This document shows positions 1 to 64,000 of a DNA stretch of 64,000 bases, piece by piece. This DNA comes from a virus. Its lineage: Duplodnaviria > Caudoviricetes. Every line of letters starts with the position of its first letter. The first letter of the stretch is position 1. The position numbers were made by a program, and so were the translations under genes. A model generated the notes under the pieces. It saw nothing but the letters and a program-made list of their open reading frames with translations. It had not been told where the DNA came from and did not search any database. The stretch spans positions 35,787-99,786 of IMG/VR virus record IMGVR_UViG_3300029305_003800. One strand, 5' to 3'.

Positions 1-1036
1 AGAATTATTCTCATTTACACATGTTTATAATAGTGCAAAGAGATGCACACATCAAGTTAGATGGAAAACAAGCACACAAAACTTCGAGGCATTGATGATG
101 TCTAATGTGTGTCAACTAAGAAGAGATGTTATAAGTGAAACATATAAAAGTAGTGGATTTCATAGATTTGTAATCAGAGAAAGAGGAAAAGTCCGCAAAA
201 TAATGTCAGTTCATATTACAGAAAGGACAGTTCAAAAGACTCTATGTGATTACTACTTAATTCCTAAAATAACTCCAAAATTGATTTACGATAATGGAGC
301 ATGTCTTAAAAGAAAGGGAACTAGTTTTGCTATTAAAAGATTAAGAAAGCATTTGCACAAGTATTATCTTGAAAATGGCAGTGATGGTTATATATTACAA
401 TTTGATATAAAAGATTTCTTCAATTCTATAAATCATAAATTATTGATAGATAAGATGAGAAAGATAATAGAAGATGATAAAATCTTCAAATTATATAGTT
501 ATTTTGTAAATTGTTTTGATGGAGATACTGGAATAGGATTAGGGAGTCAAATATCACAAGTAAGTGCCTCATTTTATCTAAATGAATTAGATCATTTAAT
601 AAAAGATAAATTAGGATTTAAGTATTATGGAAGATATATGGATGACGGTTATATTATTTGCAATTCAAAAGAACAATTAAAGGAATGCCTAAGAGAAATA
701 AAAGAATTATTTGAAAAACTAAAACTAACATTAAATCCAAAGAAAACACTAATTATAAGTCTTAAACATGGATTTACTTACATGAAAAGAAGATTTAATC
801 TAAAAGAAGATGGATATATTTCTATGAAACCATATAAGAAAAACATTTTAAGATATAAAAGAAAATATAAGAAATTGATGTTAAAGAATGTAGAAGATAA
901 AGTTCTCGCAGATTTAAGACAGACATTCAAAGGATATCTCAAAGAATTTAATTATGTTGATAGATATACAAGGAGGATAGAAAAAGATGTATCAATTAAG
1001 GAGAGACATAGAGAATTTAGCAGACAGAACTGTTAA
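1..1036 (+). CDS. Reverse transcriptase, DGR-type; 5'-truncated by the window edge
   Basis: Frame is open from position 2 (ELFSFTHVYNSAKRC..VRWKTSTQNFE). RT motifs ERGKVRKI, DNGACLKRKG, QFDIKDFF, GIGLGSQISQ, YYGRYMDD; no maturase or endonuclease extension. Confidence 0.88.
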   Translation, partial: ELFSFTHVYNSAKRCTHQVRWKTSTQNFEALMMSNVCQLRRDVISETYKSSGFHRFVIRERGKVRKIMSVHITERTVQKTLCDYYLIPKITPKLIYDNGACLKRKGTSFAIKRLRKHLHKYYLENGSDGYILQFDIKDFFNSINHKLLIDKMRKIIEDDKIFKLYSYFVNCFDGDTGIGLGSQISQVSASFYLNELDHLIKDKLGFKYYGRYMDDGYIICNSKEQLKECLREIKELFEKLKLTLNPKKTLIISLKHGFTYMKRRFNLKEDGYISMKPYKKNILRYKRKYKKLMLKNVEDKVLADLRQTFKGYLKEFNYVDRYTRRIEKDVSIKERHREFSRQNC

Positions 1037-1211
1037 TGAAAACATTTTTGTAAAAGACAGAACAGTTTATATTGAAGACAAGTTCAAATATCATGATGAT
1101 AATTGGTATGAAAATGCAGATGGAAACTGGATAAACTTACAAGGTGGAATACCAGATTACAGAGTAGAAACAAATTTAGATCCAGATATATTTGTGGAAG
1201 AAAATAAATAA
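987..1211 (+). CDS. hypothetical protein (74 aa)
   Basis: ORF with AGGAGG RBS, overlapping the RT 3' end. Confidence 0.6.
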   Translation: MYQLRRDIENLADRTVNENIFVKDRTVYIEDKFKYHDDNWYENADGNWINLQGGIPDYRVETNLDPDIFVEENK

Positions 1212-1245
1212 TCACAAATTGAGTTATATTAATTAGGAGGACAAA

Positions 1246-1980
1246 ATGGAGGATAAATTAAAAGATATTAAAATAAATTCTTCTAATGTAACAATTCAAA
1301 ATAAGCAGACTACAACAGGACCTATTGCAGTGAAAGAAGATGATAAAAATGTCAATAATGCAGTTAATGACATCATTATTCAAAATGCTAGACAATCAAC
1401 AGATGTTAAAAATGTTATTGATCTTGCTGCAACAAGTAAGGCATTACAAAATGAAAAGACTGTAGATAAAATTGTTAAAGAGAAGACAGACGAACTTATT
1501 ACAGATGCAGAAAAGAAAAAGATTGAAGCAGAAACTGAGAAAATTCGTCAAGAGGCAGAAAAAGTAAAGCAGGAGAAAGAAAAAGAGATTGCTGCTCTGG
1601 AAAAGATTAAAAGTAAACTTGAAGGAGAAGTAGCAAATCTTAAGGCAGAAGATGACAAAGCAAATGCATTCTTTGAAGCAAATAAATCTATTCTTAAATG
1701 TGTAGGTGTAAGAGAAAAACTATCTCTAAAAGCGATGCAATGGCTAATGGTTCCTGCAGGAATAGTGTTTACAATATTCCAAATCTTACTATTACCATTT
1801 TCTTTGATAGGATTTGCAATTGAATCATTAATGACAATAGTTACAGCAGTCTGTGGTAAAATCGCAAAAGGTGGATGGAAGATTGCTATGTCTATTCTAG
1901 TTACAGTTGTAATAGTTGCAATGCTAGCAGGAATATACTATCTTGTTGTCCATTATTCTGGAGTAATATTTAATAATTAG
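1246..1980 (+). CDS. coiled-coil membrane protein with two C-terminal TM helices
   Basis: AGGAGG RBS; EK-rich coiled coil followed by two hydrophobic segments. Confidence 0.7.
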   Translation: MEDKLKDIKINSSNVTIQNKQTTTGPIAVKEDDKNVNNAVNDIIIQNARQSTDVKNVIDLAATSKALQNEKTVDKIVKEKTDELITDAEKKKIEAETEKIRQEAEKVKQEKEKEIAALEKIKSKLEGEVANLKAEDDKANAFFEANKSILKCVGVREKLSLKAMQWLMVPAGIVFTIFQILLLPFSLIGFAIESLMTIVTAVCGKIAKGGWKIAMSILVTVVIVAMLAGIYYLVVHYSGVIFNN

Positions 1981-1990
1981 GAGATAAGTT

Positions 1991-2407
1991 ATGGAAATTA
2001 AAGAGAAAATAGAATACTACTTAAATCAAAATAAATTAGTAGAAGAAACTAAAACAAAATTGATTGATGCACATATTGAACAAATCAATAAAGTTATTGA
2101 AGATAAAATTCTTGCATTGCGAAATGAATTAAGAGAAAGTGCTATAAATGAAGTGTGTGGCGAAGAATATAATGTTCTTAATAAAGAAATTGAAAAGAAC
2201 AATAGACATATAGCAATTCTTACTGAAATAGAAGAGGAAACTGATTTTATTGATGTCTTAAAAGAAATTATTCCTGTTACCACTGAGAATGGCTCTGAAA
2301 TGGCTGAAGATAAATTGCCAGAGGATTTACCAAAAGATAATACAATCACAGAAGAAACAGTTACAGAAAACACTAATAAAGATAATTTAGATGGAATGTT
2401 AAATTAA
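1991..2407 (+). CDS. hypothetical protein
   Basis: ORF with AGGAG RBS. Confidence 0.65.
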   Translation: MEIKEKIEYYLNQNKLVEETKTKLIDAHIEQINKVIEDKILALRNELRESAINEVCGEEYNVLNKEIEKNNRHIAILTEIEEETDFIDVLKEIIPVTTENGSEMAEDKLPEDLPKDNTITEETVTENTNKDNLDGMLN

Positions 2408-2421
2408 GGAGAATATAGATT

Positions 2422-3033
2422 ATGGAGTTTACAGAATTATTTAGAAACTTTGGAAGTCTATTTGAGACATTTCAATGGTGGTCATTATTATTGATTGTAG
2501 GAGTTGTTATTGTGATGGTTCCTATAAACATTTTACTAAAGAAAATAATGAAAGATGAAAAGATTGCAAGATTAAGAAAAATTACAGCATTTATATCTGT
2601 GTATCTTGTATCAATAGCAGTTGTCGCTTTATTTACAGCAATAGCAACTAGCACAGCAATTACAGCAACTTACTTATTTGGTGCAGCACTTGCTTTAGGA
2701 TTTTGTTCACAGTTTGTATGGGAAATTGTTAAAATCATTAGAGACTACGGATTTAAGAAATTTATTGTTTGGTTAAGTAGAAAAATTAATGAAGAAAAAC
2801 TCATTAAAAAAATTGCAACAAAATACAGTATAGACGAAAAACTTGTCAAAGGACTAGTTGCTGAAGCAAAGAATCAAATAAAAGATATTGATACATCTGA
2901 AATAGATAGAGTATTCAAAGAAGATACAGAGTTTATGACAAGTATAAAACAAAGACTTGAAAGTGTTGTATACGCAGAAAACTTAAATGAAGCATTAAAT
3001 GAAGTAATAACTATTGTTAAAGAATATAAATAA
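2422..3033 (+). CDS. membrane protein with three TM helices, possibly holin-like
   Basis: Three N-terminal hydrophobic segments and charged C-terminus; last gene before a terminator. Holin role is inference. Confidence 0.5.
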   Translation: MEFTELFRNFGSLFETFQWWSLLLIVGVVIVMVPINILLKKIMKDEKIARLRKITAFISVYLVSIAVVALFTAIATSTAITATYLFGAALALGFCSQFVWEIVKIIRDYGFKKFIVWLSRKINEEKLIKKIATKYSIDEKLVKGLVAEAKNQIKDIDTSEIDRVFKEDTEFMTSIKQRLESVVYAENLNEALNEVITIVKEYK

Positions 3034-3049
3034 AAAACAATAATTATAT

Positions 3050-3080
3050 AAAGGGATCACAAAATAGTGGTCTCTTTTTA
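3050..3080 (+). terminator. intrinsic terminator
   Basis: AAAGGGATCAC-aaaata-GTGGTCTCTTT hairpin plus T-tract. Confidence 0.7.
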
Positions 3081-3091
3081 TATGCTAAAAA

Positions 3092-3142
3092 TTCTTCATG
3101 TGAAGAAAATATTCTTGAGGTGAAGATAAATTTAATTATAAT
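3092..3142 (+). promoter_or_regulatory. TTGAGG-N16-TATAAT promoter with tandem TTCTTSA-NN-TGAAGAW palindromes
   Basis: TTGAGG 3115-3120, TATAAT 3137-3142; palindromes 3092-3107 and 3112-3127. Confidence 0.65.
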
Positions 3143-3186
3143 AAAATAGGAAACGAAAAAAATAATTCAAAAAAAATCAAAGAAAT

Positions 3187-3228
3187 TCGTCTGATCCTCT
3201 TGCCTTTTTTCGGTAAATAGAATATAAT
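3187..3228 (+). promoter_or_regulatory. sigma-A-type early promoter (TTGCCT-N17-TATAAT)
   Basis: 42-bp block repeated with one mismatch at 18614-18655. Confidence 0.75.
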
Positions 3229-3271
3229 GATAATAGAAAAGTAAAAACTTACTTTTCAAAAGGAGAACAAA

Positions 3272-3982
3272 ATGGAATTCAAATTATTAGAAAAATGGAT
3301 GCAAGATTATGAAGAAAATAGATATAATCAAATCACAAAGACACAAAACTTAATGAATAAATGGAAGGAAGAGAAAAAGAAACAGAAGACATTAGATGTA
3401 AATTATCCTAGTTACAATAAAGATTCAGTTCCTGTGATAATTCCTGAAATGAAACAACACTGTTGTGCTACAATATCTCCAAATTGGAAAAGAGTTACAG
3501 AACAAGCAACTGTAAGAGATAGAAATGTTGAAGGAATAAAATACAAAGTAGTTGAGACAACAGTAATAATAGATCAAATTGAAGTTAATGGAAAACTTTA
3601 TGAGGATTATGTTACTGGTGGAGATTATTACAGGATGCAACAAAAGTATAATGGACTTGAGAAATTGCTATCTGATAATCAATGTTCAATGTCAGATTAC
3701 ACTTGGCTATTGATTATTAGAACAGACACAGAAATACATAATAAAGCACATAAAGACATGCTAAATCAAAAGAAAGCAATTGAAGCAAAGATTAGAAAAA
3801 TATGTGGAGATGAATTTACTCACATAGATGATACAACTGGAGATCTCTATGTTAGAGGAATAAACGGAAGAACAGCACACATTTGGGCAATAACTGCTGG
3901 TGGATATAATCAAGATATTATTGTAAATGAAAGACATGGTCAATGTTTACATATTAGAATATTAGTTAAGGAGGTAAAATAA
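3272..3982 (+). CDS. hypothetical early protein
   Basis: AAAGGAG RBS; first gene after early promoter. Confidence 0.7.
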   Translation: MEFKLLEKWMQDYEENRYNQITKTQNLMNKWKEEKKKQKTLDVNYPSYNKDSVPVIIPEMKQHCCATISPNWKRVTEQATVRDRNVEGIKYKVVETTVIIDQIEVNGKLYEDYVTGGDYYRMQQKYNGLEKLLSDNQCSMSDYTWLLIIRTDTEIHNKAHKDMLNQKKAIEAKIRKICGDEFTHIDDTTGDLYVRGINGRTAHIWAITAGGYNQDIIVNERHGQCLHIRILVKEVK

Positions 3983-3983
3983 C

Positions 3984-4205
3984 ATGATACTTAATAAAAA
4001 TGTGACAAAAGAAGAATTTACAAAAGCAATTATTGAAGAGGTAAACAACGGAAAAGCAAGTGTCGGACAAAAGATCCAGACACTTGTAAAAATCCGTAGA
4101 GAAAGTCACGGAAATGATGTTATACAAGATAAATGCAACAAATACTTAGATGAATTATATAATAAGAAGTATGAAATGCTAAGTAAAGGAGAATCAATAT
4201 GGTAA
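3984..4205 (+). CDS. hypothetical protein
   Basis: AAGGAGG RBS, tightly packed. Confidence 0.65.
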   Translation: MILNKNVTKEEFTKAIIEEVNNGKASVGQKIQTLVKIRRESHGNDVIQDKCNKYLDELYNKKYEMLSKGESIW

Positions 4206-4366
4206 AGTATCAAGTGTGTTTTGATGTTGACTTTTACGGATGTCATGAAACAAGGGTGTGTTACGAAACTAATTCTGAATATGACGCACAATGTTATATA
4301 GGTGAAATGTATCATTTAGGAGATTATTCAAATTATTACATTAGGGAGGTAAATAAGAATGATTAA
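4199..4366 (+). CDS. small hypothetical protein (55 aa, not in ORF track)
   Basis: AAAGGAG RBS, ATG 4199, MVKYQVCFDVDFYGCH..., TAA 4364-4366; fills the gap. Confidence 0.55.
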   Translation: MVKYQVCFDVDFYGCHETRVCYETNSEYDAQCYIGEMYHLGDYSNYYIREVNKND

Positions 4367-4805
4367 ATATAATGCAAATCCAAAGGGATGGAAAACAGAT
4401 GACTGTGTTATAAGAGCAATAGCACTAGCAACAAATCAAACTTGGGATAAGGTATTCACTGACTTAAATGAAATCGCATTCAAGAAGAAGAGAGTATTTA
4501 ATGATCCTATTGTATATAATGAATACCTGAGACAACTTGGATGGAATAAACAATCTCAACCTAGAGCAAGATATTATGACAATGGTTATTATGACACATA
4601 TAAGAAATACACAGTTTATGAATTTATTCGTGATCTAAATCATAAAATGCTTGTTGGTGGATGGGAACATGAAAGTTATATTATAACAGTTGCTCACCAT
4701 ATAACATGTGTAAAACTAAGTGAGGATAAAACTAGATACGACTTATATGATATATGGGATTGTGGTGAAAAGACAATAGGAAATTATTGGATAAAGGAGA
4801 ATTGA
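4359..4805 (+). CDS. conserved phage protein (DCVIRA motif; possible Cys-His-Asp peptidase-like fold)
   Basis: NANPKG..TDDCVIRAI, later HH and DIWDC motifs. Confidence 0.55.
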   Translation: MIKYNANPKGWKTDDCVIRAIALATNQTWDKVFTDLNEIAFKKKRVFNDPIVYNEYLRQLGWNKQSQPRARYYDNGYYDTYKKYTVYEFIRDLNHKMLVGGWEHESYIITVAHHITCVKLSEDKTRYDLYDIWDCGEKTIGNYWIKEN

Positions 4806-4807
4806 TT

Positions 4808-5182
4808 ATGTTAACTTATGGAGATTTAGATTTAAGACATTTAAGAGAAGTGTGTAACATTGATTTTGCACACTTCACATATAAGAAACATCAATGTTCT
4901 TGTTGTTATGGACCAAAAGATTTGTCAGCAAGATATTGGAGAAATCATATAATACCTGAAGGAGATGATTATTCATACATACTATTTAAGAATGCTGAAA
5001 ATGGCAGTGGCACAGTGACTAAACATGATGAAATAAAAGACCATTGTTGTATTTCATGGGATTTAACTGATGAGCAGTTAGATAAAGTTTGTGAAGAATT
5101 GACAAGACAATTAAAAGGTCATTATGAGGTAATAAAACCTAAAGACAAGTATACTTGTATTCAACTAATGAGGAGGGTATAA
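4808..5182 (+). CDS. hypothetical Cys-rich protein
   Basis: AAGGAG RBS before ATG 4808; CSCC motif. Confidence 0.6.
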   Translation: MLTYGDLDLRHLREVCNIDFAHFTYKKHQCSCCYGPKDLSARYWRNHIIPEGDDYSYILFKNAENGSGTVTKHDEIKDHCCISWDLTDEQLDKVCEELTRQLKGHYEVIKPKDKYTCIQLMRRV

Positions 5183-5184
5183 TT

Positions 5185-5451
5185 ATGGAAAGAATAATTA
5201 ACCTTAAGAGTATAGCATTACACAATCCAACAGAAGTAGAATGTGAAGGAAAAATATTGTTAACACAGGGACTAAGTATACATCAATTAGTTGAATTATG
5301 GAAATGGTATTACAATATTGCACCATTTGATACAATATTGTTAGTTGCAGGAGAGAAAAATTACAACGCTATGCAACAACCACCTTTATCTAGTGCCAAA
5401 AGTGTTTTAGAAATATTTACAGAGTTAGGTGTTCAAGTTGTAAAAGAATAG
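5185..5451 (+). CDS. hypothetical protein
   Basis: AGGAGG RBS before ATG 5185. Confidence 0.6.
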   Translation: MERIINLKSIALHNPTEVECEGKILLTQGLSIHQLVELWKWYYNIAPFDTILLVAGEKNYNAMQQPPLSSAKSVLEIFTELGVQVVKE

Positions 5452-5461
5452 GAGAATAATT

Positions 5462-5947
5462 ATGGAAGATACAAGAAAAGTTTTATTAAAACAAATAGAA
5501 AATGCTTTATATAAAAATCAAGATTTAGGAAATGTAATAGATAACGATGATTTCTTAACTGAAGTAGAAGGAATATTAAAGTTATATAAAATAGAACAAG
5601 GTGATTTAAGATACTATAACATAAATCAAAATAATGTTGAGGGTCATCTTATAAGAAATGATGATGTAGATGCATTTATATCTATTCAAGCATACAATTT
5701 AGATAGTGCTAAAGCAATAGCGAGAGAAATACTTGCTCCATATAGAGACTATTGTCCTTGTTGTGGATATAGATGGGATGATGACTATCTAACTGCAGGT
5801 AAATCTACAGACGAACCTTATGTAAGAGGAGAACCTTACAAGAAACAAAATGATCCATTTTGGTGTAAGAATAATAAACTTATTATCTACAAATATGATG
5901 GCACAAAAGAAGTATATGACTTAAATCAAAATTTGAAGGAGAAATAA
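5462..5947 (+). CDS. hypothetical protein with YCPCCGxRW zinc-binding motif
   Basis: AGGAG RBS; DYCPCCGYRW. Confidence 0.65.
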   Translation: MEDTRKVLLKQIENALYKNQDLGNVIDNDDFLTEVEGILKLYKIEQGDLRYYNINQNNVEGHLIRNDDVDAFISIQAYNLDSAKAIAREILAPYRDYCPCCGYRWDDDYLTAGKSTDEPYVRGEPYKKQNDPFWCKNNKLIIYKYDGTKEVYDLNQNLKEK

Positions 5948-5949
5948 TT

Positions 5950-6453
5950 ATGAAAGACATTATTGATAAGTATAAAGAAAAAGAATCAAATATAGATGAA
6001 GTAAACTATCGTAGAAAATTGATAATTGGAACTATTGAACAACTATTAAAAAGAAATCAAAATTCTGATGGAGTTATAGATAATGAAAACTTTATGAGAA
6101 GTATTAGAGAAGAACTAAGAAAATACGAGTTTAGAAAACCTAATACAACCTTTTCAGAATTGTGTTATATCCTTCAAAAGTGTAATTCGTATGATGTTGC
6201 AAAATTTGTTTGTTATCCTTATATTATTGATGAAATAACTGACAAATTTATTTCATATTCAAATGACTATTTATTTCTTACAAATGGACTTGTTATGATA
6301 CAATACGATAAATCAGATAAAATACTTGAAATCAACACTTTTGATTACACAGATGTAAGTTCAAGTTCAGTAAATACCTTTTATAGAAATGTTGCATTTA
6401 GTGTAAAAGAAAATAGATTCAGAAGACTTATGGATTTTGTAAAGGAGAAATAG
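5950..6453 (+). CDS. hypothetical protein
   Basis: AAGGAG RBS; N-terminal part resembles that of the preceding ORF (IEQLL.RNQ..DGVIDNENF vs IENAL.KNQ..GNVIDNDDF). Confidence 0.65.
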   Translation: MKDIIDKYKEKESNIDEVNYRRKLIIGTIEQLLKRNQNSDGVIDNENFMRSIREELRKYEFRKPNTTFSELCYILQKCNSYDVAKFVCYPYIIDEITDKFISYSNDYLFLTNGLVMIQYDKSDKILEINTFDYTDVSSSSVNTFYRNVAFSVKENRFRRLMDFVKEK

Positions 6454-6455
6454 TT

Positions 6456-6680
6456 ATGGAAAACGAATTAACCGAATATCAGAAATATAGATTACAAACT
6501 CAGAGATTATATCAAAGAAAACTTCTTAGAAGAGCAGTTCAAATTGCAATAGAGAGATGTGAAGATTTTTATTATGATATGCATAGAAAATATAATGGTA
6601 AGAAATATCCAATATACATAAATGAATGTATTGAAGAAGTTATAAAAGAGGCACAAGCAGAATTAAGAGAGGAAAAATAA
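6456..6680 (+). CDS. hypothetical protein
   Basis: AAGGAG RBS. Confidence 0.6.
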   Translation: MENELTEYQKYRLQTQRLYQRKLLRRAVQIAIERCEDFYYDMHRKYNGKKYPIYINECIEEVIKEAQAELREEK

Positions 6681-6681
6681 C

Positions 6682-7608
6682 ATGTATTATTGTTCAATAA
6701 AAGATATTCCTAAATATGAAGATCTAGAAATGTTTTCTAGTTTTCATATTAAAACGACTGATGAAATTGTTCTTGAATTAAGAACGCATAACATACAAGG
6801 TATTCCTGAAGCAATATGTGTTTATAAACATACAAAAGATAATACTGAACTATTATTCTCGGGGAGATTAAATAGAAATTGTTATAATGGTGCTATGAGA
6901 ATATTAAAAGAACATTACTTCTATTATCGTTTATGGAAGAATACAGAAAAACTTGAAACCAAAGATAAGGAGGAAATAAAAGTGGTAACAAGTAGTTTAG
7001 ATAAAAATCAACCTATTTATATTTCAGAAAAGGGCAGAGAAGAATTATTTAATTACATTCTTCTACAAGAAAAATCAGATACACTTCAACGAGTTTGGAA
7101 AGACATTGATGGTCTTTATGAATACATGTTCAGTGCAGAAAATCTTGAAAGATATTGTCTTGGTGCAACAAACAGAGCAGATTATGCTTATAAGAAAATA
7201 AGCAAACTTTTAAGAAAAGAATATGAGGAATGGAAAGCAGATAAATGTGTAGTAGGAGGATTCAAAGATAAGAATGGGAAAGATCTTCATGTCGGAGACA
7301 GAGTTAGATATTACACTTATCCTGATTATGATAAATACTACAATGCAATAATAGAAAAATTTGCGTCAACAACTGTAAGAGTTCTAATTCACGGGAAAGT
7401 TCCTAGATATACACAAAGTAGATATCTTGAATTGATTACAGATGATTCTATTGAATTATTAACAATCAGCAGAGGAGACCTAAAAGAATTGCTCAAACTT
7501 ATAAATGAAAACAATATGAATGGAAGACTTAACTCTATTGCATATAAAATAAACAAAATTATTGATTTAGGAGAAATGAAATGGAAAGATTGCAAGGATA
7601 CGAAATGA
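6682..7608 (+). CDS. hypothetical protein with YopX/SH3-like segment
   Basis: GFKDKNGKDLHVGDRV motif. Confidence 0.6.
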   Translation: MYYCSIKDIPKYEDLEMFSSFHIKTTDEIVLELRTHNIQGIPEAICVYKHTKDNTELLFSGRLNRNCYNGAMRILKEHYFYYRLWKNTEKLETKDKEEIKVVTSSLDKNQPIYISEKGREELFNYILLQEKSDTLQRVWKDIDGLYEYMFSAENLERYCLGATNRADYAYKKISKLLRKEYEEWKADKCVVGGFKDKNGKDLHVGDRVRYYTYPDYDKYYNAIIEKFASTTVRVLIHGKVPRYTQSRYLELITDDSIELLTISRGDLKELLKLINENNMNGRLNSIAYKINKIIDLGEMKWKDCKDTK

Positions 7609-8042
7609 GAAATATGAGAAGTAAACTCAAATTCATAAGTTATGGTGAGTCAAGCAAAGGAAACATTAGAGCAAATCTCGCTCTTAAAAATAGTGATAAG
7701 GCAACTTATTATCACTGGTTAAATGATGAAGAAAAAGCAAAATTCAAAAGTTCTGAATATTATAATCCAAAATATAAAGTAAATAATACTAAAACTTATT
7801 TGAAATGCTTTGAACTAAGTGAGAATTCAATTGATAAAGTTTACAATGAAATTAAATTGCCTGGAGAACCCAGATATTACAGAATATATCAAGTTGATCC
7901 TTGGAGATACAGTATTGAAATAACTAGAGCAAATACGCAAATAAATTTGCGAGTTACAAAAGAACAAATGGACGAATTGCAAGATTGGTTAGATGGTTAT
8001 AATTATATTGATGATACGGAGGAATATAATGATGAAGAATAA
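7581..8042 (+). CDS. hypothetical protein
   Basis: AGGAG RBS, overlapping operon packing. Confidence 0.6.
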   Translation: MERLQGYEMRNMRSKLKFISYGESSKGNIRANLALKNSDKATYYHWLNDEEKAKFKSSEYYNPKYKVNNTKTYLKCFELSENSIDKVYNEIKLPGEPRYYRIYQVDPWRYSIEITRANTQINLRVTKEQMDELQDWLDGYNYIDDTEEYNDEE

Positions 8043-8265
8043 TTCTGATCAAATAAAAATGGATTTAGATGATCTTTTTGATAAGAGAAAATATTATGCA
8101 GAACTTTTATATTGGAATGGAACAAAAGAAACTATTGAAATAAGAAAGAAATTTATTCAAGATATAGTTGATGCAGTTAGAGGACAATTCACATTTATAA
8201 ATAGAGAGACAGGACTCTGTGTTTATGGAGGATCTATTCACACAGTCAATATTTATGTAAAATAA
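8029..8265 (+). CDS. hypothetical protein
   Basis: GGAGG RBS before ATG 8029. Confidence 0.6.
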   Translation: MMKNNSDQIKMDLDDLFDKRKYYAELLYWNGTKETIEIRKKFIQDIVDAVRGQFTFINRETGLCVYGGSIHTVNIYVK

Positions 8266-8316
8266 TTCATCACATGAAGAAAAATTACTTGAGGTAAAGA
8301 TAAAGACAGTTATAAT
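8266..8316 (+). promoter_or_regulatory. TTGAGG-N16-TATAAT promoter with tandem operator-like palindromes
   Basis: TTGAGG 8289-8294, TATAAT 8311-8316; palindromes 8266-8281 and 8286-8301. Confidence 0.65.
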
Positions 8317-8336
8317 AATGTAGAGGAGGAAATGAT

Positions 8337-8549
8337 ATGAGCACAACTGAACTAAGAAAAGAAATCAGAAGAATGCTTAAAAAAGATCCAAAAGTAAAAG
8401 AATACATATCTAAATTTGAACAATTTACAGGATTAAGATATTCTGGAAGACTTACTGTAGAACAGTTGAATGATCTTATTATTTGGTGCACTAACGAACA
8501 AATAAGTGCAGAAAGAAACTACAGAAAAAGTCTTGGAGGAATTATATGA
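8337..8549 (+). CDS. hypothetical protein
   Basis: GAGGAGG RBS. Confidence 0.6.
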   Translation: MSTTELRKEIRRMLKKDPKVKEYISKFEQFTGLRYSGRLTVEQLNDLIIWCTNEQISAERNYRKSLGGII

Positions 8550-9421
8550 TAGGAGATAAATTATATTTTGAAGATCTAGGAGTTGATGTCTCTGAATGTA
8601 ATTCTATAGAAGAAGTCTTGAACAAAAGTAAGTTAAATTATTCAGTTGAAAAACAAAGTATATACTTAAAAGACGGCAGAGAAATAAAAGATAACTATGC
8701 TACAGTAAAGAATAATGAAACAGTATTGGGAGTTGTAGGCAAAGATTATACAGTTCTAAGTAATTCAGAAGGATTTGATTTTGTGGATGAATTAATAAAT
8801 ACATATAATTTTAAGTTTGTTAGAGCAGGAGAATGGAGTAAGGGAGAAAGATCTTTTATTGTATTGTCTATGCCAGAAATAGAATTATTTGGAGATAAAC
8901 TTATTCCATATGTTTTACTAACAAATTGTTATGATGGTAGTGGATCAGTAAAGGCAATTATAACTCCTGTAATCAATAATAATGTTATTATGTTTGGCGA
9001 TTATAAATATCTTATAAGACATAGTAAAAATGTTAAAGATAGACCTGTGTTATGTGAACAACTTTATGCATTCTTTAATTCAATTATTAGATCCGTCGCA
9101 GAACAAGCAGAAATATTTAACATAAAGAACTTTACTAAAGATGAATTTATCACCATTCTGAGCCATATTCTAGGTATAAACAAGTCTATTTCAAATATTA
9201 AAAGAGAAAGAGCAGAACAAACTATGCAGGAAATTATGAGTAGATATTATTCAGAAGAAATGAACAAGTTTGGAGAAACATTTTGGAGAGCAGTTTTATG
9301 TATAGCAGGACAGGAATGTCAAAGACAGACACTAAGAGATACAGGAAATTCAGAAATATTCTTATATAGAATTCTTAATGGAATGAAAATGTTAAATCAG
9401 TTTATAGAAGAGGTGAAATAG
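8546..9421 (+). CDS. DUF932 / TIGR03299-like phage-plasmid protein
   Basis: LNYSVEK, VLGVVGKDYTVLSN.EGFDF, LLTNCYDGSGS motifs typical of the family. Confidence 0.7.
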   Translation: MIGDKLYFEDLGVDVSECNSIEEVLNKSKLNYSVEKQSIYLKDGREIKDNYATVKNNETVLGVVGKDYTVLSNSEGFDFVDELINTYNFKFVRAGEWSKGERSFIVLSMPEIELFGDKLIPYVLLTNCYDGSGSVKAIITPVINNNVIMFGDYKYLIRHSKNVKDRPVLCEQLYAFFNSIIRSVAEQAEIFNIKNFTKDEFITILSHILGINKSISNIKRERAEQTMQEIMSRYYSEEMNKFGETFWRAVLCIAGQECQRQTLRDTGNSEIFLYRILNGMKMLNQFIEEVK

Positions 9422-11107
9422 ATGTTAGAAATAGATATAAGAAGAGCAATTACTGTTCCTGGAATATATGCTTGTTTTTTGAAATTCTCTACTTACAATG
9501 AAAATTGGGTGGCAGTCATAAGATCATTTAACTGTAGAAAATATTATGCAGAAACAAGAGAGTGGGAATTCCCATTTTATAATTTAGGAGACATAATAAG
9601 TAGATATCCAAATCTTGAAATCAAAATTCACTTCAAAAAAGAGAAATTAGAAAATGATATTCTTGAAGTTCCAAAATTAGATCTTAAAAAAGAATTATTT
9701 AATCACCAAAAGATAGCAGTTGAATATGGTATAAATCATCCTAAATATCTCTTATTGGATACTATGGGATTAGGTAAAACTGCATCTATCATTGCTGAGG
9801 CAATAGCACTTAAAAAATTAGGAAAAATCAGACAATGTTTGATTATTTGTTGTGTAAGTGACTTACAATATAACTGGGAAGAAGAAATAAAGAAATTCTC
9901 AGATGAATCTTGTTATATTTTAGGTTCAAGATATCGTAAAAACGGAAAAAGATATGCAGGATCTATCAATGAAAGAATAGAAGATCTCAAAACACATAAA
10001 GAGTTCTTCTTAATTACAAATGCTGAAACATTACAAAAAGATAAATTTGTAGATACAGTAAATAATGAATTCAAGAAAACTCCAACTACAATAGACTTCC
10101 TTGCTATTGATGAGTGTCATAAGAAAACTGGAAATCCAGATAATCTTATGGGGAAAAATCTTATGAAATTAAGTGGTATTCCGTATATTGTTCCAATGAC
10201 AGGAACATTGATTAGAAATCGTCCTACAGATGCTTGGGTTCCACTAACTCTTATAGGAAAAGAACATTCAACCTATAGTCAATTCAAACATTATTATTGT
10301 GAATTTGGGGAGTATAATGAAGTCACTTCTTATAGAAATTTAGATGCTCTTCAAATGCAGTTATCTCAATGTTCTTTGCGTAGAGTAAAAGAAGATGTAT
10401 TAGATTTACCACCAAAACTTTATGAAAATGTTTATGTTACAATGAACGAAAGACAACAGATGATTTATGATGAAGTCTATAATCAACTTTTGGAAAATAT
10501 AGATAGAATTGAAGAAAGTCCAAATCCTTTGGCAATGCTTATAAGATTAAGACAAGCAACTGGATTTACAGGTATTTTATCTACAAGTATTCTTGAAAGT
10601 GCAAAGATGGACAGAATTGAAGAAGATGTTGATGAAATTGTTGAAAATAATAAAAAAGTTATTATTTATTCAAATTGGACAGAAATGACAGATGAATTGC
10701 AAAGAAGACTTGAAAAGAAATATAAAGTCTTATCTGTTGCAGGAAACACAGTGAAAAGTGGAGATCAAGTTGAAGAAATAAAGAGAAAATTCCAACAGGA
10801 TCCTGAATATAAAATTATCATAGGAACAACAGGAAAACTCGGAACAGGACATACTTTAACAGCAGCAGATTATATTCTATTCCTAGATGAACCATGGACT
10901 ATGGCAGATAAAGATCAAGCAACAGATAGAGCACATCGTCCTGGACTCACTCACTGTGTCAATATTAGAACTTATATTACAAAGGATACTATTGACGAAA
11001 AAGTAAATGAAATTGTAGAAGAAAAGGGTGCAGTAGCAGACTTTATTGTTGACGGTAAATCTAAAGATAATAGAAAACTTGCAAGATTCTTGCTAAACTT
11101 AGAATAA
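9422..11107 (+). CDS. SNF2-family helicase/ATPase
   Basis: DTMGLGKT, IDECH, MTGT, GTGHTLT, QATDRAHRPG. Confidence 0.9.
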   Translation: MLEIDIRRAITVPGIYACFLKFSTYNENWVAVIRSFNCRKYYAETREWEFPFYNLGDIISRYPNLEIKIHFKKEKLENDILEVPKLDLKKELFNHQKIAVEYGINHPKYLLLDTMGLGKTASIIAEAIALKKLGKIRQCLIICCVSDLQYNWEEEIKKFSDESCYILGSRYRKNGKRYAGSINERIEDLKTHKEFFLITNAETLQKDKFVDTVNNEFKKTPTTIDFLAIDECHKKTGNPDNLMGKNLMKLSGIPYIVPMTGTLIRNRPTDAWVPLTLIGKEHSTYSQFKHYYCEFGEYNEVTSYRNLDALQMQLSQCSLRRVKEDVLDLPPKLYENVYVTMNERQQMIYDEVYNQLLENIDRIEESPNPLAMLIRLRQATGFTGILSTSILESAKMDRIEEDVDEIVENNKKVIIYSNWTEMTDELQRRLEKKYKVLSVAGNTVKSGDQVEEIKRKFQQDPEYKIIIGTTGKLGTGHTLTAADYILFLDEPWTMADKDQATDRAHRPGLTHCVNIRTYITKDTIDEKVNEIVEEKGAVADFIVDGKSKDNRKLARFLLNLE

Positions 11108-11138
11108 TTCTTGAGGTGAAGAAAAATTAAATTACAAT
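11108..11138 (+). promoter_or_regulatory. TTGAGG-N16-TACAAT promoter with palindrome over the -35
   Basis: TTCTTGAGGTGAAGAA 11108-11123; TACAAT 11133-11138. Confidence 0.6.
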
Positions 11139-11158
11139 AAAACACGGAGGAATATCTT

Positions 11159-13228
11159 GTGCTAAATAAAATAGGTATAATAAAAAATATAGACTACGAG
11201 GCATTAAAAATAGAGTTGAAATCTCTTAATAGAGAGCAGAGACTTGACAAATATTGGAGAGATAATTTATCTAAAATTCAAACAATAAAATTAGATGATG
11301 AGAAAACTATTAGTCAAGGGGTTGAATTACTTTGTCCTTCTGGCTTTTATAATACATCAGAACAATGTTTTGAAGTGACTGAAAGGGAATTAAATAAAAT
11401 CTTAAAAGCAGAAAAACATTACAAGTCTTTAAATAATTATTTTGAAATAAGGTATATCAATGAAGACTTTGTTGCTTTTCTATATTCTTCTGAAAATGTT
11501 GCTGTTATACCTAGAAAATTTGTTGAAGTAGAATTTGCAAAAGACTACTCTATGTTGACTGTAAATGAAATAAGAAAGAAATTAACAACTAATTCTGAGA
11601 ATTTGCCAGTAAACTTTAATGAAAACTTATCTCTAAAAGATTATGAGAAGAATTTAGTTAAATGCGAAGAAGAATTAAAATTACAAGAAGAAAAGGCAAA
11701 ACAAGAATTAGATGCATTTAAACAAGAAATGTATAGAAAAGAACAAGAATTAAGAGAAAAGCAGGAACACATGCTTGCAGAGTATAGAGCAAAAATGGAG
11801 TCTATGAAAGATCAAATATACATACTTGAAATGAATATTCTTGCTCTTAGAAGTTATTTTGGAGAAACATTTTCTATATCACAAATATTTAAGGGTAAAA
11901 ATGCTTCAGATGATATTCCACTTATACTATTTCAAAAATTTAGATATATGGATGAAGATCTTGCAAGATTATCAGCAAATTCAGAATTTTCTACAGATAA
12001 AGTAGGAATAGAAGACTTATTCAAACATTATGGGAAATTATTTATTGAAACATTTTGTCCAAATGAAAAATGTATTACATTTTTTAAGGCAAGTAAAGAT
12101 AACAAAAAATTAAGTTATTGTAAAGATAATGATTGTATAAAAGAATTAGAATATTACCACGGAAATCAATTAGGAATGCTTATTAGAAATGGTGAAAACT
12201 TTTACACCTCATTTATTGATGAAGAAATAAAATTACAGGATAATTTATTTATGTCAAATTCTTCAACAAATTCAGAAAAACCTGTAGAAATAGGCAAATC
12301 AAAATTAAGAGATCCAGAAGTAAAGAATGTATTTAATAGAAGACATATATTTATTATTTTACAAGCACTTATTAAAAATACAAATATATTTAATTCATTG
12401 AAATCAGAAGACATATTCAATAGTAAAAATATTGTGTTTAGTAATGCAGATGGTCAAATTGAAAGTAATAAGTATCCGTCATTTACAGAATTCTTTTATA
12501 ACAATAGTGGTAGGTTCTATGACAAAATAAAAGAGGGTGATTTTATATTCATAGATGAAAACCATGCAGGATCTAAAATGGAGAATGACTATTGGGGATA
12601 TGGATATCACGAACAACATAGAGGAGTTGGATACAGAAACACTGGAAGAGACGCATCTATACATATGGGAATATCTAAAATAAGCATTATGAATAAACAA
12701 TCTAATGGTTATTTTGTTGAATATATTGAAAATGGCACAACATATAAAAAACATATATACAATTTAGACGACGAACTTGTAAAAATGGGAAGTAAGTATT
12801 ACCCAAAAATAGAAGTTGAATATTATACTTCTTGCAAGAGAGATATACAAGAATGGCAAAAAACTATTAGATGGGACGGAACCTACGCAAAAGTAAATAA
12901 TGCAAATCTAAGACTGTGGGAAGATGAGTTTATGTCAATTATGTGGTGCAATTCTAACTATGTTCAACAGTGGATAGATCATAAAGACTCAGGAAATGGA
13001 AAAAATTATGTTTACTTTGTAAAACAGTTAAAAGAACTTAAAGATTATTTACTTCAAAGAGAATGTAGAGAGTTCAATTTAATTAATAGTTTTCATAATA
13101 TTGAAAACAGTGTTGAAAACAAAGACATCTTACTAAATTGGAAGATTAAAAACAATGTTAGAAATATCACAGAATATCAAGCAAAGCGATTTGTAAAATA
13201 TTATAAGGAGGAAGTATTTCATGAATAA
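11159..13228 (+). CDS. large hypothetical protein with central coiled coil (689 aa)
   Basis: GGAGG RBS, GTG start, long ORF; no motif recognised. Confidence 0.75.
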   Translation: MLNKIGIIKNIDYEALKIELKSLNREQRLDKYWRDNLSKIQTIKLDDEKTISQGVELLCPSGFYNTSEQCFEVTERELNKILKAEKHYKSLNNYFEIRYINEDFVAFLYSSENVAVIPRKFVEVEFAKDYSMLTVNEIRKKLTTNSENLPVNFNENLSLKDYEKNLVKCEEELKLQEEKAKQELDAFKQEMYRKEQELREKQEHMLAEYRAKMESMKDQIYILEMNILALRSYFGETFSISQIFKGKNASDDIPLILFQKFRYMDEDLARLSANSEFSTDKVGIEDLFKHYGKLFIETFCPNEKCITFFKASKDNKKLSYCKDNDCIKELEYYHGNQLGMLIRNGENFYTSFIDEEIKLQDNLFMSNSSTNSEKPVEIGKSKLRDPEVKNVFNRRHIFIILQALIKNTNIFNSLKSEDIFNSKNIVFSNADGQIESNKYPSFTEFFYNNSGRFYDKIKEGDFIFIDENHAGSKMENDYWGYGYHEQHRGVGYRNTGRDASIHMGISKISIMNKQSNGYFVEYIENGTTYKKHIYNLDDELVKMGSKYYPKIEVEYYTSCKRDIQEWQKTIRWDGTYAKVNNANLRLWEDEFMSIMWCNSNYVQQWIDHKDSGNGKNYVYFVKQLKELKDYLLQRECREFNLINSFHNIENSVENKDILLNWKIKNNVRNITEYQAKRFVKYYKEEVFHE

Positions 13229-13508
13229 GTATGAAAAACAGTTTGAACAACTAATTGCAGGAACATTGAGTGATAAAGATTATGATTCAGAATGTAATAT
13301 TGAAAAATGTATGGGATGTTCTGCAGGAACATGTCCATTTAAGCAGAAAATTAAAGAAGAATATATGCTAAATTTGATGCTTGAAAATATGTGTTCTACA
13401 GATGAAGAAAAAGAAATACTAAGAAATGCAATAAAGAACAAAGAACCAGAGGCACTAGAATTATTAAATCAATTTATAGAATTGAGCAAATCTAAAATTC
13501 AATTATAA
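13221..13508 (+). CDS. hypothetical protein
   Basis: AAGGAGG RBS; Cys cluster. Confidence 0.6.
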   Translation: MNKYEKQFEQLIAGTLSDKDYDSECNIEKCMGCSAGTCPFKQKIKEEYMLNLMLENMCSTDEEKEILRNAIKNKEPEALELLNQFIELSKSKIQL

Positions 13509-13525
13509 TAAATATGGAGGATATT

Positions 13526-13930
13526 ATGGAAGAAATTAAAAACTATACGGAAGAAGAAATTGCAACTATGAAAAAGGAATTGGCAGAACTCAGTTTGTCA
13601 ATGAAAGAGAGCAATTTGAAGAAGAAAGAATTTACAAATAAACTTGATTTACAAAAGGAAAGATTCAAAGAACTAGCAGATATTCTTGGTGTAAATGAAT
13701 ATCATGATGAATTTGTAAAGGTTACAATCACAGAAATTGATAAATCATTTTTGAGAGAAGATGAAACATTAGATTATTTAAGAAAGAATAATCTTACAGA
13801 GTATATTCATACAAAAGAATTCTTTGATTATGCAGAACTTGAAATGGCAGCCGTTCAAAAGAAAATTAAACCACAAGATCTTGCACAATTTAAGGAAGAA
13901 AAATCAGAGAGAAGAATTAATATAAAATAA
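13526..13930 (+). CDS. hypothetical coiled-coil protein
   Basis: GGAGG RBS before ATG 13526; TTGAGC-N16-TATAAT at 13482-13509. Confidence 0.65.
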   Translation: MEEIKNYTEEEIATMKKELAELSLSMKESNLKKKEFTNKLDLQKERFKELADILGVNEYHDEFVKVTITEIDKSFLREDETLDYLRKNNLTEYIHTKEFFDYAELEMAAVQKKIKPQDLAQFKEEKSERRINIK

Positions 13931-13943
13931 TTTTGGAAATCTC

Positions 13944-13972
13944 TTGTCTTTTGTCTTAAATAAGAGTAAAAT
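13944..13972 (+). promoter_or_regulatory. sigma-A-type early promoter (TTGTCT-N17-TAAAAT)
   Basis: Shares CTCTTGYCTTTT context with the 3200, 18627 and 58585 promoters. Confidence 0.6.
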
Positions 13973-14021
13973 TAGTATTATGAAGTTAAAATAGTGAAAA
14001 TAGTAACATTTTATCATAATA

Positions 14022-14150
14022 GGCTCTGTATTTGAATTTGCCTCTTCAAATACAGAGAAAGAATTCAATACAGAGTCTTTAATTAGACTATACTGGATTA
14101 TCCTGAGGCAACACGAAAGTGTAGAAATAATTTGGTATAGTCTTTTTATT
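14022..14150 (+). promoter_or_regulatory. structured leader/attenuator of the replication operon
   Basis: 13-bp hairpin 14024-14057, competing strand 14061-14077, terminator-like hairpin from 14085 plus T-tract, complementary loops TTGCCTC/GAGGCAA. Confidence 0.6.
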
Positions 14151-14171
14151 TTATTTTGGGAGAACTTTTAT

Positions 14172-14462
14172 ATGAATATTAAGGATTATGAAAATAAATT
14201 AAAAGAAAATAAAATAGATGTAGTTGATTTTGGGATCACACAAGCATACTATATAAAAACTAATTTAGGAGTGATTCATATAAACAAAGAAGGAATTATC
14301 ACATCTATTACAGGAAATGATAATACTAGAATAAAACTATGTGAGATATTTAATTATCCTACCCAAAGAACAAAGAAAAGATGGGAATATAAAGTTGATT
14401 ACTTAGAAAGTAGAATAGCATATTTAGAACAATTACTGAAATCAAATAACATTCAATACTAA
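14172..14462 (+). CDS. hypothetical protein
   Basis: GGGAG RBS. Confidence 0.6.
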
Positions 14463-14512
14463 AATTACACCTATTGGTGAAATCACCAATACCTATTAAT
14501 CAGGAGGAAATT

Positions 14513-15577
14513 ATGAATCAAAATAGAGATTTTAAGGGAGTTTGGATACCAAAAGAAGTCTGGTTAGATGAAAGATTAAATATGCTAGATAAAGGTATTC
14601 TGATGGAAATTGATAGTTTAGATAATGGAAAAGGATGCTATGCAAAAAACGAATATTTAGCAAAGTTTTGTCAATGTAGTGAGTCTAAAATATCAGAAAC
14701 AGTTAGTAAGTTAATAAAACTTGAATATATAAGATTAGAAAACTTTGATGGCAGAACAAGAATTCTTAAGTCAAATCTTAGATACAGTAATCTGCCTACT
14801 ATTTTTAACAAGTCTGATAACAATTATTCTGATGAAAATAAGTCTGCCTGCTATAATATAGGCACTAATATTAATATGAATCAATTAGATCCTTCTATAG
14901 AAATAGAAGTCTCTAATAAAGATTCAATTAATAATATAATAAATAATAAAGAGAGAGAGCAGTTTGCTGATGCAAACAGCACACATACTATTAAAATAAA
15001 AGATGAAAATACTGTTAAAGAAATTACTAAAAATGAAAATAAAGAATTAAATGTAGAGGCAGACTCATTGTTTGATGTATTTAGTTCAGGATATAAAGGA
15101 GACACAAGTCAAAGAGCAAGACTTAGACAAACAATGAATTCAAATGGCACAGTAGCAAAAGAGTTATTTGATTATTGGAATAGTAAAAAACTTAGAGTGC
15201 ATCATCAATATCAATCTCATTACTTAGAAAGATTAGATAAGTATTTATTGACAAATACAATTGAAACACTATATAAAGCAATAGATAATTATGAAAAAGT
15301 TCAACATGATAAAGAATTCTTTTGGGATTATGTATGGGACTTACAAGATTTTATAGATATAAAACAAAAGAGATATGAGAGATTTTTAGATGGTGGAGAT
15401 ATTTGGGATAAGTATAGAGCAGGAACAAAAGATCAACAAGCATTTAGAAGAACGGCATTCCATAATGAAGAATACAATAAAGCAAGAGCAGAAGGAAAAA
15501 GTCTAAAAGAATTAGACGATAAAATTGCAAAAGAACAAGAGGAATGGCGAAAGAGACCTGATGTAATTCACTTATAA
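14513..15577 (+). CDS. phage replication initiator (N-terminal winged HTH)
   Basis: AGGAGG RBS before ATG 14513; [15 protein letters not shown]...[16 protein letters not shown]; precedes DnaC/DnaB/primase. Confidence 0.75.
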
Positions 15578-15598
15578 TAAAATTGATGGAGGAAATCA

Positions 15599-16303
15599 AT
15601 GGACAACAAAGATTATACATATGAATTTGACTTAGATTTATGTTGTTGGAAGAATGTCTGTGGTATAAAGAATACAAGTCATTGTAATGTGACATGTCCT
15701 AGATATTCTAAGATGCACTATTTGTTGGGTAACAGTTTATTACCAAAACAATGGTGGTATCCGAAACCATTTGATACATATGAAACACATGTAGATTATG
15801 AAGCACATTTAAGATGTTTTAAGATTAAGAATGAAATTGTAGATTTTGTAGAGAAGGGAAAACAACTAATAATTTATGGAAAGAATTCAGGATCTGGAAA
15901 GACACACATTTCAACAAGATTACTATTGTCCTATTTTGGTAAAATATGGGAACTTACTTCATTTAGACCACGAGGATTGTTTATAGATGTTCAAAAATTA
16001 TTTGATGAATCAAAGAAATTTAATTCAGATTATAAAGAATTTATAATGGCAAATATATCTACAGTAGATTTAGTAGTGTGGGACGATTTAGGAGTAAAAG
16101 ATTCAGTTGGCGAAAAGAATATGGATATTTTATTCACCATGATAAATGAAAGAGAATTAAATGGCAAAGCAAATATATTTACAACAAATAAAAATTCAGA
16201 AGAGTTATTTGACTACTTAGGTGAACGATTATACAGCAGAATAGTTAGATCAGCAGAGACCATAGAGTTCAAGTCACAAGACAACAGGAGGTTGAAAGCA
16301 TGA
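15599..16303 (+). CDS. DnaC/IstB-like helicase loader ATPase
   Basis: GKNSGSGKT, LVVWDDLG, IFTTN, RLYSRI; N-terminal Cys cluster. Confidence 0.85.
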   Translation: MDNKDYTYEFDLDLCCWKNVCGIKNTSHCNVTCPRYSKMHYLLGNSLLPKQWWYPKPFDTYETHVDYEAHLRCFKIKNEIVDFVEKGKQLIIYGKNSGSGKTHISTRLLLSYFGKIWELTSFRPRGLFIDVQKLFDESKKFNSDYKEFIMANISTVDLVVWDDLGVKDSVGEKNMDILFTMINERELNGKANIFTTNKNSEELFDYLGERLYSRIVRSAETIEFKSQDNRRLKA

Positions 16304-17625
16304 TTGAGGTTCAAGTATTATGTGCGTGTTTGGATAGAAAAGACTTTTCATTTTTAAGACTTAACGATATTGATGAGCAATACTTCCCAAATTATAAAGA
16401 AGAATATAAATTTATTGAAAATCATGTTAATAAATTTGGTAATGTTCCAGATAAGGCAACATTTATAGATAAGTTTAGAGAATTTACATTTGAAGAAGTG
16501 TATGAAACAACAAATTATCTTGTAGATAAAATCCGTGAAGAGCATATATTTAATATTTTTGCACAAATGTTAAATGATGTTGCTAAGAAATTGAAGAATG
16601 GTGAAGACTCTCGTGAAGTCGCATCTTATATGATATCTAAAATTCCTGATTTGCAAAAGAAACTTAATTTTGAAGCAACAGATTTGATTCATAATTTTGA
16701 GTCAAGATATAAGAAATATGAAGAAAGATCATTAAATCCAGAAAAAGCATTCTTCAAATTTGGTATTCCAGAACTAGATGCAGTTACGGGTGGTATAGAT
16801 AGAAATGAAGATTTAGGTGTTATTTCAGCATCTACAGGACAAGGAAAATCATGGTGGGCAATATTTATAGGATTGTCAGTAGCAAAGCAAGGATATAAAG
16901 TGGGATATTATGCAGGAGAAATGTCAAAAGATCTCGTAGGTTGGAGAATTGATACAATGCATAGTCATATATCAAACTTTGCGTTAACTAGAGGAAATAT
17001 TCATATAAAAGATGATTATAAACATGCTCTTGAAGATTTAAGAAAGAATACTACAGGACAATTTTGGTGTGCGACTCCTGAAGATTTTGGAGACGCACCA
17101 ACAGTTGCAAAATTAGGAGCATTTATTGAGAAATTTGATTTGGATATGCTTATTGTAGATCAGTTATCTTTAGTTAAAGACTCGGGTCCAATGAAGAAAA
17201 GAGATGAAGCATATGCAAACATTTCAAAAGATATGAAACTTTTACAAGTAAGAAAAAGAATTCCTATTTACGAGGTGTCTCAATTAAATAGAGGAGCATC
17301 TGCTAAGGATGTTGTAGATCCAGGAACAGAACATATGGCAGGATCTAATAGAATATCAGAAGATGCCACATTGGCATTATCTATAAAGCAGAAACAACCA
17401 AATACACTAGAGATAAGAATAATGAAGGGAAGAAATGTTCCTGCTGGAAGTAAGTTAACATACAATTGGAATATAGACACATTTAATTTAGTATATGTAA
17501 AAACAGAAGATGATGTGTATACAGAACACTTAAAGAAACTAGAAAAGAAAGGTATAAAACAAGATCCACAACCAACAGAAAAAGAAGTATATAAAGATAA
17601 TTATGAAGGAACAGATCCATTTTAA
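16300..17625 (+). CDS. dnaB: replicative DNA helicase, DnaB family
   Basis: ASTGQGKS, YYAGEM, LIVDQLSL, SQLNR, KGRN. Confidence 0.9.
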   Translation: MIEVQVLCACLDRKDFSFLRLNDIDEQYFPNYKEEYKFIENHVNKFGNVPDKATFIDKFREFTFEEVYETTNYLVDKIREEHIFNIFAQMLNDVAKKLKNGEDSREVASYMISKIPDLQKKLNFEATDLIHNFESRYKKYEERSLNPEKAFFKFGIPELDAVTGGIDRNEDLGVISASTGQGKSWWAIFIGLSVAKQGYKVGYYAGEMSKDLVGWRIDTMHSHISNFALTRGNIHIKDDYKHALEDLRKNTTGQFWCATPEDFGDAPTVAKLGAFIEKFDLDMLIVDQLSLVKDSGPMKKRDEAYANISKDMKLLQVRKRIPIYEVSQLNRGASAKDVVDPGTEHMAGSNRISEDATLALSIKQKQPNTLEIRIMKGRNVPAGSKLTYNWNIDTFNLVYVKTEDDVYTEHLKKLEKKGIKQDPQPTEKEVYKDNYEGTDPF

Positions 17626-17633
17626 GGAGTATT

Positions 17634-18599
17634 ATGCTAAGAGTAGGAAATAAAGTGGTCAAGGCAACTGTAACTGAGATTTTAGAAAGATTTAGAGAAT
17701 ATGCATTTGACCACGATATCAAATGTTTTAATGAAATTCATTTCAAAGGTTCAGATATACTTGTAACTTGTCCTAATAGAAATCACAAAAATATGTGTGA
17801 GAGAAATCCTAGTTGCTATATAGCAAACAAAGATATAGGAACAGTAAGAGAAGGAACAGTCCACTGCTTTAGTTGTGGATATAAAGCATCTCTTGATTAT
17901 ACATTAAGTCAATGTATGGGAATAAGAGATGATGGTGAGTGGGGCAGAACTTGGATTTTAGAGAACTTTATAAATTCAGATGAGTTTTCAAGAGATATAG
18001 AAATAGATTTAATAGAAACAAAAGAAGAGCAACACTTCATAACAGATGCAGAATTAGATCAGTATAGATACAATCATCCATATTGGCAGAAAAGAAAAAT
18101 TGATGAAGAAACAATGATAAAATTTGATTTAGGATATGATAGATATTCAAAATCAATTACAATGCCATGTTGGGATTATCAAGGAAGATGTATAGGTGTA
18201 ACAAAAAGAAAAGTGTCTTCAAAATGGTTTTATATTCCAGAGGGAGTCACCAAACCAATTTATTTAATGAATTATGCACTTAAAGAGGGATGGAAAGATA
18301 TTTATCTATGCGAGAGTCAAATAAATGCTCTTTACATGAATAGTTTAGGTTATCATGCTTGTGCATGTTTTGGAACAGGTTCAGAAGAACAAGCGAGAGA
18401 CTTAAATAGATTAGGAATAAGGTCTATTGTGTTTTGTTTTGATGGAGACAATCCAGGAAGAATTGGTAGAGAACGAATGAAAAAACAATTATCAAATAGA
18501 ATAATATGTAGTTATATAGATTTACCAGAAGGAAAAGATATGAACGATTTGAGTCCGGAAGAAGTCCACCAAATTGTTAAGACGGCAAAATTATTTTAG
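17634..18599 (+). CDS. dnaG: DNA primase (zinc-binding domain plus TOPRIM)
   Basis: CP..H...NPSC...HCFSC; YLCESQINA; FDGD.PG; KDMND. Confidence 0.88.
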   Translation: MLRVGNKVVKATVTEILERFREYAFDHDIKCFNEIHFKGSDILVTCPNRNHKNMCERNPSCYIANKDIGTVREGTVHCFSCGYKASLDYTLSQCMGIRDDGEWGRTWILENFINSDEFSRDIEIDLIETKEEQHFITDAELDQYRYNHPYWQKRKIDEETMIKFDLGYDRYSKSITMPCWDYQGRCIGVTKRKVSSKWFYIPEGVTKPIYLMNYALKEGWKDIYLCESQINALYMNSLGYHACACFGTGSEEQARDLNRLGIRSIVFCFDGDNPGRIGRERMKKQLSNRIICSYIDLPEGKDMNDLSPEEVHQIVKTAKLF

Positions 18600-18613
18600 A
18601 AAATTAAAAAAAC

Positions 18614-18655
18614 TCGTCTGATCCTCTTGCCTTTTTTCGGTAAAAAGAATATAAT
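18614..18655 (+). promoter_or_regulatory. sigma-A-type early promoter (copy of 3187-3228)
   Basis: TTGCCT 18627-18632, N17, TATAAT 18650-18655. Confidence 0.75.
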
Positions 18656-18698
18656 AGTAGTAGATGGTAGGAAATCATCTGAAAGGAGAATTAAAATT

Positions 18699-19559
18699 AT
18701 GTTAGAAACTTACAAACAATTCAAAAGAGCAACAGAAGACAAGTATGTTGCAAAGACTAATGAAGAATTAGTTGAAATCTACAAAGGTGCAAAGATGGAA
18801 TATGAAAGATCTCAATCTATTGGAGCATTATTTGTAAAGAACTTCCCACAAATAATAAAGATTACAAGTAAATATGATTATTTGGAATCATCAGAAAAAG
18901 CAGGAAGAGTAGCATTAGAATTAGTAAAATCATTAGAAGAATATAATGGCGAGACTAAATTCATAACCTACTTAACCACAAGAATAAATAATTTGTTTTT
19001 ATGGGATTTAGGAAGCAATGGAAAGAAAATAAAATTCTTTAATGAGATGGAAAGCATAAGTCAACACGAATGTTTAGATAAAGATGGTCATTTTTCTTCA
19101 AATCAAAATGAGCATTACATGCAAATTGAAGATAAATATGAAACACAAAGATATAAAGCAATAGAATTAAGAATAAACATAGAAAAGGCATTTGAAGATG
19201 AATTAAATTCTTATGCTGGAACATCAGAATATAGTAAACAAAAGAAAAGAATTGAGTTTAATAAAACAGTTTTAGAAATATTATCTGAAGATCCATCTTT
19301 GTGTGCATCACAAATAGCACGAAAAATGGGACTATTTAGAAAGAAAGAAGAATATGAAGAAAGACAATCTGCACCAGATGTAGAAATTATAGTAAAGAAA
19401 GATGAAAACGGAAATGTTGTAACAGATAAGTTTGGCAGAGTTATGTTAGAAGAAAAAGTTACAACATTGGTAAGAAAAGCGAATTGGAATAGAGTTCAAA
19501 AGGCAATAAGAGAAATTCGCGAAATGTTTATAAATTATAATGTTTGTTCAGAACTTTAA
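18699..19559 (+). CDS. phage sigma-70-like factor (divergent)
   Basis: AAAGGAG RBS before ATG 18699; region-2-like TNEELV..YK...LFVKNFPQI..ITSKY...LVKSLEEY...KFITYL..RINN; C-terminal HTH-like ASQIARKMGL. Confidence 0.6.
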   Translation: MLETYKQFKRATEDKYVAKTNEELVEIYKGAKMEYERSQSIGALFVKNFPQIIKITSKYDYLESSEKAGRVALELVKSLEEYNGETKFITYLTTRINNLFLWDLGSNGKKIKFFNEMESISQHECLDKDGHFSSNQNEHYMQIEDKYETQRYKAIELRINIEKAFEDELNSYAGTSEYSKQKKRIEFNKTVLEILSEDPSLCASQIARKMGLFRKKEEYEERQSAPDVEIIVKKDENGNVVTDKFGRVMLEEKVTTLVRKANWNRVQKAIREIREMFINYNVCSEL

Positions 19560-19574
19560 TATTCTAATAAAAGT

Positions 19575-19602
19575 TTGAGGTAATGGATGAATTCATTATA
19601 AT
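19575..19602 (+). promoter_or_regulatory. TTGAGG-N16-TATAAT promoter
   Basis: exact motif upstream of SSB/polymerase. Confidence 0.65.
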
Positions 19603-19643
19603 AAAGTAGAGCCAAAAATAATGTATAAGGAGGACATGAAGTA

Positions 19644-20480
19644 ATGTCAGTAAAATTAAGTGGCGAAAGCATGCAAAAGAAAGAATCTAATTTTGAATTT
19701 GGATTCTTCAAATTGGAGAATAATCATGACAAAGCAATAGTAAGATTTCTCCATGAAGACTATGAGGACTTTAGCAGGAGACCAGTCCATTATGTTAAGG
19801 TTCCAGATCAGAAATACAGAGTTGCAATCAACTGTTTAAGAGCAGATGATCAACCAGCAGATGTGTGTCCATTCTGTGCTTGTGATGTAGATACAAGCAT
19901 CATAGGAAAAAGAAGCAAGAGAATTTATATTGAATTCCTTGTATATAAAATAATGGACAAAAATGGTAAAGTATTAAAAGATTATACTGAAGAACCAAAA
20001 AGAATGGTGTGGGAAAAAGAAAGAAAGTTTGACGATAAGATTTTCTCATTAACATCAAGATATCCACATATTTGTGACACAGTATTCCAAGTGGAAAGAT
20101 TTGGTGAGAAAGGATCTACAGAAACAACTTACGATATTTATCCTATTAACTTTGATCCAAAAGATTATCCATTTAATCTTCCAGAAAAATTGTATGATCC
20201 AGATGGAATTCAAGTTAAAGATAAAACAGCAGATGAAATGAACTATTATATTGAAAATGAATACAAATTCCCTCCAACCTCAGAAGATGATGGCGAAGTA
20301 GTTGAAAGAAGAAGAGATGTGGCTCAAAACTCTACTCCAGTTCAACAAACAGAACCAACAGTTGTAAGAGAAGAACCAGTTCAATCACAAGTTGTTCAAC
20401 CTCAACCAGCATCCGTAGAACAACCAGTTCAACAAGAACCAGTTGCTCAACCAGCAGTGACTAGAAGAAGGAGTATTTAG
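19644..20480 (+). CDS. single-stranded DNA-binding protein (gp32-like, Zn-binding)
   Basis: FFKL...AIVRFL..H...C...CPFC; R.GEKGS.ETTY; low-complexity tail; next to polymerase. Confidence 0.7.
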   Translation: MSVKLSGESMQKKESNFEFGFFKLENNHDKAIVRFLHEDYEDFSRRPVHYVKVPDQKYRVAINCLRADDQPADVCPFCACDVDTSIIGKRSKRIYIEFLVYKIMDKNGKVLKDYTEEPKRMVWEKERKFDDKIFSLTSRYPHICDTVFQVERFGEKGSTETTYDIYPINFDPKDYPFNLPEKLYDPDGIQVKDKTADEMNYYIENEYKFPPTSEDDGEVVERRRDVAQNSTPVQQTEPTVVREEPVQSQVVQPQPASVEQPVQQEPVAQPAVTRRRSI

Positions 20481-20482
20481 CA

Positions 20483-22888
20483 ATGTATGAAATATCTTTA
20501 TTTGAAGACATAAATCCAAGAAGTTCAAGAGATACTGATAAGAAATTAACAAGTAAATTGAGCGATAAGAAACCATCTTCAATTAAAGGTAACACAATAA
20601 GAGATAAGATGGAACTTATACAAAGAGAAGTAGAGAACCACTTATCTTTTTTATTTGATGTTACAGAAGAATGCAGATCGGAAGAAAGATTATCAAATTG
20701 CGTTGATAATTTTACACAGCAAGATAAAGGAACAGTTGATACAGAAACATTAGGTGTTGACTACTTTAACGACAAGATATTTGGATTTTCACTTTATGCA
20801 GAAGGAGATAAGTCAATTTATATTCCAGTATTACATAAGGGAATGGTCACAGGACAATTATTAGATGATCAATTAGAGAAGTCTCAAATAGCAAAACAAT
20901 TAGAGCGAATAAAAAACTCAAATACAAAATTATTATTCCACAACGGAAAATTTGATTTACACATGATATATCATAATTTTGGAGTTATGCTACCTATATA
21001 TTGGGATTCAATGATTGCTTCAAGATTATTACACAGTTCAGAGAAAGATCATTCACTTAAATATCAATATGCAGTTAAAGTAAAAGGTGAAACAGGAAAG
21101 TCATATAATTTTAAGAGTTTGTTTGATGGAGTGCCACCAGAAATGGTTCCTATTAAAACAATGACTCCATATGCTGCAGGAGATACATTTGAAACAATGG
21201 CATTACAGGAATTCCAGGAAAAAGAATTCAAAAAGTATCCAGGTATATATAAAGTATTTCAATTAGAAATGAAATTATTACCACTTCTGATAGAGATGGA
21301 AGAAAATGGTGTGAGCATTGATAAAGAACAATTAGATTACATGACAGAAAAATATACTAAAAAACTGCAGGATGCAATGAATGGTTGTTATAAAGAACTA
21401 GAAAAATATCAGGATAAATTAAATAGATTTAATTTACAACATCCAGGAAAATTAAGTAATCCTGTAAATCTTAGTAGTCCACAACAATTATCTATTATAC
21501 TTTATGATATTATAGGGATGGCAGAATTACCTAAATATAAGAGAGGAACAGGAAAAGAAGTCATCAAGGTATTTAAGGAAAAGAATGAATTCTGTAAAAG
21601 ATTGGCAGAAGTAAAAGAAGTAGAAAAGTTAGTTAATGGATTTATAAAATCAATTCCAAAATTTATTAGAGAAGATGGAAAGGTTCATTCAGATTTTGTT
21701 CAAGTAAAAGGGACAGGAAATACTTCTGAAGAAGATGAAGAGTCCGGAGCAGATACAGGTCGTTTTAGTTGTAAGGATCCAAATCTACAACAAATTCCAG
21801 GTAGAGGAGAAAAGTCAGAATTAAGAAAAATGTTCTGTGCAAGTCCGGGATATGTTATGTTTTCAAGCGACTATTCGCAGCAAGAACCTCGTATGTTGGC
21901 ACACTGCAGTCAGGATAAGGAAATGTTATCAGCATATAGAGAAGGAAAAGATTTATATGCTCTTATGGCATCAAAGATATATCATAAAACTTATGAAGAA
22001 TGTCTAGAATTCTATCCAGAAGGAACTAAAATAATTATAGATGGTAAAGAAGTTATCTGTGGAAAGAAAGAACACACAAACAAAGAAGGAAAAGCAAGAA
22101 GAAGTGCAACTAAGGCAGTGCTGCTCGGATTAATGTATGGCAGAGGACAAGCAAGTATCGCAGAACAGACAGGTTCAACTGTTGAAGAGGCAAAAGAACT
22201 TATTGACACATTCTATAACGAATTCCCAAATGTTAGAAAATGGATGACAAAAGTTGAAGAAGATTGTAGAAAGAATGGATATGTAGATACTATATTTGGA
22301 AGAAGAAGAGAACTACCAGATGCAATGTTACCAGAATATGCATTTAAGAGTAGAGGTGGAAAACCAAAAGGATTTAATCCTCTTGACTTTTCAATGACAG
22401 CAAGTAATGAGTTAGATTTTACTGTGGATGAAGAAACACAGAAATATTATATAAACAAATTACACAAAGCATTTGGATGGAAAGCAAAAGACGAAATAAT
22501 TCAACAAGCAAAAGCAGAAGGAATAGAAATAAAAGATAATAGTCAATATGTAGCAAAAGCAATGCGACAAGCAGTTAATTCAACAATTCAAGGTGGAAGT
22601 GCTGATATGAGCAAGTTAGCCATGTTGAAATGTTATGAAAATGAAGAGTTAAGAAGATTAGGATTTAGAATTCTATTCCCTGTTCACGATGAAATTATTG
22701 CTGAAGCACCAAAAGAAAATGCAAAAAGATGTGGAGAGTTAATGGCACAGTTAATGGTTGAAGCAGCAGCAGAAATTTGTCCATCAGTTCCTTATAAATG
22801 TGATGTAGAATATTTTGTAAATTGGGCAGGAGATTCATTGGACTATAATGAAGAAACAGGAGAGTGGTATGTAAAGGACTCTCATTAA
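20483..22888 (+). CDS. polA: DNA polymerase, family A (3'-5' exonuclease plus polymerase)
   Basis: DTET, HNGKFD, YAAGD exonuclease motifs; TGRFS..PNLQQIP, DYSQQEPR, RR..KAVLLGLMYG, VHDEI. Confidence 0.95.
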   Translation: MYEISLFEDINPRSSRDTDKKLTSKLSDKKPSSIKGNTIRDKMELIQREVENHLSFLFDVTEECRSEERLSNCVDNFTQQDKGTVDTETLGVDYFNDKIFGFSLYAEGDKSIYIPVLHKGMVTGQLLDDQLEKSQIAKQLERIKNSNTKLLFHNGKFDLHMIYHNFGVMLPIYWDSMIASRLLHSSEKDHSLKYQYAVKVKGETGKSYNFKSLFDGVPPEMVPIKTMTPYAAGDTFETMALQEFQEKEFKKYPGIYKVFQLEMKLLPLLIEMEENGVSIDKEQLDYMTEKYTKKLQDAMNGCYKELEKYQDKLNRFNLQHPGKLSNPVNLSSPQQLSIILYDIIGMAELPKYKRGTGKEVIKVFKEKNEFCKRLAEVKEVEKLVNGFIKSIPKFIREDGKVHSDFVQVKGTGNTSEEDEESGADTGRFSCKDPNLQQIPGRGEKSELRKMFCASPGYVMFSSDYSQQEPRMLAHCSQDKEMLSAYREGKDLYALMASKIYHKTYEECLEFYPEGTKIIIDGKEVICGKKEHTNKEGKARRSATKAVLLGLMYGRGQASIAEQTGSTVEEAKELIDTFYNEFPNVRKWMTKVEEDCRKNGYVDTIFGRRRELPDAMLPEYAFKSRGGKPKGFNPLDFSMTASNELDFTVDEETQKYYINKLHKAFGWKAKDEIIQQAKAEGIEIKDNSQYVAKAMRQAVNSTIQGGSADMSKLAMLKCYENEELRRLGFRILFPVHDEIIAEAPKENAKRCGELMAQLMVEAAAEICPSVPYKCDVEYFVNWAGDSLDYNEETGEWYVKDSH

Positions 22889-22894
22889 AAGTTA

Positions 22895-22922
22895 TTGAGA
22901 TGTGATTTTAATTCATTATAAT
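22895..22922 (+). promoter_or_regulatory. TTGAGA-N16-TATAAT promoter
   Basis: directly upstream of the radical SAM gene. Confidence 0.6.
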
Positions 22923-22938
22923 ATTATAGGAGGAAAGA

Positions 22939-24336
22939 ATGGATTTATTTGATGAGAATTTTGAACTAGATAAAGTTAAAGAATCAAATATAACTGAAAA
23001 AACAGATAAAGTTGAAGAAAATACAACTGAAATTGCAGTTATTGAAGATGAAGATTTTAGTGATGCAGATGTTCAAGAATTAGAAGAAAATGAACAAGAA
23101 ATAGAAACTGAACAAGAAAATAGTTCAGAGAATTTAATATCTGATGATCTATTTACAATGAAGAAAAAACCAAAAGTCGTTGTAAAACCAGATAGAAATA
23201 AAAAATACGATATGATTCCAAAGATCACACAACAATTTAGATTTTGTGGAAATCCATTTAGAATAGATTGTTACAAGGGTTGTGATTTTGGATGTAAATA
23301 TTGTTTTGCTAATGCTTCAAATCTTTTAGGAAGAAAGGGATGGCAAACAGGAGATATTGATAGACTTGAAAGATTTATGGCGAGAGCATTAGATAAGGAT
23401 GAAAATGGAAACTACAAATGTGAAACAAATAGTTTATCAATGGAATGTGTAAGACATAGAGTTCCAATGCATTGTGGAGGACTTAGCGATCCATTCCAAG
23501 ATAGAGAGTGGGAATTAGGAATAACTTATAGACTTATTCAATTAAGTAATAAATATAATTATCCTATTGTATTTAGCACAAAGGGAGTTATTCCATCTGA
23601 TTCAAAATATTGGGATATTCTTAATCCAAAAATTCACACATTTCAATTAAGTTTGATAAGTAAACATACTGAGTTTTTACACAGGTATGAAACAAATACA
23701 GGAACAGCAGAGCAAAGAATAGCATTTGCAAGAGAATTAAAAAGAAGAGGATTTTGGGTAGCAATAAGAATTCAACCATGTATAGACTTAAATGAAGCAT
23801 TACAATTAGTTGAAGAAATAAGTGGTGATGTAAACTATATTACAGTAGAGCATTTGAAAATTGATATTGGAAATGATATGATAAAAGAATTATTTGCAGA
23901 TCAATTAGATAGTGGGGATTACCATAGAATATCTACAATGCTATTTGAAATGGAGACTGAGAAGAAAATTCGTGATGTTGAAGCAATTAAGAAGATAAGT
24001 AAATGTCCTATAGGTTGTGGAGATAATGATATTCATTATTTATCTGATTCAGATTGTTGTTGTGGAATTGATACTATGGGACCAGAATTTGAAAATTGGA
24101 TAAAATATAATATGACATATATTTCACATCATATGAATGATGATAATGAAAAACTTTGGACTCCTGATCAAAGTTGCACAGAATGTTTTTTCAAAGGTTC
24201 ATTTGGAAATAAGGTTAGTGCAAAAGATATTAAGAATTTGAACTTCAAACAATTTGTAGCAGAATATTGTAGAAGACATCCAGAATTTATGAAACGAAAA
24301 GAAAGATATGTAAATGATTTATTTGGTGAAGATTAA
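22939..24336 (+). CDS. radical SAM enzyme (spore photoproduct lyase-like) with acidic N-terminal extension
   Basis: D.YKGCDFGCKYCFA (CxxxCxxC), GGLSDPFQ..E, FSTKG, RIQP, C-terminal CCCG. Confidence 0.88.
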   Translation: MDLFDENFELDKVKESNITEKTDKVEENTTEIAVIEDEDFSDADVQELEENEQEIETEQENSSENLISDDLFTMKKKPKVVVKPDRNKKYDMIPKITQQFRFCGNPFRIDCYKGCDFGCKYCFANASNLLGRKGWQTGDIDRLERFMARALDKDENGNYKCETNSLSMECVRHRVPMHCGGLSDPFQDREWELGITYRLIQLSNKYNYPIVFSTKGVIPSDSKYWDILNPKIHTFQLSLISKHTEFLHRYETNTGTAEQRIAFARELKRRGFWVAIRIQPCIDLNEALQLVEEISGDVNYITVEHLKIDIGNDMIKELFADQLDSGDYHRISTMLFEMETEKKIRDVEAIKKISKCPIGCGDNDIHYLSDSDCCCGIDTMGPEFENWIKYNMTYISHHMNDDNEKLWTPDQSCTECFFKGSFGNKVSAKDIKNLNFKQFVAEYCRRHPEFMKRKERYVNDLFGED

Positions 24337-24347
24337 TAGGAGGAAAG

Positions 24348-25397
24348 ATGGAAAAGAAAAGCATAGAAAAGTTATATTCAAATGAGATTGTGTTCCGTGG
24401 TCATCCAGATAAAGTATGTGATGAAATTGCAGGAGCAATATTAAGGGAATACATTAAGAGAGATCAACATACTCATGCAGGAATTGAAGTGTGTGGAGGA
24501 AAAGGCAAGATATTCATCACAGGAGAAGTGTCAAGTTTAGCAAGAGTAAATGTAAAGAAAATTGCTAAGAAAGTTTTGAAATCAGTGGGATATAGAACAA
24601 ATTATAAGATAATTAATAATATTGGATTGCAAAGTCCAGATATTAATCAAGGTGTAACACAGTCTTCAGGAGAAATAGGTGCAGGTGATCAAGGTATGAT
24701 GTTTGGTTATGCTTGTAATGATACTGAAGAAATGTTGCCAACAGCAATGGTTATACTTCAAAGATTATCAAAAACATACGACGATTTGAGAAGAGAAAAT
24801 CCAAAAGACTTTTATCCAGATGGTAAAGCACAAATAACAGGAGTCTATGATGAAAACTTCAGATTAAAGAGAATTAAAACATTTGTGATTAGTTATCAAA
24901 ATGCAGAAATAAACAGAGAGAAAACAGATGAACTATTAAAATCTATCGCAAGTGGTATAGCAAAAGACTTCAATATTGAAGTAGAGGAATTTTTAATCAA
25001 TCCTACAGGAAAGTTTTTAATAGGTGGATTTGATGGAGATGCTGGATTAACAGGAAGAAAGATAGTTGTAGATGCTTATCAATCATTTGCCAATGTTGGT
25101 GGTGGAAATATGAATGGTAAAGATCCATCAAAAGTAGATTTCAGTGCAGCACATAAGGCAAGACAATTAGCAAAGAGAATTGTTAAGAATATGAAACTTA
25201 AATGGGCAGAAGTTCAATTAAGTTATGCTATAGGTGTAGCAGAGCCAGTTGCAATTTATATTGATTCAAATAGAGGAAATATAGAACCACCAAAAACATG
25301 GTATAAAGAATGTAAACCAGCAAATATCATCAAAGAATTAGGACTTTTAGAAGTAGATTATGAAGAATTAGCAAAGTTTGGTCATTTCACAGATTAG
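24348..25397 (+). CDS. metK: S-adenosylmethionine synthetase
   Basis: GHPDKVCD, QSPDINQGV, GAGDQGMMFGYA, DGKAQ, INPTG.F..GG..GDAGLTGRK, GKDPSKVD. Confidence 0.95.
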   Translation: MEKKSIEKLYSNEIVFRGHPDKVCDEIAGAILREYIKRDQHTHAGIEVCGGKGKIFITGEVSSLARVNVKKIAKKVLKSVGYRTNYKIINNIGLQSPDINQGVTQSSGEIGAGDQGMMFGYACNDTEEMLPTAMVILQRLSKTYDDLRRENPKDFYPDGKAQITGVYDENFRLKRIKTFVISYQNAEINREKTDELLKSIASGIAKDFNIEVEEFLINPTGKFLIGGFDGDAGLTGRKIVVDAYQSFANVGGGNMNGKDPSKVDFSAAHKARQLAKRIVKNMKLKWAEVQLSYAIGVAEPVAIYIDSNRGNIEPPKTWYKECKPANIIKELGLLEVDYEELAKFGHFTD

Positions 25398-25407
25398 GAG
25401 ATAATTT

Positions 25408-25905
25408 ATGTATATAGATTATATAACGAGAGATGATTATGCAGAATTAATGATCATTTGGAGAAGTCAAAGTGATAAGGCATCTGGATATATATTTGGA
25501 ATCCCATATAAAACAGAAATTTATGAAATGATAGATGAAAAGAGATTTTTATGCGTCAGAGATAATAACAAAATGATTGCTATTTGTGGGTTCAAAGTCC
25601 AAAAGAGAAATCCCATTGTTAAATTGTGCAATATATGGGTAGATCCAAATTACCGTAGAAAAAGAATTGCCACAACGATGATGGCAGAAGTATTGAAGAG
25701 AGTGGATGAAAGTTATTATCCAGTCATTAGTTGTAAAGATGGTGCAGAAAATAACAGTTTTTATGAATCATTAAAATTACAAAATTATACAATAAAATCA
25801 ACGAATGTTATGAAAGTTAGAACATACATTCTTGATAGAGAAAAAATAAACAATAAAATAAATATAGAATTAAAATTTACAAATCAAGGAGGAAATAAAG
25901 AATGA
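25408..25905 (+). CDS. GNAT-family acetyltransferase
   Basis: LCNIWVDPNYRRKRIATTM (motif A), N..FYESL. Confidence 0.8.
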   Translation: MYIDYITRDDYAELMIIWRSQSDKASGYIFGIPYKTEIYEMIDEKRFLCVRDNNKMIAICGFKVQKRNPIVKLCNIWVDPNYRRKRIATTMMAEVLKRVDESYYPVISCKDGAENNSFYESLKLQNYTIKSTNVMKVRTYILDREKINNKINIELKFTNQGGNKE

Positions 25906-26996
25906 GTAAATTTGAAATCGGAACAGAAAAATTAACAGAGGCAGTAAACAGAGCAAGTAAAGGAGTAGGAAACATAGGAATATTTGTTATTACATCAGTT
26001 ATGGGGTTAGAAGGAAAAGATGGTAATCTTATTCTTACAACAACAGATAATTCAACAAATCTTACCGTAACAGTAAAAGATGTTTTACCAAAAGATTTAA
26101 CATTTTACACTGCAACAGAGGCAGCATTGCTAAAAGCACTTGTAAATAAAACAACATCCGCAACAATAGAATTAGATATTCAAGAAGATAAAATTGTATT
26201 TAGTGGAAACTGTGATGCAAATCTTCCTATTGTTCAAAATGATGAAGGAACAGGTCCAGCAAGAATTAGAAAGACTCTTGTAGAAGGAGAACCACAAACA
26301 GTAAAAGTATCAGATCTTAAAAAGTTCTTAAGATACTTAAAAGGCACATTACCAACAAGTAGTGAAAATCCACAATATTTAGCATATAGAGTCGGAAATA
26401 ATTTTGCTATGACTTATGACAATTTTGGATCAAACTTAATTGAAATTGAATGGAATCCAGGTGATATTTTAATTCCATCACAAATAGTAAATTTATTTGA
26501 TTTACTTAAAGATGAGACTGCTAAAATAACTGTAGCAGATGGAAAAATCAAAGTTGAAACAGATGAAATTGTTGTTACAGGATCATTAAGAGCAGATGTG
26601 GATAAATATCCAACAGAAAGATTTACAAGAATTGTTTATTCAACAGAAATGTTTAATACAGAGGTCACTATAGATAAATCAAGACTTGTAGATGCATTAG
26701 ATCGTTTATCATTGTTTGTAACAAAAGATACAGAATATAAATTTACTGCAGAAATTGGAAAAGATTCAATTATGTTGTTAACAAATGATAGAAACTATGT
26801 AGAAAAAGTTGAATTTGAAAAGAGTGATGCATCAGTTGCAGAAGTAGAAAGAATTGTAGGACTTGCAACTCTTAAGGCAGCAGTATCAGCATTAAGTGGA
26901 GACAAAGTTGTAGTTAACTTTGGTGAAAATGGTGGTATGAGAATTACAGAGGACAAGGCATACATGGTTGTTCCATATGCAAGAAAGTTGAATTAA
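25902..26996 (+). CDS. dnaN: sliding clamp, DNA polymerase III beta-like
   Basis: 364 aa; LILTTTD, KYP, IDKSRLVDALDRLSLF, C-terminal MVVP; replication context. Confidence 0.8.
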   Translation: MSKFEIGTEKLTEAVNRASKGVGNIGIFVITSVMGLEGKDGNLILTTTDNSTNLTVTVKDVLPKDLTFYTATEAALLKALVNKTTSATIELDIQEDKIVFSGNCDANLPIVQNDEGTGPARIRKTLVEGEPQTVKVSDLKKFLRYLKGTLPTSSENPQYLAYRVGNNFAMTYDNFGSNLIEIEWNPGDILIPSQIVNLFDLLKDETAKITVADGKIKVETDEIVVTGSLRADVDKYPTERFTRIVYSTEMFNTEVTIDKSRLVDALDRLSLFVTKDTEYKFTAEIGKDSIMLLTNDRNYVEKVEFEKSDASVAEVERIVGLATLKAAVSALSGDKVVVNFGENGGMRITEDKAYMVVPYARKLN

Positions 26997-27007
26997 GGAG
27001 ATAAAAG

Positions 27008-27826
27008 ATGAGCAGTTCAGCAAAAAGAGATTTATTTTCAATGATAAGTGCAGCAGTTGATGAATTGCCACCAGAGGAATCATTTTTATCAGACTTGAGA
27101 AATACAGTTCAGAAATGTAATCCTCCAAGAAAGGGAAGTAGATTTTATAAACCATCTTCTATGAACTGTAATAGGTGTATGTTTTATATAGCAAAGGGAA
27201 CAGATCCTGATGATTCATTACCTAGTTACAGTTCTGTGAGGATTACAGAGTCTGGAACTTCCAGTCACGAGAAAATACAATATTATGTAAGTCAAATGAG
27301 AAATAAAGGATTTGACTGTGATTGGATAGATCCTAAGTGGTATGTAAAGAACAAATGTCTAAATTACTTAAGAATTCAAGATGAAGAATTTTGTAAAGAA
27401 TTTGGATTTGAGTATCATGGAGAAAAAGAATTTGAAACAAAATTCTTTGATACAAGATATAATTTATCTTTTATGTGTGATGGAATTATTAGATATAAGG
27501 GAAAGTATTATATACTTGAAATAAAAACTGAAACAGATTATAAAAATATGAACAGAACAGAGGCAGATGAAAAGCATAGAAATCAGTCTGTTTGTTATTC
27601 TTTATCTTTGGGAATAGAAGATATTATGTGGATTTATGAAAGTAGAAACATTTGCAATCCTCAGGTATTTCACACAAAAGTAACAGATAAAGAAAGAGAA
27701 GAAATGGTATTGAAAATTGAATATGTAGATGATTGTGTTAGAAATAATATTCTACCTCCAAAGGTGGATGATCATAAAGCATGTCAATACTGTTCATTTA
27801 GAGGAATTTGTTCAAGGAGTAAGTAA
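27008..27826 (+). CDS. Cas4-like PD-(D/E)xK exonuclease
   Basis: PSSMNC.R, G...H, CDGII, LEIKT, Q...Y, C-terminal CQYC....C. Confidence 0.8.
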   Translation: MSSSAKRDLFSMISAAVDELPPEESFLSDLRNTVQKCNPPRKGSRFYKPSSMNCNRCMFYIAKGTDPDDSLPSYSSVRITESGTSSHEKIQYYVSQMRNKGFDCDWIDPKWYVKNKCLNYLRIQDEEFCKEFGFEYHGEKEFETKFFDTRYNLSFMCDGIIRYKGKYYILEIKTETDYKNMNRTEADEKHRNQSVCYSLSLGIEDIMWIYESRNICNPQVFHTKVTDKEREEMVLKIEYVDDCVRNNILPPKVDDHKACQYCSFRGICSRSK

Positions 27827-28320
27827 TGGCTAAATCAAGAGGAAAGGAATTTGAAAAGAACTTCAGTGATACAGTAAAAGAGTTACAAGCACAGGGATTT
27901 CAAGTAGATATTCAAAGACTATATGATGTTGTAGGGAAGAAAACTATAAATCAACCATCAGATTTTACATGTTATTATTATCCAAATGAAATATATGTAG
28001 AATGTAAGTCAACAAATGATTCTTCTTTTAGTTATTATTATCAACCTCAATATCCAAGACTTATAGAGAAGTCAAAAATACGAGGAATAAAAGCAGGAAT
28101 GCTTATTTGGTTCGTAAAATATAAAAGAGTCTTTTGGGTAGATATTGATTGGATGCAGGGATTATTTAATTCTTCAGGAGTGAAGTCATTCACAGTAAAT
28201 AGACTAAGTGAGGCAATAAAGTATAAAATGCATGGAGTATTTGAAGTAGAACAAACCTCTGTAAGAATAAATCCAAAGATGCATTTAGAAAGTATGTTTG
28301 AATTTATAGTAGGAGATTAA
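27826..28320 (+). CDS. recU: RecU-like Holliday junction resolvase
   Basis: SRGKEFE, QPSDF, VECKST, Q...L. Confidence 0.75.
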   Translation: MAKSRGKEFEKNFSDTVKELQAQGFQVDIQRLYDVVGKKTINQPSDFTCYYYPNEIYVECKSTNDSSFSYYYQPQYPRLIEKSKIRGIKAGMLIWFVKYKRVFWVDIDWMQGLFNSSGVKSFTVNRLSEAIKYKMHGVFEVEQTSVRINPKMHLESMFEFIVGD

Positions 28321-28325
28321 AATAA

Positions 28326-29186
28326 ATGATAGATTATATTACTGATCCAAGAGAATTAACTCCAGTAGAAAATGTAAATGGAATGTGGATTAAAAGAGAA
28401 GATTTATTTGCTCCATTTGGATTAGGAGATGTAAATGGTGGAAAATTAAGACAATGTTGGTTGCTATTAGAGGGTATAAAAGATAAGTATCCAGGAGTAA
28501 TAACTTGCTGTAGTATGTATAGTCCACAAGGTCCTATAAGTGCAGCAGTTGCAGAGCATTTTAATTTAACCTGTGATTTATATTTGGGCAGAACATCAGA
28601 AGAAAAGATACAAACACTTCCGATGCCTATGTTAGCAAGAAAACATGGAGCGATTATATCATTTCATCCAAAGCATCTAAAACAAAAGAATTTATACTAT
28701 TTAGCAAGAAAGAATGCAGAAATAGAAAATAAGTTTGTGATAGAGTATGGATTTAATTTAGATGATAATCCAGAAGCAATTTTAGGTGCAATATCAAATC
28801 AAGTTCAAAATATACCAGATGAATTAGACAATTTAATTGTAACATGTGGAAGTGGAATAACAAGTAGAGGAATTCTCATAGGATTAAAGAAATTTAACAA
28901 ACATGTTAAAAAGATTTATTTTGTAGCAACTGCACCTAGCAGAGAAAAAGCAATTGACGAAACTATAAAAGAACATAAAATAGATATAGAGTATGAGATT
29001 ATTGATTTATTTCATAGAAAAGGATTTGTATATCAGAATGAAAAATATGCAAATATAGGGAATATAGAACTTCATCCTAACTATGAAGCAAAGACATATT
29101 TATGGTTAGTAAATGAAAGCAATATAGATCGTAAAAATAATAAAACACTGTTTTGGATTGTAGGTTCAAAACCAACAAAGAGGTAA
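28326..29186 (+). CDS. PLP-dependent enzyme, fold type II (ACC deaminase/D-cysteine desulfhydrase-like)
   Basis: LTPVE...WIKREDL....NGGKLRQ, VTCGSGITS.G, LHPNYEAK, LFWIVG. Confidence 0.85.
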   Translation: MIDYITDPRELTPVENVNGMWIKREDLFAPFGLGDVNGGKLRQCWLLLEGIKDKYPGVITCCSMYSPQGPISAAVAEHFNLTCDLYLGRTSEEKIQTLPMPMLARKHGAIISFHPKHLKQKNLYYLARKNAEIENKFVIEYGFNLDDNPEAILGAISNQVQNIPDELDNLIVTCGSGITSRGILIGLKKFNKHVKKIYFVATAPSREKAIDETIKEHKIDIEYEIIDLFHRKGFVYQNEKYANIGNIELHPNYEAKTYLWLVNESNIDRKNNKTLFWIVGSKPTKR

Positions 29187-29189
29187 ATT

Positions 29190-29714
29190 ATGAAAAGTTC
29201 ATTATTTGTAGCAGATCAGTTAGATACAGATAAGATATTGAAAAAGATAAATAGAGTAGATGAAAATGGACAAAAATTAGATGCAATAGTTAATCAAGTT
29301 GTAAGTAATTATTGTGCAGAATTAGATAAGTTTATAGAAAGAATTTATTCTCTTGTATCTAATAAAAGTATAGATGTTCCTGATGTAGATATTGAATATA
29401 TGATATTACAATTACCTTGTTTAATGTATTTTGCTTCAAACAAACTTGAGCAATTAGGACTTAGAGAAGATATTGCTAGAGGTGCAGAAAAAGAAAAATA
29501 TAATAATATCTTATTAAGCACAGAAGGAAAGGTTCTTGAAAAAGAGAGTGCAGCAGAAATGGGTTGTCAAGAAGAGGCACTGATAACTGCAATAAATTCA
29601 AGAGCATACAGAAAAATAAAGTCAAGATTAGAGTATGCTTCAGCAACATTAGAAAGTTTGAAGAAAGTTTTAACAAATAGAATAAGTGACAAAGAATTAT
29701 CAGGGAGATCATAA
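29190..29714 (+). CDS. helical hypothetical protein (possible UvsY-like recombination mediator)
   Basis: coiled-coil pattern; lies near RecA (function is inference). Confidence 0.5.
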   Translation: MKSSLFVADQLDTDKILKKINRVDENGQKLDAIVNQVVSNYCAELDKFIERIYSLVSNKSIDVPDVDIEYMILQLPCLMYFASNKLEQLGLREDIARGAEKEKYNNILLSTEGKVLEKESAAEMGCQEEALITAINSRAYRKIKSRLEYASATLESLKKVLTNRISDKELSGRS

Positions 29715-30152
29715 GTGAAAGAAGTTACAATCTATACAGATGGTGCTTGTAAGCAGAATTCTACAAGAGTTGGAGGATGGGGATGTGTCTTAATTTATAA
29801 AGAAAACTATTTTAAGAAATTCTCAGGAAGAGTAGAAAATACAACAAATAGTAGGATGGAAATACAAGCAGTAATAGAGGGATTAAAGAGATTAAAAGAA
29901 CCATGTGAAGTTTTAATTATATCTGACAATCTTTATGTAGTAAATACTATAAATGAGTGGTTAGATGATTGGATAGAGATGGGAGAATATCCATACAAAG
30001 CAAATACTGATCAATGGGACGAGTTTATAGAATTAAGAAAGATACATAAAGTTACTGCAAAACATGTCAGAGGTCATCATGGTGTATACTATAATGAAAT
30101 CTGTGATAAGTTGGCAACAAATGCAATTAAAGGAGATATTGTAAATGGATAA
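29715..30152 (+). CDS. rnhA: ribonuclease HI
   Basis: YTDGAC, GGWG, TTNSRME, ISD..YV, HVRGH.G..YNE.CD.LA. Confidence 0.93.
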   Translation: MKEVTIYTDGACKQNSTRVGGWGCVLIYKENYFKKFSGRVENTTNSRMEIQAVIEGLKRLKEPCEVLIISDNLYVVNTINEWLDDWIEMGEYPYKANTDQWDEFIELRKIHKVTAKHVRGHHGVYYNEICDKLATNAIKGDIVNG

Positions 30153-31188
30153 TTTAGAGAAATTAATAGCAGATCTTAATAAAAAGAGTAAGAATTCTGT
30201 TAGATTTGGAGAACCAGATTTTACTGATATTCCAAGAATTCCTATGAATAATGTCAACTTAGAGTATTTATTTAGAGGTGGATTACCAGAAAATATAATG
30301 TATGAATTATACGGAAATCCCTCATGTGGTAAATCATTGTTAGCCTATTCAATGTTGGCAGAATGGCAGAAGAAAGAAGAAAATAAAGAAAGAAAAGCAG
30401 TTATATTTGACTATGAAACTTCACATACAGATAAGTGGGCAACCACACTTGGTGTAGATATGAATAAAGTCATAATTTGGCAACCAATGAATAATGAAAG
30501 TGCAGAGGAACTATTTGATATAATAATTCAATTTGCAGATACAGGAGAAATTGGATTTATGATTTTAGATTCAGTTGGATCTCTTGTTCCGAAAGCAAGA
30601 AAAAATAAAGATTCATTTGAAGAAAAAATTATGGGAGGTATTGCTGCACCATTAACAGATTTTGTAAATGAATTTAATTCACGCAGAACAAAATATGGCA
30701 TAACATTTGTAGCAATAAATCAAATAAGAGAAGATTTTCAAAATCAATATTCAAAGGGAAATTCTCCAGGTGGTAAGGCATTCAAACATCATTGTGGCAT
30801 AAGATTAGTATTATCTGCTTGTGAGTATTTTGATTATAAAGGAAATACATGTAGTCAATATTCAGATGCTGCAGGACATCATATTGCAATAGTTGTAGAG
30901 AAGAATAAAGTCACCACAAATGACAGAAAAAGAACAACAATAACATTTAGATATACTTCAGGAATAGATAATTTTAGAGATAATATAGATTTTGCAGTAT
31001 TACATGGATTTATAAAAGGGTCAGGAGCATGGTATGAAATTGTGGATTATACTACAGGAGAGGTATTACCAAAGAAATTAAATGGAATGAAACAAGTTTA
31101 TGAATTTTATAAAACCAATGAGGATCAATATAATTCACTTTATAATAAATTAAGAGAATTCGTCAAGGAGGAAAATAATGGAATATAA
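30145..31188 (+). CDS. recA: RecA-like recombinase
   Basis: GGLP, ELYGNPSCGKS, ILDSVGSL, INQIRE, PGGKAFKH, KNKV, GAWY. Confidence 0.92.
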   Translation: MDNLEKLIADLNKKSKNSVRFGEPDFTDIPRIPMNNVNLEYLFRGGLPENIMYELYGNPSCGKSLLAYSMLAEWQKKEENKERKAVIFDYETSHTDKWATTLGVDMNKVIIWQPMNNESAEELFDIIIQFADTGEIGFMILDSVGSLVPKARKNKDSFEEKIMGGIAAPLTDFVNEFNSRRTKYGITFVAINQIREDFQNQYSKGNSPGGKAFKHHCGIRLVLSACEYFDYKGNTCSQYSDAAGHHIAIVVEKNKVTTNDRKRTTITFRYTSGIDNFRDNIDFAVLHGFIKGSGAWYEIVDYTTGEVLPKKLNGMKQVYEFYKTNEDQYNSLYNKLREFVKEENNGI

Positions 31189-31828
31189 GAAACCAGAAAT
31201 TAGTGCAGAACAACGAGAAAAGAATAAAGCAGAATTTATAAAGATATTTAAGGAACTTATTATACCAGCATATAATGGAGCAGATAAATTATTAGAGTGG
31301 ATTGAGAAATCTGACTTCTTTGAAAGTCCTGCATCTACAATGTATCATTCTTGCTGTTTAGGTGGATTATGTCAGCATACATTGAATGTATATAAAAGAT
31401 TGACAAAACTTGTAACAGAAGAATATGGAGATAAATTTGAAGAATATCTTGAAGTAGATAGAGCAGGACTCGCATTAATAGCATTATGCCATGACTTATG
31501 TAAAGCAAATTCATATTCACTTGAATATAGAAATACAAAAGATGCTTCAGGAAATTGGATAAAAGAACCATACTTCAAATATGATTCTGCATTTGAATAC
31601 GGACATGGAGAAAAGTCAGTTTATATTGTTCAAACATTTATAACAGGACTATATATGGCAGAGGCATTGGGAATAAGATATCATATGGGAGCATCAGGAA
31701 ATCCAAATGGCCAAATTAGAGATGATAATGCTCTGAAAATGATGGAACAATTCCCTATTATTCTATTTATAAATATGGCAGACATGGAAGCAACATATTT
31801 GGATGAAAGGAGAGAACCAAAAGAATGA
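31178..31828 (+). CDS. HD-domain phosphohydrolase
   Basis: PAS..YH....GGL..H, CHDLCK, GHGEKS, IRYHMG, ADM. Confidence 0.85.
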   Translation: MEYKKPEISAEQREKNKAEFIKIFKELIIPAYNGADKLLEWIEKSDFFESPASTMYHSCCLGGLCQHTLNVYKRLTKLVTEEYGDKFEEYLEVDRAGLALIALCHDLCKANSYSLEYRNTKDASGNWIKEPYFKYDSAFEYGHGEKSVYIVQTFITGLYMAEALGIRYHMGASGNPNGQIRDDNALKMMEQFPIILFINMADMEATYLDERREPKE

Positions 31829-32196
31829 GTGGAGCATTTGAATTCTTAAAACATTATGAAGGAAAAGTTACAATAGATGGAGTAAAAGCGACTCCTGAAA
31901 TGATTGATAATTTAGATAATGTTGAGAATGCAGAAATTCATATGATTCCTAAAGGCATGTGCGAAGAAAGTAAATTTAGAATTTATGTAAGACCATGGAT
32001 GGCGAATGATTCAGGAAATTTAGATTTTCATCAAAGATGGAATAATGGAATTCCAATGCCAGACAGAGAAATGAAGGGAAAAATACTTGCAGAAACTCCT
32101 GGAATGTTAAAGATGGAATTGTGGTCAATGGATAACAAACAGCATTGGATAGGTTATGTAAGTAAATCAGCAATAATGGAGATGGAGGAAATATAG
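31825..32196 (+). CDS. hypothetical protein
   Basis: coupled ORF (ATGA overlap). Confidence 0.65.
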   Translation: MSGAFEFLKHYEGKVTIDGVKATPEMIDNLDNVENAEIHMIPKGMCEESKFRIYVRPWMANDSGNLDFHQRWNNGIPMPDREMKGKILAETPGMLKMELWSMDNKQHWIGYVSKSAIMEMEEI

Positions 32197-32197
32197 T

Positions 32198-32464
32198 ATG
32201 GAAGAACCAAAGTTCTTAGTTAAGTATTCATATGATGGTAGAATAACACTACCTAGGGAAATACGAAGAGTAATGCGAGTTCCAGGTGGTAAAGGAATTA
32301 GTTTATCTATTTATATGGATGGAGATAAGATAATTATAGAACAACCTACAAATAGATGTCAATTTTGCGGAATTAAAACAGAAAATAAAATTGATATAGG
32401 AAAGTTTGAAACTTATATATGTAATAATTGTTGTAAGAAGATACATGAAACAGTGGAGGAATAA
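32198..32464 (+). CDS. AbrB-family transcriptional regulator with C-terminal zinc ribbon
   Basis: GRITLPREIRR...IYMDGDKIII...CQFCG...ICNNC. Confidence 0.8.
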   Translation: MEEPKFLVKYSYDGRITLPREIRRVMRVPGGKGISLSIYMDGDKIIIEQPTNRCQFCGIKTENKIDIGKFETYICNNCCKKIHETVEE

Positions 32465-32465
32465 T

Positions 32466-32819
32466 ATGCAGGATAAATCTACAAAATATTATTCAAACAA
32501 GCAGGAAAAGGCAGTTGCAAGGTCTCTAAAGGGACATCAAGTAGGAGGATCTGGAGCGAGTGTATTTTCAAAGGGAGATGTATCTTTAGATCATATTCTT
32601 GTAGAATGCAAAACAAGTATGACAGAAAAGTCATCTTATTCTGTTAAGAAATCAGTGTTAGATAAAGCACATAAAGAGGCAAAAATAATGCATAAGTTCT
32701 TTTCAATATTAGCATTTAATTTTGGTCCAGATACTGATAATTATTATGTTATAGATGAAGAAACAATGAAATATCTTGCAAATAAGATTGAAGAAGATTA
32801 TAAAGATGTTACAATATAA
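32466..32819 (+). CDS. PD-(D/E)xK nuclease / Holliday junction resolvase-like
   Basis: QEKAVA...SGA...KGDV...LVECKT; GGAGG RBS before ATG 32466. Confidence 0.7.
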   Translation: MQDKSTKYYSNKQEKAVARSLKGHQVGGSGASVFSKGDVSLDHILVECKTSMTEKSSYSVKKSVLDKAHKEAKIMHKFFSILAFNFGPDTDNYYVIDEETMKYLANKIEEDYKDVTI

Positions 32820-32833
32820 AATAGGAGGAAAGC

Positions 32834-33862
32834 ATGGCAATTATACCTTTATATACAACTTATAGATCTCACACATTTGAAGATGTTGTAGAGCAAACAA
32901 ATGTAGTAAGTGTATTATTAAATCAATTAAAGACAGGAACAGTTAGAAATGGTTATTTATTTGTTGGACCATCTGGAACAGGAAAAACAACAATAGGAAG
33001 AATCTTAGCGAGAGCAATAAATAAGGGTGATGGTGGACTTATAGAAATGGATGCTGCATCAAATAATGGTGTAGAAGACATGAGAGGAGTTATTGAAAAA
33101 GCAAATTATCAAGCATTAGATGCAGAATATAAAGTATTTATAATTGATGAATGTCATATGCTCAGCATCAGTGCTTGGAATGCAATGTTAAAAACATTAG
33201 AAGAACCACCAGCAAAAGCAATATTTATATTTTGCACAACTGATCCACAAAAGATCCCTGCAACTATAATTAACAGAGTTCAAAGATTTGATTTAACTAG
33301 AATATCCTACAAAGGAATATTTGACAGATTAAAATATATTATTTCAAAGGAAAATGAAAAGGGCAGAAATCTTGTTGTATCAGACGATGTTATAGACTAT
33401 ATATCTAAACTAGCAAATGGTGGAATGAGAGATGCTATTTCAATGTTAGATAAATGTTTAAGTCTTAAGTCAGAATTAGAATTAAAAGATGCAGTAAGTA
33501 TTTTGGGAAGTGTAGACTATGATGAACTATTAAATTTATTCTTTTCAATGTATAATTGTAATGAGGCAAATGTCATTAAGATTATTGATGATTTATATAA
33601 CAATGGAAAAGATTTGAAATTATTTATCCGTCAATATACTAACTTTTTAGCAGACTTATGTAAATACAAACTATTTGGAAATTTTGATTATATATCAATT
33701 CCAAAGTTATATGAAACTCAACTTGAAAGAGTTAAAAATTCTGATGGCGAAATATTAAAGCATTTACTAGATAAAGTAAACGAATTAAATTCAAAGATAA
33801 AATATGAAAGTGTAGTTCTACCAGTTGTAGAAACAGAATTGTTATTATTAAGTAGAGAATAG
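32834..33862 (+). CDS. dnaX: clamp loader, DNA polymerase III gamma/tau-like
   Basis: LY..YR..TFEDVV.Q, GPSGTGKTT, EMDAASNNGV, IIDECHML, LKTLEEPP, GGMRDA. Confidence 0.93.
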   Translation: MAIIPLYTTYRSHTFEDVVEQTNVVSVLLNQLKTGTVRNGYLFVGPSGTGKTTIGRILARAINKGDGGLIEMDAASNNGVEDMRGVIEKANYQALDAEYKVFIIDECHMLSISAWNAMLKTLEEPPAKAIFIFCTTDPQKIPATIINRVQRFDLTRISYKGIFDRLKYIISKENEKGRNLVVSDDVIDYISKLANGGMRDAISMLDKCLSLKSELELKDAVSILGSVDYDELLNLFFSMYNCNEANVIKIIDDLYNNGKDLKLFIRQYTNFLADLCKYKLFGNFDYISIPKLYETQLERVKNSDGEILKHLLDKVNELNSKIKYESVVLPVVETELLLLSRE

Positions 33863-33873
33863 AGGAGAGTGTA

Positions 33874-34671
33874 ATGATAGGTCAAAATAGATTTAAGGAA
33901 AAAGTCAGTGAATTTATAGACAATAAAAGATTCCCTCTATTTTCTATTTTGGTAGGACAAAAGGGAATTGGTAAGAAAACTGCTTGTAAATATATTGCTC
34001 AACAACTTGGATGTCAGTATATAATTTGGGAAAATAAAATTGACGACATTAGAGAATTAAAATTAATAATGGAAAGTCAAGATCAGGAAATTATTTATGT
34101 AATACCAGATTATGAAGATATGTCTCCAGGAGCAAGAAACTCAATTCTAAAGATTTGCGAAGAACCACCTAGAAATGCTCATATTATTCTAACATCCTAT
34201 TCAAAAGAAATTATAATTCCAACAATTATAGGAAGAGGAACAGTGTTTGAGTTAGATCCTTACACTGATTCAGAATTATTAGAGATTATACATCAAGATA
34301 ATTTGGATGATTCAATTTTGGATTTATGTTCAGTTCCTGGAGAATTAAGTATAGCGAAAGAAACAAATGTTGAAGAATTCAAGACATTTGTAGATTCAGT
34401 TTGGAATAATATAAAGAAAGCAAGTGCAGGGAACTTATTAAAAGTAACAAATAAGATAAAACTAAAAGAAGATGGTAAGGGATATGATCTAAATTTATTT
34501 ATAAATTATTTATATAAATTAAATTCAGCAGAAGAAACTAGTAAAGAGAAATTAAGAATATTTACTGAGATATTGGAGGCACGAAGAAGTATTCAACTGA
34601 AATACAATAAACAGTATTTGTTAGATAATTTACTATTAAATATAAGGAGTATTAAAAATGGAACTTTATGA
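33874..34671 (+). CDS. holB: clamp loader delta-prime-like subunit
   Basis: MIGQ, G..GIGKKT, NSILKICEEPP, IIPTI.GR. Confidence 0.78.
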   Translation: MIGQNRFKEKVSEFIDNKRFPLFSILVGQKGIGKKTACKYIAQQLGCQYIIWENKIDDIRELKLIMESQDQEIIYVIPDYEDMSPGARNSILKICEEPPRNAHIILTSYSKEIIIPTIIGRGTVFELDPYTDSELLEIIHQDNLDDSILDLCSVPGELSIAKETNVEEFKTFVDSVWNNIKKASAGNLLKVTNKIKLKEDGKGYDLNLFINYLYKLNSAEETSKEKLRIFTEILEARRSIQLKYNKQYLLDNLLLNIRSIKNGTL

Positions 34672-35605
34672 GATACAAAATTTACTTAGACAAAATATAA
34701 AACCAAAATTCCTTGTATTTGTTGGATCAGATTATGCTATAGCAAATAGTTATATAGATAACTTTTCAAAGTTTTATAATTTACCAAAACAGAGTTTAGA
34801 AGATATAACTAAATTAAAATCTTTGTGTCAAGGAAATGAGATGTTTTCAGAAGATAAATTATATGTAATGAAGTATCCAAAAGATATTGCTTCTCATGAA
34901 GATATATTTAGTTCTTGTAAAGATTTTATGGGAAATAACATGTTAATTGTAGTTTTATCTGATATAGATAAGAGAACAAAATTCTATAAATTCCTTGAAG
35001 GAGATATATTAGAAACATGTGGTGGAGTTGTAGAATGTAATCCACAAGATCTGAAAACATTTAGACAGATGATAGAAGGAACAACAAAGTTATCTTCAGA
35101 TGGAGTAAAATTATTAGCAGAAATTTGTGAAAATAATTTAGGAAAGTTTAGATTAGAATTGAATAAAGTTCAATGTTATGCTTCAGAAAGGAATGTTACA
35201 GAAGATGAAGCATTACAAGAACTAATTAAATCTGGAACAATTTATACGGCAAATAAAGATGTATTATTTGAGTTTATTGGGAGAGTTATATCTGCTAAAA
35301 ATAACATGTATGAATTGTATGAGATACTTAAAAAGCAAGAAGAAAGTAATCTGAAATTAATAAGTCTATTATATACAACATTTAGAAATCAATTTATTTG
35401 TGAAACTGTTATTCAACCTACCCAGGAGTCTACAGGATTAACTCCATTTATACTAAATCAGTGCTTAAGAAGAAAAGGTATTTATTCTCAAGCAGATTTA
35501 AGAAAAGCATTGAGTCTTATCTTAAAATTAGAGCAAGGAGTAAAGAGTGGTCTGTTTGAAGAAAAGCAAATTATAGATTACTTTTTAGCACAATTATTGT
35601 TATGA
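34658..35605 (+). CDS. holA: clamp loader delta-like subunit
   Basis: DKRTKFYK, ELNKV, C-terminal KSG pattern; follows dnaX/holB. Confidence 0.7.
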   Translation: MELYEIQNLLRQNIKPKFLVFVGSDYAIANSYIDNFSKFYNLPKQSLEDITKLKSLCQGNEMFSEDKLYVMKYPKDIASHEDIFSSCKDFMGNNMLIVVLSDIDKRTKFYKFLEGDILETCGGVVECNPQDLKTFRQMIEGTTKLSSDGVKLLAEICENNLGKFRLELNKVQCYASERNVTEDEALQELIKSGTIYTANKDVLFEFIGRVISAKNNMYELYEILKKQEESNLKLISLLYTTFRNQFICETVIQPTQESTGLTPFILNQCLRRKGIYSQADLRKALSLILKLEQGVKSGLFEEKQIIDYFLAQLLL

Positions 35606-35889
35606 ATTCATTAATATGGAGTGATTATATGGAAGAAGAAATGATATCTGTAATAATGACAACTTTTGGTGTAGATGAACAGTTAGCACAGGAACTATTT
35701 AATAAGTGTGGTTACAATTTACGAAAGGTAAAGAGATATTTATCAAGGAGAGTAAAAGAAAAATTAGCACCAATAAAGTGTTTATGTTGTGGGAGAAAAT
35801 TAACAGATCCAAAATCAATAAAAAGAGGATATGGAGATGAATGTTACAAAAGAGTAAAATTCAATTATCATGAAGATTTATTTCAGTGA
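35602..35889 (+). CDS. DUF6011-like zinc-finger protein
   Basis: CLCCGRKLTDPKSIKRGYGDEC. Confidence 0.7.
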   Translation: MNSLIWSDYMEEEMISVIMTTFGVDEQLAQELFNKCGYNLRKVKRYLSRRVKEKLAPIKCLCCGRKLTDPKSIKRGYGDECYKRVKFNYHEDLFQ

Positions 35890-35897
35890 GGTGATAT

Positions 35898-36386
35898 ATG
35901 CTCGATGAAACAAAGCAAAAATTAGTAGAAGATAATATAAGATTAGTATATCACATCGCTAATAAATACAATTGTAAGGATGAAGATACTTTACAGTATG
36001 GATTATATGGGTTATGTAAGGCAGCAGATTTATATGATCCAAATAGAGGAGTAAAGTTTTCAACATTTGCTTATAACTATATTATTAATTGGATGAAAGG
36101 AACTTATAGTGACATAAAAGAAAGACAAAATACAAAGGAATATTTAGAAACATCTATTGATTTGAGTTATATTATATTAGAGGATAATTCTGCCAGAGAA
36201 GAGTATTTACGAATTTATAGTTGTGCATCTCATAAAATGCAGAAAGTCCTGGATTTATTATATCGTGGTTACACACAGCAGGAGATAGCAAAAGAATTTA
36301 ATGTCAGTAAATCTTCTGTGTGTAGATGGATTTCAAAGTTTAAGGAGGAAATAAATAATGAAAGAAACCAAACAAGAAAAAGATAA
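35898..36386 (+). CDS. RNA polymerase sigma-70 family factor
   Basis: LVEDNIRLVYHIANKY, GLCKAA..YDPNRGVKFSTFAY, region 4 YTQQEIAKEFNVSKSSVCRW. Confidence 0.9.
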   Translation: MLDETKQKLVEDNIRLVYHIANKYNCKDEDTLQYGLYGLCKAADLYDPNRGVKFSTFAYNYIINWMKGTYSDIKERQNTKEYLETSIDLSYIILEDNSAREEYLRIYSCASHKMQKVLDLLYRGYTQQEIAKEFNVSKSSVCRWISKFKEEINNERNQTRKR

Positions 36387-36969
36387 GTTAGATGAGTTGG
36401 ATTTAAGTGTAGTTGAAGGACAATTAAATACTGAAGAAGTAAAAGAAGAGGATGTTGTTGAAACCACTGAAAATGGCTCTGAAACCAATGAAACAGAAAA
36501 CAAGGGAGTCGAACCAGCAGAGGAAGAAAGTGTTGAGGAAGACAATTCAGAACCTAATTCAACCAATTTAGAACAAGAGAATGAAGAAAAACAGGAAGAA
36601 GTTGAAGAGAAGACTGAAGAAACTAAATTAGAAGACAAAGAAATAGAAAAGATTGAAGAACCAGAAAAGATAAAACCTAAAACATATGAATGTAAAGAGA
36701 CTAAACATAGATTTGATCCAGCAGATAAGGTATTTGTAGCAGACTTTAGAAATGTTAGAGATGATAAAGGATATGTAAAAATCCAAAATCAATATAGATT
36801 TGCTCCACTTGAAGGAGAAATTGAAAAAGTAATTATTACAAGAGAGAGTGATGAAAAAATTGTTCAATATAAGTTGAAGAATAAAGCAGGATCTCTTTAT
36901 GATGAAGAAGATGTGTGTGCAACATATGAAGAGGCAGAAGAACTTTGTAAAGAAAAGAACAGAGGTTAA
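36358..36969 (+). CDS. acidic hypothetical protein
   Basis: AAGGAGG RBS; Glu-rich N-terminal half. Confidence 0.65.
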   Translation: MKETKQEKDKLDELDLSVVEGQLNTEEVKEEDVVETTENGSETNETENKGVEPAEEESVEEDNSEPNSTNLEQENEEKQEEVEEKTEETKLEDKEIEKIEEPEKIKPKTYECKETKHRFDPADKVFVADFRNVRDDKGYVKIQNQYRFAPLEGEIEKVIITRESDEKIVQYKLKNKAGSLYDEEDVCATYEEAEELCKEKNRG

Positions 36970-36971
36970 TT

Positions 36972-37847
36972 ATGGAAGATAATGAGATTATTATATCTAG
37001 TGATGAAATAGTATCTCAGAGTTTACCAGAGAATGTAAGAGAGTTTAGAAATAAACTTATAAAGTATAAAGTTCCTGAAGTAGATCAATATGGAGATGGA
37101 TTCCTTGCTCAAGCATATTTAGCAGCAAAGAGTTCTACAACAGGAACTTATGCTTCAATAAGGAAAGAATTAAAACTTGATAATCTGACATTTCAGTATT
37201 ATATGGAGAATTATCCTGACTTTGTTGCAGCAATAAAGATAGGATTATACGACAGTAGAAAAGAAAAGTTATCTGATTTAGAAGGATCATTGCTATCTAG
37301 AGCAATGGGAGTAGAGGTAGAAGAAACAAAGGTAGAAGAGTCTGGAATAGTTGATGAGGACGGTAATATGAAAAATATTGCTAGAAAGAAAACAGTCACT
37401 AAGAAACAAATTCCACCAGATGTAAATGCTATAATGACATTATTACAGAAGATGGATCCATCATATAATCCAAAATCAACATTAGATATAAATATAAATC
37501 AAACATTAAATGTAGAAGAAGATATAAATGTAAATGTTGATTATAGAATGTTGTCTACAACTGCAATAAAAGAATTGTTAGAAAGTAATAAACTACCTCA
37601 AAATAATGAAGTGAATAAAACTCCAGATGGAAAGTCAGTAAGATTCTTAGGTGAAGATGGAGAAAAGAAACTAGAGAAAAGAAGAGAAAAATTAGATACA
37701 TATAAAGAACAACGAAAAATAAGAGAACGAAAAGAAAAAGAAGAGAATAAAAACAAAAAGAAGAGAGTGATGTCTGCAGAAACCAGAGCGAAGATATCTG
37801 AAGCAATGAAGAATAGATATAAAAAGAATGTCACGGAGGAGAGTTAA
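36972..37847 (+). CDS. terminase small subunit-like protein with C-terminal NUMOD3-like motif
   Basis: YPDFVAAIK.G...LEGSLLSRAMG.EVEE...TKKQIPPDVNA; MSAETRAKISEAMK. Confidence 0.6.
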   Translation: MEDNEIIISSDEIVSQSLPENVREFRNKLIKYKVPEVDQYGDGFLAQAYLAAKSSTTGTYASIRKELKLDNLTFQYYMENYPDFVAAIKIGLYDSRKEKLSDLEGSLLSRAMGVEVEETKVEESGIVDEDGNMKNIARKKTVTKKQIPPDVNAIMTLLQKMDPSYNPKSTLDININQTLNVEEDINVNVDYRMLSTTAIKELLESNKLPQNNEVNKTPDGKSVRFLGEDGEKKLEKRREKLDTYKEQRKIRERKEKEENKNKKKRVMSAETRAKISEAMKNRYKKNVTEES

Positions 37848-38350
37848 TGCAGAAGTATTTAAGAGGTCAAATATGGTGGTGTAAGAATAGTTATGATGTA
37901 AATAACGGAGAAAGAGAGTTAGATCTAACTGATAAACAAAAATTATTTGATCACATACAGAAAGGTTCAAGACCAGTTTTAATTATATCAAACGACACAG
38001 GAAATAAATATTCAGACACATTACAGATAATTCCGTGCACAAGTTCAGAAAAGACAAATTTACCAACTCATTGTTCTTTATATATAAATAAAGTAAAAAA
38101 CACATTTTTATGTGAACAGATTAAAACAATTAATAAATCAGATTTAACAACATATTTAATAACCTTAGATGCTACAGAAATGGCAAAGATTGAAGAATGT
38201 TCTCAAATAGCATTGGGAATAATAAAACCAACACAATATACAAAAATATCTATTGGAGTTGAGCAAGAAGAAGAAAACATTAGAATAATTCAGGAGGAAG
38301 ATAATGGAAGAATTAACACAAACACAGATATTCATGATCGGAAAGATTAA
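37847..38350 (+). CDS. PemK/MazF-family endoribonuclease-like protein
   Basis: RGQIWW, QKGSRPVLIISND.GN, IIPCTS, LPTH, CEQIKTI.K. Confidence 0.82.
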   Translation: MQKYLRGQIWWCKNSYDVNNGERELDLTDKQKLFDHIQKGSRPVLIISNDTGNKYSDTLQIIPCTSSEKTNLPTHCSLYINKVKNTFLCEQIKTINKSDLTTYLITLDATEMAKIEECSQIALGIIKPTQYTKISIGVEQEEENIRIIQEEDNGRINTNTDIHDRKD

Positions 38351-38948
38351 TGAAGCAATAGTAGATGTAAAAACTAAGATGAAAACAGCAAATGATGCTG
38401 AAAAACCAAAATTGAGAATTAGGTTAAAACAACTTGAAGATCAATTAGAAAATGCAAAGAAACCAGTTCATAGAACAGAAAAAGAAAAGGAGTTAATAAA
38501 TAAGATGGCAGATAAAATTAAAGAAAATGCAGATGTAGTCGCAGGAGACAAAATTGAAGGAACAAAGTCAGATACAAAATTGACACCGAAAGAAGATTTC
38601 AAATATAAACTTACAGCATATGTAAATGATAATAAAAACAAAATTGTAGAATTAAAGAAAGTTATAGCAGTTCAAGAAGAAGTATTACAAACACTTGAAG
38701 CACATGAACCAGTATCAGAAGAACCTTTATACAAACAGAATGTAAATCAAATTAAAGATAATATTCTTAAATTGAAAGTCTCTGTTAAATCAATGGAAGA
38801 TAGAGTTAATAATGCAGGAATTATTGAAGAAGTTATTGAAAATTATGATTTAATTAAAAGATTTAACATATTCTTGGGAAATGTTTTAGGTCTAGCAGAT
38901 TATGAAGAATATGCAGAAGGAATTAAGAAAGAATTGGAGGAAAAATAA
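38304..38948 (+). CDS. coiled-coil hypothetical protein
   Basis: AGGAGG RBS. Confidence 0.65.
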   Translation: MEELTQTQIFMIGKINEAIVDVKTKMKTANDAEKPKLRIRLKQLEDQLENAKKPVHRTEKEKELINKMADKIKENADVVAGDKIEGTKSDTKLTPKEDFKYKLTAYVNDNKNKIVELKKVIAVQEEVLQTLEAHEPVSEEPLYKQNVNQIKDNILKLKVSVKSMEDRVNNAGIIEEVIENYDLIKRFNIFLGNVLGLADYEEYAEGIKKELEEK

Positions 38949-38949
38949 G

Positions 38950-39159
38950 ATGCAAGTAAAAGAAATTGAAGAATTTATTAAGCAACAACAAGAACAATTA
39001 CAAGTAAATGCTAAAATAGAGAAAGCAAAAATTGAAGGATTCTATCAAGGTGCAGCAGTAGCCTTAAATACTGTTGAATCTTATATGACTCAAAGACAAA
39101 AAGAAGAAGAAACTAAGAAAGCAGAAAAAGCAGCAGAGAAAGCAAGCGATAAGAAATAA
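38950..39159 (+). CDS. hypothetical protein
   Basis: GGAGG RBS before ATG 38950. Confidence 0.6.
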   Translation: MQVKEIEEFIKQQQEQLQVNAKIEKAKIEGFYQGAAVALNTVESYMTQRQKEEETKKAEKAAEKASDKK

Positions 39160-39170
39160 GGAGATATCTT

Positions 39171-39545
39171 ATGAAGATAACTAATTATCCAAAAGTGTCA
39201 AAATTACATTGTTCTAAATGTGGTGCAGAATTTGAATTAAATAAGTTAGATCTAAAGAAACATGCACTATATTCTGATGGAGTGTTAGATGAGGCACTCG
39301 TAGTAAAATGTCCTATATGTTGTGATGAACAATACTTATCAACATTTGAATCAAATTTAAGATCTTTGGTATATGGAAAGATTTGTCACATATTTGAAGA
39401 AAAATCAGTAGAATTAAGAGAAAATAAATCAAAGTATACTAAAGAAACAGCAGTGCTATTAAATGCTCTTAGTGAAGAAGTGCTTGATGCTATAGAGAAT
39501 ATAGAAATAGAACTTGGTGAAGAAATAGTAGTTGAGGAGGAATAA
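39171..39545 (+). CDS. zinc-ribbon hypothetical protein
   Basis: CSKCG...CPIC. Confidence 0.6.
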   Translation: MKITNYPKVSKLHCSKCGAEFELNKLDLKKHALYSDGVLDEALVVKCPICCDEQYLSTFESNLRSLVYGKICHIFEEKSVELRENKSKYTKETAVLLNALSEEVLDAIENIEIELGEEIVVEEE

Positions 39546-39549
39546 TAAG

Positions 39550-39810
39550 ATGACTCGTGCGAAGTGGAAAGAAGAAGTGTTAGAATTTTTAGAATTAGTA
39601 GCAAAGAATCATTATGTAGATAAATCTAAAGCAAAGAGATTACTTGAAGAAAATGAAGAATTAGATAAAGTAGCAGAGCAAAAGAGAAAAAGTAATGAAA
39701 AGAGAAGATTAATGCAAAAGGTTAATGGCACTGAAACAATAAAAGTAAATAAAGCAAAGAATGAGGAATTGAAGTCATTATTGTCAAAAGCATTGGAGTG
39801 TATAGAATAA
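39550..39810 (+). CDS. hypothetical protein
   Basis: GAGGAGG RBS before ATG 39550. Confidence 0.55.
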   Translation: MTRAKWKEEVLEFLELVAKNHYVDKSKAKRLLEENEELDKVAEQKRKSNEKRRLMQKVNGTETIKVNKAKNEELKSLLSKALECIE

Positions 39811-39826
39811 TACACAAGGAGGATAT

Positions 39827-40009
39827 ATGAAAAGATGTCCTGTGTGTAATTCAGAAATGATAATTGAAGATACACACATAATAACAGTAAAATATAAAAT
39901 TGTAGGAGATAAAAGAGGAAAAAATCCTACAGTAGAAAAACCTAATGAGACAAATAAAATAAGTTCAAAGATGATATGTCAAAACTGTAAACATTCAGTG
40001 GAGATATAA
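39827..40009 (+). CDS. zinc-ribbon protein
   Basis: CPVC...CQNC; AGGAGG RBS. Confidence 0.6.
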   Translation: MKRCPVCNSEMIIEDTHIITVKYKIVGDKRGKNPTVEKPNETNKISSKMICQNCKHSVEI

Positions 40010-40011
40010 TT

Positions 40012-40350
40012 ATGAAGCAGTCTATTCTATTAAATAGACAATATTTGACAAATCTCATTAATCAAGAAATATTACCAAAATATAAATTATCTTTTAGAAT
40101 AATGAATAGTGAAACAACAAATTCAGTTTATATTAGATTTGCAATAATGAAGGGTGTAGAGATAACATTAAGAATATCAGATCATTTAGATACAAGAAAG
40201 AATATGAAGCAGTTCATAATAAATATAAACAATAAAATGACAAATTCTAAGAGAAAGTTGTTGGTAAGAACTATAATAAACAGCATAAAGTATGGACAAA
40301 GAATAAATGTATATAAACTATTGTCAAAAGGAGATGTAAATGAACAATAA
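40012..40350 (+). CDS. hypothetical protein
   Basis: S.TTNSVY...LRISDH motif. Confidence 0.6.
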   Translation: MKQSILLNRQYLTNLINQEILPKYKLSFRIMNSETTNSVYIRFAIMKGVEITLRISDHLDTRKNMKQFIININNKMTNSKRKLLVRTIINSIKYGQRINVYKLLSKGDVNEQ

Positions 40351-41656
40351 ATTACAAGAACTTCAAGAGATTGTAAATAAATTATCATCAACATCTTCAA
40401 GATTAGAAAAAGAGCAGATTATCAGAGACAATTCTAATAACTCTTATTTCATAGAGATGTGTAAATTCTTATACGATCCAATGATTGTAACAGGAATAAG
40501 TGATAAGAAGATGGAAAGGTCAGATAATTCGCTCTTTTTTAATGATTTATTTGAAGAAGAGATGGAATTTTTAGAAACTCTTGAATACTTAAAAGAACAC
40601 AACACAGGAACAAATGAAAGTGTTGATAAGATTTGTAAATATATAGCAAATCATAAAGAATATGAAGATCTATTAAAGAAGATATATACAAAGAGTCTAA
40701 AATTAGGAATAGACGCAACAACAATAAATAATGTTATGGGTGAAGGATTTATCAAAACATTTGATGTTATGCTTGCTGAAAACTATTTTGAAAATATAGA
40801 TATAGTTGAAGGAAAGTCATTTATATTAACAACTAAATTAGACGGCAACAGAATGTGTGCTGTAGTTGATGACGAAGGAGTAAAACTTTATACTCGTCAA
40901 GGACAACCATATAAAGATATGCCAGATATAGAGCATGAGTTAAATAGATTGCCAAAGGGATATTTATATGACGGGGAACTTATAGCAGACTTAGACATAG
41001 AAAACACAGAGGAATTATTTAGAGCAACTACAAGTGCAGTAAGAAAAGATGGCACAAAGACAGGAGTAATATTTCATATATTTGATATGGTTCCTGTTGA
41101 AGAGTTCTGGAAAGGTCAAGGCACAGAAACAACAACACAAAGAAAGTTAAGATTACATGATATATTTCAAAGAGCATGTCCAAAATTTAGATGGTTAAAT
41201 GAGGTTAAAATCTTATATCTAGGAAACGATACAAAAGAAATCAATAGATGGTTGGAAAATATAACTGCGACAGGTGGAGAGGGTGTAATGATAAATATAA
41301 CAGATGCTCCATACGAATGTAAGCGAACTAAAAATTTACTAAAAGTAAAGAAATTCAAAACAGCAGATGTAAAAGTATTAAATGTAAATTCTGGCACAGG
41401 AAGATTTGAAAACACACTTGGTAGCATTGCAGTAGAGTTTGAATATAAAGATAATAAATATACTTGTGATGTAGGATCTGGATTTACAGACGAACAAAGA
41501 GAAAAATATTGGAATAATAAAGAACTACTGCTAGGAAAAATAGTTGAGGTGAAGTATTTTGAAATATCACAAGATGCAGATGGAAAATATTCAATGAGAT
41601 TCCCTGTTTGGTTAGACAGAATAAGAGAAGAAAAAGATGAGATATCAATGTTTTAG
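40340..41656 (+). CDS. ATP-dependent DNA ligase
   Basis: KLDGNR, YDGEL, HIFDM, EGVM, LLKVK, VGSGF, RFPV. Confidence 0.93.
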   Translation: MNNKLQELQEIVNKLSSTSSRLEKEQIIRDNSNNSYFIEMCKFLYDPMIVTGISDKKMERSDNSLFFNDLFEEEMEFLETLEYLKEHNTGTNESVDKICKYIANHKEYEDLLKKIYTKSLKLGIDATTINNVMGEGFIKTFDVMLAENYFENIDIVEGKSFILTTKLDGNRMCAVVDDEGVKLYTRQGQPYKDMPDIEHELNRLPKGYLYDGELIADLDIENTEELFRATTSAVRKDGTKTGVIFHIFDMVPVEEFWKGQGTETTTQRKLRLHDIFQRACPKFRWLNEVKILYLGNDTKEINRWLENITATGGEGVMINITDAPYECKRTKNLLKVKKFKTADVKVLNVNSGTGRFENTLGSIAVEFEYKDNKYTCDVGSGFTDEQREKYWNNKELLLGKIVEVKYFEISQDADGKYSMRFPVWLDRIREEKDEISMF

Positions 41657-41682
41657 ATTATAATAAATTAGAGGAATAATTT

Positions 41683-41979
41683 ATGAGATTTAACAGAAGA
41701 TATACAAATGGCAGAATAATGGATGGTAGTATAGATTATATCTGTGAAAGAATTGCTACAACATATATAGAAACAGGAAGAACAATGCGAAGTTTAGCAA
41801 GCGAGTATAGATGTAGTCCATCAACAATATGCAATTATTTGAATAAATATGCAAGAAATCATTTACCTTATGATATGTATAAACAAGTTCAAAGTAGAGC
41901 AAGATTAAATAAGAATGAAGCATATGAAAATGGTCGCAGTGAGAATTACTATTCTGATGAGTTGGGGAGTTTAGATTAG
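41683..41979 (+). CDS. SpoIIID-like HTH protein
   Basis: DYICERIA..YIETGRTMRSLASEYRCSPSTICNYL parallels the SpoIIID N-terminal HTH. Confidence 0.6.
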   Translation: MRFNRRYTNGRIMDGSIDYICERIATTYIETGRTMRSLASEYRCSPSTICNYLNKYARNHLPYDMYKQVQSRARLNKNEAYENGRSENYYSDELGSLD

Positions 41980-41981
41980 TT

Positions 41982-42272
41982 ATGTTACAGATAGATAATG
42001 TAGTAAATCCTGGAGAAGATTTATATGTATTAATAGGTGGAGAAGATCCACTACATGCCAGTATAGAAAGATTCAGAGCAGATGAAATATCAATAGACAA
42101 AGAAGGAACAATTTATTATATAGATAAATCTAACTTTGTAGAGGATGTAAGAATATCAAATAAAAATGTAATAGGGAGAACATTTGATGAAGTAAATAAG
42201 ATACTTCATAAACTATTACACAGAGAATTAAAATGGGAGGAAATTGCAGTATGGAAGAGAAAAGAAAAGTAA
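41982..42272 (+). CDS. hypothetical protein
   Basis: packed ORF with GGGAG RBS. Confidence 0.55.
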   Translation: MLQIDNVVNPGEDLYVLIGGEDPLHASIERFRADEISIDKEGTIYYIDKSNFVEDVRISNKNVIGRTFDEVNKILHKLLHRELKWEEIAVWKRKEK

Positions 42273-42466
42273 AACCATACAAGGTGGTATATATTTGTGA
42301 CAGATGTAAGTCAGGAGAAATGACTCCTACAGGACAAGTATTTAATTTAGGTAAACCACAAATAGAGCATGTTTGTCCAGTTTGCGGATTTAGAAAATCA
42401 TTTACTGATAAATATCCAAAAATAGAGTTCAGAGAAATAAAATCCAGAAAAATTGAGGAGGAATAA
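42251..42466 (+). CDS. zinc-ribbon protein
   Basis: CDRC...HVCPVCG; GGAGG RBS. Confidence 0.6.
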   Translation: MEEKRKVKPYKVVYICDRCKSGEMTPTGQVFNLGKPQIEHVCPVCGFRKSFTDKYPKIEFREIKSRKIEEE

Positions 42467-42774
42467 TGACAAGAGAGCAATTAGAATGCATAGGTATAAA
42501 AGATCGCACAGGAACAGAAATAAGAAATGGTGATGTGTTTGAATATGAGAATACCTATGTAATTAGAAAAGATGCAGAGACAAGAGAATTCAATATATAC
42601 GAATATGAAAATCAAGTAGAATACGGAGTAGATGAAGAACCATATTTTATACTAGTAGGAATATATAGTATTACAGATGATGAAATAGATTTAACACAAG
42701 ATCAGATAAAAGGAAATATATTCATTGATTATAAAGAAATGTTAAATCAAATTCATGAAGAGGAGGATGAATAA
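42466..42774 (+). CDS. YopX-like protein
   Basis: CIGIKDRTGTEIRNGDV...KGNIF. Confidence 0.65.
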   Translation: MTREQLECIGIKDRTGTEIRNGDVFEYENTYVIRKDAETREFNIYEYENQVEYGVDEEPYFILVGIYSITDDEIDLTQDQIKGNIFIDYKEMLNQIHEEEDE

Positions 42775-42776
42775 TC

Positions 42777-43019
42777 TTGGACAGAAAGTTATCTGAATTT
42801 ATTTGCCGAGATAAAAGATTAAGAGCAGCAAGAATGGAGAATAAAGATTTATATTCAACATTTGCATCAGTATTATACGATATTCCATACGAAGAGTGTT
42901 TAGAATTCAAAGATGGAGAACCTTATATAGCAGGAAAGAAAAGAAGAGCATTCGCTAAGGCAGTAATATTAGCAATGTATTTTGGAAATTATGAAACAGT
43001 AAGAGGTATAATGAAGTGA
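42777..43019 (+). CDS. stand-alone paralog of the PolA fingers/motif B region (80 aa)
   Basis: DK......KDLY...AS..Y...YEECLEF...GK.RR...KAV.L shared with this phage's own polymerase; GAGGAGG RBS, TTG start. Confidence 0.75.
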   Translation: MDRKLSEFICRDKRLRAARMENKDLYSTFASVLYDIPYEECLEFKDGEPYIAGKKRRAFAKAVILAMYFGNYETVRGIMK

Positions 43020-43684
43020 GAGAATATATAAAAATAGAGACAGTATTCAAGAGAGGAGAAGATAAGAAACTAACAGAAGAATATAGATCTCCTGAAATAG
43101 AATACTTAAAAGACAATGAATGGGTATTTACAGAAAAGATAGATGGCACAAATATAAGAGTTCATTGGGACGGACACAAAGTAGAATTTGGTGGCAGAAC
43201 AGATAAAGCAGAAATACCAAAACACATATTAGCAAGACTAGAAGAACTATTTGCAGGCACAGTAAATGAAGAGATATTTGAACAATTATTCGCAGATAAA
43301 GATGTAATACTATTCGGAGAAGGATACGGAGAGAGAGTTCAAACAAATGGATACACAGAGTTTACAGACAACAAAGTAGATTTCATACTGTTTGACATCC
43401 TAGTAGATAATAAATATTGGTTAAAAAGAGACGCACTAGAAGACATAGCAAAACAATTAAACATAAAGATAGTTCCGATAGTTACAGTAGGCACAATAGA
43501 AGATGGCATAAAATATGTATTAAGTGCAAATAAAACATTCTTACAAAAATCAGGAAGAATACAAGAAGGAATAGTAGGAAAACCAGCAGTAGAAATGCAG
43601 GACAGAAATGGTAATAGAATAATAGTAAAAATAAAACTACAAGACTTCAATAAAGAATGGTTAGACAAACATTATAATAAATAA
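43016..43684 (+). CDS. RNA ligase (Rnl2-like nucleotidyltransferase)
   Basis: WVFTEKIDGTN, LFGEGYG, FILFDI, EGIV, IVKIK; no OB domain. Confidence 0.82.
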   Translation: MREYIKIETVFKRGEDKKLTEEYRSPEIEYLKDNEWVFTEKIDGTNIRVHWDGHKVEFGGRTDKAEIPKHILARLEELFAGTVNEEIFEQLFADKDVILFGEGYGERVQTNGYTEFTDNKVDFILFDILVDNKYWLKRDALEDIAKQLNIKIVPIVTVGTIEDGIKYVLSANKTFLQKSGRIQEGIVGKPAVEMQDRNGNRIIVKIKLQDFNKEWLDKHYNK

Positions 43685-43821
43685 TACAGTCTAGATCAGT
43701 AAATGTATTCTATTATAAGAATATAATAGAATAATACAACAGCAGAATTCAGAGTAATTATAATAGAATTTTTCTTCATATGAGGGAAAATAAAAGATCA
43801 TATAATCAAGGAGATAATAAT

Positions 43822-44493
43822 ATGGCAGTTAATAAGAAACAAACAAAACCAGAAGATAAATTAGATGCATTAATGTATTCAATGCAAATGTTCAATAGAC
43901 TATTCAATAAAGAGATAGAGTCAGATAAAGAGTTCACAGAAAGAATAAGCAAGATGACAAAGGAACAGTTAATTGGAGAAGTCTTACAATTAAAGGCACA
44001 ACTAAAAGATTTACTCTCTCAAAGAGAGCAGGACAACACAATAGCAAAAGCAATAAGAGAAGGAATGCAACAAGTAGCATTCTCAAACAGTCAATCAGGA
44101 TTAACAGTAGATAAATCATTTGTAGATACAGCAGTATCAAAAGTGTCTTTTGAAACAACAGATAAGATAAATGATAAAATAAAGTCAGAACAAAAGAGAA
44201 TGTCAACTGCATATAGATTCATACAAGAGTTAGAGAAATACAAAGCAACAAGACAACAAGAAATGTATTCAGGAGAATTAATAAAATTCTTGCATGTAAA
44301 TCCATATGACATGAGTGCAGAGTATTTAGAGCAAATGATAGATATAATGCATAGTGACATAGACAGACAGAACATATATAATCATGGATGGGATGATGCA
44401 CTTATAGAAGTGACAAAGAGAATAGATAAGAAGAATGTCAAGAAATTGCCAGACTATAGAGAGTTGAAATTTAATATCAAGGTAGATAAATAA
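43822..44493 (+). CDS. hypothetical protein
   Basis: AAGGAG RBS before ATG 43822. Confidence 0.65.
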   Translation: MAVNKKQTKPEDKLDALMYSMQMFNRLFNKEIESDKEFTERISKMTKEQLIGEVLQLKAQLKDLLSQREQDNTIAKAIREGMQQVAFSNSQSGLTVDKSFVDTAVSKVSFETTDKINDKIKSEQKRMSTAYRFIQELEKYKATRQQEMYSGELIKFLHVNPYDMSAEYLEQMIDIMHSDIDRQNIYNHGWDDALIEVTKRIDKKNVKKLPDYRELKFNIKVDK

Positions 44494-44554
44494 CACACAA
44501 AGCAGTTGAGCAAGATACGTAACTGCTTTATAATTATATAGGGAGATAAAAGAC

Positions 44555-44848
44555 ATGTGGCAACATATAGTAGATGCATTTACAAAACCAGAGTTAGAAA
44601 GATCATTTGTAGATAATTTAATTTTAGCAATTTGTATAGTTGTAATATTATTAGTTATAGCAGGAATAATATTCTTAATAGCATTATTAATTGACAAAAT
44701 TAAAAGAGATATATCGCATAAGAAAAGAATGAGTTGTAAGAATTGCAGATACAGTGGATTTAATTCATATAGATGCACTCACGATAAATGTATAGGATGT
44801 AAAGATTACGAAAAGGAGAATAAGAATGACAACAAAGGACAGGGATAA
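44555..44848 (+). CDS. membrane protein with Cys-rich tail
   Basis: one TM helix; CKNC...C....C..C. Confidence 0.6.
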   Translation: MWQHIVDAFTKPELERSFVDNLILAICIVVILLVIAGIIFLIALLIDKIKRDISHKKRMSCKNCRYSGFNSYRCTHDKCIGCKDYEKENKNDNKGQG

Positions 44849-45293
44849 CTTCTTTTCATTAATGGTATTTTATGATAAATTGACAACATGGAAAGATGAT
44901 AAAGAAAGTGAGATAACAGATAAAGATAGAACAAAATTAAAGATTATTACAGATACAATTCTTGCTATGTTAGTGCAATATAGAAAGCGAGAGGGAGAAA
45001 CTGCAATGAATGCAATACTTAATGAGAGTAGTAATTATAAATTTGCAATAATGAAGAAAGATGAGGAATTAGATTTATCTGGAACATTTGAATTAGATAT
45101 AGTTAAGTCAGCAATGAAACAGATTGCAAAAGAGGCAACAGCATGTGTATTCTGCGATAAGAAGAAACATGATAAATGTCCGTGGTTCACTCTTAATAAA
45201 TTTATGGGAGTAACAGAATATCCAGTTAAGAAAGGTGAGTGTCCGTATAAATTTGATGAAAGTGATTTATTCGATTTGGAGGACATGACATGA
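44826..45293 (+). CDS. hypothetical protein (C-terminal Cys cluster)
   Basis: AAGGAG RBS; CVFC...CP...CPY. Confidence 0.65.
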   Translation: MTTKDRDNFFSLMVFYDKLTTWKDDKESEITDKDRTKLKIITDTILAMLVQYRKREGETAMNAILNESSNYKFAIMKKDEELDLSGTFELDIVKSAMKQIAKEATACVFCDKKKHDKCPWFTLNKFMGVTEYPVKKGECPYKFDESDLFDLEDMT

Positions 45294-45366
45294 TGATAGG
45301 CTCAATAATAGGTGGTATTGTATGCTTTATTTTATTAATGATAATATTCTATAAATGAGATAGGAA

Positions 45367-45612
45367 GTGAATAAGAAGTGTTATATATGTGGAATTGAAA
45401 CATATACTGTGCCAGTTGAATGTGCTAATGGGTATATTCGTGATGTATGCCAAAGTTGCTACAGAAGAAAGGTTGGTGCAGTAGATCCTATAACAATATT
45501 ACAAGCAAATGTAGAAGGGATTGCTAAAAGTCTAAGTGATGTCCAAAGACAACAAGCAGAAAGTATTGCTAGAGGAATAGTAGAAAGAAGAGCATTTGAA
45601 GATGTAGAATAG
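45367..45612 (+). CDS. zinc-finger hypothetical protein
   Basis: CYICG...VCQSC. Confidence 0.55.
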   Translation: MNKKCYICGIETYTVPVECANGYIRDVCQSCYRRKVGAVDPITILQANVEGIAKSLSDVQRQQAESIARGIVERRAFEDVE

Positions 45613-45626
45613 TAGAGGAATTATAA

Positions 45627-45932
45627 ATGAATGATATTTGTGTTTTTGGTAATTACAAAGTAAGAAGAATTTGTAATTATTCTTATATATCGGATAAGAT
45701 AGATGATGAATATATTTTTAGTGATGGCAAGGCAGATGAGACTAAAACAATAGATGGTGGCAGACTAATGGAAATGATAGCAAAGGAAATGTTAGAGCAC
45801 GATACAATAGGAGTCCACTTCTATGATGAAGAAAATTCATTAAAGATATCTATAGAAGGATTCAATCCGAATACAGGAGAAGGATCTGATACTGATTATA
45901 TAATAGAACGAATTGAGGAGAATAATAAGTGA
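45627..45932 (+). CDS. hypothetical protein
   Basis: GAGGA RBS. Confidence 0.6.
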   Translation: MNDICVFGNYKVRRICNYSYISDKIDDEYIFSDGKADETKTIDGGRLMEMIAKEMLEHDTIGVHFYDEENSLKISIEGFNPNTGEGSDTDYIIERIEENNK

Positions 45933-46423
45933 GAACAGTTGTAATGAGCATAAAACCAGAATGGGTATGTAAAATACTGACGAGAGAAAAGATACTTGAA
46001 GCAAGAAAGATATTGCCAAAGTCAGATGGTCCAGTTAGAGTGTTAATTTATTGTTCTAAAGGACATCCTAAAATTACAATGAATAATCATGGAGTAGAAT
46101 ACTTTGCTTATGGAACAGATAGGAATTATTGTTTTCATGATGATTTAATAGAAAAAGAGCATGTTCTAAATGGAAAGATTGTAGGAGAATTTGTTTATTA
46201 TGGAATTTATAAGACAGTTCAATTCAACTATTGGAGAGGTGAATATGACTGTAATCCTACAGGAGCATGTCTAAAGAAATTAGATTTAGAGTTATATGGT
46301 GATAGAAAACCAATACATTTCATAAAGATAGAAAATCTACAGGTATATGGAGTTCCAAAAGAATTAGAAGAATTTAACATAAAGAAAGCACCACAGAACT
46401 TTTTATATGTAGATTTGAATTAA
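45929..46423 (+). CDS. ASCH/PUA-like domain protein
   Basis: MSIKPEW..KIL..EK..E.RK, VLIYCS, GKIVGEF, APQNFLY. Confidence 0.75.
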   Translation: MRTVVMSIKPEWVCKILTREKILEARKILPKSDGPVRVLIYCSKGHPKITMNNHGVEYFAYGTDRNYCFHDDLIEKEHVLNGKIVGEFVYYGIYKTVQFNYWRGEYDCNPTGACLKKLDLELYGDRKPIHFIKIENLQVYGVPKELEEFNIKKAPQNFLYVDLN

Positions 46424-46457
46424 ATGAATAATCAGTTATACTAAGTTAGGAGGAATC

Positions 46458-46703
46458 ATGGATAGAATAACAGAATGTGAATGTTACGGAAAGTGCAAAC
46501 TTAAAAGAGAATTAACACAGGAAGATATTAATTACATATGGAACATAGAACAAACTCTTGAAATGTATAATATTGAAGTAGATGATTTAGAGAATATAAT
46601 AACAGATGGTATGGAATATAGAGAAGAAGAACACAAGGCATCAAAGAATGTCTACAGAGAATTAAAGAGAGTTGTAAAAGAATTTAAGCAATTATATGAA
46701 TAG
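46458..46703 (+). CDS. hypothetical protein
   Basis: AGGAGG RBS. Confidence 0.6.
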   Translation: MDRITECECYGKCKLKRELTQEDINYIWNIEQTLEMYNIEVDDLENIITDGMEYREEEHKASKNVYRELKRVVKEFKQLYE

Positions 46704-46712
46704 GAGAATAAT

Positions 46713-47339
46713 ATGAACAAATTATTTGAAGATGCAATGCCATATGTAGAAAATAAAACAAGGGCATCAAAAGAGATGTCAAGAGTGGCAAAACAAGTAA
46801 GAGAAATAACTCATTATGATTTAGAGGATATTAGTCTTTATAAAGATATGTTACATTATAAGGGATTAGGGTGGACTGAGACTCCATTAACAAAACCAGA
46901 TCCAGATGTAAGATTCAAGGATAGAGTATCTCCTTGCTTTAGAAGAATAGTAGATTTGGTGAGAGTGGCGAAAGAGTTTGGAGATGTAGAAATCTTAAAG
47001 GAATATTTATCAGCCATGCACGATATAGGAATAGACATAATAATTAGGGATATTCCTGATAATACTAAAGTCTACAATGAAACAAAAGATCTTATGGAAG
47101 TCATGAATAAGTTACAAGGTAAAATATGTTTTAATGCAAATCAATTGAGAGATATGGGAGATAAAGCAGAGGAAGAGAAACTCTGTCCTAAAACAAAATT
47201 CAAAAGATTAGCAGAGTGCAGATACAAACTTGAGGATGATGAAAGTGGTCATGTAAAAGACGGACTACATGATGTAGTAGCAGATAATTTATTGCACAAT
47301 CACGGAATACAAGAAGTATTGGAGGATGCAAATGAATAA
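46713..47339 (+). CDS. hypothetical protein
   Basis: AGGAG RBS. Confidence 0.65.
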   Translation: MNKLFEDAMPYVENKTRASKEMSRVAKQVREITHYDLEDISLYKDMLHYKGLGWTETPLTKPDPDVRFKDRVSPCFRRIVDLVRVAKEFGDVEILKEYLSAMHDIGIDIIIRDIPDNTKVYNETKDLMEVMNKLQGKICFNANQLRDMGDKAEEEKLCPKTKFKRLAECRYKLEDDESGHVKDGLHDVVADNLLHNHGIQEVLEDANE

Positions 47340-47583
47340 AATATTAGTAGGAACAGCAACATTTGACAGACTAGGAAATGATATGTTTTGGGAATACAAC
47401 TTCCATGATGAAGTATATAATTTTTTCAGAGTAAGATGGCAAGGATATGATGATGCTTATTGGTGGACAGAAGTAGAGCATAATGACAGAATAAGAAAAG
47501 TAGAAACTAATGGAGTCATTAAAGTATTTGAATTAGACCGCAAGACAAATGATGTATATCTATTGGAGGAAGACAATGCCTAA
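47332..47583 (+). CDS. hypothetical protein
   Basis: GGAGG RBS. Confidence 0.6.
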   Translation: MNKILVGTATFDRLGNDMFWEYNFHDEVYNFFRVRWQGYDDAYWWTEVEHNDRIRKVETNGVIKVFELDRKTNDVYLLEEDNA

Positions 47584-47860
47584 ATATATGAAAGATGCTA
47601 GATTAAAGAAACCTAGAGAAAAGAATTTTGAAGAAAGAGAACCAAAATACTTCCACAAGAAAATAAAAGAAATAAAACCAAAATCAGACCATAGGCACGA
47701 ATATGAAAAATGCATCATTAAAGAACAGGAAGGAGTTTACACATTTTTATATCTTGGAAGAAAATGCATGTATTGTAATAGGATACAGAAGGATAAATTC
47801 CTATTTACAAATGAAATTCCAGAAGATGTAAGAGATTTACCCGTAGTAGAGGTGAAGTAA
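47576..47860 (+). CDS. hypothetical protein
   Basis: GGAGG RBS; HRHEY..C...CMYC. Confidence 0.6.
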   Translation: MPKYMKDARLKKPREKNFEEREPKYFHKKIKEIKPKSDHRHEYEKCIIKEQEGVYTFLYLGRKCMYCNRIQKDKFLFTNEIPEDVRDLPVVEVK

Positions 47861-47862
47861 AA

Positions 47863-48510
47863 ATGTTAGGAATAGTTATAGCAATGAAATCTGAAGCAGA
47901 TTTAATTCTAGACGGGATATATGATGGAACATTAGAAGAAAAGACTCCTATTTATATAAAACAACCAGAAGGAGAGTTTGGAATAATTATTTCAGGAATA
48001 GGAAAAGTAAACGCAGCATGTGCAACACAGATGTTAATAGATAAAGTTCCTGTAGAATATTCAAAAATAAATCAAATAATGAATGTAGGAGTTTGTGGAG
48101 CGACATATGCAGCAGCAAAACAGAAAATGTTGGCACATATAGATTCAGCAGTTGAATTAGATTACAATACTTCAGCAATAGATGGAGATGAGTTTGATCC
48201 AAATCAAGAGACAATAGAAAATCTAAGACATAAATCAGATTTATTTAATATTCTATACACGGCAGATCATTTTACAACAGTAAAACCAACATTAAATGGT
48301 CATATCTTAGAGGGATATTTTGATATGGAAGGATTTGCAGTAGCAAAAGTAGCACATTTGAATGGCATTCCAGTAAGATTAATAAAATCAGTAACAGATA
48401 TAATTCAAGAAGATGATCAAATATGTCAATATGATGTAAATTTTGAAAAGGCATGTGGAAGATTAAATAGATATCTTGGTAAGACAATATTCAAAAAGAA
48501 GAGAAAATAA
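47863..48510 (+). CDS. mtnN: 5'-methylthioadenosine/S-adenosylhomocysteine nucleosidase
   Basis: GIVIAMKSEA, SGIGKVNAA..TQ.LI, NVGVCG, TADHF, DMEG.AVA.VA, IKSVTD. Confidence 0.85.
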   Translation: MLGIVIAMKSEADLILDGIYDGTLEEKTPIYIKQPEGEFGIIISGIGKVNAACATQMLIDKVPVEYSKINQIMNVGVCGATYAAAKQKMLAHIDSAVELDYNTSAIDGDEFDPNQETIENLRHKSDLFNILYTADHFTTVKPTLNGHILEGYFDMEGFAVAKVAHLNGIPVRLIKSVTDIIQEDDQICQYDVNFEKACGRLNRYLGKTIFKKKRK

Positions 48511-48544
48511 TATAAACGCATTATAATAAAACAGGAGATAAATC

Positions 48545-48799
48545 ATGGCAGTAGTAAAGATATCAAAAACAATTGTAAAAGAAAAAGTTGAATCAAAGTT
48601 AATAACAGACAAAGATCAGTTATTAAAACTTGCAGAAGAAATTGCTCCAGGATTATCAGATGCAATATTAGAATTCTTCAAGGCAAAAGATGAATTAGAT
48701 CCGGAGTTATTACAACAATTAGATGATTATGAAGGACCTGACACAGATAATATTGCAGGAATGGATAATGAATTCTTTGAGGACTCAGGAGAGATATAA
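48545..48799 (+). CDS. hypothetical acidic protein
   Basis: AGGAG RBS. Confidence 0.6.
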   Translation: MAVVKISKTIVKEKVESKLITDKDQLLKLAEEIAPGLSDAILEFFKAKDELDPELLQQLDDYEGPDTDNIAGMDNEFFEDSGEI

Positions 48800-48804
48800 A
48801 AATA

Positions 48805-57616: not shown

Positions 57617-58219
57617 ATGAGTTTTAAGAGTGTATTTTTCAAACCTATAAAAGACGATGTAAGATTACCAGAAGATGTAATTGAAAAAGTTGAAGAGGTT
57701 GACAAAGTTGTAGCAGGAGAAGAACAAGTAGAAGTGGCTCCTGTAGTGGCTGAAACTGTAGAAGAAAAGGCAGAAGAAGTTCCAGCAGTAGAAACTGTAG
57801 AGGAAGCAAAAGAAGTTGTTGAAGAGCAAATTGAAGCAAAAGATGATTTAACAGGAGGGGTCGCTACATTAAGTGAACCAGATGAAGATGGATTCCAAGA
57901 ATTACTTGCTCCAGAAGGATATGAAGGAGAAGAAGTATTTGAAGAGAAAGAGGTAGAGGAACCAGTAATAGCAGATCAATTAAATGTTGTTGAAAAAGAA
58001 CCAGTAGTAGAGGAACCTGTCACAGAAGTAGCAGAATCAGAGTATCTTGAAGAAAAAGAAGAAGATCATATCGTTGCAGTCACAGAAGAAAAAGATATGG
58101 TAGAAGTTGAAGTTGATGATGAATTATCAAATAGAATTCACAAGATAATTGAAACTCATACGGCAGATGCAACAAAAGAAATTTTAGAATTAGTTAAGAA
58201 TGCAATAAATGGTAAATAA
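57617..58219 (+). CDS. highly acidic Glu/Val-rich protein
   Basis: AAAGGAG RBS; low-complexity EEV/EP repeats. Confidence 0.65.
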   Translation: MSFKSVFFKPIKDDVRLPEDVIEKVEEVDKVVAGEEQVEVAPVVAETVEEKAEEVPAVETVEEAKEVVEEQIEAKDDLTGGVATLSEPDEDGFQELLAPEGYEGEEVFEEKEVEEPVIADQLNVVEKEPVVEEPVTEVAESEYLEEKEEDHIVAVTEEKDMVEVEVDDELSNRIHKIIETHTADATKEILELVKNAINGK

Positions 58220-58221
58220 TT

Positions 58222-58551
58222 ATGAAGCAAGTAAAGTTTTTAGTCTATAACTACGAATGGCATGTAGTGTTAACAGATAATAAAGAAGATTTGATGGCAA
58301 ATGGGAAACTCTGTAAGGGGTGCACTCATTACAAAGAATCTACGATTTTTATATCTACAGATACATCTCCAAAAGATAGAATAAGACTATTACTTCATGA
58401 ATTATCTCATGCATTTATATATGAAACACAAATAGAATTGAAGCAGTCTTATACAGAAGAAGATTTATGTGAGTTTATGGCAAAATTAGGACCAGCAATC
58501 ATGAGTGTTTATAAAGACTTAATTCCAATGTTATTAGAAGACAAGAAATAA
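58222..58551 (+). CDS. ImmA/IrrE-like zinc metallopeptidase domain protein
   Basis: G.T....IFI...LLHELSHAF...EEDLC (HExxH...E). Confidence 0.7.
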   Translation: MKQVKFLVYNYEWHVVLTDNKEDLMANGKLCKGCTHYKESTIFISTDTSPKDRIRLLLHELSHAFIYETQIELKQSYTEEDLCEFMAKLGPAIMSVYKDLIPMLLEDKK

Positions 58552-58564
58552 ATCTTGTCTTTTT
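58538..58564 (+). terminator. intrinsic terminator
   Basis: AAGACAAGA/TCTTGTCTT plus Ts. Confidence 0.65.
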
Positions 58565-58574
58565 AATTTATTTT

Positions 58575-58613
58575 TCTGATCCTCTTGTCTTTTGCGGAGA
58601 AATAAGGTAAAAT
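58575..58613 (+). promoter_or_regulatory. sigma-A-type early promoter (TTGTCT-N17-TAAAAT)
   Basis: shares TCTGATCCTCTTGYCTTTT with the 3187 and 18614 copies. Confidence 0.65.
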
Positions 58614-58669
58614 ATTATTGAAAGATGAAAAACACAACTAATCATCTTATCTTAAGCAGGAGGTCATCT

Positions 58670-58852
58670 ATGAAGGAATTTATTGAGGATACTGATGCAA
58701 GAATAGATAGAACAATTGAAACTCTCAAAAATCAAAATCTATCTGAAGAAGATCGCAAAGAGAATTTATCTAAATTAAATAATTTACTTGCACTTAAAGA
58801 GATATACATAAAGATTCAAAAACATAGTTTTGAAAAAGAATTAGCACTATAA
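58670..58852 (+). CDS. hypothetical protein
   Basis: AGGAGG RBS before ATG 58670; followed by hairpin 58883-58917 plus Ts. Confidence 0.55.
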   Translation: MKEFIEDTDARIDRTIETLKNQNLSEEDRKENLSKLNNLLALKEIYIKIQKHSFEKELAL

Positions 58853-58936
58853 AATTAGAAATCTTCCAAAATGAGGAACTTTTGTCGTATTTAACTGTAT
58901 AATAGTTATATACGACATTTTTATTTTGGAGGAGTC

Positions 58937-59164
58937 ATGACAAAAGTTTATTGCGGATGTATAAAGTGTAAATACAATACAAAAGGTATCTGTAGGGCAA
59001 AAGAAATATCACTAACACACGATAGTATATTAACAGTATATCAGGGCAGAAGAGAATTCAATACATGTAAAATGGAAGAAGAGTCTGAGGAGTATAGGGA
59101 GTTAAGAGAGAGATTAAATAAACTTATACGCAAGGAGGAAGATAATGCCAACAGTAGTAAATAG
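58937..59164 (+). CDS. DUF1540-like Cys-rich protein
   Basis: VYC....CKYN..G.C.A..I. Confidence 0.55.
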   Translation: MTKVYCGCIKCKYNTKGICRAKEISLTHDSILTVYQGRREFNTCKMEEESEEYRELRERLNKLIRKEEDNANSSK

Positions 59165-61196
59165 AAAACAATTAAAGAAATGGCTATGTCTTAAAAACTT
59201 GTATGAATTTATTAAGGAGTTTTGGGATGCCTATGAAACAAGTCCATTTAGTGATTGTTGGTTAATAGAATATTTAAGTGAGTGCTATCAATATTCTATA
59301 AAGCACTTTTTGCCTCAGTATATTTGGGGAGAATGGATAAGTGATGAAGAATATGAAAGAATAAAGAAAGAGTCAGGTGGTAAGTGTGATGTAAGAGATC
59401 ATTTATTACCTAGTGGACAACACACAAGAAATCACGACTTAAATATTGCACCACGACATATGAAATCTTCAATAATGAATATTCTTGGACCAGTATGGAC
59501 TATTATAAATACTCCAGTTACAGTTACAAGTGTATCTCACTCATTAAATTTGTCTGGAGAAATGGTGCAAAAGAAACAAAAACTTTTGAATAGTGAAAAG
59601 TATAAGTATTATTTTGGAGATGATTTACCACGAAAACTTGCTAAAAATAGTGCAACATGTTTACAATTAAGAAATGGTGGTAAGACTTATTCTGTAGCAA
59701 TGGATAAATTTACAGGATTTGGTTCTGATATTATTATTAACGACGATTTGATTTCAGTAGCAGATGCACGAATGAATGGTGCAGTTCTTTTACACGCAAG
59801 AGATTATTATAAAACAACAATGCCATCTCGTCTTAACAATAAGAAGACAGGTGTAATATGGCACATAATGCAAAGAATAGGTAGAGGTGATATATCAGAT
59901 CTAATAGCAGAAGATAAAGGACTTAGACTCATTTATAGTCATACTTCAATTCAAGCAATAGCACAGTATGATCAGACTTTTGTTTATCCTTGTTCAGGAA
60001 AAGTAAAAGTTATTAAGAAAGGTGACTTATTGTGGGAAGAAAGATTTGGAGATTACACAGAACTTCAAATGGAAATTGGTAAAGAAGACTTTGAAACACA
60101 ATATAATCAAGATCCAGGTGAAAGTAAATTAAATATCATCAAAGATGAAATGATTCATTGGGTAGAGGATGATAAAGAAGTTGAAGAATTCAAAGAAACA
60201 GCAGAATTCCATTATGCATCTCATGACTGTCCTATTAGAGATAAAGAAACATCTGACTTCCACGGATTTGGAGAAGGATATAGCAGAAATAATGAATTGT
60301 TAATCACAGATGCATTTGAAGAACATTTAGGTTATGTCGCAGAAAAAGAATTATTAACAAGAATACAAACAATAGATCCTGCTGTAATTCAAATTGTAGA
60401 AGATAAAGCAAATGGAGCAGCACTTGTTCAGGACTTAGAAAAAGACATATCAGGATTAGTTCCATTTGAACCAGGAACAAAGAGTAAATCTCAAAGACTT
60501 GATTTGGCATCCATATACATGGAAAAGGGACTTGTAAGATTTGCTAGAAATGAAAAGACAGAATATCTAGTTCAACAACTAAAGAAATTCCCATTAGTTG
60601 AACACGACGATATTGTGGACGCATTTAGTCAAATGGTTATTTATCATTTTACACAGAGACAATTAGGAGTTTATACAGGAGCATTTAGTTTTCAAAATCT
60701 TGTTAGTCCAAAAGATATTGTTAAGAGCAATTTTGTAACATATGGTGCAACAATAAATGGTGAAGTAATAAAAGTTATAGAAATGATGCAAGACTATCAT
60801 TTAGACGAATATACAGTTGTAGGTGAAAGAATGTTTATGGGAATTGAGGCATTTGAGAAATTCTGCAGAGAAGAAGTTATGCCAGGAAATAATATTCTTG
60901 ATTGTTCTCCTCAAAATAGATTATCAACACTCGTAACAAATGTATATAATGTTGTTAAATTTGAAGAAAGAGATAGAGATGCTTCAATAAATATATTAAA
61001 AACAGGACTGTATAAAAAGAAAGTCAAAATATCAAGAGACTGCAAACAAACAGTAAATGATATTGCAAAATTAAGAATAACAAAACAAAGCAGAGAAAGA
61101 GGAGTAGATCAGACAGAAACATTAGATGAGGGTATGGCAGGATGTGTAAGAGCAGTTGTAACTTATATTAAAGGATATTCTCAGCAATGGTTCTAA
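59145..61196 (+). CDS. terL: terminase large subunit
   Basis: NIAPRHMKS Walker A, TGFG.DIIINDD, IMQR, YNQDP, VEDKANG.AL.Q.L, HDDIVDAFSQ. Confidence 0.9.
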   Translation: MPTVVNRKQLKKWLCLKNLYEFIKEFWDAYETSPFSDCWLIEYLSECYQYSIKHFLPQYIWGEWISDEEYERIKKESGGKCDVRDHLLPSGQHTRNHDLNIAPRHMKSSIMNILGPVWTIINTPVTVTSVSHSLNLSGEMVQKKQKLLNSEKYKYYFGDDLPRKLAKNSATCLQLRNGGKTYSVAMDKFTGFGSDIIINDDLISVADARMNGAVLLHARDYYKTTMPSRLNNKKTGVIWHIMQRIGRGDISDLIAEDKGLRLIYSHTSIQAIAQYDQTFVYPCSGKVKVIKKGDLLWEERFGDYTELQMEIGKEDFETQYNQDPGESKLNIIKDEMIHWVEDDKEVEEFKETAEFHYASHDCPIRDKETSDFHGFGEGYSRNNELLITDAFEEHLGYVAEKELLTRIQTIDPAVIQIVEDKANGAALVQDLEKDISGLVPFEPGTKSKSQRLDLASIYMEKGLVRFARNEKTEYLVQQLKKFPLVEHDDIVDAFSQMVIYHFTQRQLGVYTGAFSFQNLVSPKDIVKSNFVTYGATINGEVIKVIEMMQDYHLDEYTVVGERMFMGIEAFEKFCREEVMPGNNILDCSPQNRLSTLVTNVYNVVKFEERDRDASINILKTGLYKKKVKISRDCKQTVNDIAKLRITKQSRERGVDQTETLDEGMAGCVRAVVTYIKGYSQQWF

Positions 61197-61255
61197 GAAA
61201 ACAAGGCAATTATTCAGCAGATAAATAGTTATATTAGTTAGAGGAGGAATAAGAA

Positions 61256-61492
61256 ATGGCATTATTAATAGTATTAGCAATTATCGGTGGACTCGTAGGA
61301 CTTATTGCTTTATATGTTCTCGGAACCTATCTTATTGCTGCAGTTATAGGACATACAACATTGTTCAAAGAGAAAGTAAGTGCAGTTATTGAGAAATTCA
61401 GAGCAAAGAAAAATGCAAAGAAAGCAGCAAAAGTAGAACAAATTGAAGAAGTCGTAGAACCTACAGAACCAGAAGTAGAATTAGAACAATAA
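61256..61492 (+). CDS. small membrane protein
   Basis: N-terminal TM helix; GAGGAGG RBS. Confidence 0.6.
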   Translation: MALLIVLAIIGGLVGLIALYVLGTYLIAAVIGHTTLFKEKVSAVIEKFRAKKNAKKAAKVEQIEEVVEPTEPEVELEQ

Positions 61493-61507
61493 TGGAGTGA
61501 GTTAAAA

Positions 61508-61840
61508 ATGAAAAAGTTTAGAGTAACAAAGGTCGATGGAACAGTTGAAATAATTGAAGCAAATAATATGGAGAATGCAATAAGTTTAGCACGCAATAAA
61601 TTTGGACAACTACCAAACGATGTTAATACTAAAATTGTAAATGATGTCATAGATTCTCTATATAACATTTCAAGTATAGTAAAAAATGCATATATTGATA
61701 TAAGATCAGGAGCAAAGGAACTTGATTGGGAAAAGGTATATGCAATGACTCATGATGTTATTGAATCCTTAAAGCAGGAAACAGAGAAACAAGAAAAATT
61801 AGTAGGAAGTATGGTAAAAATCAACAAGGAGGAATTATAA
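61508..61840 (+). CDS. hypothetical virion-associated protein
   Basis: late region; N-terminus resembles that of the next ORF. Confidence 0.55.
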   Translation: MKKFRVTKVDGTVEIIEANNMENAISLARNKFGQLPNDVNTKIVNDVIDSLYNISSIVKNAYIDIRSGAKELDWEKVYAMTHDVIESLKQETEKQEKLVGSMVKINKEEL

Positions 61841-62596
61841 GTGAAGAAGTTTAATATAAAAGTTGGCGATAGAAAATTTATTGTCAGTGCAGATAATGAA
61901 GCAAAAGCAGTAAAGAAATTAAAAGACGCACAAGCAAAGAAAATGTCTGATGCTCACACAAGAATAAAAGTAGGATGCGCAGAAATAACTGTAAATAATG
62001 AGGCAAAAGCATATTCAGTAGGAAGTGTGACATGGTTTAATGGAAGAGATGAGAGAACTTTTAGAGATTATGCAAAACAATGTATTGATGTTGCAAATAA
62101 AATAAAAGAACTTGAGTCCAAAGGTTATAAAGAAGATGTTATGAAAGCATATGACTCAGCATTAAAAGATGCAGATGATTATTCTTATGAAGTTATTAAA
62201 GGACAAATAAATAGTGAAGGATTTAGCAAAGATCTTTTATTAAAGAAAGCATACAATGGTCTTACAAGAGGCAGTATGAACAAAGACGAATATAAAAGAC
62301 TTGTTGAAGAAATAAAGGCAGTAAAAGATAAATCTTGTGTTAAAGATGCTGATAAAAAAGATATTGAATTTATAATGAAAGATTATGTTCAAAAACACTT
62401 CTTAGTAAAGAAAATTACAAGATTAACACCATTAAAATATGAAGTAGAATTTGATGATGACGAAAATACAAAGGCAACTGTAGTATTTGATGACAAATGG
62501 GATGAGTGGGTATATACAGTAAATGGACATGGACCTATTTCTCACAGTTCATATGAATATTTAATATCAGACTTACAGAAGTATGGTAAAAGATAA
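61841..62596 (+). CDS. hypothetical virion-associated protein with repeated xKDA linkers
   Basis: AAGGAGG RBS, GTG start; LKDA, MSDA, LKDA, VKDA. Confidence 0.6.
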   Translation: MKKFNIKVGDRKFIVSADNEAKAVKKLKDAQAKKMSDAHTRIKVGCAEITVNNEAKAYSVGSVTWFNGRDERTFRDYAKQCIDVANKIKELESKGYKEDVMKAYDSALKDADDYSYEVIKGQINSEGFSKDLLLKKAYNGLTRGSMNKDEYKRLVEEIKAVKDKSCVKDADKKDIEFIMKDYVQKHFLVKKITRLTPLKYEVEFDDDENTKATVVFDDKWDEWVYTVNGHGPISHSSYEYLISDLQKYGKR

Positions 62597-62610
62597 GGAG
62601 GAAAAGTTAA

Positions 62611-63051
62611 ATGGCAAAATTATTTAGTTTAACAACAGTAACAGTAGTTATAGAAAATGATTTACTTGGAAATATAACTATTGGTGGTGCAGGAAAATTG
62701 CTAGGAACAGTAGGTTATTCTTATGATAATGATATATTCTCAATGGATTCTACTCCAGATGGTGGATATGTTGGTAACTTTAATGGCTCAAAAGCAGGAA
62801 AGTTCAATATCACATTTAAGCAAACATCATCTCATATTGCAGAATTAACAGAGTATTTTAATAAATGTAGAGATAATCCACAACAAGCAATGGCGACATT
62901 AAGAATAACAGACTCTTTAGGTAATATTGCTGCAACAGGAAATGGTGTATTCCCTGTTAAAATTCCTGACAATTCAGTTGCAGATACAGCAGGAAATAGA
63001 ACATTTGAATTTGTAGCAGGAGAAATTATCTCTGAAGAGAGAAATGTATAA
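62611..63051 (+). CDS. tail tube protein (DUF3277-like, contractile tail)
   Basis: 146 aa beta-rich; DG.....NGSKAG...ITFKQTS...K.PD.....AG.RTFEF; adjacent to sheath. Confidence 0.65.
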   Translation: MAKLFSLTTVTVVIENDLLGNITIGGAGKLLGTVGYSYDNDIFSMDSTPDGGYVGNFNGSKAGKFNITFKQTSSHIAELTEYFNKCRDNPQQAMATLRITDSLGNIAATGNGVFPVKIPDNSVADTAGNRTFEFVAGEIISEERNV

Positions 63052-63065
63052 GGAGGAAATAGTAA

Positions 63066-64000
63066 ATGGTATCAGTTAAAAATATAGTTAAAGTAAATTT
63101 AGATATTGTAAACTCTGAAAAGATTTTAGGAGATTATGAAACAACTGTTTATTTTGCTCCTGTAACACTTATTAATGAAGATGCACAATCAGTTAATCAA
63201 CTTTTGATTACAGATCCTGATAAAGTTGATATATTAGTATCAGGAAATGAAGCAGTAAATGTAAGTATTAAAAATTACTTTGCAAATGGAGGACAAAAGA
63301 TTTTAGTAGTAAGTCCTATAACATATACTCTTGAAGCATTCAAGGCAGATTTAAGTGCTGCAAGAAATATTACAAAAGATTTTATTTACATTGCAATATC
63401 AAATCAAATTATTGGTGAATCAGGATATACTCTTGAAGTGTTAGAAAGTATTGCATCATTCTGTGACGAAACAACAAGTCCAGAAAAGATAAGATTATTA
63501 TTGACAACTAATTCACAAACATTCCTTGAAGATAATAACTTTGTAGATCATATGTTAGTTGCAAAATACTGCACAAAGACAGGTGGTTCTAACACAAAAT
63601 TAATTGATGCAGCATTATTAGTTGGAGCATATTTTAGTCAAGTAAATTTAGATGGCACAGAAACAGTTAAAGATTATTCATATACTGCAGAAAAATTGGT
63701 AGGTATTGGGGATGATGAAGATGCTTCTGAAGACTTATCACAAGCACAATATGAAGAACTTGTTAATAATAGTGATGGTCAAGGATACTACAATGTAATT
63801 GATAAAGTGGGAAATAAAATTGTAAATCTTGGTGGAAATCTAGCAACAGTAGAAAACATTTCAATTCACACAGGTTTTGGTGCTATAGCAGTTGAAAGAG
63901 ATATAACATATTCTGTATTAGAAAGAATGTTGGGAAAACAATATCTTACAGAACAAGGTATTAGCAATATTAAGGCAGCAATAAATGCACAATTACAAAG
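63066..64000 (+). CDS. tail sheath protein, 3'-truncated (not in ORF track)
   Basis: AAGGAGG RBS; MVSVKNIVKVNLDI..., KNYFANGGQKILVV sheath motif; appears open to the window end. Confidence 0.7.
   Translation, partial: MVSVKNIVKVNLDIVNSEKILGDYETTVYFAPVTLINEDAQSVNQLLITDPDKVDILVSGNEAVNVSIKNYFANGGQKILVVSPITYTLEAFKADLSAARNITKDFIYIAISNQIIGESGYTLEVLESIASFCDETTSPEKIRLLLTTNSQTFLEDNNFVDHMLVAKYCTKTGGSNTKLIDAALLVGAYFSQVNLDGTETVKDYSYTAEKLVGIGDDEDASEDLSQAQYEELVNNSDGQGYYNVIDKVGNKIVNLGGNLATVENISIHTGFGAIAVERDITYSVLERMLGKQYLTEQGISNIKAAINAQLQ

Follow-up and report, generated by a model that had tools for sequence, protein, structure and literature searches.

The DNA analysed here, called the window below, is a stretch of 64,000 nucleotides at the end of a viral record of 99,786 bp with a G+C content of about 30%. 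In this window, a short gene of 80 codons, designated g80, was found to encode the fingertip part of a family A DNA polymerase (PolA) as a protein of its own, about 20 kb away from the intact PolA gene of the same phage. The presence of a stand-alone fingers ORF at 42777-43019, as reported in the initial annotation of this DNA, was confirmed. The features of the locus, together with the related segment of the phage's own PolA gene, are as follows.

42760-42766, + strand: Shine-Dalgarno sequence GAGGAGG of g80, read in the sequence 10 nt before the start codon
42777-43019, + strand: g80, stand-alone PolA-fingertip ORF of 80 aa with a TTG start and the stop codon TGA at 43017-43019
42783-42836, + strand: residues 3-20 of g80, two short helices corresponding to Klenow helices L and M (assigned from the AlphaFold2 model, the residue register and VIA-align)
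42846-42878, + strand: residues 24-34, helix N, with the invariant D24 and the near-invariant Y26 and A30
42885-42935, + strand: residues 37-53, fingertip loop and hairpin (PYEECLEF..DG.P...G)
42927-42980, + strand: residues 51-68, O-helix, with R56/R57 at 42942-42947 and K61 at 42957-42959
42981-43016, + strand: residues 69-80, F69 followed by the C-terminal helix 72-79, a tail of the P0003 type and unlike PolA
43016-43684, + strand: RNA ligase gene 3′ of g80 (Pfam PF09414, E 5e-22), its GTG start overlapping the g80 stop
21881-22141, + strand: segment of the phage's own PolA gene homologous to g80 (PolA residues 467-553), a distant paralogue and not the source of a recent copy

The translation signals described in the initial annotation, namely a strong ribosome-binding site and an overlap with the start of the next gene, were both found in place. 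The GAGGAGG upstream of g80 also precedes the orthologues in L003 and L007, and the stop codon of g80 shares a 4-nt overlap, GTGA, with the GTG start (43016) of the following gene. Every gene in the region around g80 lies on the + strand, the immediate neighbours being a YopX-like ORF and the RNA ligase gene, and the G+C content of g80 is that of the genome. When positions 39800-45000 were scanned for promoters and terminators, promoter-like sites appeared at the level expected by chance for AT-rich DNA and no + strand terminator was detected. Neither a homing endonuclease nor an intron was seen beside g80, and Rfam showed no group I intron in the window. Furthermore, no other PolA-like remnant was present in any frame within 41000-45000; degraded polA remnants adjoining the gene had been named in the initial annotation as a sign against its reading.

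To describe the protein, a structural model of g80 was predicted with AlphaFold2 from a 29-sequence alignment (pLDDT 94.4, pTM 0.81). The model contained helices at residues 3-9, 13-20, 25-34, 38-41, 51-68 and 72-79 and a hairpin at residues 44-49. In a Foldseek search of the PDB with this model, the top 45 among the matches listed were all family A polymerases, and the top 7 obtained with VIA-align were all PolA fingers, including Taq 612-690 (Z 7.1, rmsd 2.4 Å, 69 residues aligned) and Klenow 707-785, which was superposed on model residues 1-80 (Z 4.7, rmsd 2.1 Å). In sequence as well as in predicted fold, g80 is homologous to these fingers of family A polymerases (PF00476). Nothing similar to known sponge folds was retrieved in the fold searches of g80, in which the top matches were polymerases only. 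When the PDB was searched by sequence, neither g80 nor the family profile gave a meaningful match. A homodimer prediction with two copies of g80 and alignment A2 reached a score of 0.02 against a mark of 0.42, from which no verdict on a dimer is drawn.

The correspondence with Klenow was established by joining a HMMER alignment of the phage's own PolA and Klenow with a BLASTP alignment of g80 and the own PolA. In this register, g80 residues M1, D2, D24, Y26, R56/R57, K61, L65 and F69 correspond to Klenow I709, E710, D732, H734, R754/R755, K758, F762 and Y766, respectively. Across 29 related mini-proteins, D24, R57 and K61 were invariant and Y26, A30, Y38, C41 and G53 were nearly so; the claim of the initial annotation that g80 keeps the Arg and Lys of motif B therefore holds for the whole family. 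A column-by-column comparison was also carried out between 33 mini-proteins and 73 related polymerases. Residues D24, Y26, A30, Y38, C41, E43, G53, R56, R57 and K61 were kept by mini-proteins and polymerases alike, whereas D12, A18, G22, L65, G66 and Y69 were kept by the polymerases only. Leucine at position 65 was found in 39% of the mini-proteins as compared to 99% of the PolAs, and position 69 was Phe in 30% of the mini-proteins as compared to Tyr in 96% of the PolAs. According to these patterns, both the face that contacts the triphosphate and the fingertip hairpin are retained in the family, and constraint has been lost at the sites which check the base pair (the F762, G763 and Y766 positions). 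In other words, g80 shares with family A fingers the Arg and Lys of the O-helix and the residue of helix N that contact the dNTP triphosphate, while Y766 and the F762 site, conserved in those polymerases, are free to vary in its family. The net charge of the proteins ranged from -12 to +10 across the family, with no common electrostatic theme.

It is clear from the extent of the homology that g80 cannot polymerise, because the palm is absent. The catalytic aspartates of family A polymerases lie in motif A (Klenow D705) and motif C (D882), whereas g80 spans the region from about I709 to about 785 and possesses no palm, thumb, exonuclease or catalytic Asp. The initial annotation was right on this point, as Pfam PF00476 does not match g80 and no motif C is present in it.

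Two orthologues of g80 were identified, P0001 (91% identical) and P0002 (75% identical), the latter on 11 contigs, the longest of them 99 kb. Both consist of exactly 80 codons and retain the Shine-Dalgarno sequence and a TTG or GTG start, and g80 and both orthologues are preceded by the same gene order, a DNA ligase gene followed by four small ORFs. As seen in the gene maps of L003-L006, the RNA ligase gene that follows g80 is absent from the P0002-type phages. A role as leader ORF for the RNA ligase was considered and rejected, since g80 is retained where the ligase is absent; g80 is thus not merely an RNA-ligase leader.

Purifying selection was then assessed from the substitutions between these genes, the expected number of amino acid changes being that obtained when the same substitutions were placed at random positions. 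Between g80 and its counterpart in L007, dN/dS was 0.19 (Nei-Gojobori, NG86), with 7 amino acid changes against 14.9 expected (P < 5e-5). With L003, dN/dS was 0.35 by the same method (NG86), with 20 changes against 28.6 expected (P 2e-4). Under the random-placement null, the chance of the frame staying free of stop codons was 0.28 for L007 and 0.07 for L003. The initial annotation had named a dN/dS near 1 as a sign against a functional gene; the values found, 0.19-0.35, fall inside the range of the neighbouring genes (0.03-0.67). No indels had occurred across the 80 codons at 16% DNA divergence. A second, distant lineage, was compared by way of P0005 and P0179, which differ at 18 sites. Of these, 10 are third positions, and there are 8 amino acid changes against 13.2 expected (P 0.0026). 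The contigs that share identical proteins (L023/L024, L016/L017 and L003-L006) are also identical in DNA and so add nothing on selection.

To gain further insights into the distribution of such proteins, a set of 1.84 billion representative proteins was searched with a profile built from the three orthologues, which gave 330 matches. The best 150 of these comprised 34 stand-alone proteins of 73-143 aa and 73 polymerases of at least 500 aa, the rest being polymerase fragments, so that homologues of about 80 aa, for which the initial annotation had proposed a search, do exist as independent genes. The top matches were short proteins, many of which aligned from residue 1. Three subgroups of mini-proteins were visible. 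The first begins with MD[KR][KR][LV], as does g80; in the second, the first 20 residues are unrelated; and the third carries an ECGG motif together with a Cys-rich tail in some members. All eight family genes for which the DNA was examined, six of them beyond the L003 and L007 types, have their own Shine-Dalgarno sequence and start codon. The traced contigs are uncultured and phage-like and range from 29 to 407 kb.

Among these traced contigs, no neighbour of the family genes was conserved. A CCA-adding-type nucleotidyltransferase gene is found next to P0003, ThyX next to P0010, and NrdD/NrdG and a flavoprotein next to P0005, and P0144 and P0155 sit in arrays of small ORFs with no assigned function. 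The gene neighbourhoods of the family point to no pathway. The P0004 gene, on an 83-kb contig syntenic with the phage of g80, likewise has a full PolA gene about 20 kb away.

The family proteins are labelled 'hypothetical protein' or left nameless in their source databases, and the nearest clusters to g80 in the ESM Atlas consist of small viral proteins named 'DNA polymerase', which does not go further than the homology itself. Pfam holds no model for the family, and neither do PHROGs v4 and NCBIfam, in which only weak local polymerase matches were obtained (phrog_17, E 5e-4; NF011541, E 2e-6). A word-indexed search with a 29-sequence profile added three further members only. When 50,697 GenBank phage records were searched with g80, P0028, P0144 and P0010, either full-length polymerases or nothing was returned, and no cultured phage with a stand-alone fingertip gene was found among these records; megablast of the g80 locus against GenBank phage records gave no match. 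A pattern scan of IMG/VR with the three orthologues yielded eight loci, all eight being longer PolA frames (307-663 aa, some cut by the contig end) and none of them stand-alone.

A maximum-likelihood tree of the shared segment was constructed, for which a short alignment of 94 columns was available. In this tree, one branch split the 34 stand-alone proteins from 31 PolAs (UFBoot 98, SH-aLRT 68). The split was present in 98% of the bootstrap trees, with g80 on the mini-protein side of the separating branch and the phage's own PolA among the polymerases, and the same separation of stand-alone proteins and polymerases had been obtained in an earlier quick tree. These results indicate that g80 belongs to an undescribed family of mini-proteins which is separate from the polymerases and appears to be translated from its own start sites. 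Taken with the substitution patterns, they make it very probable that g80 is a real and selected gene of a stand-alone family. The initial annotation had argued that g80 is not a decaying fragment, and this view is supported by the dN/dS values of 0.19-0.35, by the independent homologues and by the lack of polA remnants nearby.

The relation of g80 to the PolA of the same phage was examined in the same way. The own PolA gene (20483-22888, 801 aa) is uninterrupted and encodes a polymerase domain (Pfam PF00476, E 4e-84) together with a 3′-5′ exonuclease domain. By BLASTP (E 2e-12), 40% identity was found between residues 11-70 of g80 and residues 477-553 of this PolA; the alignment has 17 gap positions, the extra residues being on the PolA side. 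When the ungapped register was followed back to residue 1 of g80, PolA Q467 was reached, directly after DYSQ of motif A. The PolAs of GenBank phages aligned with g80 without gaps, at 46% identity for Dp-1, 45% for phiCTP1 and 44% for Clostridium sporogenes phages. Because these foreign PolAs align gapless, the 17 residues are better read, from the alignments, as an insertion peculiar to the PolA lineage of this phage than as a deletion in g80; the extra residues are also present in P0110. Thus the homology to the own PolA that had been noted initially stands, but the statement that g80 had dropped an internal insertion does not. The C-terminal tail of g80 and its length of 80 aa are common to P0003, and the tail has no counterpart in PolA.

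The initial annotation had further described g80 as a copy of the phage's own polymerase, and this could not be maintained. At the DNA level, g80 and the matching polA segment are only about 51% identical, which is near saturation; the PolAs of other phages are closer to g80; and g80 falls in a separate clade. Forcing g80 and its two orthologues onto the own PolA in the careful tree cost 42 log-likelihood units, and the AU test disfavoured this grouping, if only marginally (p-AU 0.04). g80 is an old separate gene and not a recent copy of the own PolA. A use of g80 DNA as a repair template which heals endonuclease cuts in polA was also considered, and it was rejected because of the same low DNA identity.

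A possible origin of the family was suggested by PolA genes that are interrupted by endonuclease genes. In L020, two GIY-YIG endonuclease genes divide the PolA gene into three pieces. The first of these ends near VDY, the second, or middle, piece extends from QEPR to ..VLG, and the third starts with ICYG. Rfam detected no group I intron in L020, and the insertions are referred to here as endonuclease-containing insertions. The junction at motif A showed the same N-terminal boundary in six representative clusters. Among the matches, many short PolA fragments stop right after ..ILLG of motif B and then continue into similar read-through tails, and in other fragments junk sequence is followed by QEPR of motif A. 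In g80, as in members of the MDKKL type, the initial Met falls on the Q of QEPR in the alignment, about 1-3 residues from the first site. Similarity across the family fades 4-14 residues past the second site. The C-terminal boundary of g80, which runs 14 residues past that site, does not match it exactly.

The middle piece of such a split PolA gene therefore covers nearly the same segment as g80, with an N-terminal boundary within about 1-3 residues of its Met. However, the middle pieces lie between endonuclease genes and other parts of PolA and cluster with the polymerases on the tree, whereas g80 has its own Shine-Dalgarno sequence and start codon and is distant from a PolA gene that is intact. 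Split PolA genes of this kind can be compared with those of Bastillevirinae and SPO1, which are rich in introns; in Firmicute phages, one to three group I introns with endonucleases frequently interrupt PolA (PMC11878797). We propose that the family would have been born from the PolA segment between two recurrent homing-endonuclease insertion sites, one at motif A and the other at motif B. On the boundaries seen in the sequences, a single origin near this endonuclease-delimited segment may be given about an even chance. In the split PolA of some T7-like cyanophages, too, a family A polymerase domain has a gene of its own, but there adjacent exonuclease and polymerase genes rebuild one enzyme (PMC10201439), whereas g80 is a diverged extra gene in a phage that has a complete PolA.

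With regard to function, we propose that g80 would be a working accessory gene that encodes a non-catalytic fingertip module, made of helices L, M, N and O and a short tail. Its ancestral 'nucleotide entry' face would bind a nucleoside triphosphate or a similar phosphate-rich ligand, and the protein would act as a binder, buffer or sensor and not as an enzyme, presumably in the early or nucleotide-metabolism phase of infection. Taken as a whole, a selected fingertip family acting as a non-catalytic binder of phosphate ligands is the best explanation that we can offer, and it is put forward tentatively. As for the actual mechanism, the binding of a small phosphate ligand such as a (d)NTP appears possible but doubtful on the residue patterns. 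It is favoured because the only invariant surface residues are those which bind the triphosphate in the ancestral enzyme. A synthetic 50-residue peptide of Klenow (about residues 728-777) was reportedly found to bind dNTPs in the Mildvan laboratory in about 1989. Tight binding of dNTP in a real polymerase depends in addition on the primer-template and on the metals of the palm, so the isolated fingertip may bind only weakly. Moreover, no residues of the parent domain are more strongly conserved than the invariant Arg and Lys, which could equally serve a contact with protein or nucleic acid. For a related single-subunit polymerase, the O-helix alone is described as forming the substrate (nucleotide) entry site (PMC11335763). 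Of the two roles offered in the initial annotation, that of a small nucleotide-binding protein seems to fit the conservation pattern somewhat better than that of a decoy.

A mimic or decoy at the protein level was nevertheless weighed, and it is judged unlikely. Here the free fingertip would titrate a macromolecule that docks on the PolA fingertip, for example a replisome partner, or a host factor that senses phage PolA for immunity or inhibits it, and would in this way protect or tune the polymerase. Conservation in the mini-proteins falls largely on the same residues as conservation on the PolA fingertip, the genes lie among small accessory ORFs in arrays of the kind usual for early or counter-defence regions, and the variable tails, the variable overall charge and the patchy distribution would also be in line with such a role. 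Mutations in phage DNA polymerases are known to permit escape from Borvo, AbiQ and DarTG (PMC11348598; 10.1101/2022.08.27.505566). Borvo is triggered by the phage DNA polymerase and is the sole polymerase-sensing system with mapped determinants, but its escape mutations lie in the proofreading cleft and not in the fingers (10.1101/2022.08.27.505566). The decoy idea thereby loses its best precedent and is a weaker rival to ligand binding. In addition, g80 makes a poor likeness of the protein to be protected, since it has only 40% identity with the co-resident PolA and is without the 17-residue fingertip insertion of the latter.

The protein may alternatively have acquired a new role unrelated to the nucleotide face, for instance as a structural adaptor or a nucleic-acid-binding factor in which the Arg and Lys make a different contact. 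This is supported by P0022, P0144 and P0153, which have an unrelated N-terminus in place of the L-M helices or carry Cys-rich or helical tails. The swapping of the N-terminus and the addition of tails in some subgroups suggest a modular use of the fingertip in more than one context, and several members are basic (pI 9-9.7). However, other members are strongly acidic, and the only invariant surface residues are again the ancestral phosphate binders, so that a role of this kind is rather improbable.

A further idea joins the origin to phage defence: an endonuclease-bounded PolA segment would have made the free family, and the entry face would work in counter-defence, either as a sponge that takes up an immune signal or substrate of nucleotide type or as a decoy that engages a replicase sensor. 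We consider this combination to have a low probability as a whole. Domain-excerpt 'micro-proteins' and phage decoys or sponges are small single-domain derivatives of larger proteins that are kept by selection. The likeness of g80 to them is one of concept only, g80 being likewise a selected single-domain protein that plausibly binds and does not catalyse.

The possibility that g80 is a non-functional leftover, that is, a polymerase exon moved by recombination or by a homing endonuclease and open by chance, is very improbable and strongly disfavoured by the sequence data. It is true that the N-terminal boundary of g80 coincides with an endonuclease insertion site of related PolA genes. Against this stand the low dN/dS values of g80 (P <= 2e-4) and the constraint in the second lineage (P 0.0026), the intact frame and the conserved Shine-Dalgarno sequence and start, the existence of 34 diverged stand-alone representatives with invariant residues among the best 150 of 330 matches, and the lack of an adjoining endonuclease, intron or PolA remnant. 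Finally, a spare or poison 'middle piece' that inserts into or blocks the split PolA of a co-infecting phage is suggested by the three-piece PolA gene of L020, with nearly the same boundaries, and by the frequent splitting of Firmicute-phage PolA by one to three introns, but it is the least credible of all, because such insertions are as a rule introns that splice themselves out and leave one PolA mRNA (PMC11878797), so that assembly at the protein level would not be needed, and the PolA of this phage is itself uninterrupted.

In g80, a known domain is living as a free and conserved gene family, which is newly recognised here. Although few enzymes have been studied as closely as the family A polymerases, no account of a fingertip that stands free and is under selection was found in the literature, including a recent and comprehensive reclassification of PolA (PMC10201439). 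The coincidence between the N-terminus of these proteins and an insertion site in PolA points to a route by which mobile elements could make new genes from pieces of essential genes. If the counter-defence role were true, it would connect the activity of selfish elements in polymerase genes with the emergence of a new class of anti-immune mini-proteins. Since the mini-proteins are small, confidently predicted to fold and easy to express, the question is directly testable. If they bind nucleotides or a partner of the polymerase, they would represent a natural minimal nucleotide-entry module and a new kind of phage accessory factor, encoded on large uncultured phage-like contigs that include some of 400 kb.

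The gene following g80, the 80-aa stand-alone PolA-fingertip gene, and the insertion within the phage's own family A DNA polymerase (PolA) were located as follows.

Window 43016-43684: RNA ligase gene, matched by Pfam model RNA_ligase at E 5e-22.
Window 22012-22095: insertion of ~17 residues in PolA (residues about 511-538), within the loop that joins helix N to helix O.

The RNA ligase gene was translationally coupled to g80 in the window phage and in its relative L007. When the relatives were compared at the g80 locus, the RNA ligase gene was absent after g80 in L003-L006; its place was taken there by a 141-nt spacer (L003 6244-6384) between g80 and the next shared gene. The presence or absence of the RNA ligase is an insertion or deletion polymorphism lying precisely at the g80 stop. 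Elsewhere in the window, a PemK/MazF-like toxin-fold gene (37847-38350, Pfam E 6e-19) was present within the early region of the phage and was kept at the same position in the relatives L003 and L018, and a tRNA gene was detected at 49182-49265 (Rfam RF00005, 59 bits), besides which Rfam gave nothing at gathering level over the whole window.

Some members of the mini-protein family of g80 were found in other settings. In contig L016 (6719-8243), the 80-aa P0003 lay immediately 3' of a PolyA_pol/CCA-adding-type nucleotidyltransferase gene, and Mom-like, N6/N4 methyltransferase and SAM synthetase genes were observed upstream; the contig is 150 kb long. One subgroup (P0144 and P0153, on contigs reaching 193 kb and ~407 kb) had the motif ECGG and, at the C-terminus, a Cys-rich extension that may be a metal-binding module; the P0153 cluster comprised 44 near-identical members.

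The insertion in the phage's own PolA, which reads ..YPEGTKIIIDGKEVICGKKEHTNKEGKA.., was also present in a few further polymerases (P0110, P0126 and P0143) and was missing in most relatives and in all mini-proteins. In the relative carrying mini-protein P0004 (83 kb), PolA was read as one continuous frame of 1124 aa, in which an in-frame gap of ~340 aa separated position 115 of the Pfam profile from position 123, and gene calling divided the DNA ligase into three ORFs, with weak matches to Hint/intein models; both interruptions (loci L018 3644-6361 and G001:C3 78313-80751) may be inteins. In contig L020 (2310-7361), two GIY-YIG homing-endonuclease genes split PolA into three reading frames (527, 117 and 345 aa); one break fell in motif A (DY|..QEPR), the other in motif B (..VLG|ICYG), and no intron was called by Rfam. 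Because the read-through tails past the motif B site were alike across several unrelated contigs, e.g. ..N[IL]VN.ITH.C, their sequences suggest a conserved inserted element.
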